Shown piece after piece: positions 1-38,228 of a DNA stretch of 38,228 bases. Source of the DNA: a virus. Position 1 is the stretch's first letter. Every line of letters begins with the position of its first letter. The stretch is taken from positions 1 to 38,228 of the IMG/VR virus record IMGVR_UViG_3300029206_000010; one strand, given 5' to 3'. The position numbers and the translations under genes were made by a program. The notes beneath the pieces were generated by a model. It made no database searches. It saw nothing but the letters and a program-made list of their open reading frames with translations, and had not been told where the DNA came from.

Positions 1-64
1 CGTCCAAATCCGATGAAACGTTACATGAAACGGATGAAACGTTACATGAAACGGATGAAACGCC
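1..64. repeat. 64-bp terminal direct repeat identical to 38165..38228 (circular-contig overlap / terminal redundancy)
   Basis: Read directly: first 64 nt (cgtccaaatccgatgaaacg...gaaacgcc) recur exactly as the last 64 nt of the window. Confidence 0.9.
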
Positions 65-671
65 ATATAAGAGAAGAGAAGAGAAGAATAGAGAAGATAA
101 TAATATAAAATACACCCCCCTTACCCCCCAGGGGGAGCAGGGTGTGGGTGTGAGTACACCTGCACAGACTTCGCCCCTGAAGGCAAGAGAGGCACCTGGG
201 CCTGACCCAGAGCCTAAGCCTGAGACCCCAGCCACGGATCCCCCGCAGGCCCCTGATACGACCACGGACCCGGCTACACCCCCGCAGGCAGATACCACTC
301 ACGGCAACCCTGCGTGGAAAGAGTTCTGCTACGTCTTCTCGTTATGGCCTGTACAGCAGGGGAAGGAGAAGGCGTGGAGAGAATACGCCTACCTCAAGGC
401 AAGGCACATCGTCCCTGAGTCCTACGCCCTTGCTGACATCATCGAGCGCTTCAAGGCGGAGGACCGACGATGGAAGCGCGGCTACGTCCCCATGATGAGC
501 AACTGGCTCCACGACAGACGCTGGGACGACGTGCCGGAGAAGGCGCCGGCGAAGAGCTACGCCCCGGACGAGAACGGGTCCACTCCCTACGTGGACGAGC
601 ATGACCAGGATTACACGTCTTCGGGCTTTGGTTCGATTTTTGACTCGTTGAAGGAGAAAGCAAATGCGTAA
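1..671 (+). CDS. C-terminal portion of wrap-around replication initiator ORF (continues from 37795..38164); Pro/Thr/Asp-rich linker plus conserved W-rich C-terminal domain (NPAWKEF..WREYAYLKA..WL.DRRWDD)
   Basis: Frame 0 is open from nt 3 to stop at 669-671 with no in-frame stop upstream of the GTG at 144. Reading SKSDETLHETDETLHETDETP continues the 37795 ORF. Stop overlaps the DnaC-like start. The ORF track lists 144..671. Confidence 0.7.
   Translation, partial: SKSDETLHETDETLHETDETPYKRREEKNREDNNIKYTPLTPQGEQGVGVSTPAQTSPLKAREAPGPDPEPKPETPATDPPQAPDTTTDPATPPQADTTHGNPAWKEFCYVFSLWPVQQGKEKAWREYAYLKARHIVPESYALADIIERFKAEDRRWKRGYVPMMSNWLHDRRWDDVPEKAPAKSYAPDENGSTPYVDEHDQDYTSSGFGSIFDSLKEKANA
10..62 (+). 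repeat. iteron-like tandem repeat: 21-bp unit gatgaaacgttacatgaaacg x2.5 (five ATGAAACG 8-mers, alternating 12/9-bp spacing); putative replication-origin iterons inside initiator ORF
   Basis: Seen in sequence; also present in the duplicate at 38174..38226. Confidence 0.7.
65..113. promoter_or_regulatory. AT-rich, purine-skewed tract (agagaagagaagagaagaatagagaagataataatataaaata) immediately 3' of iterons; candidate DNA-unwinding element of ori
   Basis: Composition: about 75% A+T in a genome of about 58-60% GC; juxtaposed to iterons as in lambda ori. Confidence 0.4.
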
Positions 672-1458
672 AATGGAAGCCCTTTTCCGGGCAAAGGATA
701 TGCGCCCGGCTATATGCCAGAGGCACGGAGACTACATCTCGTACCTCCTCCCCTGCCAGTACAAAGAAATCTGGAGCCGGTGCCCCGAGTGTGAGAAAGA
801 GATTCAGCTCGAGAAGGATCTCCACGAAGAAGCCAACGCCCGCGCCGAGATTGCTGCATGGCGCATTGAGCAGCTCATGGGTCAGGCCTGTATCCCGCCG
901 AGATTCGCGAACCGGAGCTTTGAGAACTTCCGCACAGACGAGGACGAACAAAAAATGGCCCTCCGCGCATGCATGAGCTACGCCGTGACCGGATGGGAAG
1001 ACACGATGAAAACCGGCCGGAGCCTCTGCATCCTCGGACGCCCCGGTACAGGAAAAACGCACCTCGCCGCCGCGATGGTGCGATCCGTCATCAGCCGGGG
1101 TTTCCCCGCCGTGTACGTCAGGGAGGCGGACATCTTCCGCCGCATCAAGGAGACGTACATGTCGCGGACTGTGAGCGAACGGCAGGCCATGGCCGATTTC
1201 GTGAAGCCGGCCCTGCTCGTGATTGACGAGGTGGGGAGGCAGTACGGGACGCCGGCGGAGCGCTTCATGTTTTTTGACGTCATTGACAGACGCTACGAGA
1301 ACATGAAGCCCACGATTCTCATCTCGAACCTGGACAAGACCCATTTCCGCGAGCTGCTTGGTCTCTCTCTCTTCTCGCGCCTCGCAGAGGGCGGAGGGCA
1401 GCTTCTCGTCCTTGCCGGCAAGGATATGAGACTGGAGGCAAGCCATGGCGTCGCTTAA
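664..1458 (+). CDS. DnaC/IstB-like AAA+ helicase loader (replication protein)
   Basis: Walker A GRPGTGKTHLAAA, Walker B LLVIDEVG, N-terminal Cys-rich region; RBS aaggag 8 nt upstream; 264 aa. Confidence 0.9.
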   Translation: MRKMEALFRAKDMRPAICQRHGDYISYLLPCQYKEIWSRCPECEKEIQLEKDLHEEANARAEIAAWRIEQLMGQACIPPRFANRSFENFRTDEDEQKMALRACMSYAVTGWEDTMKTGRSLCILGRPGTGKTHLAAAMVRSVISRGFPAVYVREADIFRRIKETYMSRTVSERQAMADFVKPALLVIDEVGRQYGTPAERFMFFDVIDRRYENMKPTILISNLDKTHFRELLGLSLFSRLAEGGGQLLVLAGKDMRLEASHGVA

Positions 1459-1846
1459 CAACGTCACCCTCATCGGCCTTCTCGGCCGTGACCCCGAGGA
1501 GGTGCACGCCGGACAGAGCAGCTTCGCCCGTCTCTCCGTGGCCACGGACGACGGCTACCGTGACCAGTCCGGCCAGAAGGTGGAGCGCACCACCTGGCAC
1601 AGTGTGACGTGCGGCGGAAAGACGGCGGACTTTGTGCTGAAGTATCTGCACAAGGGAAGTCAGGTCCTCGTGCAGGGGCGGTATCTGTCACGTAAGTACC
1701 AGACCAAGGACGGGCGAGACGCCGTGTCCTGGTACGTGCAGGCCCAGAGAGTACAGTCCCTCGGTGGCCACGGTGGCCACGATGACCAGCAGCAGGGGCA
1801 GGGGCACCAGCAGGGAGGCGGGTACGATGACTCGTGGAAGTATTAA
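1445..1846 (+). CDS. ssb: single-stranded DNA-binding protein
   Basis: MASLNNVTLIGLLGRDPE... OB-fold SSB N-terminus; Gly/Gln-rich tail ending DDSWKY; 133 aa. Confidence 0.9.
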   Translation: MASLNNVTLIGLLGRDPEEVHAGQSSFARLSVATDDGYRDQSGQKVERTTWHSVTCGGKTADFVLKYLHKGSQVLVQGRYLSRKYQTKDGRDAVSWYVQAQRVQSLGGHGGHDDQQQGQGHQQGGGYDDSWKY

Positions 1847-2222
1847 GACTCCCACCCCCACAGAGCACGAGGAGCAGGCCGCGCTCATCGAGTGGTGGAA
1901 TCTGTACGCCAAGGCCCGGCACATGCCGAACTTCCTGCTCATGGCGATACCGAACGGCGGAAAACGCACCACAACCACGGGAGCGCGCCTCCATGCCGAG
2001 GGCGTGAGAGCGGGTATCCCCGACCTTTTCTTGGCTATAGCCAGGGGGGAGTGGCACGGGCTTTGGATCGAGATGAAGCGCCGGAAAGGGGGCTTCCTCT
2101 CCGACCCTCAGAGGACGGCCCTTCTGGCGCTGAAGCTCGAGGGCTACTCCACGGCCGTATGCTACGGCTGGCAGGAAGCCAGAGATACAGTCATCAGATA
2201 CATGGAGGGGCTATGGGCATGA
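1827..2222 (+). CDS. VRR-NUC domain nuclease
   Basis: EQAALIEWW..IPNGG..G..AEGVRAGIPDL..IEMKRRKGGFLSDPQ motif set of VRR-NUC; start moved to internal ATG (M22 of track ORF 1764) with GGAGG RBS just after ssb stop. Confidence 0.8.
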   Translation: MTRGSIKTPTPTEHEEQAALIEWWNLYAKARHMPNFLLMAIPNGGKRTTTTGARLHAEGVRAGIPDLFLAIARGEWHGLWIEMKRRKGGFLSDPQRTALLALKLEGYSTAVCYGWQEARDTVIRYMEGLWA

Positions 2223-2569
2223 AAGGGTGGAGTGAGGATGAGCTGGAGACCGCCGCACGGATGTATGCCGCCGGAGAAAGCTACCGGAGTATAGGGGGGC
2301 AGCTCCACAAGAAAGCAGATACCGTGCGGTACTACATACGCGCCCACAGCGAGCTTTTCCCTGAGCCGACGGATAAAAAGGACATCCTGCGCGGCAAGGC
2401 GTCCTACAGACAAATCACCAGGTACATGCGCCGCTGCCACGACTGCGGCCGGCCTACGACAGACTATCGCTGTCCTGCGTGCTGGGACCGCCTGAGGAGC
2501 AGGGGAGGATACGCTCCTAAGGGTGATGCCTCTGATATGGATACGGTGACGTATGGGCCCGCACAGTGA
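2213..2569 (+). CDS. small DNA-binding protein: N-terminal Myb/SANT (GcrA-like) HTH plus C-terminal CxxC..CxxC zinc ribbon
   Basis: WSEDELETAARMYAAGESYRSIGGQL..VRYY motif; CHDCG..CPAC; start at internal ATG (M108 of track ORF 1892) with GGAGG RBS, overlapping the VRR-NUC stop. Confidence 0.65.
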   Translation: MGMKGWSEDELETAARMYAAGESYRSIGGQLHKKADTVRYYIRAHSELFPEPTDKKDILRGKASYRQITRYMRRCHDCGRPTTDYRCPACWDRLRSRGGYAPKGDASDMDTVTYGPAQ

Positions 2570-2651
2570 GATTTTATCATGGCCGCTTGTGGGTTAGTCG
2601 GAAAACGCAAGGAAAGCCCACACGGGGCGATTTTGGGCGTCTGGAGGGTAT

Positions 2652-2861
2652 ATGAATAGCACAGAGAGTAAAAAGGCATTCCGGCTGATGGCCGCTGAGC
2701 TGGCGATTGTGTCTGTGTTTGTCGTTGTAGCGGTCTTCTGCGCCGCTCGCGTGGGGATGTCTTTATCCTCGTGTCTGGTCTCGCTCGCGCTGGGTGCACT
2801 GCTCGGGGCTGGACTGGATGCCCTGCGCGGCAGACTGCGGAGGCGGCATGCTGACAGATAG
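2652..2861 (+). CDS. small membrane protein (two predicted TM helices)
   Basis: RBS ggaggg upstream of ATG; hydrophobic stretches AELAIVSVFVVVAVFCAA and LVSLALGALLGAGL. Confidence 0.5.
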   Translation: MNSTESKKAFRLMAAELAIVSVFVVVAVFCAARVGMSLSSCLVSLALGALLGAGLDALRGRLRRRHADR

Positions 2862-3195
2862 CCACCGTACATACGGATGGACGCCACACAGAGACGCCCT
2901 TCTTGCCCATCTGGTAGGCGCTGGCTACTCGTGGAGCGTGATAGGCACCTTATGCGGGCGCTCGAGGAAAGAGGCACAGCACAGGTGGAGCGTCCTTCAG
3001 AGTGAAGGCGTCGTGCCTGCCCTGAAGAAGCGGAGAAAAGCCAGGATACGATGGACGCAGAAGATGGATACCCTGCTTGTCTCTCTGAGACAGGAGGGTG
3101 CCCCATGGGCGGAGATAGCCGTCCGCCTAGGTATCAGTCTTTACGCGGCATGGAGCCGCGGACAAAAAATTGAACAAAAGGAGATAAAAATATGA
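2848..3195 (+). CDS. DNA-binding protein with two tandem Myb/SANT-like (GcrA-like) HTH repeats
   Basis: Repeats WTPHRDALLAHLVGAGYSWSVIGTLCGRSRKEAQHRW and WTQKMDTLLVSLRQEGAPWAEIAVRLGIS; start uncertain (2794 or ATG 2848 with GGAGG). Confidence 0.6.
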   Translation: MLTDSHRTYGWTPHRDALLAHLVGAGYSWSVIGTLCGRSRKEAQHRWSVLQSEGVVPALKKRRKARIRWTQKMDTLLVSLRQEGAPWAEIAVRLGISLYAAWSRGQKIEQKEIKI

Positions 3196-3542
3196 CCAGG
3201 AAAGAGTGCCTCGACGCAGCCGGCAAGGCCGTACTGACAGATCGGGCCCGTGAATACGGGCACCCCGAAGATAGTTTCGCCCTTATCGCGGCCCTGTGGA
3301 GCCGCTACACCGGGTGCGACATCTCCACCGCGGATGTGGCCGCCATGATGATCCTCCTGAAGCTCGCCCGCGTGGAGGGGAATCCCCGGCACACAGACAG
3401 TTGGGTGGACATTGCCGGATACGCGGCCTGCGGTGCTGAGTGTGCTGCCGCTATGTCCGGATGCGAGCGCGTTGGCGGTGTGGACTATGCCCCGGGGCGT
3501 ATAGCCCCGAAGACGGGCCGGGAGGATGGCAATGAGCTGTAA
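3192..3542 (+). CDS. conserved phage protein resembling the DUF6378-type family
   Basis: MTRKECLDAAGKAVLTDRAREYGHPEDSFALIAALWS...DVAAMMILLKLARVEGNPRHTDSWVDIAGYAACGAE; strong RBS aggagataaaaat. Confidence 0.6.
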   Translation: MTRKECLDAAGKAVLTDRAREYGHPEDSFALIAALWSRYTGCDISTADVAAMMILLKLARVEGNPRHTDSWVDIAGYAACGAECAAAMSGCERVGGVDYAPGRIAPKTGREDGNEL

Positions 3543-3825
3543 TGTTATCACTTTTGTCACCCCTGCTGGTAAGCTGGGGTCAAGGGAACTCGATGTCCCA
3601 TTGTTGATGAAGCTGGCCGACCGCGTGAAGGCCGCGGAGAAGAAGCATCCGGCCTTCTCCGACGGCATATATCAGGGCGTAGGCGTCATAGGTGAAGAGT
3701 ACGGGGAACTCTGCCAGGCTCTGAATAAGTCGCAGGGGGAAGAGCGCGTCATGGATGAGGCGCTGGACCTGCTCTGTGTCGTCTGGCGCTTCTGCCGCGG
3801 GGACTGGAGGAAGGAAAAGTGCTAA
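3532..3825 (+). CDS. MazG-like nucleotide pyrophosphohydrolase domain protein
   Basis: GVIGEEYGELCQAL and EALDLLCVV motifs typical of small phage MazG-like proteins; 3' 47 bp duplicated at 4787..4833. Confidence 0.5.
   Translation: MSCNVITFVTPAGKLGSRELDVPLLMKLADRVKAAEKKHPAFSDGIYQGVGVIGEEYGELCQALNKSQGEERVMDEALDLLCVVWRFCRGDWRKEKC
3769..3815 (+). repeat. copy A of a 47-bp imperfect direct repeat (about 88% identity) flanking the methyltransferase insertion
   Basis: ctggacctgctctgtgtcgtctggcgcttctgccgcggggactggag vs copy B at 4787..4833. Confidence 0.75.
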
Positions 3826-4640
3826 TGGCTCTCATCTACCCCGGTGGGAAAGTGAAAATCTCCTCATGGGTTATTTCATTTTTTCCACGGCATAAAATAT
3901 ACGTTGAGCCTTTCGGCGGCGCCGCTGGCGTTCTTCTGAACAAGACGCCCTCGCCGCTGGAAGTGTATAACGACCTGAACAGCGATTTAGTCAACTTTTT
4001 CAGTGTGTTGCGCGATAAATCGAAAGCCGCGGAGCTTATCCGGCGGCTGAAGCTGACGCCTTACGCAAGGGAAGAGTACTATAGCTTCTACCCTATGCCT
4101 GATGGTGACGATATAGAGAGGGCGCGCGCTCTGGTGTGCCGGGCGGGTATGGGGATTGGGATACGTGGTGCGGTGTCTGAAAGCCGGCAAGGTTTCGCAG
4201 CCGACAACCAAAGAATCAAAAAATACGCAAAAACTTTTGTTAACCGCGTAGAAAAAATGGAAGAAATAGCAGAGCGTTTACGCTCCGTGGTCATCGAGCA
4301 CAAAGACGCGCTGGAGCTTATCCCGCGCTACGACTCCCCCGATACGCTATGGTATCTGGACCCGCCGTATAACTGCGGATATACCTTCAGATACAGAGCT
4401 GACGTTGATCAGAAGGCCATGCTCGGTGCTTTTAAAAATGTCAGCGGGTATGTCGTGCTGTCTGGATACGAGAACGCGCTGTACGCTGATGAGCTGGCCG
4501 ATTGGCATATGGAGACGCGCCCGCATCATAATTTCGCTAATCAGGAAACAAAAGAATGCCTCTGGCTGTCCCCGCGCACGTGGGATGCGCTTCAGCGTGA
4601 GCGTGATCCCGGGGTGCTGAGACTGGATGACGTGTCATGA
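3819..4640 (+). CDS. Dam-family (D12 class) DNA N6-adenine methyltransferase, orphan
   Basis: EPFGGAAGV (FxGxG SAM motif) and DPPY catalytic motif; 273 aa; no adjacent restriction endonuclease. Confidence 0.85.
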   Translation: MLMALIYPGGKVKISSWVISFFPRHKIYVEPFGGAAGVLLNKTPSPLEVYNDLNSDLVNFFSVLRDKSKAAELIRRLKLTPYAREEYYSFYPMPDGDDIERARALVCRAGMGIGIRGAVSESRQGFAADNQRIKKYAKTFVNRVEKMEEIAERLRSVVIEHKDALELIPRYDSPDTLWYLDPPYNCGYTFRYRADVDQKAMLGAFKNVSGYVVLSGYENALYADELADWHMETRPHHNFANQETKECLWLSPRTWDALQRERDPGVLRLDDVS

Positions 4641-4786
4641 TCCTTTCGTCCGTCAAGGCGGCCTGCGTCTTTTTTTCTTGCGGCTATCCTCTGGCCGGTA
4701 TATATTGTATATCACGCAATCACTCTTGATTTGTTTTGTTGCGGTAGTGGAGGTGTTGGGTATGATTAGCGCTTTGATGGGGCTTG

Positions 4787-4833
4787 ACCTTCTTTGTGTC
4801 GTGTGGCGTTTCTGCCGCGGGGACTGGAGATGA
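4787..4833 (+). repeat. copy B of the 47-bp direct repeat (duplicated 3' end of MazG-like gene)
   Basis: cttgaccttctttgtgtcgtgtggcgtttctgccgcggggactggag; encodes LDLLCVVWRFCRGDWR as does copy A. Confidence 0.75.
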
Positions 4834-4955
4834 TAGATACACTGATAGATATCTTCATCGTCGCGATGAAGATCTTCATCCCGATATGGATAGTGCTTTT
4901 TATTGCGACAGAGTGGGCCGATGATACAGAGAGGCAGCGCTGGCGCGACAGATGA
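4830..4955 (+). CDS. possible 41-aa hydrophobic peptide (MIDTLIDIFIVAMKIFIPIWIVLFIATEW...)
   Basis: Short ORF starting right after repeat copy B; below the 60-aa track cutoff; no RBS seen. Confidence 0.25.
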   Translation: MIDTLIDIFIVAMKIFIPIWIVLFIATEWADDTERQRWRDR

Positions 4956-5092
4956 TGCACTCGTGCCCCTACTGCGGGTGCCCCGACATCTACCTTGCCG
5001 ACACAGACGGGGGCGGCCGCACTGTCGCCTGCCCCTTCTGTTGCAATGGTAAGCAAAAATCAGCCTACGGCTATTGCTGGGGCTATGCGTAA
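4952..5092 (+). CDS. possible 46-aa zinc-ribbon protein (CPYCGCP...CPFCC)
   Basis: MMHSCPYCGCPDIYLADTDGGGRTVACPFCCNGK; overlaps previous peptide stop (ATGATG). Confidence 0.3.
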   Translation: MMHSCPYCGCPDIYLADTDGGGRTVACPFCCNGKQKSAYGYCWGYA

Positions 5093-5303
5093 CCAACGCA
5101 AAAAGGTGGTGATATGTATGAAGTCTAAGGCAAAAGACAAGACGGCGAAACTCTGCGGTGCGGGCGTTCCCTTCCAGAGGATTCGCCGCATTTGACGTCA
5201 CGGGCTATCTTGTCGGCACGCTGGACCGCTTCAACGACGCGAAGCGCGCGGAAGAAGCGGACCGCGTTAAGCACGGTATGGGCAAGTCTGGAAGGCAGGG
5301 GCA

Positions 5304-6083
5304 ATGAGCTACAGCAGGGTAATCCGGGAAGGCCTCTATACGGCCCCGACGTTCAACCTTGGCGGAGACTGTATTCAGGTCTGGGGAAGTGACGGCGGCA
5401 CTCTCATCCAGGACTGCATCTTCGACCTCTCCGCCGTCCCGCTCGCTGACCAGGATGAAGCTATCGACTGCATCAAGGGCGCCCATGTGGTCATCGACCG
5501 CTGCGTCTTCATCGGCTGCAAGAAAGCCATCCTTGGGGGCAACGGGGACTACCCGGCAGAAGACAAGTCAGGGCTTCTCTTTCTCAAAAACTGCGCCTTC
5601 ATCAGGTGCGGGAGAAGGTGTCCCGAGGTGCAGGACGGCGTTATCGCCGATATGAGCCAGTGCTGGGTGCACGACTGGGGCGTGGGATGTTTTGATGTCC
5701 GCACCTTCGGCGCATGGGCCCATCACAGCGCCTGCCTGACTGCCACAAATTGTGTGTTCTCGCGTTCTCACAGTCTTTCCCGCAAAGACTGGATCGTGGA
5801 TCACCTCAATCACCTGGGCGAAGCCTACAACGATGGCGGCATCAGAGATATCTTCTCCCGCCCCTCATGGGTGAGCGGGCAGAGGAGGGGGATAGACTTC
5901 ACTGGATACGGCGCCGGCGGAAGCAGCGGATGCCGGTTCGTCAATTGTCTGCAGATAGGCGGCGGACAGGAGAGCGAGGGTAATCCGTCCCTGGAATGGC
6001 TGAGAGATCTCCCTGACACGTCGCATACGTCTCTGGGGATGGCGCTCTGGGAGTATGTCAAGAAGGAGCTGAGTCTTGAGTGA
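5304..6083 (+). CDS. right-handed parallel beta-helix repeat protein (pectin-lyase fold), function unknown
   Basis: Repeating Cys-containing turns (IQDCIF, IDRCVFIGC, LKNCAFIRC, ATNCVFSRS); RBS ggaaggcagggg; 259 aa. Confidence 0.6.
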   Translation: MSYSRVIREGLYTAPTFNLGGDCIQVWGSDGGTLIQDCIFDLSAVPLADQDEAIDCIKGAHVVIDRCVFIGCKKAILGGNGDYPAEDKSGLLFLKNCAFIRCGRRCPEVQDGVIADMSQCWVHDWGVGCFDVRTFGAWAHHSACLTATNCVFSRSHSLSRKDWIVDHLNHLGEAYNDGGIRDIFSRPSWVSGQRRGIDFTGYGAGGSSGCRFVNCLQIGGGQESEGNPSLEWLRDLPDTSHTSLGMALWEYVKKELSLE

Positions 6084-6282
6084 CGAGAAGGAGAGCCTTA
6101 TCGGGCTGACTGGAATCGCCACGCGGTTCAGGGTCTCAAAAAGCACAGTCCGCCATTGGTACGCCATGGGCGCTCCCATCATCAGGCTGGGGGAGCGCAC
6201 ATACAGAGCCTTTTATGAAAACGTTGTATCCTGGCTGGAATCTCAGGCACAAGGAGAATGGGAATGTACGAAGCAAAAATAG
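6076..6282 (+). CDS. AlpA/Xis-family (MerR-like) HTH DNA-binding protein
   Basis: LTGIATRFRVSKSTVRHWYAMGAPIIRLGERTYRAF pattern of AlpA/excisionase HTH; TTG start overlapping upstream stop; aaggag RBS. Confidence 0.6.
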   Translation: MSDEKESLIGLTGIATRFRVSKSTVRHWYAMGAPIIRLGERTYRAFYENVVSWLESQAQGEWECTKQK

Positions 6283-6482
6283 TTGACGAAATTTGGAAAG
6301 CGCTGAACACCCTTCCGAAAAAGCCCCGGCCCCTCTCGCATATCATTTCACAGGCTTTATATGACGAGGCTGAAGCCTGTGGTGGGTTGTCTGATCTCCT
6401 TGGAACCATTGGCAGCTGGGGAGATACCCTGGATGATGAGTATATCGCCCAGCTGCTTGAGGACTACAATTCGGCATCATAA
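6258..6482 (+). CDS. small acidic hypothetical protein
   Basis: RBS aaggaga 6 nt before ATG; 74 aa, D/E-rich C-terminus. Confidence 0.5.
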   Translation: MGMYEAKIVDEIWKALNTLPKKPRPLSHIISQALYDEAEACGGLSDLLGTIGSWGDTLDDEYIAQLLEDYNSAS

Positions 6483-6516
6483 TTGCGCAATGATACCGAT
6501 GAAGTATATGTAGTAA

Positions 6517-6556
6517 AGAGAAGGCCCCGCGTGTGCGGGGCCTTCTCTTATCTCGT
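6517..6556 (+). terminator. intrinsic terminator: perfect 14-bp GC-rich stem (agagaaggccccgc / gcggggccttctct), GTGT loop, T-rich tail
   Basis: Read directly; ends the rightward early operon. Confidence 0.7.
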
Positions 6557-6633
6557 GGCGTACAGGTGGGCAAGGATGATTTTTCTTGCCATGGTAGAAG
6601 GCTTTTTTTTCAAAAACTTTTTCCTTGCGCAAG

Positions 6634-6672
6634 TGTCAACTTTTTGACATACACTCTATAAAAAGTTATAAA
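6634..6672 (+). promoter_or_regulatory. sigma70-like promoter (-35 TTGACA, 17-bp spacer, -10 TATAAA) with inverted repeat TGTCAA-N4-TTGACA overlapping the -35; adjacent 8-bp palindrome TTGCGCAA
   Basis: Read directly in the AT-rich intergenic region upstream of the lysis/packaging operon. Confidence 0.55.
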
Positions 6673-6705
6673 AATGTAGAAAGTTGATTGCAGGAATTTA
6701 CAAAA

Positions 6706-7338
6706 ATGTCGATTCAGTATGAAAAGGTGTTCCGCTGGCTGGAGACGGTAGAGGGGACCCTGACGTGTACAGGGTATATCCCGTGCCGGCGTCTGTCCGG
6801 CGGGACAGCGAACTACACGGGCCGCGCGCCCGTGACGGACTACGAGGCTATGGGCGCCTCCGGCGTGACCGTAGGCGTAGGCGTGGACCTGGGACAGCAG
6901 ACGCTCTCCCAGCTGAGGCGCTGGGGCGTCCCGGCTCCGCTCCTCGAAAAGGTATCCATATATATAGGTAAGAGGCAGGGCGCCGCTCTCCGCGTACTGC
7001 GCAACCGCCCGCTCACACTCACCCGTGAGCAGGCCCGTGAGCTCACGGACGCTGAGCATCGCGGGTACATGGATGACGTGGTGGTGCCGTGGTGGGACCG
7101 CGGGCCTCACACTATGGCTTTCGCCGATCTGCCGTGGCAGGTGCAGGCCGTGCTCTTCTCTCTCGTCTATCAGTGCGGCGTGAAGGGCGCTGAGCGCCGT
7201 GCGCCCGTCACACTGGCGGCCCTGCGCCGCGGCGACTGGAAGAAGGCGTCTGCCGCACTCCTCGACCGTGACGGGTGGGGCGGTGAGTACCTGGGACGGC
7301 GCGCCGCTGAAGGCCGCCTTCTGCGGGAGATCCGCTGA
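6706..7338 (+). CDS. lysozyme-like muramidase (T4-lysozyme/pesticin-C-terminal-like fold), putative endolysin
   Basis: Glu..Thr..Asp spacing in WLETVEGTLTCTGY...SGVTVGVGVDLGQQ; start at ATG 6706 (M7 of TTG-initiated track ORF); first gene of lysis cassette. Confidence 0.55.
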   Translation: MSIQYEKVFRWLETVEGTLTCTGYIPCRRLSGGTANYTGRAPVTDYEAMGASGVTVGVGVDLGQQTLSQLRRWGVPAPLLEKVSIYIGKRQGAALRVLRNRPLTLTREQARELTDAEHRGYMDDVVVPWWDRGPHTMAFADLPWQVQAVLFSLVYQCGVKGAERRAPVTLAALRRGDWKKASAALLDRDGWGGEYLGRRAAEGRLLREIR

Positions 7339-7880
7339 TGGAGTGGGCGGACGTAGGCCGCGCCGTGGCTAAGGCGGCGCCTGTGCTGGGGAGTGTCCTC
7401 GGCGGTCCCGTGGGCGCTATCGCCGGTGCGGCCGGCTCACTCATAGCGTCCGCGCTCGGGTGTGAGCCTGACCCCGCGGACGTGCAGCGCACCATAGCAC
7501 AGAGCCCTGACCTTCTCCTGAAGCTGAAGGATCTGGAGATCCAGCAGCAGGCGCAGCTCCTCCAGTGGCAGAGAGACCAGGTGCAGGCAGAGCTCACCGA
7601 CAGGATGAGTGCCCGCGACCGTGAGGTAGAGCTTGCCAAGACCGGTCACGGCGCAAGCTGGGCTACGTCCATAGTGGCGTGCATAGTCACCGTGGGCTTC
7701 TTTGTCATGCTCTGGGCCGTGCTCCACGGCGGAAAGGCTGAGCTCGGGGACGCAGGGCTGATGCTCCTGGGTACGCTCTCCTCCGCCTTCGGCGCCGTGG
7801 TGCAGTACTACCTCGGCAGCTCCCTCGGGAGCGCCAGCAAAGACGCTTACCTGAAAAAAGTGCAGGGGGGTGGCAGGTGA
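7338..7880 (+). CDS. holin, resembling the 3-TM GTA-type holin family (DUF3154-like)
   Basis: Gly-rich N-terminus, coiled-coil segment, then hydrophobic helices WATSIVACIVTVGFFVMLWAVL and GLMLLGTLSSAFGAVVQYYLG; ATGA overlap with lysozyme stop. Confidence 0.5.
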   Translation: MEWADVGRAVAKAAPVLGSVLGGPVGAIAGAAGSLIASALGCEPDPADVQRTIAQSPDLLLKLKDLEIQQQAQLLQWQRDQVQAELTDRMSARDREVELAKTGHGASWATSIVACIVTVGFFVMLWAVLHGGKAELGDAGLMLLGTLSSAFGAVVQYYLGSSLGSASKDAYLKKVQGGGR

Positions 7881-8170
7881 TGCACGACCTTTCCGGATGG
7901 TGGGAGCTTCTGAAGCTGTGCGCCCTTGGGGCGGCTTTCGGCCTTGTGGGCGGCGTGGTCCGCGTCATGCGGAAGGGCGTCCGTGGCTGGCTCGACCTGC
8001 TGACGCAGATAGTCGTGTCAGCTTTCTGCGGCGTGCTGGCTTTCTCGCTCCTCGCGGATGAGGTGCCTGACATAGCTCTGGTGGGGCTGTGCGGGATAGC
8101 CGGGAACTCCGGCGGCATGCTGCTGGACGCTCTGCGCTTCCGCCTTATAAAGAGGATGTATGACAGATGA
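7880..8170 (+). CDS. small membrane protein of lysis cassette (2-3 TM; second holin/antiholin candidate)
   Basis: Hydrophobic helices; start-stop overlaps on both sides. Confidence 0.5.
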   Translation: MHDLSGWWELLKLCALGAAFGLVGGVVRVMRKGVRGWLDLLTQIVVSAFCGVLAFSLLADEVPDIALVGLCGIAGNSGGMLLDALRFRLIKRMYDR

Positions 8171-8547
8171 GAGATGAGCATGTACCTACTGAGGAAAACC
8201 GGGCGCTCGTCCGCGCCCTGGCTAAGTATGGCGTGAGGCAGCGCGAAATAGCCGTGCAGATAGGGGTAAGTACAGGAACTTTGATCAAGTACTACAGCGC
8301 TGAGCTGGATGCCGGCATGGCTGAGGCCGCAGAGGGCCTTGCGAAGACTGCTTACCAGATGGCCATGGATGGCGATGTGCGGATGATGATTTTTCTCCTT
8401 AAGACGCGTCTTGGGTACAAAGAGACTACCCGCGTAGAGTGTTCCGGCCCCGATGGTGCGCCGATTAAGACTGAGCAGGCAATCAGGGTTACTTTTGTGC
8501 GGCCACATAAGAGGGCTGGGAGACCGAAGAAGTGCACAGAAAAGTAA
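8167..8547 (+). CDS. terS: terminase small subunit (HTH-containing)
   Basis: N-terminal HTH (ALAKYGVRQREIAVQIGVSTGTLIKYY), basic C-terminus, immediately upstream of and overlapping the large terminase. Confidence 0.65.
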   Translation: MRDEHVPTEENRALVRALAKYGVRQREIAVQIGVSTGTLIKYYSAELDAGMAEAAEGLAKTAYQMAMDGDVRMMIFLLKTRLGYKETTRVECSGPDGAPIKTEQAIRVTFVRPHKRAGRPKKCTEK

Positions 8548-9821
8548 TCCAACGGGTGGACGCCTTCTTCCCTGAGGCCTTCGAGGAGCTCTTCAAGCCG
8601 CATCGATACAAGGTCTTCTACGGCGGCCGAGGTGGCGGGAAAAGCCGTGCCTTCGCTTCCGCTCTGCTCATAGAGGGACGCCGCCGGCCTATCCGGTGCC
8701 TCTGCGCACGTGAGGTGCAGAACTCGATCCGGGACAGCGTGAAGCGCCTCCTCGACGACGAGATAGAACGCCTCGGGATGGGCGACTTCTATCAGTCTAC
8801 TGACGGGGAGATACGCGGGCTCAATGGCTCGCTCTTTATCTTTTCGGGCTTAAGGACAAGCCCCGAGCGGATCAAATCCTTCGAGGGCCTGACGCACTGC
8901 TGGATCGAGGAGGCAGAGACGGTATCGGAGAAGTCTCTGGACCTGCTTATCCCCACCATGCGCACGGCCGGCTCTGAGATCTGGATCTCCTTCAACCCCA
9001 ACCGGGTGCATGCTCCTGTCTGGCAGCGCTGGATAGTCCATACGCCGCCGCCCGGCTCGTATGTCCGCAAGGTGACGTGGCGCGACAACCCCTGGTTTCC
9101 GGATGTCCTCCGCCAAGAGATGGAGCACTGCCGGAAGACTGACCCGGACAAGTATGACTGCGTATGGGAGGGGAATCCGCTGCTCGTGGCGCAGGGCTCC
9201 TACTATGGCAAGATTCTTCAGGAAGCGGAAAGCGCCGGCCGCATCGGCTCGGTGCCGGTAGACCCGACACTGCTTGTGCATACGGCATGGGACCTCGGCA
9301 TGGCCGACAGTACCGCGATCTGGTTCTTCCAGTGGGTCTCGGACGGGACTTCCCGCGGACAGTACCGATTCATCGACTACTATGAGGCTTCTGGTGAAGG
9401 GCTGGCGCACTACGCGGAAGTCCTGGCAAAGAAAGGCTACCGCTACGGGCAGCACATAGCGCCGCATGACATCGCAGTTCGTGAGCTTGGGACAGGCGTT
9501 ACCCGCCTCGAGACTGCCCGCCGGCTGGGTATCGGCTTCACCGCCGCCCCCCAAATCCCCGTCATGGACGGCATAGAGAGTGTCCGGCAGGTGCTGGCGT
9601 CCTCGTATATCGATAAGGACCGGTGCGCACAGGGGCTTTCTGCGTTGTGGGGCTATCAGAGAGAGTACGACGAGGAGCACCAGTGCTTTCGCACGCAGCC
9701 GCTGCATGACTGGACTTCTCACGGGGCGGACGCCATGAGATACGCGGCCGTCGGTTTTATCCGCACAGACACGGGGGCTATGGAGCCTCTGAGACAGGGG
9801 GGTAGGCTGTCGATATGCTGA
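8532..9821 (+). CDS. terL: terminase large subunit
   Basis: Walker A YGGRGGGKS, WIEEAE Walker B-like, C-terminal RNaseH-like nuclease motifs (HDWTSHGADA); GTG start. Confidence 0.9.
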   Translation: MHRKVIQRVDAFFPEAFEELFKPHRYKVFYGGRGGGKSRAFASALLIEGRRRPIRCLCAREVQNSIRDSVKRLLDDEIERLGMGDFYQSTDGEIRGLNGSLFIFSGLRTSPERIKSFEGLTHCWIEEAETVSEKSLDLLIPTMRTAGSEIWISFNPNRVHAPVWQRWIVHTPPPGSYVRKVTWRDNPWFPDVLRQEMEHCRKTDPDKYDCVWEGNPLLVAQGSYYGKILQEAESAGRIGSVPVDPTLLVHTAWDLGMADSTAIWFFQWVSDGTSRGQYRFIDYYEASGEGLAHYAEVLAKKGYRYGQHIAPHDIAVRELGTGVTRLETARRLGIGFTAAPQIPVMDGIESVRQVLASSYIDKDRCAQGLSALWGYQREYDEEHQCFRTQPLHDWTSHGADAMRYAAVGFIRTDTGAMEPLRQGGRLSIC

Positions 9822-11926
9822 CAGACATACAGGACAAAATCAGGAAGATCATAATCCGGGAAAGCGCCTCCGCTATCGGGGCTCCGGGCGGGCGGCTTTC
9901 CGCTGACCGCGCGAAGCTCAAAAAACGCTATCTCGGCTACGGCTATGGCGTTGACGACGACCGCGAGAAGCGCCGTCTCTCCACCTACGTAGACCGTACC
10001 GTGATGGAGACGGTAGAGTGGGCCATGCCAGGACTGATGCGTGTCTTCGCAGGTGGGGACGAGATTATCCGTTTCGAGCCGCGCACGCCCGCTCAGGAGC
10101 AGGCCGCCGCTGACGCCACACTCTATGTAAATCAGGTGGTTTTTGGGCGCAGCATGTTCCGACTTATCCATGACACGCTCAAGGACGGTCTGTATCAGCG
10201 TGTGGGGTGGTGCCTCGCACACGCTCCGCGGGAAGAGCATCAGACGGTTGACCGCTTTGACGGCCTGTCGCCCGATGAGGCGCAGGCCCTGATTGCCGAC
10301 ACGGAAGCCCGTGGCGGCGTGGCTGAGGTGGAGCAGTACCCTGACCCGTCCGTACCGGGCGGTATGGCATGCGCCGTGACCGTGCGCACAAAGACGGTCA
10401 CGCATGACGTGCGCCTTGACCCCGTACCCTCGGAAAATGTGCTTGTTTCGTCTGAGGCTGAGGACGTGGAGCATGCACGTTTCATTGCACACTGGGAAGT
10501 CAGGACGGCCACGCAGCTAATGCAGGAAGGGTACAGCCGGGCCGTGATTGAAGAACTTCCCGTTTACGGCTCCGATGATGATCCCGAAGAGAAGGTGATC
10601 GGGCAGGAAGTGAATACCTCCTCCAGCACAGAGGACGACACGGAAGCCGCGGAAAGCCGGCGCTATAAAGTATATGAGGCGTGGCTGGACGTTGATCTGA
10701 ACGGCGACGGCATGGCGGAGAAGGCTAAGGTCGTATACGTAGGCGATGGCTCGGACACTAAGATCCTTTCCGTGGAAGAGTGGCCGCTGTACCGTGCGCC
10801 GCTTTTCGCGGCCTGCTCCGTGCCTATGCCGCATCAGGTGGTGGGGCTCTGCCTCGCTGACCTCGTGAGCGATGTGCAGGACCTGCGCACTGACCTTACC
10901 CGCTCCTATCTGGACGCGCTGAGCTTTTCCAACGCCGGTGAACTTGTGGCCGACTACGGCCCAAACCAAACCGGGTGGATAGACATAGACTCTCTTCTCT
11001 CCCGTGGGCCGGGCGCTGTGCACCGTGTGCGTGGCGGCGCCTCCATATCTCCGCTCCCCGTGGCTACGTCCGCGTCTGAGGCTGTGCAGGGCCTCCAGCT
11101 GACGGATCAGCTTGTGGAGCGGCGATCCGGCGTCACGTCCCGCACACAAAGCCTTGACGCTGATACCCTCCAGAACACGGCCACGGGCGCCTCTATCATG
11201 GAAGAGGCCATCAATCAGCGGCTGGAGATGATAGCGCGCGTCTACGCTGAAATGTTCTTTAAGCCTCTTGGCCGGTACGTGCTGAATCTCCTGCACCGTT
11301 ACCACGACAAAGCCGTGCAGGTGCGTCTTAAGGGCCGCTTCATGGACTTTGACCCGCGGAAATGGGACCCGGATATGGATATATCTGTAGCCGTGGGGCT
11401 TGGCACGGGAAGCAGGCAGAAAATGCTTGCCTCGTACCAGCAGATACTCCAGGTGCAGCAGGCCTTTATCGCTCAGCTCGGCGCAAACTCGCCTGTTCAT
11501 CTCAGCAATATCATCTACACCTGCCATAAAATGGTAGAGGCGGCCGGTCTGGAAGCACCGGAGCGGTTCTTCGGCACGGAAGAAGACGCGAAACGGGCTG
11601 AACAGCTTATCCTCCAGCAAAAACAGGCCGGGCAGGGTATGGACCCGCTTACGGCGGCAAAAGTCCAGGTGGAAAAGGTCAAAGCGCAAACCGCGCTCCA
11701 GAAAGCCCAGCTCGACATGCAGATCAAGCAGGCACAAGCACAGAATGACGCTTCCGGCAAGGCTGCAAAAGCACAGACGGACGCCTCCGTGCAGGCGGCG
11801 AAAGTCCAGGCTAACGCGGCCCTGAAAGCGCAGGAAATGAAGCTGGAAAAACAGCTCGACTACGCCCGCCTTATGCAGGGGCAAAGAGGCCCCGGGCTTA
11901 CCGACATTAAGGAGGAGTCTGTATGA
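9815..11926 (+). CDS. portal protein (703 aa) with C-terminal coiled-coil/Gln-Ala-rich extension
   Basis: Position after TerL, size, and KAQ-repeat C-terminus like P22-type portal barrel. Confidence 0.8.
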   Translation: MLTDIQDKIRKIIIRESASAIGAPGGRLSADRAKLKKRYLGYGYGVDDDREKRRLSTYVDRTVMETVEWAMPGLMRVFAGGDEIIRFEPRTPAQEQAAADATLYVNQVVFGRSMFRLIHDTLKDGLYQRVGWCLAHAPREEHQTVDRFDGLSPDEAQALIADTEARGGVAEVEQYPDPSVPGGMACAVTVRTKTVTHDVRLDPVPSENVLVSSEAEDVEHARFIAHWEVRTATQLMQEGYSRAVIEELPVYGSDDDPEEKVIGQEVNTSSSTEDDTEAAESRRYKVYEAWLDVDLNGDGMAEKAKVVYVGDGSDTKILSVEEWPLYRAPLFAACSVPMPHQVVGLCLADLVSDVQDLRTDLTRSYLDALSFSNAGELVADYGPNQTGWIDIDSLLSRGPGAVHRVRGGASISPLPVATSASEAVQGLQLTDQLVERRSGVTSRTQSLDADTLQNTATGASIMEEAINQRLEMIARVYAEMFFKPLGRYVLNLLHRYHDKAVQVRLKGRFMDFDPRKWDPDMDISVAVGLGTGSRQKMLASYQQILQVQQAFIAQLGANSPVHLSNIIYTCHKMVEAAGLEAPERFFGTEEDAKRAEQLILQQKQAGQGMDPLTAAKVQVEKVKAQTALQKAQLDMQIKQAQAQNDASGKAAKAQTDASVQAAKVQANAALKAQEMKLEKQLDYARLMQGQRGPGLTDIKEESV

Positions 11927-12204
11927 CGGTCACACAGAAAGACAGAGAGAACGCGGAAATGGCGTATCGCATTCTTACGAGCCCCGTTTTTATCGGGGCC
12001 ATGAAAAAGGTGGAGCACGGCATATGTTCCCGCTGGAAGGGTGAGCAGTCCACCAAAGAGCGTGAAGCCCTGTGGCGTGACCTGCAGGCGCTCCACAGGG
12101 TGCAGGCCTGCCTTCTTCAAACGCTTGAGGATGTAGCCTTTTCCACAAAAGACAACGTGTTCCTCAATATGTTGAATAAAATCAGAAAATTATGTAGAGG
12201 TTAG
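11923..12204 (+). CDS. hypothetical protein between portal and scaffold
   Basis: Strong RBS aaggaggag; 93 aa. Confidence 0.55.
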   Translation: MTVTQKDRENAEMAYRILTSPVFIGAMKKVEHGICSRWKGEQSTKEREALWRDLQALHRVQACLLQTLEDVAFSTKDNVFLNMLNKIRKLCRG

Positions 12205-12206
12205 CT

Positions 12207-13205
12207 ATGCCGGAAGAAGAAAAGAATATCCCTACCACCGGAGCCGAAGAATCCCCCGCGCTGGATAGCGTAGATGACATTGCTTCCGCTCTGGAGCAGG
12301 ATAACGGCGGCGATACAGCCACCGGAGAAGACGGGCAGGCCCCTGAGAATGGGGAACAGGCGTCCGCAGGTGAAGAACAACATCCTGAAGGTACTGAAGA
12401 ACAGGCCGGGAATCAGGATGAAGGGGCAGACAATCAGCAGGCTGAACCGGCTGAGGTCCCCATGCCGGAAGGCTTCAGCGCTGATACCTGGGGCAAACTT
12501 GCCCCCGATGCCCGCTCGGCCGTGCATGCCATGGCGGAAGCCCATGCACAGGCCATAGCGCAGGAGCGGCAGACCGTCCTTAATGAGCGCGCGGACCGCG
12601 ACAACCAGATCAACGCCGCGGCAAACCTGCTCGGGCAGGCAAACCAGCTCATAGAGGCAATCGTCAATGCTGAGTACTCCGGCGTTGACTGGCAGGCCCT
12701 GAGCGAACAGAACCCGTCGGAGTACATCAGAATGGCGCGGGAAGCACAGAAGAGGACGGACGCTGTGCAGGCGCTCGGCGCCCGTATCAGGCAGACAGCG
12801 CAGGCCATAGCCGCCAAACGCGCGCAGGAATATCAGCAGAGCCTCACCGCTGAGTATCAGACCGTTGAGCCAAAAATCCGTGCCCTTATCGGGGACGGCT
12901 ATGATGGCAAGACGTATACGGCTGAGGTCTACCAGTACATGAAGGACGCGGGAGTGCCGGACAAGGCTATCAACGGCCTTTCCAAGGGGTATGAGCTGGA
13001 GCTTGTCACTAAGGCAATGCTCTACGACAAAATGGCCAAAGCCCGCGCTACGGCGGCACAGAAGGTAGCGGAAGCACCCAAGGTGCAGGCTCCCTCCGGA
13101 GTGAGGGACGACACCGCTTCTGTCCAGAAACAGGCCTTCGCTCATTTTCACAAAAACCCAAACAGTACAGATGCACTTGCGGCCGCTCTCGCGGCTATGG
13201 ACTAA
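12207..13205 (+). CDS. scaffolding protein
   Basis: Acidic low-complexity N-terminus, extended Ala/Gln-rich coiled coil, position directly upstream of capsid gene. Confidence 0.7.
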   Translation: MPEEEKNIPTTGAEESPALDSVDDIASALEQDNGGDTATGEDGQAPENGEQASAGEEQHPEGTEEQAGNQDEGADNQQAEPAEVPMPEGFSADTWGKLAPDARSAVHAMAEAHAQAIAQERQTVLNERADRDNQINAAANLLGQANQLIEAIVNAEYSGVDWQALSEQNPSEYIRMAREAQKRTDAVQALGARIRQTAQAIAAKRAQEYQQSLTAEYQTVEPKIRALIGDGYDGKTYTAEVYQYMKDAGVPDKAINGLSKGYELELVTKAMLYDKMAKARATAAQKVAEAPKVQAPSGVRDDTASVQKQAFAHFHKNPNSTDALAAALAAMD

Positions 13206-13217
13206 TAGGAGGATTAT

Positions 13218-14168
13218 ATGGCTACAGTGAGCGGACAGATTAAGGATGCCAACGTTAACGGCAAACCCAGAGACCTTTCCAAACTGATTTTTGACGTGTC
13301 CCCTACGGACACCCCCTTCCTTACTATGTGCGGGCGCACTACCGCGTCCCAGACACTACATGAATGGCAGACGGACGCCCTGACAGCTCCCGGCGCCAAC
13401 GCACAGAAAGAAGGTATTGACGTTACCACTTTTGCCGGCTCCAACACGACGGAGCTTAGCAATAAGACCCAGATTCTGATGAAGGCCGTAAGCGTGTCCG
13501 GCACTGCACAGGCCGTTGTGCAGAACGGCGTGAGCGGGCAGTACACTCACCAGATGGCCCTTAGGATGAAAGAGATTAAAAAGGATCTGGAATTCGCTCT
13601 GCTGAGCAATCAGCTTTCCGCCGGAGAGAGCACAAGTGGCAGGGTGATGACGGGCCTTCCCTGCTGGCTTACCACCAACTTTGCGGGCGGCGCTTCCGGC
13701 ACGGCCGCTACTTCTTCCTCTGCCTGCACGGCCGGTACGGCCCGTGTGCCGACTGAGGCCCTGCTGAAGGCTCTGCTTACCAGCATTTATAATTCTGGTG
13801 GAAATCCCAAAACTATTATGATGGCACCTGACATCAGGGTTAAAATGTCTGAGGTGCTGACCGGCGGAAGCACCAAGATGGAAAAGGCGGAAATGAAAAA
13901 GGCTACGGCCGTTATCGACGTCTACGTTTCCGATTTTGGCGCCCTGAAGCTCGTGCCGAACAGGGTTCAGGCCTATGTGACTTACTCCAAGGGCTGCGCT
14001 TTCGTTCTCGACCCTGAGTACTGGAAGGTGGCCTTCCTGCGCCCGTTCCAGGAACAGCGCCTCGCCGTAACCGGCGATTCCGAAAAGGGCTTTATCGTGG
14101 CTGAAGCTACGCTTGAGGCACGCAACGAAGCCTCTTCCGGCGTCCTTGCTGACCTGAAGGCCGCCTAG
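13218..14168 (+). CDS. major capsid protein
   Basis: Strong RBS taggagga; 316 aa; position after scaffold; followed by stable hairpin. Confidence 0.75.
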   Translation: MATVSGQIKDANVNGKPRDLSKLIFDVSPTDTPFLTMCGRTTASQTLHEWQTDALTAPGANAQKEGIDVTTFAGSNTTELSNKTQILMKAVSVSGTAQAVVQNGVSGQYTHQMALRMKEIKKDLEFALLSNQLSAGESTSGRVMTGLPCWLTTNFAGGASGTAATSSSACTAGTARVPTEALLKALLTSIYNSGGNPKTIMMAPDIRVKMSEVLTGGSTKMEKAEMKKATAVIDVYVSDFGALKLVPNRVQAYVTYSKGCAFVLDPEYWKVAFLRPFQEQRLAVTGDSEKGFIVAEATLEARNEASSGVLADLKAA

Positions 14169-14175
14169 CTTTTGC

Positions 14176-14205
14176 GGGGCCTGCCTTCGGGCGGGCCCTT
14201 TCTGG
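14176..14205 (+). terminator. hairpin with UUCG tetraloop (gggccugcc-UUCG-ggcgggccc) and short T-tract; putative partial terminator after capsid gene
   Basis: Read directly; G-U wobble completes a 9-bp stem. Confidence 0.45.
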
Positions 14206-14212
14206 AGGATAC

Positions 14213-14542
14213 ATGAGCGTCAATCTTCAGCAGGGGAAAGCCGGGCAGATCCTTGAACACCGCGATGACGGCGTGACGGATTATGTGACAGAAGACTTCC
14301 GCCTTTTCCGTGAGCAGGACGTCACGGACATTCTGCGGCTGAATAAGGCCGCCCGTGACCGTGACCGGTTTCAGGGGTTCAGGATCGCGCCTACGTTCCG
14401 CAAGGTGGCAAGCATCCCCGTGGCCGCCGTGGACATTGCCAGGGCACAGGGGCTCGACATTCTCAATAATCCCGATGACATGCGGAAGTTCCTGAATGAC
14501 CCGATGAACCGGGCGTTCCGCACCACAAATGAGGTGGTGTAA
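14213..14542 (+). CDS. hypothetical virion-associated protein
   Basis: RBS tggagga; 109 aa. Confidence 0.55.
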   Translation: MSVNLQQGKAGQILEHRDDGVTDYVTEDFRLFREQDVTDILRLNKAARDRDRFQGFRIAPTFRKVASIPVAAVDIARAQGLDILNNPDDMRKFLNDPMNRAFRTTNEVV

Positions 14543-15192
14543 TGGCTGACCTCACGACTTATGAGGGTCTGAAAGCGGCTATAGCTGACTACCTGGGGCG
14601 GGAAGATCTCACGGAGCGTATCCCTGTTTTTATCCGTATGTGGGAGCAGCGCGGCAACAGGACCCTGCGCCTGCGCGCTATGGAGCACAGGGCGCACGCC
14701 TCCCTGCCTAAGGGGCAGGGGCAGATGCCGCTTCCGATGAAACGCATTGCCGGACAGTGGGACGTCTTTCTTGAAATGCGGGATATTGTCTGGACGCCTT
14801 CAGACGGAAACGGAAGCGTCAATCTGTGGTACGCTTCCCCGGATGAGTATGCCGTGCTTCTGGAGCGGACGGGAAAGCCTTACAGCTTCACCATTGAAGC
14901 CAATGACCTTTTCCTGCTGCCTACGCCTGATGAGGCGGGGAAACTCCAGCTGACCTACTACGCAGAGATACCGCCTCTCGGGGACGAACAGCCTGACAAT
15001 GAGATCCTTCTGAGGCACCCTGACCTGTATCTCTACGGCTCCCTCGTGGAGTCGGCGGTCTTCACCAGAGGGAGCGTCCCGCTCGACATGTGGGCGCAGT
15101 ACTATCGGCAGGCGGTAGCGGACATCAGCCAGCAGGAAACGCAGGCGAGATACCCGAAGAACATCAGCATGCGGCCCATGAGGAGGATTTAG
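14542..15192 (+). CDS. structural protein, putative head-tail adaptor (P22 gp4-like position)
   Basis: Gene order and size only. Confidence 0.45.
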   Translation: MADLTTYEGLKAAIADYLGREDLTERIPVFIRMWEQRGNRTLRLRAMEHRAHASLPKGQGQMPLPMKRIAGQWDVFLEMRDIVWTPSDGNGSVNLWYASPDEYAVLLERTGKPYSFTIEANDLFLLPTPDEAGKLQLTYYAEIPPLGDEQPDNEILLRHPDLYLYGSLVESAVFTRGSVPLDMWAQYYRQAVADISQQETQARYPKNISMRPMRRI

Positions 15193-15567
15193 ATGAGCCT
15201 TACAAATTATGGCGAAACCTACGTGCTCGGCTTGGTTAAGGCCGCGAAAACCTACTACCTCGGCGTACTGACGGCCCAGCCTTCAGACAGTTCAGCCGGA
15301 ACGGAAGTGTCCGGTGGAGCGTATGCCAGGCAGGCGATCACGTTTGCGTCGCCGGTATCCGGCGATCCTTCCAGCATGACCAATGCCGCCGCAATAGAAT
15401 TTCCCACAGCTACGGCAGGATGGGGAACCGTGGTCGCGTGGGGCGTGTATGACGCCGCTACGGGCGGAAACCTCGTGTGGTACGGCGCCCTGTCCACGGC
15501 TAAAGAGCTGTCCGCGAACGATACAATTATTGTCCACGCCGGCGACCTGAAACTTACTCTTGACTAA
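15193..15567 (+). CDS. conserved phage structural protein
   Basis: RBS aggagg; 124 aa. Confidence 0.5.
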   Translation: MSLTNYGETYVLGLVKAAKTYYLGVLTAQPSDSSAGTEVSGGAYARQAITFASPVSGDPSSMTNAAAIEFPTATAGWGTVVAWGVYDAATGGNLVWYGALSTAKELSANDTIIVHAGDLKLTLD

Positions 15568-16088
15568 TGCGCGACTTCACCCTCGAAGACTTTGACCGCC
15601 ATTTCGGCGCCGACATAGACGGCATGGGGACCGTCTCTCTGGATGCCCCCTATATCGCCGGAGATGACGCTGTATTCAATGCCGTGTCGGGGGAAAATGA
15701 AAGGCTTGTCCGCGCAAGACGTTATAGCCCAACGGGCCATGCACAGACTGACGGCACGTTCTTCACCCGCAGGGCATGGGTGCCGGGAGATGCCATTGTA
15801 CCGTGCGCTATTCTGTCAGGCGGCGGCCTCACCTACAGGCGCGGGGCCGTGTACACGGCGGCGGCTGGTGCCGCAAGCGGCGAATCCTTCAGCTATATCA
15901 GAGTGCGTTTTTTTGCCTGCCCTGATGACTGGGGAACGGGGCAGCAGCTGCGCTTTACCTTCCGCGGCTGGGCATGGTCTCCGGAAGACCGCGTTACGGG
16001 TGTGTGGACTGAAGATGAGCGCCCCAACGGCGTATGGGTGCGCACCGGCACATTTTCGCAGCAGACGGGGGGGGTATTGAGTGAGTAA
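15567..16088 (+). CDS. hypothetical structural protein
   Basis: TAATG overlap coupling; 173 aa. Confidence 0.5.
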   Translation: MRDFTLEDFDRHFGADIDGMGTVSLDAPYIAGDDAVFNAVSGENERLVRARRYSPTGHAQTDGTFFTRRAWVPGDAIVPCAILSGGGLTYRRGAVYTAAAGAASGESFSYIRVRFFACPDDWGTGQQLRFTFRGWAWSPEDRVTGVWTEDERPNGVWVRTGTFSQQTGGVLSE

Positions 16089-17562
16089 TCAGGCTAAAAA
16101 GGTTCTCCTGCAATTCGGGGCATGGGAGCCGGACGATGTACTTCTCAATGGGCAGCAGGCGCCGGAAGCCCGCAATGTCATCCCGGGCAAGCGCGGCTAC
16201 AGGTATATGCCGGGTGTGTCCCGCCTCTCTTTTCCCCAGCTGCCGGGCGGGCGGTGCCTCGCGGCCTGCACGCTCCGCGATGTCAACGGCGATCTGCTCA
16301 CGCTCGCCGCTTCTTCCTCCGGCCCCGTGTACGCCCTGCAGGGCGGCGAATGGGTAGCCAAGCTCACAGACGAGACAGTAAGCACCAACCGCGTTTTCGC
16401 GAACTGGGGGCCGTCTCTATATATGCTCTACGGGACGAGCCTGTATAAATCCACCGTCTCGGGCGGGTTCGGTGATTTTTCCGCTGTCTCGGACGCGCCT
16501 ACCGCCCAATGCATGGCGATTGTGAAGGAGTTCCTTGTTCTCGGGGATCTGACTGGGAACAGGCAGCGTATCCGCTGGTCGGCTATGGATGACCCTGACA
16601 CGTGGCCGGAGCCTGGCACGGATGACGCCGCAGCGAAGCAGTCAGACTACCAGCATTTCCCAGAGGGCGGCCGCGTTATGGCCGTCATGGGCGCCGTGGG
16701 GCAGACTGACGGAGTTGTATTCCTGGAGCGGAGCGTTCAGCGGATGACCTACGTTGGGCCGCCCTACATTTTCAATTTCCACCAGATAGACGCCGTGCGC
16801 GGCCTGCTCGCGCCCAAGAGCCCCGTTAATTTTGGCGGCGGGTGTATTTATCTGTCAGATGATGGCTGGTACATCACTGATGGGTCTTCCACTAAAGCCC
16901 TCGGGATTGAGCGCATCGATACGTGGTTCTTTTCGCAGGTTGAACATACGCGGATTCCCGAAATCACCGGCTGGCATGACCCCGTAAACCGTATCTGCAT
17001 CTGGGCTTTCCCCTCCAAAGTGGCGGAAGCCGGCGTATTGGACAGAGTACTTATCTATTCCTACGACCTCGATAAGTGGTCATACGGCATTCTTTCCGTG
17101 CAGACGCTCTTCGGGGATTACGCCCGCGGCGAAACGCTCGATGACCTCGATAAGTACGGCACACTGGACGCGCTTCCCTTTGGTTCGCTGGACGTACCGG
17201 CATTCATGACAGGCCGTTCCCTGATGGGCTGTTTTGATTCCGAAGGATACATGGGCGTTCTAAACGGGAAGCCGCTAGAGGCTGTCATAGAGACGCAGGA
17301 AATAGGCGGAGACCGTATGATGGTTCACGGCCTGCGTCCGCTTGTGGACCGCGGGGACGCAAAAGCGCTCCCCATATACAGGACGAGACAGCAGGAACAG
17401 CCGAAATACGGGCCGCTCCGCTCACAGAGCAGGGACGGCGTATGCTACCAGCATATCAGCACGAACTATCTGTCAGCCCGTGTCGTGATACCTGGCGGCG
17501 GTACGGCATGGCGTGACGCTCACGGGGTAGAGGCCCTGATTGAGCCTGAAGGGGGTATGTAA
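16081..17562 (+). CDS. large structural protein, putative tail hub (P22 gp10-like size/position)
   Basis: 493 aa; gene order. Confidence 0.45.
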   Translation: MSNQAKKVLLQFGAWEPDDVLLNGQQAPEARNVIPGKRGYRYMPGVSRLSFPQLPGGRCLAACTLRDVNGDLLTLAASSSGPVYALQGGEWVAKLTDETVSTNRVFANWGPSLYMLYGTSLYKSTVSGGFGDFSAVSDAPTAQCMAIVKEFLVLGDLTGNRQRIRWSAMDDPDTWPEPGTDDAAAKQSDYQHFPEGGRVMAVMGAVGQTDGVVFLERSVQRMTYVGPPYIFNFHQIDAVRGLLAPKSPVNFGGGCIYLSDDGWYITDGSSTKALGIERIDTWFFSQVEHTRIPEITGWHDPVNRICIWAFPSKVAEAGVLDRVLIYSYDLDKWSYGILSVQTLFGDYARGETLDDLDKYGTLDALPFGSLDVPAFMTGRSLMGCFDSEGYMGVLNGKPLEAVIETQEIGGDRMMVHGLRPLVDRGDAKALPIYRTRQQEQPKYGPLRSQSRDGVCYQHISTNYLSARVVIPGGGTAWRDAHGVEALIEPEGGM

Positions 17563-17864
17563 TGGCGCGGCAGGTCGCGATTTATCCCAAGGCGACGCCC
17601 GAACAGATGACGGCTTTAGCCCTCGCGGTGAACGGCGCTATCGCGGGCGAAACACTGAATACAGGAATGTTTCAGGCCGCAGCGGGAAAGAAGACTGTGC
17701 AGGATCCGCGGTGCCGCGCTGGGCGTGTGGCAATGCTCGTCCCGCTCAACGAGGACGCGGCGGAGATGACATGGTACCTTTCGGCTATGACGAAGGGGTC
17801 AATGAGTTTCACAATCGCAGGGACGGGAGTCGGTCTCTGGGCATGGCTGATTTTCGGAAGCTAG
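17562..17864 (+). CDS. hypothetical protein
   Basis: 100 aa; coupled start. Confidence 0.45.
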   Translation: MARQVAIYPKATPEQMTALALAVNGAIAGETLNTGMFQAAAGKKTVQDPRCRAGRVAMLVPLNEDAAEMTWYLSAMTKGSMSFTIAGTGVGLWAWLIFGS

Positions 17865-17876
17865 AGGAGAAGAAAT

Positions 17877-18269
17877 ATGATGACGCAATATAACAATCCC
17901 TTTCTCAGGCAAAACGGCCTCCAGCAGGGGCAGATAGGCGCGGCCACCACGGGACAGTATTCCCGCCCCGCGGGAACGGTTACGCCTCCGGTTACTCAGC
18001 AGGGCGGCGGCGCCGGATTTCAGCAGATGCAGGCGCCCGGTATGGCCACGCAGCAGGGCAGCGGCCTGAACGGCGTTATGAGCACTGTGGGGAGTATAGG
18101 CGGCCTTCTTGGCATGATGAATGGAAACGGCAGGCTCACTTCCGGTCAAAGTCAGGTGCTTGGCAACGCCGGTATGGGCGGCGCTGTTGGTTCTCTCTTC
18201 GGCCCCACGGGCGCCGCTGTAGGCGCCGGCATGGGCGCGCTTAACGGTCTTCTTGGAGGGTTGTTCTAA
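17877..18269 (+). CDS. Gly/Gln-rich low-complexity virion protein
   Basis: RBS gaggagaagaaatATG; GxxxG-rich. Confidence 0.5.
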   Translation: MMTQYNNPFLRQNGLQQGQIGAATTGQYSRPAGTVTPPVTQQGGGAGFQQMQAPGMATQQGSGLNGVMSTVGSIGGLLGMMNGNGRLTSGQSQVLGNAGMGGAVGSLFGPTGAAVGAGMGALNGLLGGLF

Positions 18270-18766
18270 TGGCAGGCTCCGGTTTTTCCAGAAACAACAC
18301 GCCGCAGTACGGCGGCCTTTACAAGACGCCCGCCGGCAAAACTACCGCGGCCGCAGGCGCTGGCGGCGCTATCCCCCGCGTACAGGCTCCGGCCGTATCC
18401 GTCCCCAATGACCCGCCCGTTGATCTTGCCGGCCTCGGGGGGCTCCTCTATTTCATGGGGCAGGGGGCGCCGGCGTATATGAGTGTGAGCGTTCCCGACC
18501 CACAGTATCAGCGGCAGGGGACGGCACAGCAGGCCACTGAAGGCGCTGCGCAGATGACGCCGGAAGATAAGGCGGCCATGGAGCGATCCGGCCTTCGTCC
18601 TGAATACGGGCTCCACCTGAACAGGACGTTGTACATGCCTTACACGGGGGAAGCTGTGCCGCCCGGCACAAACCCCACGTACTATGATCGTAACGGGGAC
18701 ACGATGCCCGGTCCTGATGCCGGATGGCTTGAGCGGGCAAAATACAATCTCGGGAAGTGGTTCTAA
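18269..18766 (+). CDS. hypothetical virion protein
   Basis: ATGA-type coupling; 165 aa. Confidence 0.45.
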   Translation: MAGSGFSRNNTPQYGGLYKTPAGKTTAAAGAGGAIPRVQAPAVSVPNDPPVDLAGLGGLLYFMGQGAPAYMSVSVPDPQYQRQGTAQQATEGAAQMTPEDKAAMERSGLRPEYGLHLNRTLYMPYTGEAVPPGTNPTYYDRNGDTMPGPDAGWLERAKYNLGKWF

Positions 18767-19311
18767 TGGGGCTTAGGTACACATTTATTGATGACATGAG
18801 CAATCGGGGGCTTGCCTGCTTCTGGAAGCTGGCTACAGACAGCGGCAGGCTCCCGCAGTTCTTCTATGACCGGCCTAATGTTTCTCTGCCGGACTTCATC
18901 CGCTGGTGCCGGAACGGCAGCAATCTGCCGTACTTCATCAGCCTTGGCGATGAAATGCTCGCGATGTGCGCGTTAAACAGCCTGCACGGGAAAACAGCAT
19001 GGGGGCACTTTTGCGTCCTCCCCTGCGGAGTGAGACGCTACGAGGGAATGCCGCTCCAGATCGCTGTGTGTGTAGGAATGCTCGCCCAATGGCTCTATGC
19101 CAGGGACGGCGACGCCTACGCTCTTGACCGTGTACTCGGAAGCACGCCTGCAGCCAACCGTCCGGCCCTGAAAGCTGCCCACCTCATGGGCGGTCATGAT
19201 GTGGCGGTTGTGCCCGGTTCGTGCTACATCTACAGCAGGCGTCAAAATATTGACGGTATAGTGACAGAGCATACAAGACTGACGGTTCCGGTGTCGGGGC
19301 TGGATTTATAA
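18757..19311 (+). CDS. hypothetical protein (Cys/His-containing, 184 aa)
   Basis: ORF in operon context. Confidence 0.45.
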   Translation: MVLMGLRYTFIDDMSNRGLACFWKLATDSGRLPQFFYDRPNVSLPDFIRWCRNGSNLPYFISLGDEMLAMCALNSLHGKTAWGHFCVLPCGVRRYEGMPLQIAVCVGMLAQWLYARDGDAYALDRVLGSTPAANRPALKAAHLMGGHDVAVVPGSCYIYSRRQNIDGIVTEHTRLTVPVSGLDL

Positions 19312-19326
19312 AACGGAGGTGTCACC

Positions 19327-20181
19327 ATGGGAGGTGGCGGCGGCGGGAAAGGCGGTGGTGGAGAATCCACTACCACCAGCAGTGCGGCTCCTTGGGGGGC
19401 CCAAATCCCCTATCTTATCGGGGGCAAAAATTCTCAGGGTGTAGAGGTCAAAGGCGTCTTCCCCGAAGCGGCACGGCTTTATGAATCGGGCGGCCTCGCT
19501 GGGGAGTATTATCCCGGCCAGACGGTAGCCGATGAATCGGGGTACACGACTACCGCCCGCAACATGATTAACGCCCGCGCGACGGGCGGCGATGCGAATA
19601 TAGATAACGCGGCGTCCAGTATGGCTAACATACTGAGCGGCTCGGCTATGGCGAATAATACGGGCCTGAACGCGCTTAACCAGTACGCGCAGTCCACGAA
19701 CCCGTATATCGATAGCCTGTACAGCCATGCGGCTGACAAGGCGAACGCCACAATCAACGGCAATTTCTCTCAGGCTGGAAGGTTCGGTAGCGGAGCGCAG
19801 GCGAACGCCATTGCGGACGCTGACCAGAACCTGGCTAACGGGATGTACAGTAACGCGTACAATCAGGCCGTGAGCGCGGCTGGCAACGCCGCTAACGCCT
19901 ACAATCAGGGCGTGAACTCCCAGATTGCCGCGGCAAGCCCCGCGCAGGCCCTGAGCAATCAGGCCTATACGGACGCCTCGCAGCTCGCTCAGGCCGGCTC
20001 TTCCCTCGACGACTACAACCAGAGCAGAGTTGACGCTGACGTTGACCGCTGGAACTACAATCAGCAGAAAGACATGCTCGCGTTGCAGAACTATCTTAAT
20101 TTGGTCGGCGGCTCCTATGGCGGTCAGGGCGAAAGCACGACCGAAACAGACAGCGGCGGCGGCAAGGGAGGCGGAAAGTAA
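19327..20181 (+). CDS. internal virion/ejection protein with Gly-rich termini
   Basis: MGGGGGGKGGGGEST... and ...DSGGGKGGGK; Asn/Ala/Gln-rich. Confidence 0.5.
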   Translation: MGGGGGGKGGGGESTTTSSAAPWGAQIPYLIGGKNSQGVEVKGVFPEAARLYESGGLAGEYYPGQTVADESGYTTTARNMINARATGGDANIDNAASSMANILSGSAMANNTGLNALNQYAQSTNPYIDSLYSHAADKANATINGNFSQAGRFGSGAQANAIADADQNLANGMYSNAYNQAVSAAGNAANAYNQGVNSQIAAASPAQALSNQAYTDASQLAQAGSSLDDYNQSRVDADVDRWNYNQQKDMLALQNYLNLVGGSYGGQGESTTETDSGGGKGGGK

Positions 20182-21977
20182 TGTACCCGTATGACAACAA
20201 CGGGCAAGCTACAGGCGGGCTTCTCGGAATGTGGGGCGGGCAGCCCGCCCCCAAAAATATGTCCATGGCTGACGTGGTTTCTGGAAACCCCGGCTTCCTT
20301 GCCGGCGTGACGGCCCTTTCCATGCTCGCCAACAACAACGGCAGGCGCTCTTTCGGCCAGCTCCTCGGACGTGGCGGGCTGGATGCCTTAGGCGCGCTCG
20401 GCAACGCCGGTATGTACGGCCTCCAGCGTGACCGTATGGCCACGCAGGACGCTTTAGCCCGCGCCCAGTGGGAAGCGTCCAGAGCAGACAGAGGCCTTGC
20501 CAACGCAATATCTCTCGGGCAGTTCCAGCTTGCCCAGCAGAAACTCGGGCTGGCTCAACAGCAGATGCAGAGAGACGCCGCTGAACGCAATCTGTATTAC
20601 GGCCTGATGGGGATTAATCCGTACAGCGCGCCCGGGTTCACCGGGAATGGACAGGGAGATATGGATCCCCTAAAAATGCCCCGTATTCCCGATGCTCCGG
20701 CTATGCCTGCGGGAACGCTTCCGCCTAAAAGCCAGCGCCCCGCGGGCCCTGACGGCGCGCCGCTCGACAAAGCGGCCATGACGAACAACCCCGGGAACGT
20801 GGGCAATTTCGGCGACCAGATAAGAGTTTACCCGAACATGCTTGAAGGTCTGAAGGGCATGCGCGCTAACCTTCTTTCTCCCGCCTACGCTAAAAATCCG
20901 ACTGTAGCCGCTATCATATCCCGGTGGAGCCCCTCCAACGAGAACGACACAAGCGCGCTTATCAAAGATACGGCGGCCATGATGGGCGTTGACCCCAACC
21001 AGCCGCTTGATCTCAATGATCCGCAGACGATGAAACGCCTGATGATGTCGCTTACCGTGAACGAAGGTTCGTACAAATATGTTCCGGCAGATGAATTCGA
21101 CATGGCCGTTGGGCTGAAACCCGTTCCGGCCGGCTACAGGTCTGTAGACTACCGCGGAAATCAGCAGGCGCAGAACGGGGCACCGTACAGCGGCGGAACG
21201 GGCGGCGTCTCTCCTAATTTCATGGCGGCTGCGTCTTTACCCGGAGATTATGGCGCGGCGGCCGGGCGTGTTGCCGGCCTCCAGCAACAGCAGGAAAAGA
21301 ACGATCTCGACAGAAAAAAATTCGATTTTGAGCGGGAAAAGGCAAGCCCGGGCTACCTGTTCAACCAAAAGCTGGCGGAGAAAAGCGCTGATTATTATGA
21401 CAGTCTCAATGAGGACGCGGCCGCGAAAGACGAAATGATAACAAATGTTGAAACGCTAAAATCTTTAATTGCGAATCTGAAATCCGGCCCGTTGCAGGAT
21501 AAAATAGACCTGGCTAACCAGTTCCTGCATAAGATAGGGCTCTCGGGGAACCTTATCGGCGCAAACGATGTACGGGATGCGGACGCCCTCCAATACCTGA
21601 TTAATAAGAACGTATTCAACGTTCTTCTAGAGCAGAAAGGCGCTGCATCAGATAAAGATTCTGATAACGCCCGAAAAACGTTTGTCAGACTTGAGAATTC
21701 CCCTGAAGGCGCTAATTGGATAGCGCAGTATATGTTTAACATCGCTACCCTCGGGAAAGAAAAAGATATGTTCCTGATTGATCAAATGCGCAAAAATGGC
21801 GGTGATCGGTACGCGGCTATGCGGGCGTGGGATAAGTATAAAAAGACACTCCCTTCCGTAGTTCCCCCCGCTCCGGAGCGTGTAACCAGAACTAGCGCCT
21901 CTGCCTCCGCCACCTCTCCTTCCGGCGGCCGCCACTACCGCTACGACCCCGCAACAGGGAACCTCGTGGAGAAATAA
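20181..21977 (+). CDS. internal virion/ejection protein (598 aa)
   Basis: Size/order analogous to podovirus ejection proteins. Confidence 0.5.
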   Translation: MYPYDNNGQATGGLLGMWGGQPAPKNMSMADVVSGNPGFLAGVTALSMLANNNGRRSFGQLLGRGGLDALGALGNAGMYGLQRDRMATQDALARAQWEASRADRGLANAISLGQFQLAQQKLGLAQQQMQRDAAERNLYYGLMGINPYSAPGFTGNGQGDMDPLKMPRIPDAPAMPAGTLPPKSQRPAGPDGAPLDKAAMTNNPGNVGNFGDQIRVYPNMLEGLKGMRANLLSPAYAKNPTVAAIISRWSPSNENDTSALIKDTAAMMGVDPNQPLDLNDPQTMKRLMMSLTVNEGSYKYVPADEFDMAVGLKPVPAGYRSVDYRGNQQAQNGAPYSGGTGGVSPNFMAAASLPGDYGAAAGRVAGLQQQQEKNDLDRKKFDFEREKASPGYLFNQKLAEKSADYYDSLNEDAAAKDEMITNVETLKSLIANLKSGPLQDKIDLANQFLHKIGLSGNLIGANDVRDADALQYLINKNVFNVLLEQKGAASDKDSDNARKTFVRLENSPEGANWIAQYMFNIATLGKEKDMFLIDQMRKNGGDRYAAMRAWDKYKKTLPSVVPPAPERVTRTSASASATSPSGGRHYRYDPATGNLVEK

Positions 21978-24290
21978 ATGACGACTGTTGACCTCCCCAA
22001 CGGAGACACAATTCAGTTCCCCGATGACACGCCGAACGATATTATAACGAAAGTCGTAAAACAGCACGTGGGGGCTTACGGCTCTGCCGCCCAACAGCCC
22101 GCAACAGGGCTGAAACGGTCTGCCGGGCTGGCCGCCCGCACGGGCATTGAGGGCCTGTTAGGTGGCGTCACGGGCCTGCCTAACTACATTGCCAACCTCG
22201 GGAGCGGCCTCCTTACGGGCAACTACAACCGGTTCCGTAACCCGGGCGTGGATATTGCAAACGCTATCGGTCTGCCCACCCCCGAAAGTAACGAAGAGAA
22301 AATGGCCCATGCGGCGGGCTCTGGAGCAATTGAAATGGGTGCGCCTGCTGGCATGCTCAACAGCGCCTTTAAGGCGGGCAAAGCCCTGTCCCAAGCGGCG
22401 CCCGCTCTTTCCCGCCTCCTGACGGACGCTCCACGCATGCAGATGACAAGCGGCGCCGGCGCGGGCGCGGCCGCTGAACTCGCGAACCAGAATAACAGTA
22501 CCCCCGGTATGAGAGCTTTTACCGGTATGGCAGGTGGGTTTCTCCCCGCGTTCGCCGCTCCGGCTGGGCGTCTCGGCGCGGTTACACTGGCGAAGTCTCT
22601 CGGGGATATGCGGGACATCGCACGCTCCTTCTCGGCAGGCGGAAGGCGTCAGCTCGCCGGACGCGTGCTCAACGAAGCGGCGGGCTCTGCTGCCGAACGC
22701 ATCGCCAATATGGACAATGCCGCTCTCGCTCCGCTCGTGGAAGGGAGTGAACCTACCCTTGGGCAGGTGGCGGACAATGGCGGTATCTCTTCTCTGGAAA
22801 AGATCGCCGAAAGCCGCGGTGTAAACTCCGGGAAGTTCGCCGATCGCCGGGTGTCTCAGCGTGAGGCCCAACAGGCCCTCACAAACAGTGTAGGCGATGC
22901 GGCCGCGGCCCGTCTGGATGCTGACAGACAGGCGCTTGCAAACAAAATGCCCGCGGGCATGGGTGCCAGTGAGGCAGGCCCGATACTGCGTGAACACTAT
23001 GACCAGAATTACCGCGCGGCGCGGGATTCCGTGAACCGCAATTACCAGTCCGTTGACCCTGAAGGAACGGCGCGTTTCGTTCTCGGACCTCTGCTTGATA
23101 AATTTAACGCTTCGCTTGGGACGTCTCCCATTGAGCGGGACCTTATGCCTGCGCAGGCTAAAAACTTCTACAACACAGTCGGCGCTTACGCCAAAACCGG
23201 CACACCCGCCACGTGGCGGGACCTTCAGGCGATGCGCTCTGAATTAGGCGACATTGGCTATCAGTCTTCCGTGTCCGGCGACCGGAAGACGGGCCGGATT
23301 GCTGACGCGATGAAGCATAACATCGATGATTATATCAATACCGCGTCCGGTCTTACCCCTGAGGGGGTACAAAACCTCCGGGTGGCGCGTATGAGCCGCC
23401 GCGCCCTTGGTGAAAACTTCGAGCAGGGGGCTAATCTCCCTCTGTCCCGCAAAGGCAGTAAGCTGTACGGCGGCGCAATCGACAGTTCCGCAATCCCCGG
23501 TAATTATTTCCGGAAAGGGCCTGCTGGCGGTGAAGCTATGGATGCTTTTAGCCGGGCATTCTCCAATGACCCAGAAGCTAGGGACGCTATTACCGGCTAC
23601 GCACAAAACGTTGCCCGTAACGCCGCAATCGACAAAAACGGGAACCTTAACCCGTATAACCTTGCCCGTTTCCGTTCAAACTATGAAGACGCCCTCCGGT
23701 ATATGCCGGAAGTGAACAATGACCTCCAGACGCTTGAGGCTTCCGGACGCGGACTGAATGACCGCGAGGCCGTATTCAAACAAACACTGCGTAAAAGCGG
23801 TGACAACTACGCCCTCCAGAGAGGCGTTGACCTCGGGGCACCAGAACGAAACCCTTACGAGAACGGGGGCGGTACCTTCACGCCTGAAGAGTATGACAGC
23901 CTCCGCTCCCTGCAGGCTGACCAGGAACGCCTCTCCCGCAATGAGCGGCTGGGCGCTACGTCCGGCTCCCCCACAGCCAGAAACCTGTATGGCCGTGACC
24001 GGCTCGGCAGCACCATCACTCCTACCTTTTCCAGAGTCCCGCTTTTCGGACCGTCTCTTGACCGCATGCTGGAAGGGCTCAACACGCAGGTTTTTGACGA
24101 GGTCGAGAGCGGCCTGCTCTCGCCTATGTACGGCACCAGCCTCATGCGTGGAGCTGCTCCGCAGCGGGTGGGCTACCCGGACTGGGCACCGTACCTCCGC
24201 AGTGTGAGGGATAATGCCGCAAGGGCTTCCGCCGGCGGCGGTCTTCTCGGATACATGCGGCAGGATAAAAAGAAGAAAAAGGAGAAGTAG
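21978..24290 (+). CDS. large internal virion/ejection protein (770 aa), poly-Lys C-terminus
   Basis: TAAATG coupling; ends MRQDKKKKKEK. Confidence 0.55.
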   Translation: MTTVDLPNGDTIQFPDDTPNDIITKVVKQHVGAYGSAAQQPATGLKRSAGLAARTGIEGLLGGVTGLPNYIANLGSGLLTGNYNRFRNPGVDIANAIGLPTPESNEEKMAHAAGSGAIEMGAPAGMLNSAFKAGKALSQAAPALSRLLTDAPRMQMTSGAGAGAAAELANQNNSTPGMRAFTGMAGGFLPAFAAPAGRLGAVTLAKSLGDMRDIARSFSAGGRRQLAGRVLNEAAGSAAERIANMDNAALAPLVEGSEPTLGQVADNGGISSLEKIAESRGVNSGKFADRRVSQREAQQALTNSVGDAAAARLDADRQALANKMPAGMGASEAGPILREHYDQNYRAARDSVNRNYQSVDPEGTARFVLGPLLDKFNASLGTSPIERDLMPAQAKNFYNTVGAYAKTGTPATWRDLQAMRSELGDIGYQSSVSGDRKTGRIADAMKHNIDDYINTASGLTPEGVQNLRVARMSRRALGENFEQGANLPLSRKGSKLYGGAIDSSAIPGNYFRKGPAGGEAMDAFSRAFSNDPEARDAITGYAQNVARNAAIDKNGNLNPYNLARFRSNYEDALRYMPEVNNDLQTLEASGRGLNDREAVFKQTLRKSGDNYALQRGVDLGAPERNPYENGGGTFTPEEYDSLRSLQADQERLSRNERLGATSGSPTARNLYGRDRLGSTITPTFSRVPLFGPSLDRMLEGLNTQVFDEVESGLLSPMYGTSLMRGAAPQRVGYPDWAPYLRSVRDNAARASAGGGLLGYMRQDKKKKKEK

Positions 24291-24959
24291 ATGCCCATAG
24301 CAGACTACAGCACCACAGCAGACAACAACACCTCCATTAGCGGCATTAATGTTGCTGAGGGGTGCCTGCCCTCCAATGTCAATAACGCGATTAGGCAGCT
24401 GATGGCGGATATTGCGCAGGAGCACGCCGATGTAGCGGCGAAAGTCGAATCAGCGCTTAAACAGATAACCGACGTTTCCGGGGCCCTCGACAAACACAAG
24501 GTTCCCAAGGGCACGATCGCGCTCTGGAGCGGCACAACGGCGGATATTCCCACTGGGTGGGCCCTCTGCAACGGACAGGGCGGCACAAAAGACCTGCGCA
24601 ATCGTTTTGTTGTTGGCGCGGGAGGCGGTTATAAAACCGACGACACCGGCGGCAACGCAAGCGTTACGCCTTCTGGCTCAATATCTGTGTCCGTAGGCTC
24701 TCATGTCCTGTCATGGAATGAGATGCCGTCACATAACCACTGGGTCAGCCGGCAGGGTGCCCATGGCGGCTCGTGGTACAATGGCAGTGGGTGGCTGACA
24801 ACAATCAGCAGTCACGATTGGGGCAACTACAACGTATACAGTTCCAATTCAGGGTCATCATGGGGGCACAACCACAGTGCTTGGGGGACGTACACAGGCA
24901 GCAGCTTCGATAACCGGCCTCCTTTTTACGCGCTCTGTTTTATCCAGAAGGTGGTGTAA
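24291..24959 (+). CDS. tail fibre protein with C-terminal phage tail-collar domain
   Basis: GTIALWSGTTADIPTGWALCNGQGGTKDLRNRFVVGAG..PSHNHW..HNHSAW..NRPPFYALCFIQ collar motifs; N-terminus shared with 25939 paralog. Confidence 0.75.
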   Translation: MPIADYSTTADNNTSISGINVAEGCLPSNVNNAIRQLMADIAQEHADVAAKVESALKQITDVSGALDKHKVPKGTIALWSGTTADIPTGWALCNGQGGTKDLRNRFVVGAGGGYKTDDTGGNASVTPSGSISVSVGSHVLSWNEMPSHNHWVSRQGAHGGSWYNGSGWLTTISSHDWGNYNVYSSNSGSSWGHNHSAWGTYTGSSFDNRPPFYALCFIQKVV

Positions 24960-25457
24960 ATGAAATTCGTGTTTGTTGCAGGAATTCCCGCCTCGGGCAA
25001 GTCAACGTACTGCGGAGGCCGGGATGCGGCGGTTTTTTCGTTCGATTCCTGGCTATCCCGTCACTATGGAGAGGCTGACGTGGAGAAGGCCGGATGGATG
25101 TTCATCACAGACCCGCAAGGGCTTGATGAGTATCTTGACGCTGTAGCCAAAGCCTGGAAATGCATAGCAGACTTTGATTTTTATCTTGACGACGGCGCCG
25201 TAGATAAAGAACGCCGCAAGGCTATAGTCGCGGGCCTGAAAGAGCGGGGCATTGACCATATCCATTGCGTCTACCTGCTCTGTCCTATGTACGAAGCCGC
25301 CGAGCGCAACATTTCCAGAAAGTGGCCTATCAGCAGGGATAATTTCTATCAGGCATGCACGCGGCAGGAGTACCCGACAGAGGATGAGGGGTTCGATTCT
25401 GTTAAATTTGTAGTCACTGGGGGAAAAAGTGAAAATCACGGTCGTTATTCCCGATAA
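24960..25457 (+). CDS. P-loop kinase-like ATPase (AAA_33/polynucleotide-kinase-like)
   Basis: Walker A GIPASGKST; 165 aa; between tail fibre and its chaperone. Confidence 0.6.
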   Translation: MKFVFVAGIPASGKSTYCGGRDAAVFSFDSWLSRHYGEADVEKAGWMFITDPQGLDEYLDAVAKAWKCIADFDFYLDDGAVDKERRKAIVAGLKERGIDHIHCVYLLCPMYEAAERNISRKWPISRDNFYQACTRQEYPTEDEGFDSVKFVVTGGKSENHGRYSR

Positions 25458-25935
25458 AACTGTAGTAGTGGACGGCGTAGGGTATACCGTTGCCATGCCT
25501 AGCGTGGCTGAAGCGGAAGCCTTTTATTCTATCGTCTGGGACGGAGAAAAGGGTGAAGCCGACAGGGACGACGGCACTGAGCCGGTTAAGCTGACACGGG
25601 AGGATTACGGGCGTTTCGTGTACCCGTACTATCTGGCTTGGCAGAATGCCAAAGCCGCCGCCGATAAAGAAGCCGAGATTGCTAAAGAGGCGGCTTGGGC
25701 GATGTATAATTCTCCCGAAGCACTCTGGCACAGATTACGGAAGGAACGCAACAAACGCCTTGCAGAGACGGATTACGTTTTTGCGCCTGATTACCCGGCG
25801 CTTACCTCTGAGAGCTTGGACGCAGTGAAGAGTTATCGGCAGGCGCTTCGGGATCTGCCTTCCCATCCCGGCGCACCGTGGACGGATGAGACTGTACCGT
25901 GGCCGGATAAGCCCGCCGTTGCGAAGGAGGGCTAA
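25429..25935 (+). CDS. tail fibre assembly chaperone (Tfa/DUF4376-like C-terminus)
   Basis: C-terminal YRQALRDLPSHPGAPW..VPWPDKP signature; GTG start. Confidence 0.55.
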   Translation: MKITVVIPDKTVVVDGVGYTVAMPSVAEAEAFYSIVWDGEKGEADRDDGTEPVKLTREDYGRFVYPYYLAWQNAKAAADKEAEIAKEAAWAMYNSPEALWHRLRKERNKRLAETDYVFAPDYPALTSESLDAVKSYRQALRDLPSHPGAPWTDETVPWPDKPAVAKEG

Positions 25936-25938
25936 AGC

Positions 25939-26736
25939 ATGCCTGTTCAGGATTGGTCGGCAACCGCCGATGAAAACACGTCCATTGACGGAATTAACAT
26001 TGCCGAGCACTGCCCGGCAAAAAATATGAATGACGCGCTAAGGGCGGTCATGGCTTCTGTCAAAGAGAACGACGCCTCAGTAGTGCACACTGCGGGCGAC
26101 GAAACCATTACCGGCGCTAAGACATTTACTGAAAAACTGTTTCTGGCACCTAAAGAAGACGACCGATGGTTGCAGACATATATCTACGGTGCGGAGAACG
26201 CTCTTAGTCTCAAAATTCAGAACCGGACAATAGATTCGATAACTGACTCTACTGGTTATCCAGCAAGAAGTTCCATTACATTACAAGGGGATGACTCTGG
26301 TCAGGGCCGTTTTTCTCTCTTGGCGCAGAGCAAATATGATACTACTAATAAAAGATACTATCAGTATACGCTGTCAGGTACATCTGATGGAGGGTTAACA
26401 TGGACTGGCGGGAATTATTCCTCTTTAGGGGAAATAGAGATTGTCGATTCATCGAATTTTTCAAGTGATATAGAATATATTCGTTATTCTAGTGGCCTGC
26501 AAATATGTTGGGGGTATGTGAACCTTAATGGCCCGATTACAGCCACAAATAAACGGGTGACTTTCCCGGTCGCGTTCATTACAAAACCAGCCATTCTGAC
26601 AACGTACAATGCCAACGCAGGGAATACACCTATAGGCATTGGATGGGAGAGCCCAACCGCATTCTCAATAGGCACGGTGAATAGCGCCGGCAGTACCAGT
26701 ATTACATCATGGATTGCTATCGGGCCTTGGAAATAG
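25939..26736 (+). CDS. second tail fibre/receptor-binding protein; conserved N-terminal anchor, low-GC divergent C-terminal domain
   Basis: MPVQDWSATADENTSIDGINIAEHC vs MPIADYSTTADNNTSISGINVAEGC in 24291 paralog; C-terminal two-thirds about 40-45% GC. Confidence 0.7.
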   Translation: MPVQDWSATADENTSIDGINIAEHCPAKNMNDALRAVMASVKENDASVVHTAGDETITGAKTFTEKLFLAPKEDDRWLQTYIYGAENALSLKIQNRTIDSITDSTGYPARSSITLQGDDSGQGRFSLLAQSKYDTTNKRYYQYTLSGTSDGGLTWTGGNYSSLGEIEIVDSSNFSSDIEYIRYSSGLQICWGYVNLNGPITATNKRVTFPVAFITKPAILTTYNANAGNTPIGIGWESPTAFSIGTVNSAGSTSITSWIAIGPWK

Positions 26737-26745
26737 GAGATATGT

Positions 26746-27102
26746 ATGACTTTTGAACCTTCACAGATTTTTGTCGGCGAATATCCCCCGGAAGCTGCCG
26801 AATGGTGCAACAATAGCGGCATATACCATATCGAAGAAATCGCCCCTGATAACAGTCAGAGGCGTTTTCAGATTGTTGAGAACCCTCAACCTACTCCTGA
26901 AGAACTAGCTGAGCAGGAGAGGCTTCATAAACAGGCCGAGGCAGAGGCGGCCCGAGTGCCCGACCTTGAGGCCGCTGTGGCGGAACTGGGCATTACGACC
27001 TCCTCCGACAAAGACGAGTCGGACGAAGCTGCCCTTGACCTCGCCGCCTACGCGGCTGAACTTGAACAGCGTATTGCGAAACTGGAGGCAAAAAATGGCT
27101 AA
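26746..27102 (+). CDS. hypothetical acidic coiled-coil protein
   Basis: 118 aa; downstream of fibre. Confidence 0.45.
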   Translation: MTFEPSQIFVGEYPPEAAEWCNNSGIYHIEEIAPDNSQRRFQIVENPQPTPEELAEQERLHKQAEAEAARVPDLEAAVAELGITTSSDKDESDEAALDLAAYAAELEQRIAKLEAKNG

Positions 27103-27202
27103 AATTTACTACAGAATGATTAAGACCGGACGCATGACCATTGACGAGGTTCCCACCCGCTGGAGAGCAGCTGTGCAGACCCTTCTCGACGCGGACGAAT
27201 AA
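27095..27202 (+). CDS. XkdX-like small phage protein (35 aa)
   Basis: MAKIYYRMIKTGRMTIDEVPTRWRAAVQTLLDADE; GGAGG RBS 6 nt upstream; typical location after tail-fibre genes. Confidence 0.4.
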   Translation: MAKIYYRMIKTGRMTIDEVPTRWRAAVQTLLDADE

Positions 27203-27347
27203 CCCCAAAGGAAAGGCCTATAAAGGAGGATACGATAGAATACATTTTAACAATACTCACAGTAGCATTTATAACGCCGGCGGAGGTACCGCACACAACA
27301 ACATGCCGCCTTATGTGTCGGTTTATGCTTGGAAGAGGATTTCATAA
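27203..27347 (+). pseudogene. remnant of a tail-fibre C-terminus (collar-domain end ...HFNNTHSSIYNAGGGTAHNNMPPYVSVYAWKRIS*) lacking its 5' part
   Basis: Collar-domain terminal signature (H.H..GGG.AHNN.PPY) in frame 27141; no upstream fibre body. Confidence 0.5.
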
Positions 27348-27405
27348 TGTCACACACGATAAAACTTCGCATGGATACGGCGAAATTAAATAAAGGAGTA
27401 ATATT

Positions 27406-27663
27406 ATGCTGAGAAGTCTTCTCCTTCTTGTTATGGTTTTGGCTTTTCCACATTTGCCCAGTGCTGTTGCGGCGACTCCTTCTTATACGTGCCCTGTTTG
27501 TTCTGACGGGCCTCTGCATTGCCAGCGTACAATGCCTGATGAATCCACTGGACAGCATCCATTGGAATATGCGAGGAAGAGTATCTGGCGTTGCAAACGC
27601 TGTGGTTCACGGTTTATTCTTGTTACTCCTGCGGGGCGTCTGGCCAAGCTGGGCAAAAAGTAG
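27406..27663 (+). CDS. small exported Cys-rich protein (signal peptide, CPVC..CKRC zinc-ribbon-like)
   Basis: RBS aaaggag; MLRSLLLLVMVLAFPHLPSAVAA signal; about 50% GC. Confidence 0.6.
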   Translation: MLRSLLLLVMVLAFPHLPSAVAATPSYTCPVCSDGPLHCQRTMPDESTGQHPLEYARKSIWRCKRCGSRFILVTPAGRLAKLGKK

Positions 27664-27744
27664 CACGTGTGTCCACAGATATATTTCCTGCTGATCTTCC
27701 CTCCTGTATAGTGAGGCCACTACTACCATACAGGAGGATTATTT

Positions 27745-28320
27745 ATGGCTGAATTCGCAAGCAAAGGCATAGCTGGAACAGGCCTTGGACTTGGCATTGC
27801 TGGTACGGCTTTGTCTCTTCTTAATGGTAACGGCGGGGGCCTTGGCGGCATTTTAGGTGGTAATAACTGCGCCAGTGTCATTGCTGAAAAGGATGCAAAG
27901 ATAGCGGAACTGACTGCGCAGAAGTATTCTGACAATCAGGATGCAGTTTTGTATCAGGCCACAAGGGCTGAGAACAAAAACCTGCGGGACGAGGTCTTTG
28001 CCTATGTTACTCCTATTGCGCAGGAAGCCGCTTCCAATCGTGAGCGCGTGGCAGTCCTGGAAGCTAAGCAGGCTTGTGATGCTGAGGCAGCCGCTTTGCG
28101 GGAAAAACTTGTCAGGGCTGAGCTTGGGGCCAAAATAGATGGTGTGGCACAGACTTGCGGCTGTGGCATCTCTCAGCTTAATAATGCTGTTGCGGCCATC
28201 AATACTACTCTTGGGGCTATTACCCAGACAGTAATTCCCAAAAGTGCCATCTGTCCGGAAGTTATGAGCAGGTATAATTCCTGGACGGCGCCCACTGCAG
28301 CCGCTACAAATGAAGGCTAG
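27745..28320 (+). CDS. hypothetical protein: Gly-zipper hydrophobic N-terminus, coiled coil, Cys-containing C-terminus
   Basis: RBS caggaggatt; GIAGTGLGLGIAGTALSLLNGNGGGLGGILGG; about 50% GC. Confidence 0.6.
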   Translation: MAEFASKGIAGTGLGLGIAGTALSLLNGNGGGLGGILGGNNCASVIAEKDAKIAELTAQKYSDNQDAVLYQATRAENKNLRDEVFAYVTPIAQEAASNRERVAVLEAKQACDAEAAALREKLVRAELGAKIDGVAQTCGCGISQLNNAVAAINTTLGAITQTVIPKSAICPEVMSRYNSWTAPTAAATNEG

Positions 28321-28322
28321 CC

Positions 28323-28658
28323 ATGTCCAGAATAACGGCGGAAAATCTTAGCCTGGCTGTTTGTACCTACATAGAGTCAGAGCTGATACCTCAAAGCAGC
28401 GGCTTGCAGAAAGTAGGATTGTACCTGGCTATGCCGGTTATACAGACAAAAGCTAAAGCATTGCTTGAACAGTTTACTCCTATCCTTGGCTTTCTTGACA
28501 GTCTGAATGCTGATGGTTCTGTTAAACCGGATGTTATTTTCGCCCGTATTAAAGACGCCGTACATAAGGCTGGTACTGTACCTGTATTAGGTATCATCTT
28601 TGATGAAAGCGATGTGGACAAACTACAGGCTATTGCATCGCAGTTTGTGCAGGAGTGA
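28323..28658 (+). CDS. hypothetical protein (111 aa), low GC
   Basis: About 45% GC; ATG 3 nt after upstream stop. Confidence 0.55.
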   Translation: MSRITAENLSLAVCTYIESELIPQSSGLQKVGLYLAMPVIQTKAKALLEQFTPILGFLDSLNADGSVKPDVIFARIKDAVHKAGTVPVLGIIFDESDVDKLQAIASQFVQE

Positions 28659-28846
28659 TTATGGAGTACAAGGAATGGCGCATGAACGCTTCGGAAGAAA
28701 CAGAGAAGCAGGCACTTAAGACTATAGATTATATTCTGAATAATGCTTCCTCCGAACGCTTGTATAGTCAGGAGCTTGACGACTTACTTGACTGCTGGCG
28801 TCTGCTGTGTCATATGCACCCCAATATGGCAATGAACAACAAATAG
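28655..28846 (+). CDS. hypothetical small protein (63 aa)
   Basis: ATGA overlap with upstream gene; followed by strong terminator. Confidence 0.5.
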   Translation: MIMEYKEWRMNASEETEKQALKTIDYILNNASSERLYSQELDDLLDCWRLLCHMHPNMAMNNK

Positions 28847-28870
28847 TTACCACATTAGGTAGTAGTGTCA

Positions 28871-28903
28871 GGGCTGATATTGTATCAGCCCTTTTTTGTT
28901 TTT
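28871..28903 (+). terminator. rho-independent terminator (gggctgata-ttg-tatcagccc + TTTTTTGTTTTT)
   Basis: Read directly; ends the + strand gene block before int. Confidence 0.8.
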
Positions 28904-28984
28904 AGGAGCGTTTACCCAATTTTTATAAAAATTTCCCGGCAGAAGCGCTTGACCTCTGCCGGGCTGTGCGGCGGCCTTTTCCGG

Positions 28985-29130
28985 CCTGCACCATAAGTTT
29001 GGTGCAGGATGTGTTGTAAGTCATTGAATTTTCACTAAATACGCGTTCCTGTCCCGGGACAGTATATTTAGCGCCTTATGCCCTGTTTTCAGTGGGTTAG
29101 CTTAAAAACCTGCACCATTCTGCACCAATC
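28985..29130. promoter_or_regulatory. attP-like region: palindrome cctgcacca-N6-tggtgcagg, two more direct CTGCACCA copies abutting int stop, and 14-bp palindrome ctgtcccgggacag
   Basis: Read directly; between terminator and integrase 3' end. Confidence 0.5.
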
Positions 29131-30154
29131 ATGAGGGGAGAGCGGGCAAATCCTGCGCGGCTCTCTCCTGAGCCCCCGCCACTGCGTGAGTGTAGAAGGC
29201 CCCGGTGGTGGTGATGTTTTTGTGTCCGAGCTGCGCGGCGACGGCGGCTATATCAGCTCCCGCCTCCAGCATCAGGCTGGCAGCCATGTGCCGGACGGTG
29301 TACATGGGGAACCGGGCAACGCCGGCTTTTTGGCAGGCTATATGCCAAAAGTATTTTATCGTGGAGTACGGCTTTCCGTGCGGGGACGGGCAGACAGGTT
29401 CTTCCGGATTCCTTCCCTGAGCTTTCTGTTTGGCCTCGTCCAGCCACCAGCGCGGACAGAAAACAACCTTCTGCCGGCGTGTCTTTGGCATCCAGACAGA
29501 CGCCCTGCCGTGCGCAAGGTCAATATCCCGCCATTTAAGGTTGATGACTTCCTTCCCCGGACGCAGGCACAGGGCAAGGCATGTGCGTATAGCCCACTGG
29601 AGCGCGGGAGCACACAAGGCGTATACTTTGCGGAAGTCGTCAAAACTTCCGCACCAATGGCTGTGTGGTCCCTCTGGCAGATGCCTGTACTTTTCCCACG
29701 GCACAGCTTCAAGGAAGTCTTCACTCGCACACCACCGCCATGCCGCAAGGAGTTTCTGCACGTGGCGATTAATTGAGTATGCCGAAAGATTCCATTCCTG
29801 CCGTAACACATCCCTGAAGTGTTCCAGGTCACGGCGTGTCAGACTGTCTACGTATCTTGAGGCCATACTGTCACCCATGCGCGACAGAACAAGCGCGTAG
29901 TAGCCTTCTGTGGTTCTGGCATGCTTCGTGCGCGACAGGAACAGAAGAATTGACTCCGCCACAGTGAGCCTGTTATTACTTCGCTCGTCATAGCTTTTTT
30001 CCTTTTGAAGGGCTTCCGCTTCCTCTCGGGTGCGGAAGCTCTTCTGTTTCCAGATATTGCCTTCCTTGAATTTGCAAACAAAACGGCCGTCGTTACGTTG
30101 ATAAACGCTCACGGAGTTTTCCTTCCCGGATGAGGGCCGCCGCATCAGACGCAC
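29129..30154 (-). CDS. int: tyrosine recombinase / phage integrase
   Basis: C-terminal catalytic region VRHMAASLMLEAGADIAAVAAQLGHKNITTTGAFYTH (R..H..R/H..Y); N-terminal SAM-like domain. Confidence 0.9.
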   Translation of the reverse strand: MRLMRRPSSGKENSVSVYQRNDGRFVCKFKEGNIWKQKSFRTREEAEALQKEKSYDERSNNRLTVAESILLFLSRTKHARTTEGYYALVLSRMGDSMASRYVDSLTRRDLEHFRDVLRQEWNLSAYSINRHVQKLLAAWRWCASEDFLEAVPWEKYRHLPEGPHSHWCGSFDDFRKVYALCAPALQWAIRTCLALCLRPGKEVINLKWRDIDLAHGRASVWMPKTRRQKVVFCPRWWLDEAKQKAQGRNPEEPVCPSPHGKPYSTIKYFWHIACQKAGVARFPMYTVRHMAASLMLEAGADIAAVAAQLGHKNITTTGAFYTHAVAGAQERAAQDLPALPS

Positions 30155-30302
30155 TTATCGTTTTTCTGCGCGAGGGTCTAGTAGTGCTGCTCACTTCCAG
30201 CAGGTCATCCATCTTCTTCTCCAGCTCGGCGATAGCCTTCCGGTGACGCTGGATGTCAAGCCGGATCTGCCGCAGAGTAGTCAGCTCGCTCACTTCTCCC
30301 AT
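30093..30302 (-). CDS. small coiled-coil protein upstream of int (excisionase/recombination directionality factor candidate)
   Basis: Internal ATG (M53 of track ORF 30093..30458) preceded by gaggacat RBS-like; 69 aa; overlaps int start region. Confidence 0.35.
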   Translation of the reverse strand: MGEVSELTTLRQIRLDIQRHRKAIAELEKKMDDLLEVSSTTRPSRRKTISASDAAALIREGKLRERLST

Positions 30303-30796
30303 ATGTCCTCCAGACCAGGGGCCTTCCTCGGGGAAGCGTGGCAGTGCCAGATGCGGGCCGCCTCTTCGGCCTCTGCCTGATGGTGAAGGTAGAGCCGATC
30401 CGAGGTGAGGCTGATGAGGTGCTTTGCCTTTATCCAGAGCTCGGGCCTCTTCTTCCATAAGCCTCCGTAATAGAGGGCGTCGGCGTAGGCCTCGTCACCT
30501 AAAAACCACATGACGCACCAAGAGCTATAGGCGTCATCCCTCGTCTGGCTATGATCGGCGTCATAGGCATCTATGGCGTCGGCGGCCGCCTCGCACGCGG
30601 CCTGCATGTCACGGCGCTCTCCGGCGGTGAGGGCTCCCACCTCCAGAAGTCCCTGTATCTCCATGAGGGCCTTCTGCGCCTCGATGAGGCGGGCCGGCTT
30701 CTTCTTCCAGTCTGGATATTTTTCCAGGGCGACCAGCGGGAAGCTCACGCCGATGCAGCAGTCGCGGTGGGCGATGGAGTTACCTGGGCATCTCAT
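30290..30796 (-). CDS. hypothetical protein (168 aa)
   Basis: RBS agggagga 5 nt before ATG. Confidence 0.55.
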   Translation of the reverse strand: MRCPGNSIAHRDCCIGVSFPLVALEKYPDWKKKPARLIEAQKALMEIQGLLEVGALTAGERRDMQAACEAAADAIDAYDADHSQTRDDAYSSWCVMWFLGDEAYADALYYGGLWKKRPELWIKAKHLISLTSDRLYLHHQAEAEEAARIWHCHASPRKAPGLEDIWEK

Positions 30797-31049
30797 CGCG
30801 TCCTCCCTGCATCTTCATGGCCTCAGCTACGAGGGCTGATATGGCCGTCTCCATAGCCTTCCTTGTATCCATCCCCCCTTCGAGGATGGCCATCAGGGCG
30901 TGGGTGAAGTTTTGAGCTATCAGTCTGTAATCCATCCCTTCTGGTATGTACGTGAAGACTCTTCCCTCATCCATGGCTATGACAGCCCTCTGCCTTTTCT
31001 CGTCGTTGATGTAGGGCCATACGGCCCGCGCCAGCTCCTTCGCTGTCAT
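30780..31049 (-). CDS. hypothetical protein (89 aa)
   Basis: Start at internal ATG with gggggaggtg RBS; coupled to upstream RdgC stop. Confidence 0.5.
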   Translation of the reverse strand: MTAKELARAVWPYINDEKRQRAVIAMDEGRVFTYIPEGMDYRLIAQNFTHALMAILEGGMDTRKAMETAISALVAEAMKMQGGRDEMPR

Positions 31050-32170
31050 GCCAGCACCTCCCCCATCCACTTCATCATCTCGTCCGTCGTCTTCTTCCAC
31101 TTGCCCTCGTCGAGCCGGAGGCCGAGGAACTGACGGTAGAGGCTGTCCAGGAGGGTAACGGCGGTTTCGATGAGGAAAACTTTTTCCAGAAAGAGCGCAT
31201 CCGGATCATCATCACGGTCGGACTTGTCAATCTTGGGTGTCTTCAGACCGTTGAGGGAAAAGTCAGCGGCCTTCACGGAAACATCGAACCCGAAGTCGTC
31301 CTTTGTGAGATGGATGAGGGCGCTGGTGACCTTCTTTCCGCGGCGGAGTCCGACACGGGCCTCCAGCAGAGACTCGCCCGGGACCCACGTCGCCATGGAC
31401 GTTGTTTCCCGATCGGTCCCGCAAAAGCTGGTCACGGTCACGCGTTTTTCCATGGAAACCTGAAAGGGCTGGGCGTTGCCAGCGAGGAAAAAGGTGGAGA
31501 CGACATCTGACCTGAACCAGAGCCAGGTAAGGAAATCCTGCCCCAGCATGCCGTTTGGGGATTCGTCGGGCGTGTCGGTACTATGGATTTTTTCCTCCGC
31601 GGCATCCCCGAGCATGGACAGAGCCAGCGCAGAGGGTGTCAGCTGCTCAATGTGCAGCTCGAAGGTGGCGAGAAAGCGCTGCACAAAGAGCTCAATCACC
31701 TTTTCCTGCGTGGAGGCGAACCAGATTTCGTTGTTCGCGGTGTTCCAGATGACGTTGAACTCGCTGGGAACGGGCAGAAAACGCCTGCGCAGGGAAATCT
31801 GCACCAGTTCCTTCAGCTCCTTGCGGCGTTCGCGGGAAATGAATTTCTTCCCGTTTTTTTCGTTTTCCGCCTTTTCCCGCTTCAGCGCGAGAACGAGATG
31901 CTTGCGGGCAACGCCCGCGGGAATGCGGCGGGTGTCAACACGCAGGGAGAAGGCAATGTAGGCGCCTTTCTGCGGCGGGCCTGCCTGCCAGGTGGTGTCC
32001 AGGTAGTCGTCAAAACTGACCCAGCCGTCGGCCTGGGACTCAGTTGTTTCGTCAATATCGAGGAAGGCGCCATTTTTGAGCAGCTGGGGAATTTCAGCCC
32101 AGAGCCCATCTGGCACGGGATCAATGACGCGGAAGCGCGTAAAGCTGCAGGATGAAGCGAGGAATCCCAT
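31046..32170 (-). CDS. rdgC: RdgC-like recombination-associated protein
   Basis: N-terminal FTRFRV..P...E..L...AF......ESQADGWVS pattern characteristic of RdgC; 374 aa. Confidence 0.7.
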   Translation of the reverse strand: MGFLASSCSFTRFRVIDPVPDGLWAEIPQLLKNGAFLDIDETTESQADGWVSFDDYLDTTWQAGPPQKGAYIAFSLRVDTRRIPAGVARKHLVLALKREKAENEKNGKKFISRERRKELKELVQISLRRRFLPVPSEFNVIWNTANNEIWFASTQEKVIELFVQRFLATFELHIEQLTPSALALSMLGDAAEEKIHSTDTPDESPNGMLGQDFLTWLWFRSDVVSTFFLAGNAQPFQVSMEKRVTVTSFCGTDRETTSMATWVPGESLLEARVGLRRGKKVTSALIHLTKDDFGFDVSVKAADFSLNGLKTPKIDKSDRDDDPDALFLEKVFLIETAVTLLDSLYRQFLGLRLDEGKWKKTTDEMMKWMGEVLA

Positions 32171-32180
32171 TGTCTACTCC

Positions 32181-32525
32181 TTACTGAAGGACTGTTTCCG
32201 ACGGGGAGTCGGCGGAGTCACAGTCCTCGAAGATGTGCAGCGCGGTGTTCCTGATGGCCAGGCGGTCTTCTTCGCGAATTCTCACGTTATACATATTCGC
32301 GAAATACAGGACGCAGATGAAAAGGAACCCGGCATACGCGGCTACATCATCTTTTCGCGTTTTCTGCATTTCCCATATGCCATCGAGGCAGTTGAAGGTG
32401 ATCTCCTCTAAGGTGATGTCTTTACATACTTCTATCCTGTCGCCCTCTCCGCCCATGATGCAGAAGAAGGGCCCTTCCACGTTTTTCACGTAGTCTTCTA
32501 TTTTTTTATGGATTTCCTCCATCAC
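32181..32525 (-). CDS. hypothetical protein (114 aa)
   Basis: ORF in leftward operon. Confidence 0.45.
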   Translation of the reverse strand: MMEEIHKKIEDYVKNVEGPFFCIMGGEGDRIEVCKDITLEEITFNCLDGIWEMQKTRKDDVAAYAGFLFICVLYFANMYNVRIREEDRLAIRNTALHIFEDCDSADSPSETVLQ

Positions 32526-32821
32526 TTGCTCTCCTCGTCCTTACGGCAGAAGGCGGCGTTGGCCTTTGCGGCCGCAAGGGCCTCAAGCACGACGTCCTCG
32601 TCCTTGTCTGTGAGCTCTCTCTCCTGCTGGACAAAGTAGAGCAGCGTCCAGAGGATCCAGCGCATGGCGTCTCGGGGAGTCTTGTAGCTTCTCGTAAAGC
32701 GGTACGCCTTGCCGATGAGGGCCTCCAGAGAGCTCAGGAGAGTGGGATCATCTGGAGAAACTACTGTCTCCGTGCATCTTTCCTCGTGGTTCAAAAAATC
32801 TACGACTTCTTTAAAATTCAT
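32522..32821 (-). CDS. hypothetical protein (99 aa)
   Basis: RBS cggaggtaaaat before ATG. Confidence 0.5.
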   Translation of the reverse strand: MNFKEVVDFLNHEERCTETVVSPDDPTLLSSLEALIGKAYRFTRSYKTPRDAMRWILWTLLYFVQQERELTDKDEDVVLEALAAAKANAAFCRKDEESK

Positions 32822-32922
32822 ATTTTACCTCCGTAACTGGCGGGGCTCATCGCCCCGCCTTCATCTCACGTCCCTAGTCCCGGTTGTTTCCAAAATGGAA
32901 ATAACCACTCGGCATGGGGTCC

Positions 32923-33975
32923 CTAATCCCACTGCGGGCATCCCTGCCGATGAGGGCAGTTCGGGCAGTCGAGAACGTCATCGACCATCTTGCCGCTATC
33001 CGGGCACTTAATCTTTTCCCCCGGGCCCTTGGCCTTGGCGGGCTGAGGCTCGGGCTCGGGCTTGGGTGCAGCCTTCTTGGCGGAAGTCTGCTCCGCTGCC
33101 TTCTCCGCGTGCTGTTCCGCGGGCTTTTCTTCAGCCTGTTCGGCCGTAGCCGGCTCTTCCTTCGCGGGCTCGTCGGCCTTCTTCTCCGCGGGCTGGGGCT
33201 CGTGCTCCAACATGGCGTTGATCGCATCCACAGTAGCCGCGGGAGTGGGCTTCTTCTCCTCCACGACTTCAGCGGTGGTTGTCTGGGCTTCTTCCGCGGC
33301 GAAGGCGTCGGCGACCTTGGTCACGGGGAGCCATGCAGAGAGACGCTTGATGGCCGTCTTAATGGCCATGGCTGCGTAGTGGTCCCGCCATGCAGGCGAG
33401 TTGCCGCGGTTCAGCGCCCGCGCCTGATCAATCTCCATCTTGGTGACGAGGCGGACAATGGGCTCTCCAGTCTTGAGCACCACGGCCGCGTAGGCCGCTA
33501 TCACATCCTCGGGCTTGCCGGTGCGGGCCTCCGGATTGAGAAGGTCGATCTTATGGATGATTCGGGGAGATATGCCGCTCTCGTATTCAAAGAGTCCCTG
33601 CTCGACTTCCTGTCTGTACACCACATCCGCGTTGAAGGATGCTATAGCCCCGCTCCGGTACATCAGCTGCATGAGGCCCTTGTATCCAACCTGAAACTGG
33701 CATTCGCGGTTGTAGGGGATGAGGTAAGCCAAGCCCTGCGGGGTGTTCGGCTCCAGATTAAGCTGCGCGCAGGTCATCATGGCTCCGAGGATGGAGGCCG
33801 GTTCACACTGGGCGAGCTTCGGGGTCTGGCGCATAGCCGTGAGGCAGATTCTCGTAAAGCGCTCGGCTCTCTCCTGCCTCTGGGCCGGAGTGCTGCCTCC
33901 GATGGCGAGGGCGAACTGGGGCTTGGACCTCATGATGAGGTCGGGGAGGTTGTTGAAATTGTTTATCGTAGTCAT
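32923..33975 (-). CDS. recT: RecT-family single-strand annealing recombinase with C-terminal low-complexity linker and CxxC..CxxC zinc ribbon
   Basis: RecT core (FALAIGGSTPAQRQER..TPKLAQCEPASILGAMMTCAQLNLEPN..GLAYLIPY..VGYKGLMQL); C-terminal EEKPAEQ-rich tail ending CPDSGKMVDDVLDCPNCPHRQGCPQW. Confidence 0.85.
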   Translation of the reverse strand: MTTINNFNNLPDLIMRSKPQFALAIGGSTPAQRQERAERFTRICLTAMRQTPKLAQCEPASILGAMMTCAQLNLEPNTPQGLAYLIPYNRECQFQVGYKGLMQLMYRSGAIASFNADVVYRQEVEQGLFEYESGISPRIIHKIDLLNPEARTGKPEDVIAAYAAVVLKTGEPIVRLVTKMEIDQARALNRGNSPAWRDHYAAMAIKTAIKRLSAWLPVTKVADAFAAEEAQTTTAEVVEEKKPTPAATVDAINAMLEHEPQPAEKKADEPAKEEPATAEQAEEKPAEQHAEKAAEQTSAKKAAPKPEPEPQPAKAKGPGEKIKCPDSGKMVDDVLDCPNCPHRQGCPQWD

Positions 33976-33987
33976 ACGTTTTTCTCC

Positions 33988-34809
33988 TTATTTTGAGGCC
34001 TGATAGTAGGCCCACTCCGGCAGATCCACTTCGTAGATGCCGGACGTGTAGGCCGGCCAGGAATCGTCTTCGCGGCAGTGGATAAGCGTCCTTGCGGCCC
34101 GCATGCACTGGTCATCACCGAGGGCCAGCGCGTCGGCCGTAAAGGACAGCGGCGTCACGAGGTATGGCGCCTGCTTGGACACAAAGAAGAAGATGAATGG
34201 CGCCTCGATCCCGCACGCCTTCAGGCCGCGGGTGTACCATGCGGCCTGCCGGTGATACCCGAAGTTGTACGCCTTGCGGGCAAGCTCCGACGGCTTCACC
34301 GTGTCGGCCGTGGTTTTGAGGTCAATTGCGACCCAGGTTCCATCGGGAAGTTGCGCAAGGCGGTCGACACGCGCCTTGCAGGGAAGGGGCTTGTCCTCGA
34401 CGGTCTCTTCCCAGTAGAGGGACACTTCGCTTTTGCCGGGGAGAGCCAGAAGTTTTGACGTCGTCGGGCACGCGGTGAGGAGACTGTCGGACATGCTCTC
34501 GGCCTGGCTCCAGTCCTCTCCGGAGAAGGCCGTGATGCTTTTCTCTGCGAGGGCCTTGCGCTCCTCCTTGCCCGCCTTGGTGGTGCCGGGGTACTGGCAG
34601 ACTGCGTACCGCTCGGCCACCTTGTCCGGCTCGAGGACCATGGCATGCACGAGGGAGCCGAGAAGGAAGGCCTTGCTGGGCGCCTCCTCCATGGTCTGAT
34701 GAGCCTTGTAGAGCGCGGGACATTCCAGAAGGTAGCCGATGGAAGTGTTATTGAGAGCCTTTTCCGCGAAGTATTCCGCTGCCGGCTGATCATAGATAAT
34801 CTTGGCCAT
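33988..34809 (-). CDS. PD-(D/E)XK family nuclease (RecB/Cas4-like), probable exonuclease partner of RecT
   Basis: D..IDLKTT (D..K) and GYHRQAAWY (QxxxY) motifs; adjacent upstream of recT. Confidence 0.65.
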   Translation of the reverse strand: MAKIIYDQPAAEYFAEKALNNTSIGYLLECPALYKAHQTMEEAPSKAFLLGSLVHAMVLEPDKVAERYAVCQYPGTTKAGKEERKALAEKSITAFSGEDWSQAESMSDSLLTACPTTSKLLALPGKSEVSLYWEETVEDKPLPCKARVDRLAQLPDGTWVAIDLKTTADTVKPSELARKAYNFGYHRQAAWYTRGLKACGIEAPFIFFFVSKQAPYLVTPLSFTADALALGDDQCMRAARTLIHCREDDSWPAYTSGIYEVDLPEWAYYQASK

Positions 34810-34818
34810 GGCCGCCCC

Positions 34819-35199
34819 CTATACTCTGGAGAAGTCGATGCAGCCGACGACATTATCTTCGGCGTCGAGCACCACGCTCCAGGGGAAGATGAGATCTTCC
34901 CGCTCAGGTAATGCCTGAGCAAGCATCTTGGGCACGATATAAAACGTGTCCGTCTTCGGTTCCGGCAGGCCGGTGATCTCTTCGGCTGTCCAGCGGAATA
35001 TCACGATCCCGTCCGCCACACCGGCGGCCTTATATGAGTACGTCGCTCTGGCTGGCTCCTTGGGTGCCGTGTACAGGCGCAGAGGCTCGGGGCGCTCTCC
35101 CGTATCCTCCTCCTCGCGGAGATAGAACCTTCCGTAATTCAGGATGCAGTCTGAGATGTTGTATATGTCCACGTCATGGGACGTAAGATTGATGATCAT
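34819..35199 (-). CDS. hypothetical protein (126 aa)
   Basis: Strong RBS aaaggagaaaaaaa before ATG. Confidence 0.55.
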   Translation of the reverse strand: MIINLTSHDVDIYNISDCILNYGRFYLREEEDTGERPEPLRLYTAPKEPARATYSYKAAGVADGIVIFRWTAEEITGLPEPKTDTFYIVPKMLAQALPEREDLIFPWSVVLDAEDNVVGCIDFSRV

Positions 35200-35665
35200 T
35201 TTTTTCTCCTTTGTTGGGGCCGGGCAGTCGTACCCGGCCCCTCGTGCCTATGTGCGGAGGAACCGCATGGATCCCCGCCCCGTGCCATGAGGCGGGAAAA
35301 GTGGTGAAGGGGCGGCCATGTAGAGAGAGGTAGTGGCCTGAGAGAGAGACTGTATCCTCTATGGCCGCCCCTGACGCCTCGCGGCGAAGGGCTGCGTCTG
35401 ACCCTGCCGTGGTCCCGGGGTCCGGGAAATTTTTCAGCGATTCACCCAACCGCTCATAGGCTTTCTGGAAACATCTTCTGCCGGGATGAAATGTAAAAAA
35501 CCATGCTTCGTTTTGGTGTAGAGGCGGCTATGCACGGATTCTATCTTCTTATTTTTGCGGGGGCCGGGCTATCTCTTCTCTCGTGACGGCTCCGGCCCCC
35601 ACGTTCCCTTACGCGGCTTTCTCCGACCGCGTCCCAGCCCGGCCACTCCGGGGCGGGAAATTTAA

Positions 35666-35959
35666 CTATTTCAATGCTTTTACCCTGATGATTTTTTTGC
35701 CAAATTTGCCGTATTCTTCGGCATCGTCCGGATAGCACACGATAGCGTCTATGTCGGCGATTAGACTTTGCGTGATGCCTTCTGAAAGGACGCTTGAGAC
35801 TGGGCTAAATCCATAACCGTCAACCAATCTCCACACTTCTTTTTCTGCGGCACTGACAATGTCCTCAAGCGATTGCTCGCTAACGAACTCGCCTTTGTGA
35901 CTTCCGATAAAACGGGTAAAGTCTTCGATGAGAATTTTTTTTGAAAAAAGATATTTCAT
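35666..35959 (-). CDS. low-GC (about 45%) mildly acidic hypothetical protein (97 aa)
   Basis: Compositionally foreign; first operon downstream of the operator palindromes. Confidence 0.55.
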   Translation of the reverse strand: MKYLFSKKILIEDFTRFIGSHKGEFVSEQSLEDIVSAAEKEVWRLVDGYGFSPVSSVLSEGITQSLIADIDAIVCYPDDAEEYGKFGKKIIRVKALK

Positions 35960-35968
35960 TTTTTCCCC

Positions 35969-36199
35969 CTATTCTGTTCCCACGATAAACAGCATACCGC
36001 TAGTGACCATTACGCACGCCACCCACGCGGTAGCGGCGAAGGCGGTGGTTATCATCTCGATGATGCGTTCCCTGCGGGTCCTTCTGGCGCGCTGCTCCCT
36101 CTGCCAGGCGAAGGCCATGCGGCTCTCGCGGACAGTGCGGCTTTCAATGGCAGAGAGTAGGGCTGACGCATCGGAAAAACGTTCTGTGGAAGTGTACAT
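35969..36199 (-). CDS. small protein with Arg-rich N-terminal half and C-terminal TM helix (76 aa)
   Basis: Coupled (9-nt gap) to downstream gene; TM AFAATAWVACVMVTSGMLFIV. Confidence 0.45.
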   Translation of the reverse strand: MYTSTERFSDASALLSAIESRTVRESRMAFAWQREQRARRTRRERIIEMITTAFAATAWVACVMVTSGMLFIVGTE

Positions 36200-36396
36200 T
36201 TACTGCCTCCTTATCCCGTCTTCGTGTCCCTCGTTCTTCGCACCTTACTGATAAGGCAGTGTGCGGCTATGCCGACTTACCTTACTTTTCAGGCCGTCCC
36301 TGCCGGACAGACGGGGCCTTTGGTGGGAATCGCCTCTGCTTACTCGGTGCCTCGGGAGGTTCCTTTCTGCGGCTCTTTCTCCCCGCTGGCAAAGAA

Positions 36397-36453
36397 AAAA
36401 TAGGCTATTTCAGCCTATATGTAAAGCAAAAAATAGGCTTTAAAAGCCTATTT
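36397..36453. promoter_or_regulatory. two 23-bp palindromic operator-like sites AAATAGG-N9-CCTATTT (36397..36419; 36431..36453, perfect palindrome aaataggctttaaaagcctattt)
   Basis: Read directly; same half-sites recur at 37121..37143 between divergent regulator genes. Confidence 0.6.
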
Positions 36454-36476
36454 TTGAGAAAATTCTATATTTAGAG

Positions 36477-36512
36477 CAAAAAAAAGCCCCTCCGAAGAGG
36501 GGCAAAAATTTT
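36477..36512 (-). terminator. bidirectional intrinsic terminator (A8 - gcccctc cgaa gaggggc - aaaaattttt); strong for leftward transcript
   Basis: Read directly; about 150 nt past the repressor-like gene stop. Confidence 0.75.
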
Positions 36513-36655
36513 TGGGCTAGGGAGAAAGAGCTACAGTAAACGAAACGACGAGATTATGAAGGCCCTGTCGGAGAAACACACGACGACCGGAGCACACGGA
36601 CGCCTCCGGGCCAACGTGGGAGATTCATACTTATCATTAAGAAGCTATTCATAGA

Positions 36656-37072
36656 CTAATCCTTTTCTTTATTGAATATGATTATTCTACAGTGTTTTTT
36701 TGTGGACATCATAAGTCCGTTTCTAGCTATTTTGTTTTTTGAATCTGATGACAGCGGCGCGTCTTTGCCTTTAGGCGGACGCCCTGGTACTCCCCTTATG
36801 TTTTTGCCGTCACCTACAATATCTAAGGCGACAGCAATCCCGCACACATCAGCAAGAGACACGCCTAGAGCTTTTGCCATTTCGTAGGCATCAGCAAGAG
36901 ATAACGCCTGACGTCCGCCCCTAACCTTGCGCCACCTTCCAATTGGATCTTTAAAGTCAACACTCCAAGCGGCCTTGGCTAAATCAGAAGCGTTTAACCT
37001 CTGCTTTGTCGCCAAGGCAACCAGCGCCTCCACGAAAGCTTTTTGAAAGTCTATTCCATTCATAAATACCAC
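36656..37072 (-). CDS. putative lysogeny repressor-like HTH regulator (no LexA-like peptidase domain)
   Basis: Divergent from Cro-like gene; DPIGRWRKVRGG..LSLADAYEMAKALGVSLADVCGIA HTH-like segment; RBS aaggtgg. Confidence 0.45.
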   Translation of the reverse strand: MVFMNGIDFQKAFVEALVALATKQRLNASDLAKAAWSVDFKDPIGRWRKVRGGRQALSLADAYEMAKALGVSLADVCGIAVALDIVGDGKNIRGVPGRPPKGKDAPLSSDSKNKIARNGLMMSTKKHCRIIIFNKEKD

Positions 37073-37115
37073 CTTACTTGTAGGGCGACTTAAAAAAAAT
37101 TGGCCAAAAATCAGC

Positions 37116-37144
37116 TTGCTAAATAGGCATAAATAACCTATTTT
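37116..37144 (+). promoter_or_regulatory. rightward early promoter candidate (-35 TTGCTA, -10 TATTTT) overlapped by third 23-bp operator aaataggcataaataacctattt
   Basis: Read directly in 96-bp divergent intergenic region. Confidence 0.5.
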
Positions 37145-37168
37145 TTACATCGCAAGAGGTGGTGAACA

Positions 37169-37390
37169 ATGCAAAAAAAGATACAGCAAGCTTTCGCGAT
37201 CCTCAGGCGTACCTACGGAAACCATTCTAAGGCTGCCGCAGAGATGCATCTGTCAAGTCGCTACTACCGCTCGATAAGGAACGAATTATGCCCAATTTCT
37301 CGAAGGCTAGAGGATTATATTTTGATGAAGGCGGAAGCAGCCTCTAAATCATCTCCCGCTTACAAGGAGAATGCAGATTGCTCAAATTAA
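37169..37390 (+). CDS. Cro-like small HTH regulator
   Basis: 73 aa; first gene of rightward operon; RBS agaggtgg. Confidence 0.5.
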   Translation: MQKKIQQAFAILRRTYGNHSKAAAEMHLSSRYYRSIRNELCPISRRLEDYILMKAEAASKSSPAYKENADCSN

Positions 37391-37495
37391 TCCAATGCCG
37401 ATTGAAGAATCCTAAGTGGTATGCCTTCCAGTGGAACGGGACTGGGGAGACACACTCATGAGCACAGGCGAATGCATAGAGGAGGGAAGAACCAA

Positions 37496-37792
37496 GTGAA
37501 GCGGTGGTTCAAGCTGGCGGACTCAACCGTCATGAGCATCAAGTGGCAGCGCATGGCCCGCAAGCTGGGGGTGTCTCCGGCCGTCGTGAGTTTTGTCTAC
37601 GTGGCGGTTCTGTCGAGCGCTTCCCAGTGTGATGACGGGGGAAGCATTGAGGGTTTCGACCCGGAAGACGTGGATTTCTTCGGCGGCTTCAAGAAGGGGA
37701 CAACAGCCAAAATTCTGGAAGCCTTTACCCACGACGGCTTGATCTCAAAAAACGGCGGGATCGTCGACTGGGACGAATTCGTGGAGATATAG
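37496..37792 (+). CDS. DUF1376-like N-terminal-domain-only paralog of the replication initiator
   Basis: VKRWFKLADSTVMSIKWQRMARKLGVSPAVVSFVYVAVLSSAS parallels MAYSWFRVYNGTINDTKWPRIARDSKQSVGAVVSVWMALLECAS of the next gene; GTG start with ggaggga RBS. Confidence 0.55.
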   Translation: MKRWFKLADSTVMSIKWQRMARKLGVSPAVVSFVYVAVLSSASQCDDGGSIEGFDPEDVDFFGGFKKGTTAKILEAFTHDGLISKNGGIVDWDEFVEI

Positions 37793-37794
37793 TC

Positions 37795-38228
37795 ATGACG
37801 ATGGCGTATAGCTGGTTCCGTGTCTACAATGGGACGATTAATGATACGAAATGGCCACGCATTGCCCGGGACTCAAAACAGTCTGTCGGGGCCGTTGTGT
37901 CAGTATGGATGGCGCTCCTGGAGTGCGCGTCCATGAGTGATGACCGGGGATCCGTCGACGACTTCAGCCCCGAAGATATAGACGTTCTCTATGGGTACGA
38001 AGACGGGACGACGGATAGCATCTTTCAGGCGATGAAAGCGCGGGGGCTTATCTCCCCCGACAATCGCCTCGAGGCCTGGGGCAAACGCCAATCTCCGGAA
38101 TCCGGGGATGTGGGGAAGCCGAGCACATCTACGGAGCGTGTACGCCGGTACAGGGCCAAGCGGTCGTCCAAATCCGATGAAACGTTACATGAAACGGATG
38201 AAACGTTACATGAAACGGATGAAACGCC
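37795..38228 (+). CDS. N-terminal portion of replication initiator (DUF1376-like domain); ORF has no stop in window and continues through junction into 1..671
   Basis: ATG 3 nt after upstream stop; frame stays open to window end; SKSDETLHETDETLHETDETP matches frame of 1..671. Confidence 0.7.
   Translation, partial: MTMAYSWFRVYNGTINDTKWPRIARDSKQSVGAVVSVWMALLECASMSDDRGSVDDFSPEDIDVLYGYEDGTTDSIFQAMKARGLISPDNRLEAWGKRQSPESGDVGKPSTSTERVRRYRAKRSSKSDETLHETDETLHETDET
38165..38228. repeat. second copy of the 64-bp terminal direct repeat
   Basis: Identical to 1..64. Confidence 0.9.

Follow-up and report, generated by a model that had tools for sequence, protein, structure and literature searches.

A putative theta-type replication origin carried inside the initiator gene of a circular phage genome and bounded by a conserved GC-rich element

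In phage lambda and in Stx phages, the replication origin, composed of iterons and an AT tract, is located in the middle of gene O (PMC7466680). The lambda origin comprises four 18-bp iterons and a 38-bp AT tract (PMC3349717), and extra iterons merely add residues to the O protein (PMC7466680, PMC3349717). Iterons carried on a plasmid can silence lambda replication; a lambda phage in which P22 orf48-18-12 has been substituted is no longer subject to this plasmid-mediated block on lambda-type (rep-lambda) replication (PMC3349717). Here, we describe a locus of this layout in a window of 38,228 nucleotides, the whole stretch of DNA that was analysed (IMG/VR record IMGVR_UViG_3300029206_000010). 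We propose that its positions 12-135 (equivalent to 38176-38228 plus 65-135) very probably form a theta-type replication origin, placed within the linker-coding part of its own initiator gene. A lambda-style origin inside the initiator gene had been put forward in an initial annotation of this DNA, and the comparative sequence tests presented here argue for it.

Bases 1-64 of the window are identical to bases 38165-38228. From this 64-bp terminal overlap, we conclude that the window is a circularly permuted circular genome of 38,164 bp; its GC content is 57.1%. The feature under study straddles the circular junction, a point that had been missed before, and the repeat array found at 38176-38226 is the same array as that at 12-62, met a second time through the overlap. 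Despite the position of the repeat at a contig end, its copy number is real. Indeed, the identical 346-aa initiator protein is present on 17 contigs and its gene is contig-internal in the nine places shown, which come from different samples and assemblers; an artefactual assembly collapse of the repeat is thereby ruled out. Metagenomes in which this phage is present include ERZ28661167 and SRR25653597. GC skew and cumulative skew track gene orientation and give no independent origin signal, a promoter scan around the module returned nothing above shuffle expectation, and no tRNA was found in the window. As for the host, no close cultured phage was found, the portal protein is about 30% identical to podovirus portals, and the only genome-level match, a weak one, is a Pseudoflavonifractor MAG.

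The array consists of five exact copies of ATGAAACG (13-20, 25-32, 34-41, 46-53 and 55-62), the starts of which are spaced by 12/9/12/9 bp. TRF resolves it as a perfect 21-bp unit, GATGAAACGTTACATGAAACG, repeated 2.4 times at 12-62, and ranks it first by score among the tandem repeats of the window; nowhere else in the genome does an array approach this TRF score. The copy number, spacing and 21-bp period first described for these helically phased direct repeats are thus exact. In the whole window, ATGAAACG is observed 13 times, of which 10 are the array counted twice, against 0.87 copies expected by chance from dinucleotide-preserving shuffles. The three lone copies (10478 on the minus strand, 14737 and 21030 on the plus strand) were considered as extra sites and not retained, as three against 0.87 is not convincing. 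Alternate copies of the array form a 12/14 near-palindrome, ATGAAACGTTACAT, the core being an 8-bp direct repeat, and single-strand folding of the array gives z-scores of -3.7/-3.5. The repeats translate to DETLHETDETLHETDET (aa 128-144), which is the DETLHET peptide repeat that had been read from the sequence.

On the C-terminal side, as in origins of the lambda/P22 type, the repeats adjoin a 52-bp AT-rich, A/purine-rich tract (63-114; GC 0.25, purine 0.79) that we regard as a putative DNA-unwinding element. Only 0.28% of the 52-bp windows of the genome are as AT-rich, in agreement with the purine-skewed tract of about 50 bp reported at the outset in a GC-rich genome. The tract contains a 15-bp unit repeated 2.1 times at 75-105 (TRF). 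As the repeats of the window are perfect and spaced in multiples of 3, they could, on this genome alone, be a recent slippage product, and the argument for conservation at the DNA level therefore rests on relatives.

The initiator ORF (346 aa, plus strand, 37795..38228 joined to 65..671) runs across the circular junction. Its 5′ part (37795-38228, the last 64 nt of which duplicate 1-64) encodes a winged-helix N-domain (aa ~10-100, nt 37822-38094) followed by a basic segment, STERVRRYRAKRSSKS (aa ~100-127, nt 38092-38175). Its 3′ part (1-671, codon phase from nt 3, with the unique continuation at 65-671) encodes a linker (aa 124-214) and a conserved C-domain (aa ~220-300). AlphaFold (AF2), run with an alignment of 28 homologs, predicts a folded domain at aa ~10-100 (pLDDT 82-93), another at aa ~220-300 (pLDDT 71-86) and, between them, a linker of ~90 residues with pLDDT 30-38 that is predicted to be disordered. 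Within the DNA that codes for this linker lie the repeats (aa 128-144), the AT tract (aa 145-161) and a GC-rich element (aa 162-169). The cis element is thus located inside the initiator ORF, between the two folded domains, as in the lambda/P22 type, and the original placement of the array in the linker-coding middle of the gene stands.

The initiator matches PHROG families of replication initiation proteins (phrog_9474 with E=1.7e-13, phrog_3729 and phrog_270), the C-domain itself matching phrog_270/9327, and one source annotates close relatives of the protein as ‘replisome organizer’. No match was obtained in Pfam for the whole initiator at E<=0.1 or for the N-domain alone at E<=10, in NCBIfam for the initiator, or in a PDB sequence search with the family profile. 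The N-domain is a predicted winged helix, closest to DnaD-NTD, and its nearest profile is of the E. coli Rac YdaU type (hhalign 73%, E=3e-5, via the L027 group of relatives). Two other assignments of this domain were rejected: Phage_rep_O (PF04492), with no Pfam match and an hhalign probability of 0.5% against the RepO-type group, and DUF1376 (PF07120), with no Pfam match at E<=10 and an hhalign value of 0.1% against DUF1376-bearing carriers of the GC-rich element. Hence, in the domain description initially given for the initiator, the conserved C-terminal domain holds and the DUF1376-like N-terminal domain does not.

Directly downstream, as annotated from the start, lies the gene of a DnaC/IstB-like helicase loader (664-1458, plus strand; IstB_IS21 PF01695 E=1.2e-21, phrog_50 E=5.7e-64), the start of which overlaps the initiator stop by 8 nt and the product of which matches the AAA+ IstB_IS21/DnaC profile. 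It is followed by a gene for a single-strand DNA-binding protein (SSB; 1445-1846, plus strand; PF00436 E=8e-23, phrog_44). On the other side of the initiator, a gene called in independent contigs (37496-37792, plus strand) encodes a free-standing 98-aa winged-helix paralogue, which shares 39% identity with the adjacent initiator N-domain (E=1e-22) and 66-68% identity with the N-domains of relatives L007 and L011. Its cognate iteron, TGTCACGC, has no copy in the window, and for this reason we consider the paralogue as an orphan.

A search with the initiator returned 177 homologs. Their linkers contain differing short peptide repeats at the same position, each tied to an N-terminal variant, and at this place their DNA carries repeats of TGAAACG, TGTAACGC, TGTAGACA, TGTCACGC or other 7-8-mers. 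The window, with five copies of (A)TGAAACG at 12/9 bp, shares the core TGAAACG with L242, L008, L004 and L239 (6-8 copies, 9/9/12 bp) and with L240 (7 copies, 11/10/12 bp). In L001, TGTAACGC is found as 7 direct copies and 1 inverted copy (10/8/10 bp), in L005 TGTAGACA is present in 10 copies (10/11 bp), and in L007 and L011 TGTCACGC is present in 4-6 copies (21/10/20 bp). Repeat number ranges from two or three, as inferred from peptides, up to 10. The comparison across relatives that had been called for shows that the position is kept, as is a spacing of ~10.5 bp, roughly one copy per helical turn, while sequence and copy number vary. In all types the last repeat begins 49-60 bp ahead of the GC-rich element. 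Homologous initiators devoid of repeats would speak against an origin; none was found among the homologs examined, and even a 34%-identical homolog without the GC-rich element still carries ATGTCACG three times in its linker.

In the TGAAACG group, the 7-mer is invariant and the codon that precedes it varies between D, H, N, P and R (DET/HET/NET/PET). Moreover, one motif can be read in two alternating frames of one ORF, as VTQ/CNA in one case and, in L240, with TGAAACG read as D-E-T and as V-K-R. Since the spacing in such cases is not a multiple of 3 and both frames are used, the conserved unit is DNA. In a set of 70 dereplicated loci, an 8-mer is present four or more times at -200..-45 in 59%, compared with 4% of control windows (p = 5e-24). 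AT content reaches 0.75 over the 20 bp that lead up to the GC-rich element, the background being about 0.45.

Plasmid iterons are known to serve control functions. The repeats could likewise be control sites, acting in autorepression, titration, handcuffing or incompatibility, with the true origin elsewhere in the genome. The silencing of lambda by plasmid-borne iterons (PMC3349717) goes in this direction, as does the presence in the window of other strongly AT-rich segments, for example at 6572-6726 and 36386-36746. However, these segments carry no TGAAACG array, the copies found elsewhere being the three lone ones, and the genome has no second tandem array of comparable score. In addition, in all relatives the repeats abut the A-rich tract at a fixed distance, as they do in the functional lambda/P22 origin. 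We therefore consider a role restricted to control as highly improbable.

The origin module proposed here ends on the right-hand side with the GC-rich element C6-TTA-C6-A-G5 (115-135, plus strand), which encodes PLTPQG. This third conserved element, which closes the module, was missed in the initial annotation. ACCCCCCTTACCCCCCAGGGGGA follows the AT tract in every relative, down to those with 29-30% protein identity. When IMG/VR was scanned for exact matches to CCCCCCTTACCCCCCARGGGG, at least 119 stretches were returned, and among the matches listed it is located mid-ORF in 100 distinct loci, where it is read as xPLTPQG (77), PPLPP[KR]G (22) or PPPYPPR (1). BLAST groups the proteins around it into at least 31 N-terminal and at least 26 C-terminal clusters. 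The uncultured phages that carry the element come from many kinds of sample.

Relaxing the spacer gives the pattern C6-N3-C6-A-R-G4, with ACA, TTA, ATA, TAA and TAC as the commonest spacers, in 124 dereplicated viral loci and in all three frames (76/39/9). In 115 of the 124, an ORF of at least 150 aa is present on the C-rich strand; the median distances of the pattern to the start and the end of the ORF are 165 aa and 125 aa, and the 30 nt upstream have a median AT content of 0.70. This upstream tract is A-rich rather than T-rich in 88/124 loci, a bias that is also explained by coding for a hydrophilic linker. Positions 115-135 of the window fit the pattern in every respect, being on the coding strand, in the middle of the initiator ORF and just behind an A-rich tract. 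The N-domains of element carriers include Phage_rep_O, DUF1376, HTH_36, DnaD_N and DUF6291, with a genuine DUF1376 initiator among them (L022, E=2e-30), and nine of ten carriers without a Pfam match are PHROG replication initiators.

As an unbiased control, we scanned for all synonymous encodings of T-P-L(CTN)-T-P-Q-G. This gave 80 matches, 48 of which have the all-C form and 12 a C4 variant. Both C4 variants inspected belong to ORFs of O-like initiators, and clear repeats precede one of the two. In contrast, the ten scattered-codon matches inspected are in amidase-, head-protein- or terminase-like ORFs and have no AT or repeat context. The outcome of this control indicates that the constraint on the GC element acts at the DNA level and that the element is a specific feature of initiator genes.

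On the minus strand, the element and the complement of the A-run score as a terminator-like hairpin plus U-tract; the stability of the hairpin is not significant compared with shuffles (z -1.0/-1.8). A short-query blastn of the element against annotated phages gave no match, probably because of low-complexity masking, and the link to annotated phages was made via protein searches instead, which connect element-bearing initiators to the ‘replication protein O’ of phage Midgardsormr38, to P22 gene 18 and to Rac YdaU. A literature search on the element or its peptides yielded only papers on vertebrate mitochondrial control regions, and one on ori, GC-rich, YdaU and oriJ yielded no description of it. 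The CSB-2 block of vertebrate mitochondria contains the same 15-mer, CCCCCCTTACCCCCC, a match that may be coincidental. C/G runs at the ColE1 origin and at mitochondrial CSB-2 promote primer RNA-DNA hybrids, which makes the match noteworthy.

Most simply, the GC element would be a fixed boundary to the opening and a de facto recombination joint. It is possibly a pan-phage motif undescribed so far, as we did not find it in the searchable literature. A broader reading, which we hold as plausible and short of probable, is that C6-N3-C6-A-R-G4 is an undescribed cis-acting component of phage theta origins across lineages. It would then have a mechanistic role, for example as an opening boundary or as a seed for an RNA-DNA hybrid or 3′ end, and would also serve as a universal joint for module swaps. 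This reading takes the element as always lying on the coding strand, immediately behind the unwinding tract, and as occurring in all three frames, and the families that it names are lambda-O, DUF1376, HTH_36/DnaD-N, DUF6291, YdaU-like and others. Its RNA-DNA hybrid or 3′ end variant is drawn by analogy with the ColE1 origin and mitochondrial CSB-2.

Judged from alignments, the repeat type is inherited with the N-terminal part of the initiator and not with its C-terminal part. Indeed, among 115 homologs the AMI between N-domain cluster and repeat type is 0.69, whereas that of N-domain cluster or repeat type with the 45 residues after the GC element is 0.04-0.06. Type-specific repeats thus co-vary with the DNA-binding half of the initiator, as in the lambda/P22 type. 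In the representative sequences aligned, the basic segment tracks the repeat type exactly: S-T-x-R-V-R-x-[YF]-R pairs with TGAAACG and AYKREWARRKREESR with TGTAGACA. This last repeat is found with two different winged-helix domains. As the repeat type is tied more strictly to the adjoining basic segment than to the winged helix, the covariation possibly reflects, in part, plain physical linkage. The basic segment may contribute to sequence recognition, or tight linkage may be the whole explanation.

Mosaic breakpoints between relatives fall on the AT tract or the GC element, and they do so in both directions. Relative L241 matches the window at 92-100% identity between the ATG and the end of the GC element, the identity dropping to 7-45% beyond, and its partner gene is a DUF6475 gene, not a DnaC-like loader. 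Conversely, L240 is 35-50% identical to the window up to the AT tract and 88-100% identical from the GC element through the C-domain, the loader and SSB. One could thus see in this segment mainly a recombination joint, in which the AT tract and the GC element are swap patches and the repeats are slippage products with no replication role. The exact breaks of homology, the independent assortment of the segment after the GC element from the N-terminal half, and the sharing of the element by so many N-terminal and C-terminal clusters are all in line with this explanation, as is the finding that phage Rad52-like recombinases are satisfied with short homologies of about 30 bp (PMC3945230). However, it leaves unexplained the type-specific 7-8-mers read in two frames with helical phasing, the repeat enrichment and the linkage of the repeats to the DNA-binding half. 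Moreover, breakpoints would accumulate at any conserved patch, irrespective of what it does, so that conservation may be what creates the joint, and the roles of joint and origin are not exclusive. A joint without a replication role is therefore highly improbable. Finally, that the repeats were selected as protein, as a DETLHET linker peptide with AT-richness as a by-product of charged residues, is extremely improbable, for although the five copies of the window share one frame and give a perfect peptide repeat, relatives read the same DNA motifs in two frames as unrelated peptides (VTQ/CNA; DET/VKR) with spacings that are not multiples of 3, types that place and space their DNA repeats alike have wholly different peptides, and the linker is predicted to be disordered.

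Returning to the origin reading, we can propose the following scheme for this circular, 38.2-kb, temperate phage, the steps of which are modelled on lambda O and P22 gene 18. First, the winged-helix N-domain and the basic segment (aa ~100-127) would bind the five TGAAACG repeats. The 12/9-bp spacing would place the sites about one helical turn apart, so that the initiator could oligomerise on one face of the DNA. The resulting nucleoprotein complex would destabilise the adjoining 52-bp A-rich tract, for which C6-TTA-C6-A-G5 would be the fixed right-hand boundary. The C-terminal domain would then recruit the co-inherited DnaC-like loader and the host replicative helicase to the opened DNA, which the phage SSB would stabilise. 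The GC element would also act as the exchange point between a specificity half, made of the N-domain and the iterons, and a recruitment half, made of the C-domain and the loader. The encoded peptide, with its DETLHET repeats, its K/E/R/D/N-rich stretch and TPLTPQG, would be a tolerated by-product in a disordered linker.

These results narrow the origin, the initiator and the loader of this phage to a 2-kb module, which enables specificity predictions, such as TGAAACG with an STxRVRxYR basic segment, and replication-based estimates of activity from metagenomes. They also offer a sequence-only rule for the origins of uncultured phages, namely type-specific 7-8-mers, an A-rich tract and C6-N3-C6-A-R-G4 inside an initiator ORF, and the comparison locates recombination of replication modules at nucleotide resolution. 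If functional, the GC element would be a rare cis element common to the origins of enterobacterial (Salmonella, Erwinia) and uncultured phages.

Among described systems, the window resembles lambda in that the initiator gene carries the origin halfway along its length, within the linker that separates an N-terminal DNA-binding part from a C-terminal part that recruits the loader, in that several direct repeats are followed on the C-terminal side by an AT-rich tract of ~40-50 bp, and in that the next gene encodes a helicase-loading partner. The two differ in their repeats, since lambda has four 18-bp iterons with short spacers, these iterons being dyad-symmetric and of 18-19 bp, whereas the window has five 8-bp direct cores at 12/9 bp. 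They also differ in the N-domain, which belongs to PF04492 in lambda O and has no Pfam match in the window (hhalign 0.5%), and in the partner, which is lambda P in one case and DnaC/IstB-like in the other. To our knowledge, and unlike the window, the lambda sequence has no C6-TTA-C6-A-G5 element after its AT tract.

P22 gene 18 (repP22) and replication protein O of Erwinia phage Midgardsormr38 come close to the window in DNA anatomy. Inside its initiator gene, the first carries TCGGTAAAA repeats, an A-rich tract of ~40 bp and a variant of the GC element, ACCCCCTTACCCCCTAAAGGGGGA (C5-TTA-C5-TAAA-G5); the second carries GTTACCAA repeats, an A-rich tract of ~40 bp and the exact GC element. However, their N-domain belongs to the lambda-O family (L030-type, PF04492 E=2e-35) and is unrelated to that of the window, their repeats are spaced by 20-24 bp and not by 12/9 bp, and they are paired with a DnaB-type helicase (P22 gene 12) where the window has a DnaC-like loader. 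Rac YdaU, in turn, is the closest profile to the N-domain of the window, with the L027 group being 63% identical to it; a DnaC-like gene, ydaV, follows ydaU, and the YdaU linker has GTAACGC-type repeats and an EEEEEE/A-rich stretch. The GC element of Rac is degenerate (C5-TAAAT-C5...), unlike that of the window, and the similarity between YdaU and the window protein is remote, neither of them matching a Pfam family.

In Bacillus phage SPP1, gene 38, which encodes the replisome organizer G38P, contains oriL together with its AT-rich region and the repeats to which the initiator binds. Theta replication of SPP1 proceeds from oriL (PMC5737612). The likeness of SPP1 to the window is one of layout, with the origin inside the initiator (‘replisome organizer’) gene, and SPP1 differs in having its own helicase and loader. 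Altogether, the layouts of P22 gene 18, Midgardsormr38, lambda and Stx phages lead us to place this candidate origin module in the lambda/P22 kind, from the members of which it differs by the family of its N-domain and by its DnaC-like partner.

The sequence immediately following the AT tract, C6-N3-C6-A-R-G4 (positions 115-135 in the window), is conserved as DNA across the window and viral loci L016-L279, where all three reading frames are used. Within these loci, phage initiator genes of many families carry it in their linker, always with an A-rich tract upstream and, in most loci, with locus-specific repeats upstream as well. In 88 of 124 loci, an A-run directly adjoins the GC element. Read on the antisense strand, this element together with the complement of the A-run (136..115 on the minus strand plus 114..105) scores as an intrinsic-terminator-like site, with a 7-bp stem followed by TGTATTTTAT.

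The repeats differ between initiators, and the repeat type is predicted by the basic segment encoded just before them (aa 100-127, window 38092-38175; initiator homologs P0001-P0120). STxRVRx[YF]R is paired with TGAAACG repeats, ERVRRLRE with TGTAACGC, AYKREWARRKREESR with TGTAGACA, and AERKRRQRA with TGTCACGC. Because similar segments accompany similar motifs among these homologs, the pairing suggests that a readable recognition code, from basic segment to repeat motif, may exist. Outside the array, three isolated copies of ATGAAACG are found at 10478 (-), 14737 (+) and 21030 (+); with 0.87 copies expected across the window, three are not significant on their own.

In viral locus L241 (initiator homolog P0070, 2505-3032), the N-domain, the TGAAACG repeats and the GC element are as in the window, but the C-terminal domain differs and a DUF6475 gene comes after the initiator in place of the DnaC-like loader. 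C-domain and partner gene have thus been exchanged as one unit. Directly upstream of the window initiator, a 98-aa free-standing paralogue of its winged-helix domain (37496-37792, + strand), missing from 10 related loci, shares 66-68% identity with the N-domains of the TGTCACGC-type initiators (L007, L011) and only 39% with that of the neighbouring initiator. No TGTCACGC site was found in the window genome. A module swap may have left this paralogue behind, or it may be a decoy binding the origin of a competitor phage.

The two ends of the window overlap exactly over 64 bp (positions 1-64 are identical to 38165-38228). It is a whole circular genome of 38,164 bp, cut open within the initiator gene, inside the repeat array. 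The portal-like ORF (9815-11926), which contains a 33-bp tandem repeat (11731-11804; 2.2 copies, 78% matches), encodes a protein with only ~28-33% identity to podovirus portals from Pseudomonas, Rhizobium and environmental phages, and this portal comparison revealed no close cultured relative. Judging from their names, the samples carrying the phage are presumably gut-metagenome cohorts.

Literature matches to the 15-mer CCCCCCTTACCCCCC (115-129) were confined to papers on the vertebrate mitochondrial control region. The 15-mer corresponds to conserved sequence block 2 (CSB-2). CSB-2 adjoins the mitochondrial heavy-strand origin. Finally, the AT tract is itself repetitive, with 2.1 copies of the 15-bp unit AGAGAAGAGAAGAAT at 75-105 in the window and two copies of AAGATAAGAGAAGAT, encoding the peptide KIREDKIRED, in relatives; this organisation recalls the repeated AT-rich 13-mers of oriC.

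Follow-up and report, generated by a model that had tools for sequence, protein, structure and literature searches.

Mosaic exchange of gene modules is well documented in temperate phages of the lambdoid type, where it occurs at gene-boundary sequences and is driven by Rad52-like recombinases that use short and diverged homologous stretches (De Paepe et al. 2014, PMC3945230). These recombinases, RecT included, are efficient on short sequences diverged by 12-22 % and drive phage mosaicism (PMC3945230). Morons in the strict sense have a promoter and a terminator of their own, according to the Juhala/Hendrix definition (reviewed by Cumby et al. 2012, PMC3594210).

The locus described here lies in a stretch of 38,228 nucleotides that was analysed as a whole (the window; IMG/VR record IMGVR_UViG_3300029206_000010). 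The window is a temperate human-gut phage of about 38 kb, with an integrase gene in the window itself and an S24 repressor in near-identical relatives. The terminases of the nearest isolated phages are at most 44 % identical, a megablast search with positions 3000-5400 gave no match among isolated phages or complete genomes of E. coli, and no tRNA genes were found in the window. The locus resembles lambdoid-type mosaicism in that conserved anchors surround a variable slot and junctions fall exactly at gene ends, that RecT and an exonuclease are encoded and stretches of about 88 % identity have been exchanged, and that several relatives retain scars and partial copies of the anchor genes. Unlike in the usual case, an unequal exchange seems to have left a 51-nt direct repeat and two stacked cargoes, and the reciprocal empty form has been sampled in the same phage species; RecT is a putative catalyst here, on the basis of PMC3945230. 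The arrangement is ordinary, well-documented phage mosaicism and involves no new mechanism or enzyme class. The features of the locus are collected in Table 1.

Table 1 Features of the variable slot and of the recombination genes (positions in the window)
Feature	Position	Strand	Remarks
MazG-like gene, 99 aa	3526..3825	+	Upstream anchor of the variable slot; ends ...LDLLCVVWRFCRGDWR-KEKC-stop
Repeat copy 1	3759..3809	+	3' end of the resident MazG-like allele
Leader of the downstream module, GAAGGAAAAGTGCTA	3810..3824	+	Gives the MazG-like ORF its KEKC tail and stop
D12-class N6-adenine DNA methyltransferase (methylase), 273 aa	3819..4640	+	Start GTG 3819 (271 aa from ATG 3825)
Trailer travelling with the methylase	4641..4696	+	From alignment to relatives
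Spacer	4697..4778	+	SD GGAGGTG (4749-4755), ATG 4762
Chimeric 23-codon mini-ORF, MISALMG + LDLLCVVWRFCRGDWR	4762..4833	+	Ends in ATGA overlap with the next gene
Repeat copy 2	4779..4829	+	Last 17 codons of another MazG-like allele (3' fragment)
Hydrophobic, single-TM-like gene, 41 aa	4830..4955	+	ATG overlaps the preceding stop (ATGA); homologues P0002-P0004
Small zinc-ribbon ORF, 46 aa	4952..5092	+	Downstream anchor of the slot
RecT-family single-strand annealing recombinase	32923..33975	-	Pfam PF03837, E 1e-43
PD-(D/E)XK exonuclease, RecT partner	33988..34809	-	Pfam DUF3799, E 2e-24; PDDEXK_1, E 5.5e-7

A repeat search gave one direct-repeat family, the 51-nt repeat. Its copies are spaced 1020 nt apart and match at 45 of 51 positions (88 %). 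The probability of at least 45 matches in 51 at one alignment is 7e-21, so that about 5e-12 such pairs are expected by chance in the window, and the direct repeat is real and far above chance expectation. A preliminary description of this DNA had given a 47-bp repeat of about 88 % identity at 3769-3815 and 4787-4833; the repeat and its identity stand and the coordinates are roughly right, but they are 2 nt out of register and extend about 6 nt past the right boundary. The copies diverge right after ...GACTGGAG, copy 1 continuing as GAAGGAAAAG and copy 2 as ATGATAGATA. Each encodes LDLLCVVWRFCRGDWR in frame, copy 1 ending the MazG-like ORF with the tail KEKC-stop and copy 2 ending with R-stop (TGA at 4831-4833). 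All six differences in shared codons (3763-3810 against 4783-4830) are synonymous, and every variant at the six differing positions occurs in natural MazG-like alleles. The longest identical run between the copies is 20 nt, TTCTGCCGCGGGGACTGGAG.

Copy 1 is identical over all 51 positions to the lone copy of an empty-site relative (L138) and matches L005 and L006 at 50 of 51; it is nearer to L005 and L138 than to copy 2. Copy 2, a fragment without the catalytic EXXE...EXXD region of the MazG-like gene, matches the allele of L019 at 42 of 44 positions (95.5 %), closer than it matches copy 1. Both copies, with the same mismatches, are present in 11 independent assemblies (L116-L126, from ENA and Logan). 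The copies are two alleles of the MazG-like 3' end and, because all six shared-codon differences are synonymous, they appear to derive from two parental phages and not from an in-situ duplication that later decayed.

The name of the upstream anchor is a weak label. The profile matches of the ORF are weak (Pfam PRA-PH, E 0.006, below the cutoff; PHROG 1247 MazG-like, E 5e-4), and the EXXE...EXXD motif was spotted by eye. No match was obtained in a PDB sequence search, and a search of genome contigs with the protein returned only three weak, irrelevant matches. The homologues (L001-L032 and L127-L143) always lie downstream of a DUF6378 gene. At the other end of the slot, the first ~82 nt of the zinc-ribbon ORF are conserved across nearly all relatives, and a mosaic junction lies at about 5036-5040.

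The tail of the MazG-like protein past GDW(R) depends on the next module: it is KEKC with the methylase, QGK in L019, EKSRQE in L004 and L010, and TKN in L013. The leader of the methylase module recurs in methylase-bearing relatives (L001, L002, L003, L008 and L011), with a close variant in L019, and, joined to the GGAG that closes copy 1 (3806-3809), it gives the SD-like run GGAGGAAGG. The KEKC tail belongs to the downstream module and is not a later extension of the first copy as had been proposed, since the tail changes with the module behind it.

The same slot is empty in 14 relatives (L127-L138, L142 and L143), two of which were added by a looser metagenome pattern. There a full-length MazG-like gene with one repeat copy is joined by the ATGA overlap to the 41-aa gene, and in all 14 the single copy is followed by the same ATGATAGA(T/C)ACACTGAT junction. 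One-copy empty sites had been predicted in the preliminary description, which saw the repeat as a recombination scar, and copy 2 does, as it stated, retain the native GDWR-stop/ATGA junction found in all of them. The most informative empty site is L138, a single 1.9-kb contig that is identical to the window at 199 of 199 upstream positions and continues after its lone copy as the window does from 4830 onward. Between L138 and a filled relative (L119) there is 1 mismatch in ~1.7 kb outside the repeat, i.e. at least 99.8 % flank identity, and the two differ by a 1020-nt indel. This points firmly to a presence/absence polymorphism of the methylase within one phage species; L138 may be either the ancestral empty form or a derivative of the filled form that has lost the segment. 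L138 comes from SRR23529864, the filled form is present for example in ERZ773227 and ERZ10621092, and one relative is in the MAG GCA_964323835.1.

Five relatives (L001, L002, L003, L007 and L008) carry the same methylase (82-87 % amino acid identity) in the same slot, with the upstream copy only. In place of copy 2 they have an ORF of ~95 aa with multiple TM segments ahead of the zinc-ribbon gene. The closest methylase allele outside the window lineage is only 86 % identical at the amino acid level. Because these five carry the methylase there without copy 2, the repeats are not part of the methylase cassette, and the earlier view that they bound one does not hold. The preliminary description had itself named methylase-bearing relatives without flanking repeats at a different locus as evidence against its interpretation; the relatives come close to this, with the second copy absent, but the locus is the same. 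In no relative does the 41-aa gene come after a full-length MazG-like gene that ends in the copy-2 type. The copy-2/41-aa junction was not found when IMG/VR was scanned for the exact pattern, queries of IMG/VR with the 41-aa and 53-aa ORFs found no relative, and a lineage-specific metagenome pattern had no match. Other relatives show analogous scars in this slot, namely MazG-like 3' fragments (L018, L022), duplicated 5' fragments of the zinc-ribbon gene (L014, L022, L024) or two tandem MazG-like genes (L014, L015, L021, L027).

The DNA between the methylase and copy 2, about 150 bp earlier described as noncoding, deserves that description only in part: it includes the conserved trailer as well as an SD and ATG (4749-4764) that open a 23-codon ORF running through copy 2. 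The trailer aligns to the post-methylase DNA of L001, L003, L007 and L008, and, with z 17, to the DNA that comes directly after the MazG-like gene in L019. Within the trailer lie a weak terminator-like hairpin with a T run (4655-4680) and the 5' portion of a hydrophobic ORF of 30 codons (4637-4729). The weak terminator-like hairpins here (4655-4671 and 4681-4697) are of a kind that occurs at background frequency. The spacer has no significant match beyond the window lineage among 143 loci; positions 4748-4770 match the start of the multi-TM gene of L001 at 19 of 22 positions, colinearly, with a z of only ~2. The SD and ATG of the spacer may be the ribosome-binding site and start codon of the multi-TM gene found behind the methylase in relatives, but this match is only suggestive and places the left side of the illegitimate junction no more than tentatively. 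The mini-ORF would act as a coupling leader for the 41-aa gene. A decayed MazG-like gene at 4641-4778 was considered and rejected, as local alignments to seven MazG-like genes were no better than shuffles. RNA structure was sought across 4630-4840, where no inverted repeat or stable structure was seen (z -0.01). A 68-aa ORF called by some pipelines at 4627-4833 appears spurious upstream of ATG 4762, because the relatives have other frames and other sequence there.

The methylase matches Pfam PF02086 with 66.6 bits (cutoff 22, E 3.7e-18; residues 7-189 on profile positions 1-191 of 253) and PHROG 56 'DNA methyltransferase' with E 4e-57. FGGAAG (FxGxG, AdoMet-binding motif I) at residue 32 precedes DPPY (catalytic motif IV) at residue 181 of 273. 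Both family criteria, the profile match and the motif order, assign the predicted product to the D12-class, alpha-group N6-adenine enzymes. In these respects and in being solitary it is like T4 Dam, the Dam-like genes of Stx/P1-type phages and PHROG 56, and it is located at the end of the early/replication region, as are solitary phage D12-class methyltransferases. Its nearest homologues in isolated phages, from Meiothermus, Hafnia and Pseudomonas phages, are ~42 % identical. Unlike T4 Dam-type enzymes, it falls under the curated Dam cutoff with only its N-terminal AdoMet-binding part aligned (TIGR00571, 54.3 bits against a cutoff of 114.85, residues 3-86), and it scores 26 against a cutoff of 441 with the E. 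coli Dam equivalog NF008152. Matches to Dam/DpnM-type structures in the PDB have E values of 2e-7 to 1e-5, and in an alignment read by eye the stretch aligned to the DNA-recognition hairpin of E. coli Dam is not conserved. Because the enzyme scores below the curated Dam cutoff, its sequence does not support membership of the Dam family or a GATC-like specificity, both of which had been suggested; it points rather to another motif. The observed/expected ratio in the genome is 0.61 for GATC and 0.33 for CTAG; the under-representation of GATC is no argument for a GATC-protecting Dam and is not informative on the target of the methylase.

No restriction enzyme or second methylase gene was found in the ORFs around the methylase or in ten ORFs of the lysogeny/recombination module, which matched an integrase, RecT and the PD-(D/E)XK exonuclease and nothing else. 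Likewise, neither a restriction endonuclease family nor a second methylase occurs in the Pfam-annotated gene calls up to 6 kb on either side in near-identical relatives. The neighbours are the DUF6378 gene, the MazG-like gene, small membrane and zinc-ribbon ORFs and a beta-helix protein. Among the ORFs scanned the methylase is, to judge from these searches, solitary (orphan), in agreement with the preliminary description. Most likely it methylates phage DNA to escape host restriction, a role and target that we infer from the gene.

The methylase is like a moron in being present or absent among relatives, between genes that are adjacent elsewhere, and in its GC3, which is lower than that of its neighbours (59 % against 72-76 %). 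What sets it apart from a moron is the lack of a separate promoter, the overlap of its start codon with the stop upstream, and a following hairpin that is weak and at background level. It is cargo embedded in an operon and not a transcription unit in its own right. A consensus scan found no sigma-70-like promoter upstream of the methylase, with a consensus that may not suit the host; the one promoter-like match lies within the methylase gene, and such matches occur at background frequency. The GTG start, which overlaps the stop of the MazG-like gene, is kept in relatives that lack the ATG. The methylase is predicted to be co-transcribed and translationally overlapped with the early operon. Calling it a moron, as was done earlier, is appropriate in that it is absent from the 14 sites where the flanking genes are adjacent, but not as regards a promoter and terminator of its own.

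We propose that an unequal recombination between related phages stacked two cargoes in one hypervariable slot, and give this reading a probability of about 0.7. The slot between the MazG-like and zinc-ribbon genes is hypervariable: related phages have different modules there, each attached right after the conserved MazG-like end ...GACTGGAG, which may double as a ribosome-binding region and coupling point for the next gene. One parent would have carried the MazG-like gene, the methylase, the trailer and the multi-TM gene, and the other a MazG-like gene joined by ATGA to the 41-aa gene. Neither parent is represented exactly among the sequences sampled. In the first parent the right-hand junction would lie ~100-140 nt past the methylase, and in the second 51 nt short of the MazG-like end; a junction at that point would therefore bring together both cargoes and leave the last 17 codons as a direct repeat. 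Copy 2 may still be useful, since through it the 41-aa gene would retain the SD-like GGGGA and an ATGA context for termination-reinitiation. The new SD and ATG (4749-4764) would open the 23-codon ORF through copy 2. A later crossover in the shared 20-nt block could add or remove the 1020-nt segment, giving the methylase-less L138. The RecT/exonuclease pair of the phage itself probably contributed to the recombination and is the likely catalyst of such exchanges. The order of events and the translational coupling are inferred.

The repeat could instead stem from an ancestor with two tandem MazG-like paralogues, in which the methylase cassette replaced most of the second within one genome and left 17 codons; copy 2 would then be what remains of a paralogue and not the allele of a second phage. 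This is unlikely, even if the tandem genes in four relatives (L014, L015, L021, L027) and a full MazG-like gene with an additional 3' fragment in L018 and L022 speak for it. In such relatives the end of the second gene is more diverged (L027, 39 of 51, encoding ...CVAWLFYRGDW) and the second MazG-like gene precedes a 125-aa gene, not the 41-aa gene, which follows a single full-length MazG-like gene in 14 of 14 empty sites; nor do the five methylase-bearing relatives contain any trace of a second MazG-like gene. An artefact of assembly, by contrast, is hardly conceivable, since the 11 assemblies with both copies and the same six mismatches come from different studies and assemblers and the shared 20-nt run is shorter than usual assembly k-mers.

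Two explanations make the repeats a product or a tool of the insertion. We consider it very improbable that the insertion itself duplicated a 51-nt target (as in a long target-site duplication or by template switching during replication) and that the copies then drifted to 88 %. It is true that the extra DNA is framed exactly by the direct repeats and that a single copy is present in the empty sites, but six of six shared-codon differences being synonymous indicates divergence in functional genes and not a decaying scar, and the flanks of L138 and L119 have 1 mismatch in ~1.7 kb against 6 in 51 (12 %) between the copies. These two comparisons also count against the later-diverged duplication of the preliminary description. 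Moreover, the second copy is absent from relatives with the same methylase, and no transposase or integrase gene was seen beside the slot and no transposase in the insert. The marks of transposon or integrase insertion are an identical short duplication and a mobility gene or terminal inverted repeats; the locus does not show them, and no terminal inverted repeats were found in 3000-5800. An integron-like or other site-specific cassette system with the repeats as dedicated sites for moving the methylase would fit the use of one boundary, GACTGGAG, by many different modules, the filled/empty polymorphism in one phage species and the 9-10-nt GACTGGAGG(A) that also flanks the methylase ORF in L001, L003, L007 and L008. 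It is nevertheless extremely doubtful, as no recombinase gene was seen beside the slot, 4630-4840 is devoid of inverted repeats or stable structure, the second site is missing from the other methylase-bearing relatives, and coding constraint together with a ribosome-binding role for the downstream gene explains the conserved boundary.

It is a speculative and rather improbable extension of the proposed unequal recombination that the MazG-like end ...TTCTGCCGCGGGGACTGGAG is a docking site where cargo genes are taken up, stacked and lost again and again through the RecT system. The 51-nt repeat would then turn the methylase into a reversible cassette, and genomes with and without it (L118 and L119 against L138) would represent bet-hedging against methylation-sensitive or methylation-dependent restriction.

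The locus offers a natural example of cargo-slot evolution, in which both parental arrangement types, the scarred recombinant and the reciprocal empty form are available from human-gut metagenomes. It illustrates that direct repeats on both sides of an accessory gene are not necessarily the footprint of its insertion; here the repeat appears to be the allele end of another phage. Synonymous-only divergence between repeat copies provides a simple test for separating a foreign allele end from an insertion footprint, and the within-species polymorphism of the methylase could be used together with metagenomic methylome data.

The 51-nt sequence that ends the MazG-like gene recurs behind the methylase gene at a spacing of 1020 nt, with 45 of 51 positions identical in the repeat search. 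It is the sole significant direct repeat of the region (p 7e-21 per alignment, with about 5e-12 such pairs expected across the whole window), and the repeat of the preliminary description is thus confirmed far beyond chance. Its coordinates had been close, but were mutually 2 nt out of register and ran a few bases past the right edge, since both copies end in ...GACTGGAG and diverge beyond that point. The upstream ORF is weakly MazG-like (Pfam PRA-PH E 0.006; PHROG 1247 E 5e-4); an EXXE...EXXD motif was spotted in it by eye, and a PDB search gave no match. Both copies were found with the same mismatches in 11 independent assemblies encoding the identical methylase or MazG-like protein, which rules out an assembly artefact as the origin of the duplication.

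Coordinates of the features in the window
Feature	Position	Strand	Remarks
MazG-like ORF	3526-3825		99 aa
Copy 1	3759-3809		3' end of the MazG-like ORF
Methyltransferase ORF	3819-4640		273 aa from GTG; GTG conserved in relatives; further ATG at 3825
Trailer segment	4641-4696		homologous to post-methylase DNA of relatives (z 4.9, L007)
SD GGAGGTG	4749-4755		with ATG at 4762, opens a 23-codon ORF through copy 2; stop in ATGA
Copy 2	4779-4829		same 16 residues as copy 1, then TGA overlapping the ATG of the 41-aa ORF
41-aa ORF	4830-4955		hydrophobic; ATG overlapped by the TGA closing the copy 2 frame
Tyrosine integrase	29129-30154	-	
RecT	within 32923-34809	-	PF03837, E 1e-43; adjoins exonuclease
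PD-(D/E)XK/DUF3799 exonuclease	within 32923-34809	-	neighbour of RecT

The methylase is a D12-class N6-adenine methyltransferase (Pfam PF02086, 66.6 bits, cutoff 22; PHROG 56, E 4e-57) in which FGGAAG (residue 32) precedes DPPY (residue 181), the alpha-group order. Its PDB relatives include E. coli Dam and DpnM (E 1e-5 to 2e-7). The curated Dam family TIGR00571 scores 54 bits, below its cutoff of 115, in an alignment limited to residues 3-86, and in our reading of the alignment with the PDB relatives no conservation was seen in the stretch matching the DNA-recognition hairpin of Dam. 'Dam-like superfamily' is therefore a fair label for this sequence, but a GATC specificity is unsupported, and the earlier assignment as a Dam/GATC enzyme was overstated. 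GATC is rarer than expected in the whole window (84 vs 137, ratio 0.61), CTAG likewise (0.33), and the remaining four-nucleotide palindromes are near expectation. The enzyme does appear solitary, as had been proposed: the neighbouring ORFs, ten ORFs from the lysogeny/recombination module and the gene tables for near-identical genomes showed neither a restriction enzyme nor a further methylase. Strictly defined, a moron is an independent transcription unit (PMC3594210). The start codon of the methylase overlaps the stop of the MazG-like gene, and a consensus scan, whose consensus may not be that of the host, found no promoter-like site upstream; on these features the gene is better described as operon-embedded cargo than as the moron suggested earlier. 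Its GC3 is 59 %, whereas that of the neighbouring genes is 72-76 %.

Single-copy empty sites, as predicted in the preliminary description, were found in 14 relatives, of which L127-L138 were collected through homologues of the 41-aa protein and L142 and L143 through a junction pattern. All 14 have the order DUF6378 gene, full-length MazG-like gene, ATGA overlap, 41-aa gene and zinc-ribbon gene, lack the methylase and carry one copy of the 51-nt sequence, and in every locus the upstream and downstream alignments of the window overlap on that copy. At the sequence level L138 is the decisive case. Its nt 1-199 are 100 % identical to window 3611-3809, and its repeat copy agrees with copy 1 at every position (51/51) and continues directly into ATGATAGATACACTGATAGAT... 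(window 4830 onward). Outside the repeat it differs from the filled genome L119 by a single mismatch over about 1.7 kb and by an in-frame deletion of 21 nt. Fusion of the copies in a k=31 assembly graph is excluded, because the longest identical run common to both is 20 bases. The 21-nt deletion shortens the 41-aa gene to 34 aa (window 4844-4880, L138 ~220); it lies between imperfect 16-nt repeats, GATAGATATCTTCATC and GATGAAGATCTTCATC, and looks like a slippage deletion.

The duplication followed by divergence that had been envisaged does not agree with the differences between the copies. All six differences in the 16 shared codons (3763-3810 vs 4783-4830) are synonymous, and the copies are 12 % apart compared with ≤0.2 % in the L138/L119 flanks; in-place duplication with later decay is thereby ruled out, and the copies are two alleles whose divergence took place within functional genes, in different phages. 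Each variant base is found in natural MazG-like alleles. Copy 2 is closer to the allele of L019 (42/44) than to copy 1, which is 50/51 identical to L005/L006. Nor do the repeats belong to a methylase cassette, as five methylase-bearing relatives have one copy only. In these (L001, L002, L003, L007, L008) the methylase (82-87 % aa identity) has the same leader, stands directly behind the MazG-like gene and is followed by a conserved trailer, an ORF of about 95 aa with multiple transmembrane segments (multi-TM) and the zinc-ribbon gene; neither tblastn nor short-word blastn found a second copy. The view of the repeat as a recombination scar tied to extra cargo holds, as does that of a native stop preserved in copy 2, where TGA and ATG overlap as in the empty sites. 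The KEKC tail of copy 1, earlier regarded as a later addition, is mere read-through into the next module, since the tails differ module by module.

The slot between the MazG-like and zinc-ribbon genes varies further. L030 and L032 carry a 51%-identical methylase behind two small genes, L011 ends inside its methylase gene, and L019 has leader and trailer without the methylase ORF. Two tandem MazG-like genes occur in L014, L015, L021 and L027, a full MazG-like gene plus a 3' fragment in L018 and L022, and duplicated zinc-ribbon 5' fragments in L014, L022 and L024. The slot is thus a recombination hot spot between two conserved anchors, with scars of both recurring. The second tandem MazG-like gene (L014 5007-5569; likewise L021, L027) is ~57-65 % identical to that of the window, and a 125-aa gene comes after it. 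Other relatives have genes annotated as DUF4406 at different places in the region. L137 has a C5 cytosine DNA methylase (PF00145, 4609-5676) between the DUF6378 and MazG-like genes, so that the neighbourhood repeatedly gathers DNA-modification cargo, and PAPS-reductase-like and Csf3-like genes farther upstream (2677-4124).

Parts of the stretch between methylase and copy 2, earlier called noncoding, are conserved and probably functional. In L019 the trailer segment has a further match (z 17), immediately behind the MazG-like gene. No significant relative was found for 4697-4778, and an alignment test rejected a decayed MazG-like gene there. Positions 4748-4770 (TGGAGGTGTT..ATGATTAGC) are similar to the region where the multi-TM gene in L001-type phages has its ribosome-binding site and start (19/22, z ~2, order matching), which is a lead, not a result. 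A search for RNA structure across 4630-4840 gave no signal. A hydrophobic 30-codon ORF (4637-4729) begins at an ATG that overlaps the stop codon of the methylase (ATGA). Of its 13 N-terminal residues (MILSSVKAACVFF), 11 are shared with an L019 ORF starting at GTG right behind the MazG-like gene, and L001 and L007 have comparable ORFs after the methylase; the ORF may be a genuine micro-gene or no more than conserved trailer DNA.

Further downstream, window 5041-5196 is replaced by ~200 nt of different sequence in the near-identical L118, L119 and L121, revealing a second mosaic junction at ~5036-5040 / 5197. The zinc-ribbon ORF (4952-5092) has 46 aa compared with 80-92 aa in relatives (weak Lar_restr_allev match). 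A gene for a 51-60-aa protein (window 5097-5307, ORFs 4995-5195 and 5158-5307; L118 7345-7527; L120 7303-7458; L133 2395-2550) has a hit to anaerobic ribonucleotide reductase NrdD (PF13597), in its C-terminal part. In our reading its ...RRITGYLVGTLDRFNDAKRAEE.DRVKH resembles the NrdD glycyl-radical motif, in which case the protein would be a stand-alone glycyl-radical 'spare part'. A 7-nt insertion (ATTTGAC) with a stop splits this ORF in the window and L129.

The window represents a ~38-kb phage of human-gut metagenomes. Other assemblies also contain contigs of this size (38,182-38,291 nt); no close match was found among isolated phages or E. coli genomes. The integrase and RecT/exonuclease genes indicate a temperate phage with its own single-strand-annealing recombination system. 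In the gene tables of near-identical genomes the S24 repressor is followed by DnaC-like loader, SSB, VRR-NUC nuclease, DUF6378, MazG-like gene and slot, with lysis and packaging genes after it.

From the anatomy, the empty sites, the one-copy methylase relatives, the allelic copies, the recurrent similar scars and the RecT and exonuclease genes, a history can be proposed. One parent would have carried MazG-like gene, methylase, trailer and multi-TM gene, and the other the MazG-like gene joined to the 41-aa gene. Unequal exchange would have linked a site shortly 3' of the methylase to the MazG-like gene of the second parent, 51 nt from its end, cutting the multi-TM gene short and leaving the two cargoes stacked. 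The ATG of the 41-aa gene abuts GGAG without a spacer in all 14 empty-site relatives, and the copy 2 fragment was probably kept because it provides this gene with an SD-like GGGGA (-11 to -7) and its termination-reinitiation context. The repeat would in turn permit the reverse reaction, and a crossover in the shared 20-nt 3' block would yield exactly the L138 sequence; L138 may have arisen by deletion or may represent the ancestral empty state, the same exchange in opposite directions. RecT-type recombinases are efficient on short homology and on 12-22 % diverged sequences, and drive temperate-phage mosaicism (PMC3945230), for which reason the phage's own RecT/exonuclease pair is the likely catalyst. 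A 9-10-nt GACTGGAGG(A) stands at both methylase ORF ends in L001 (1190-1199, 1995-2004), L003, L007 and L008, with 7/8 nt in the window (3802-3809, 4623-4630). Together with the state of L019 this suggests that the ORF itself entered between leader and trailer by microhomology.

Modular exchange at temperate-phage gene boundaries is well known, and the same process is seen here; orphan alpha-group adenine methylases are likewise well known as phage cargo. What is unusual is the completeness of the natural series, with two parental arrangement types, a scarred recombinant and the reciprocal allele in one phage species. It is conceivable, though we consider it improbable, that the slot boundary serves as a reusable docking site; if so, the methylase would be a reversible, bet-hedging cassette.
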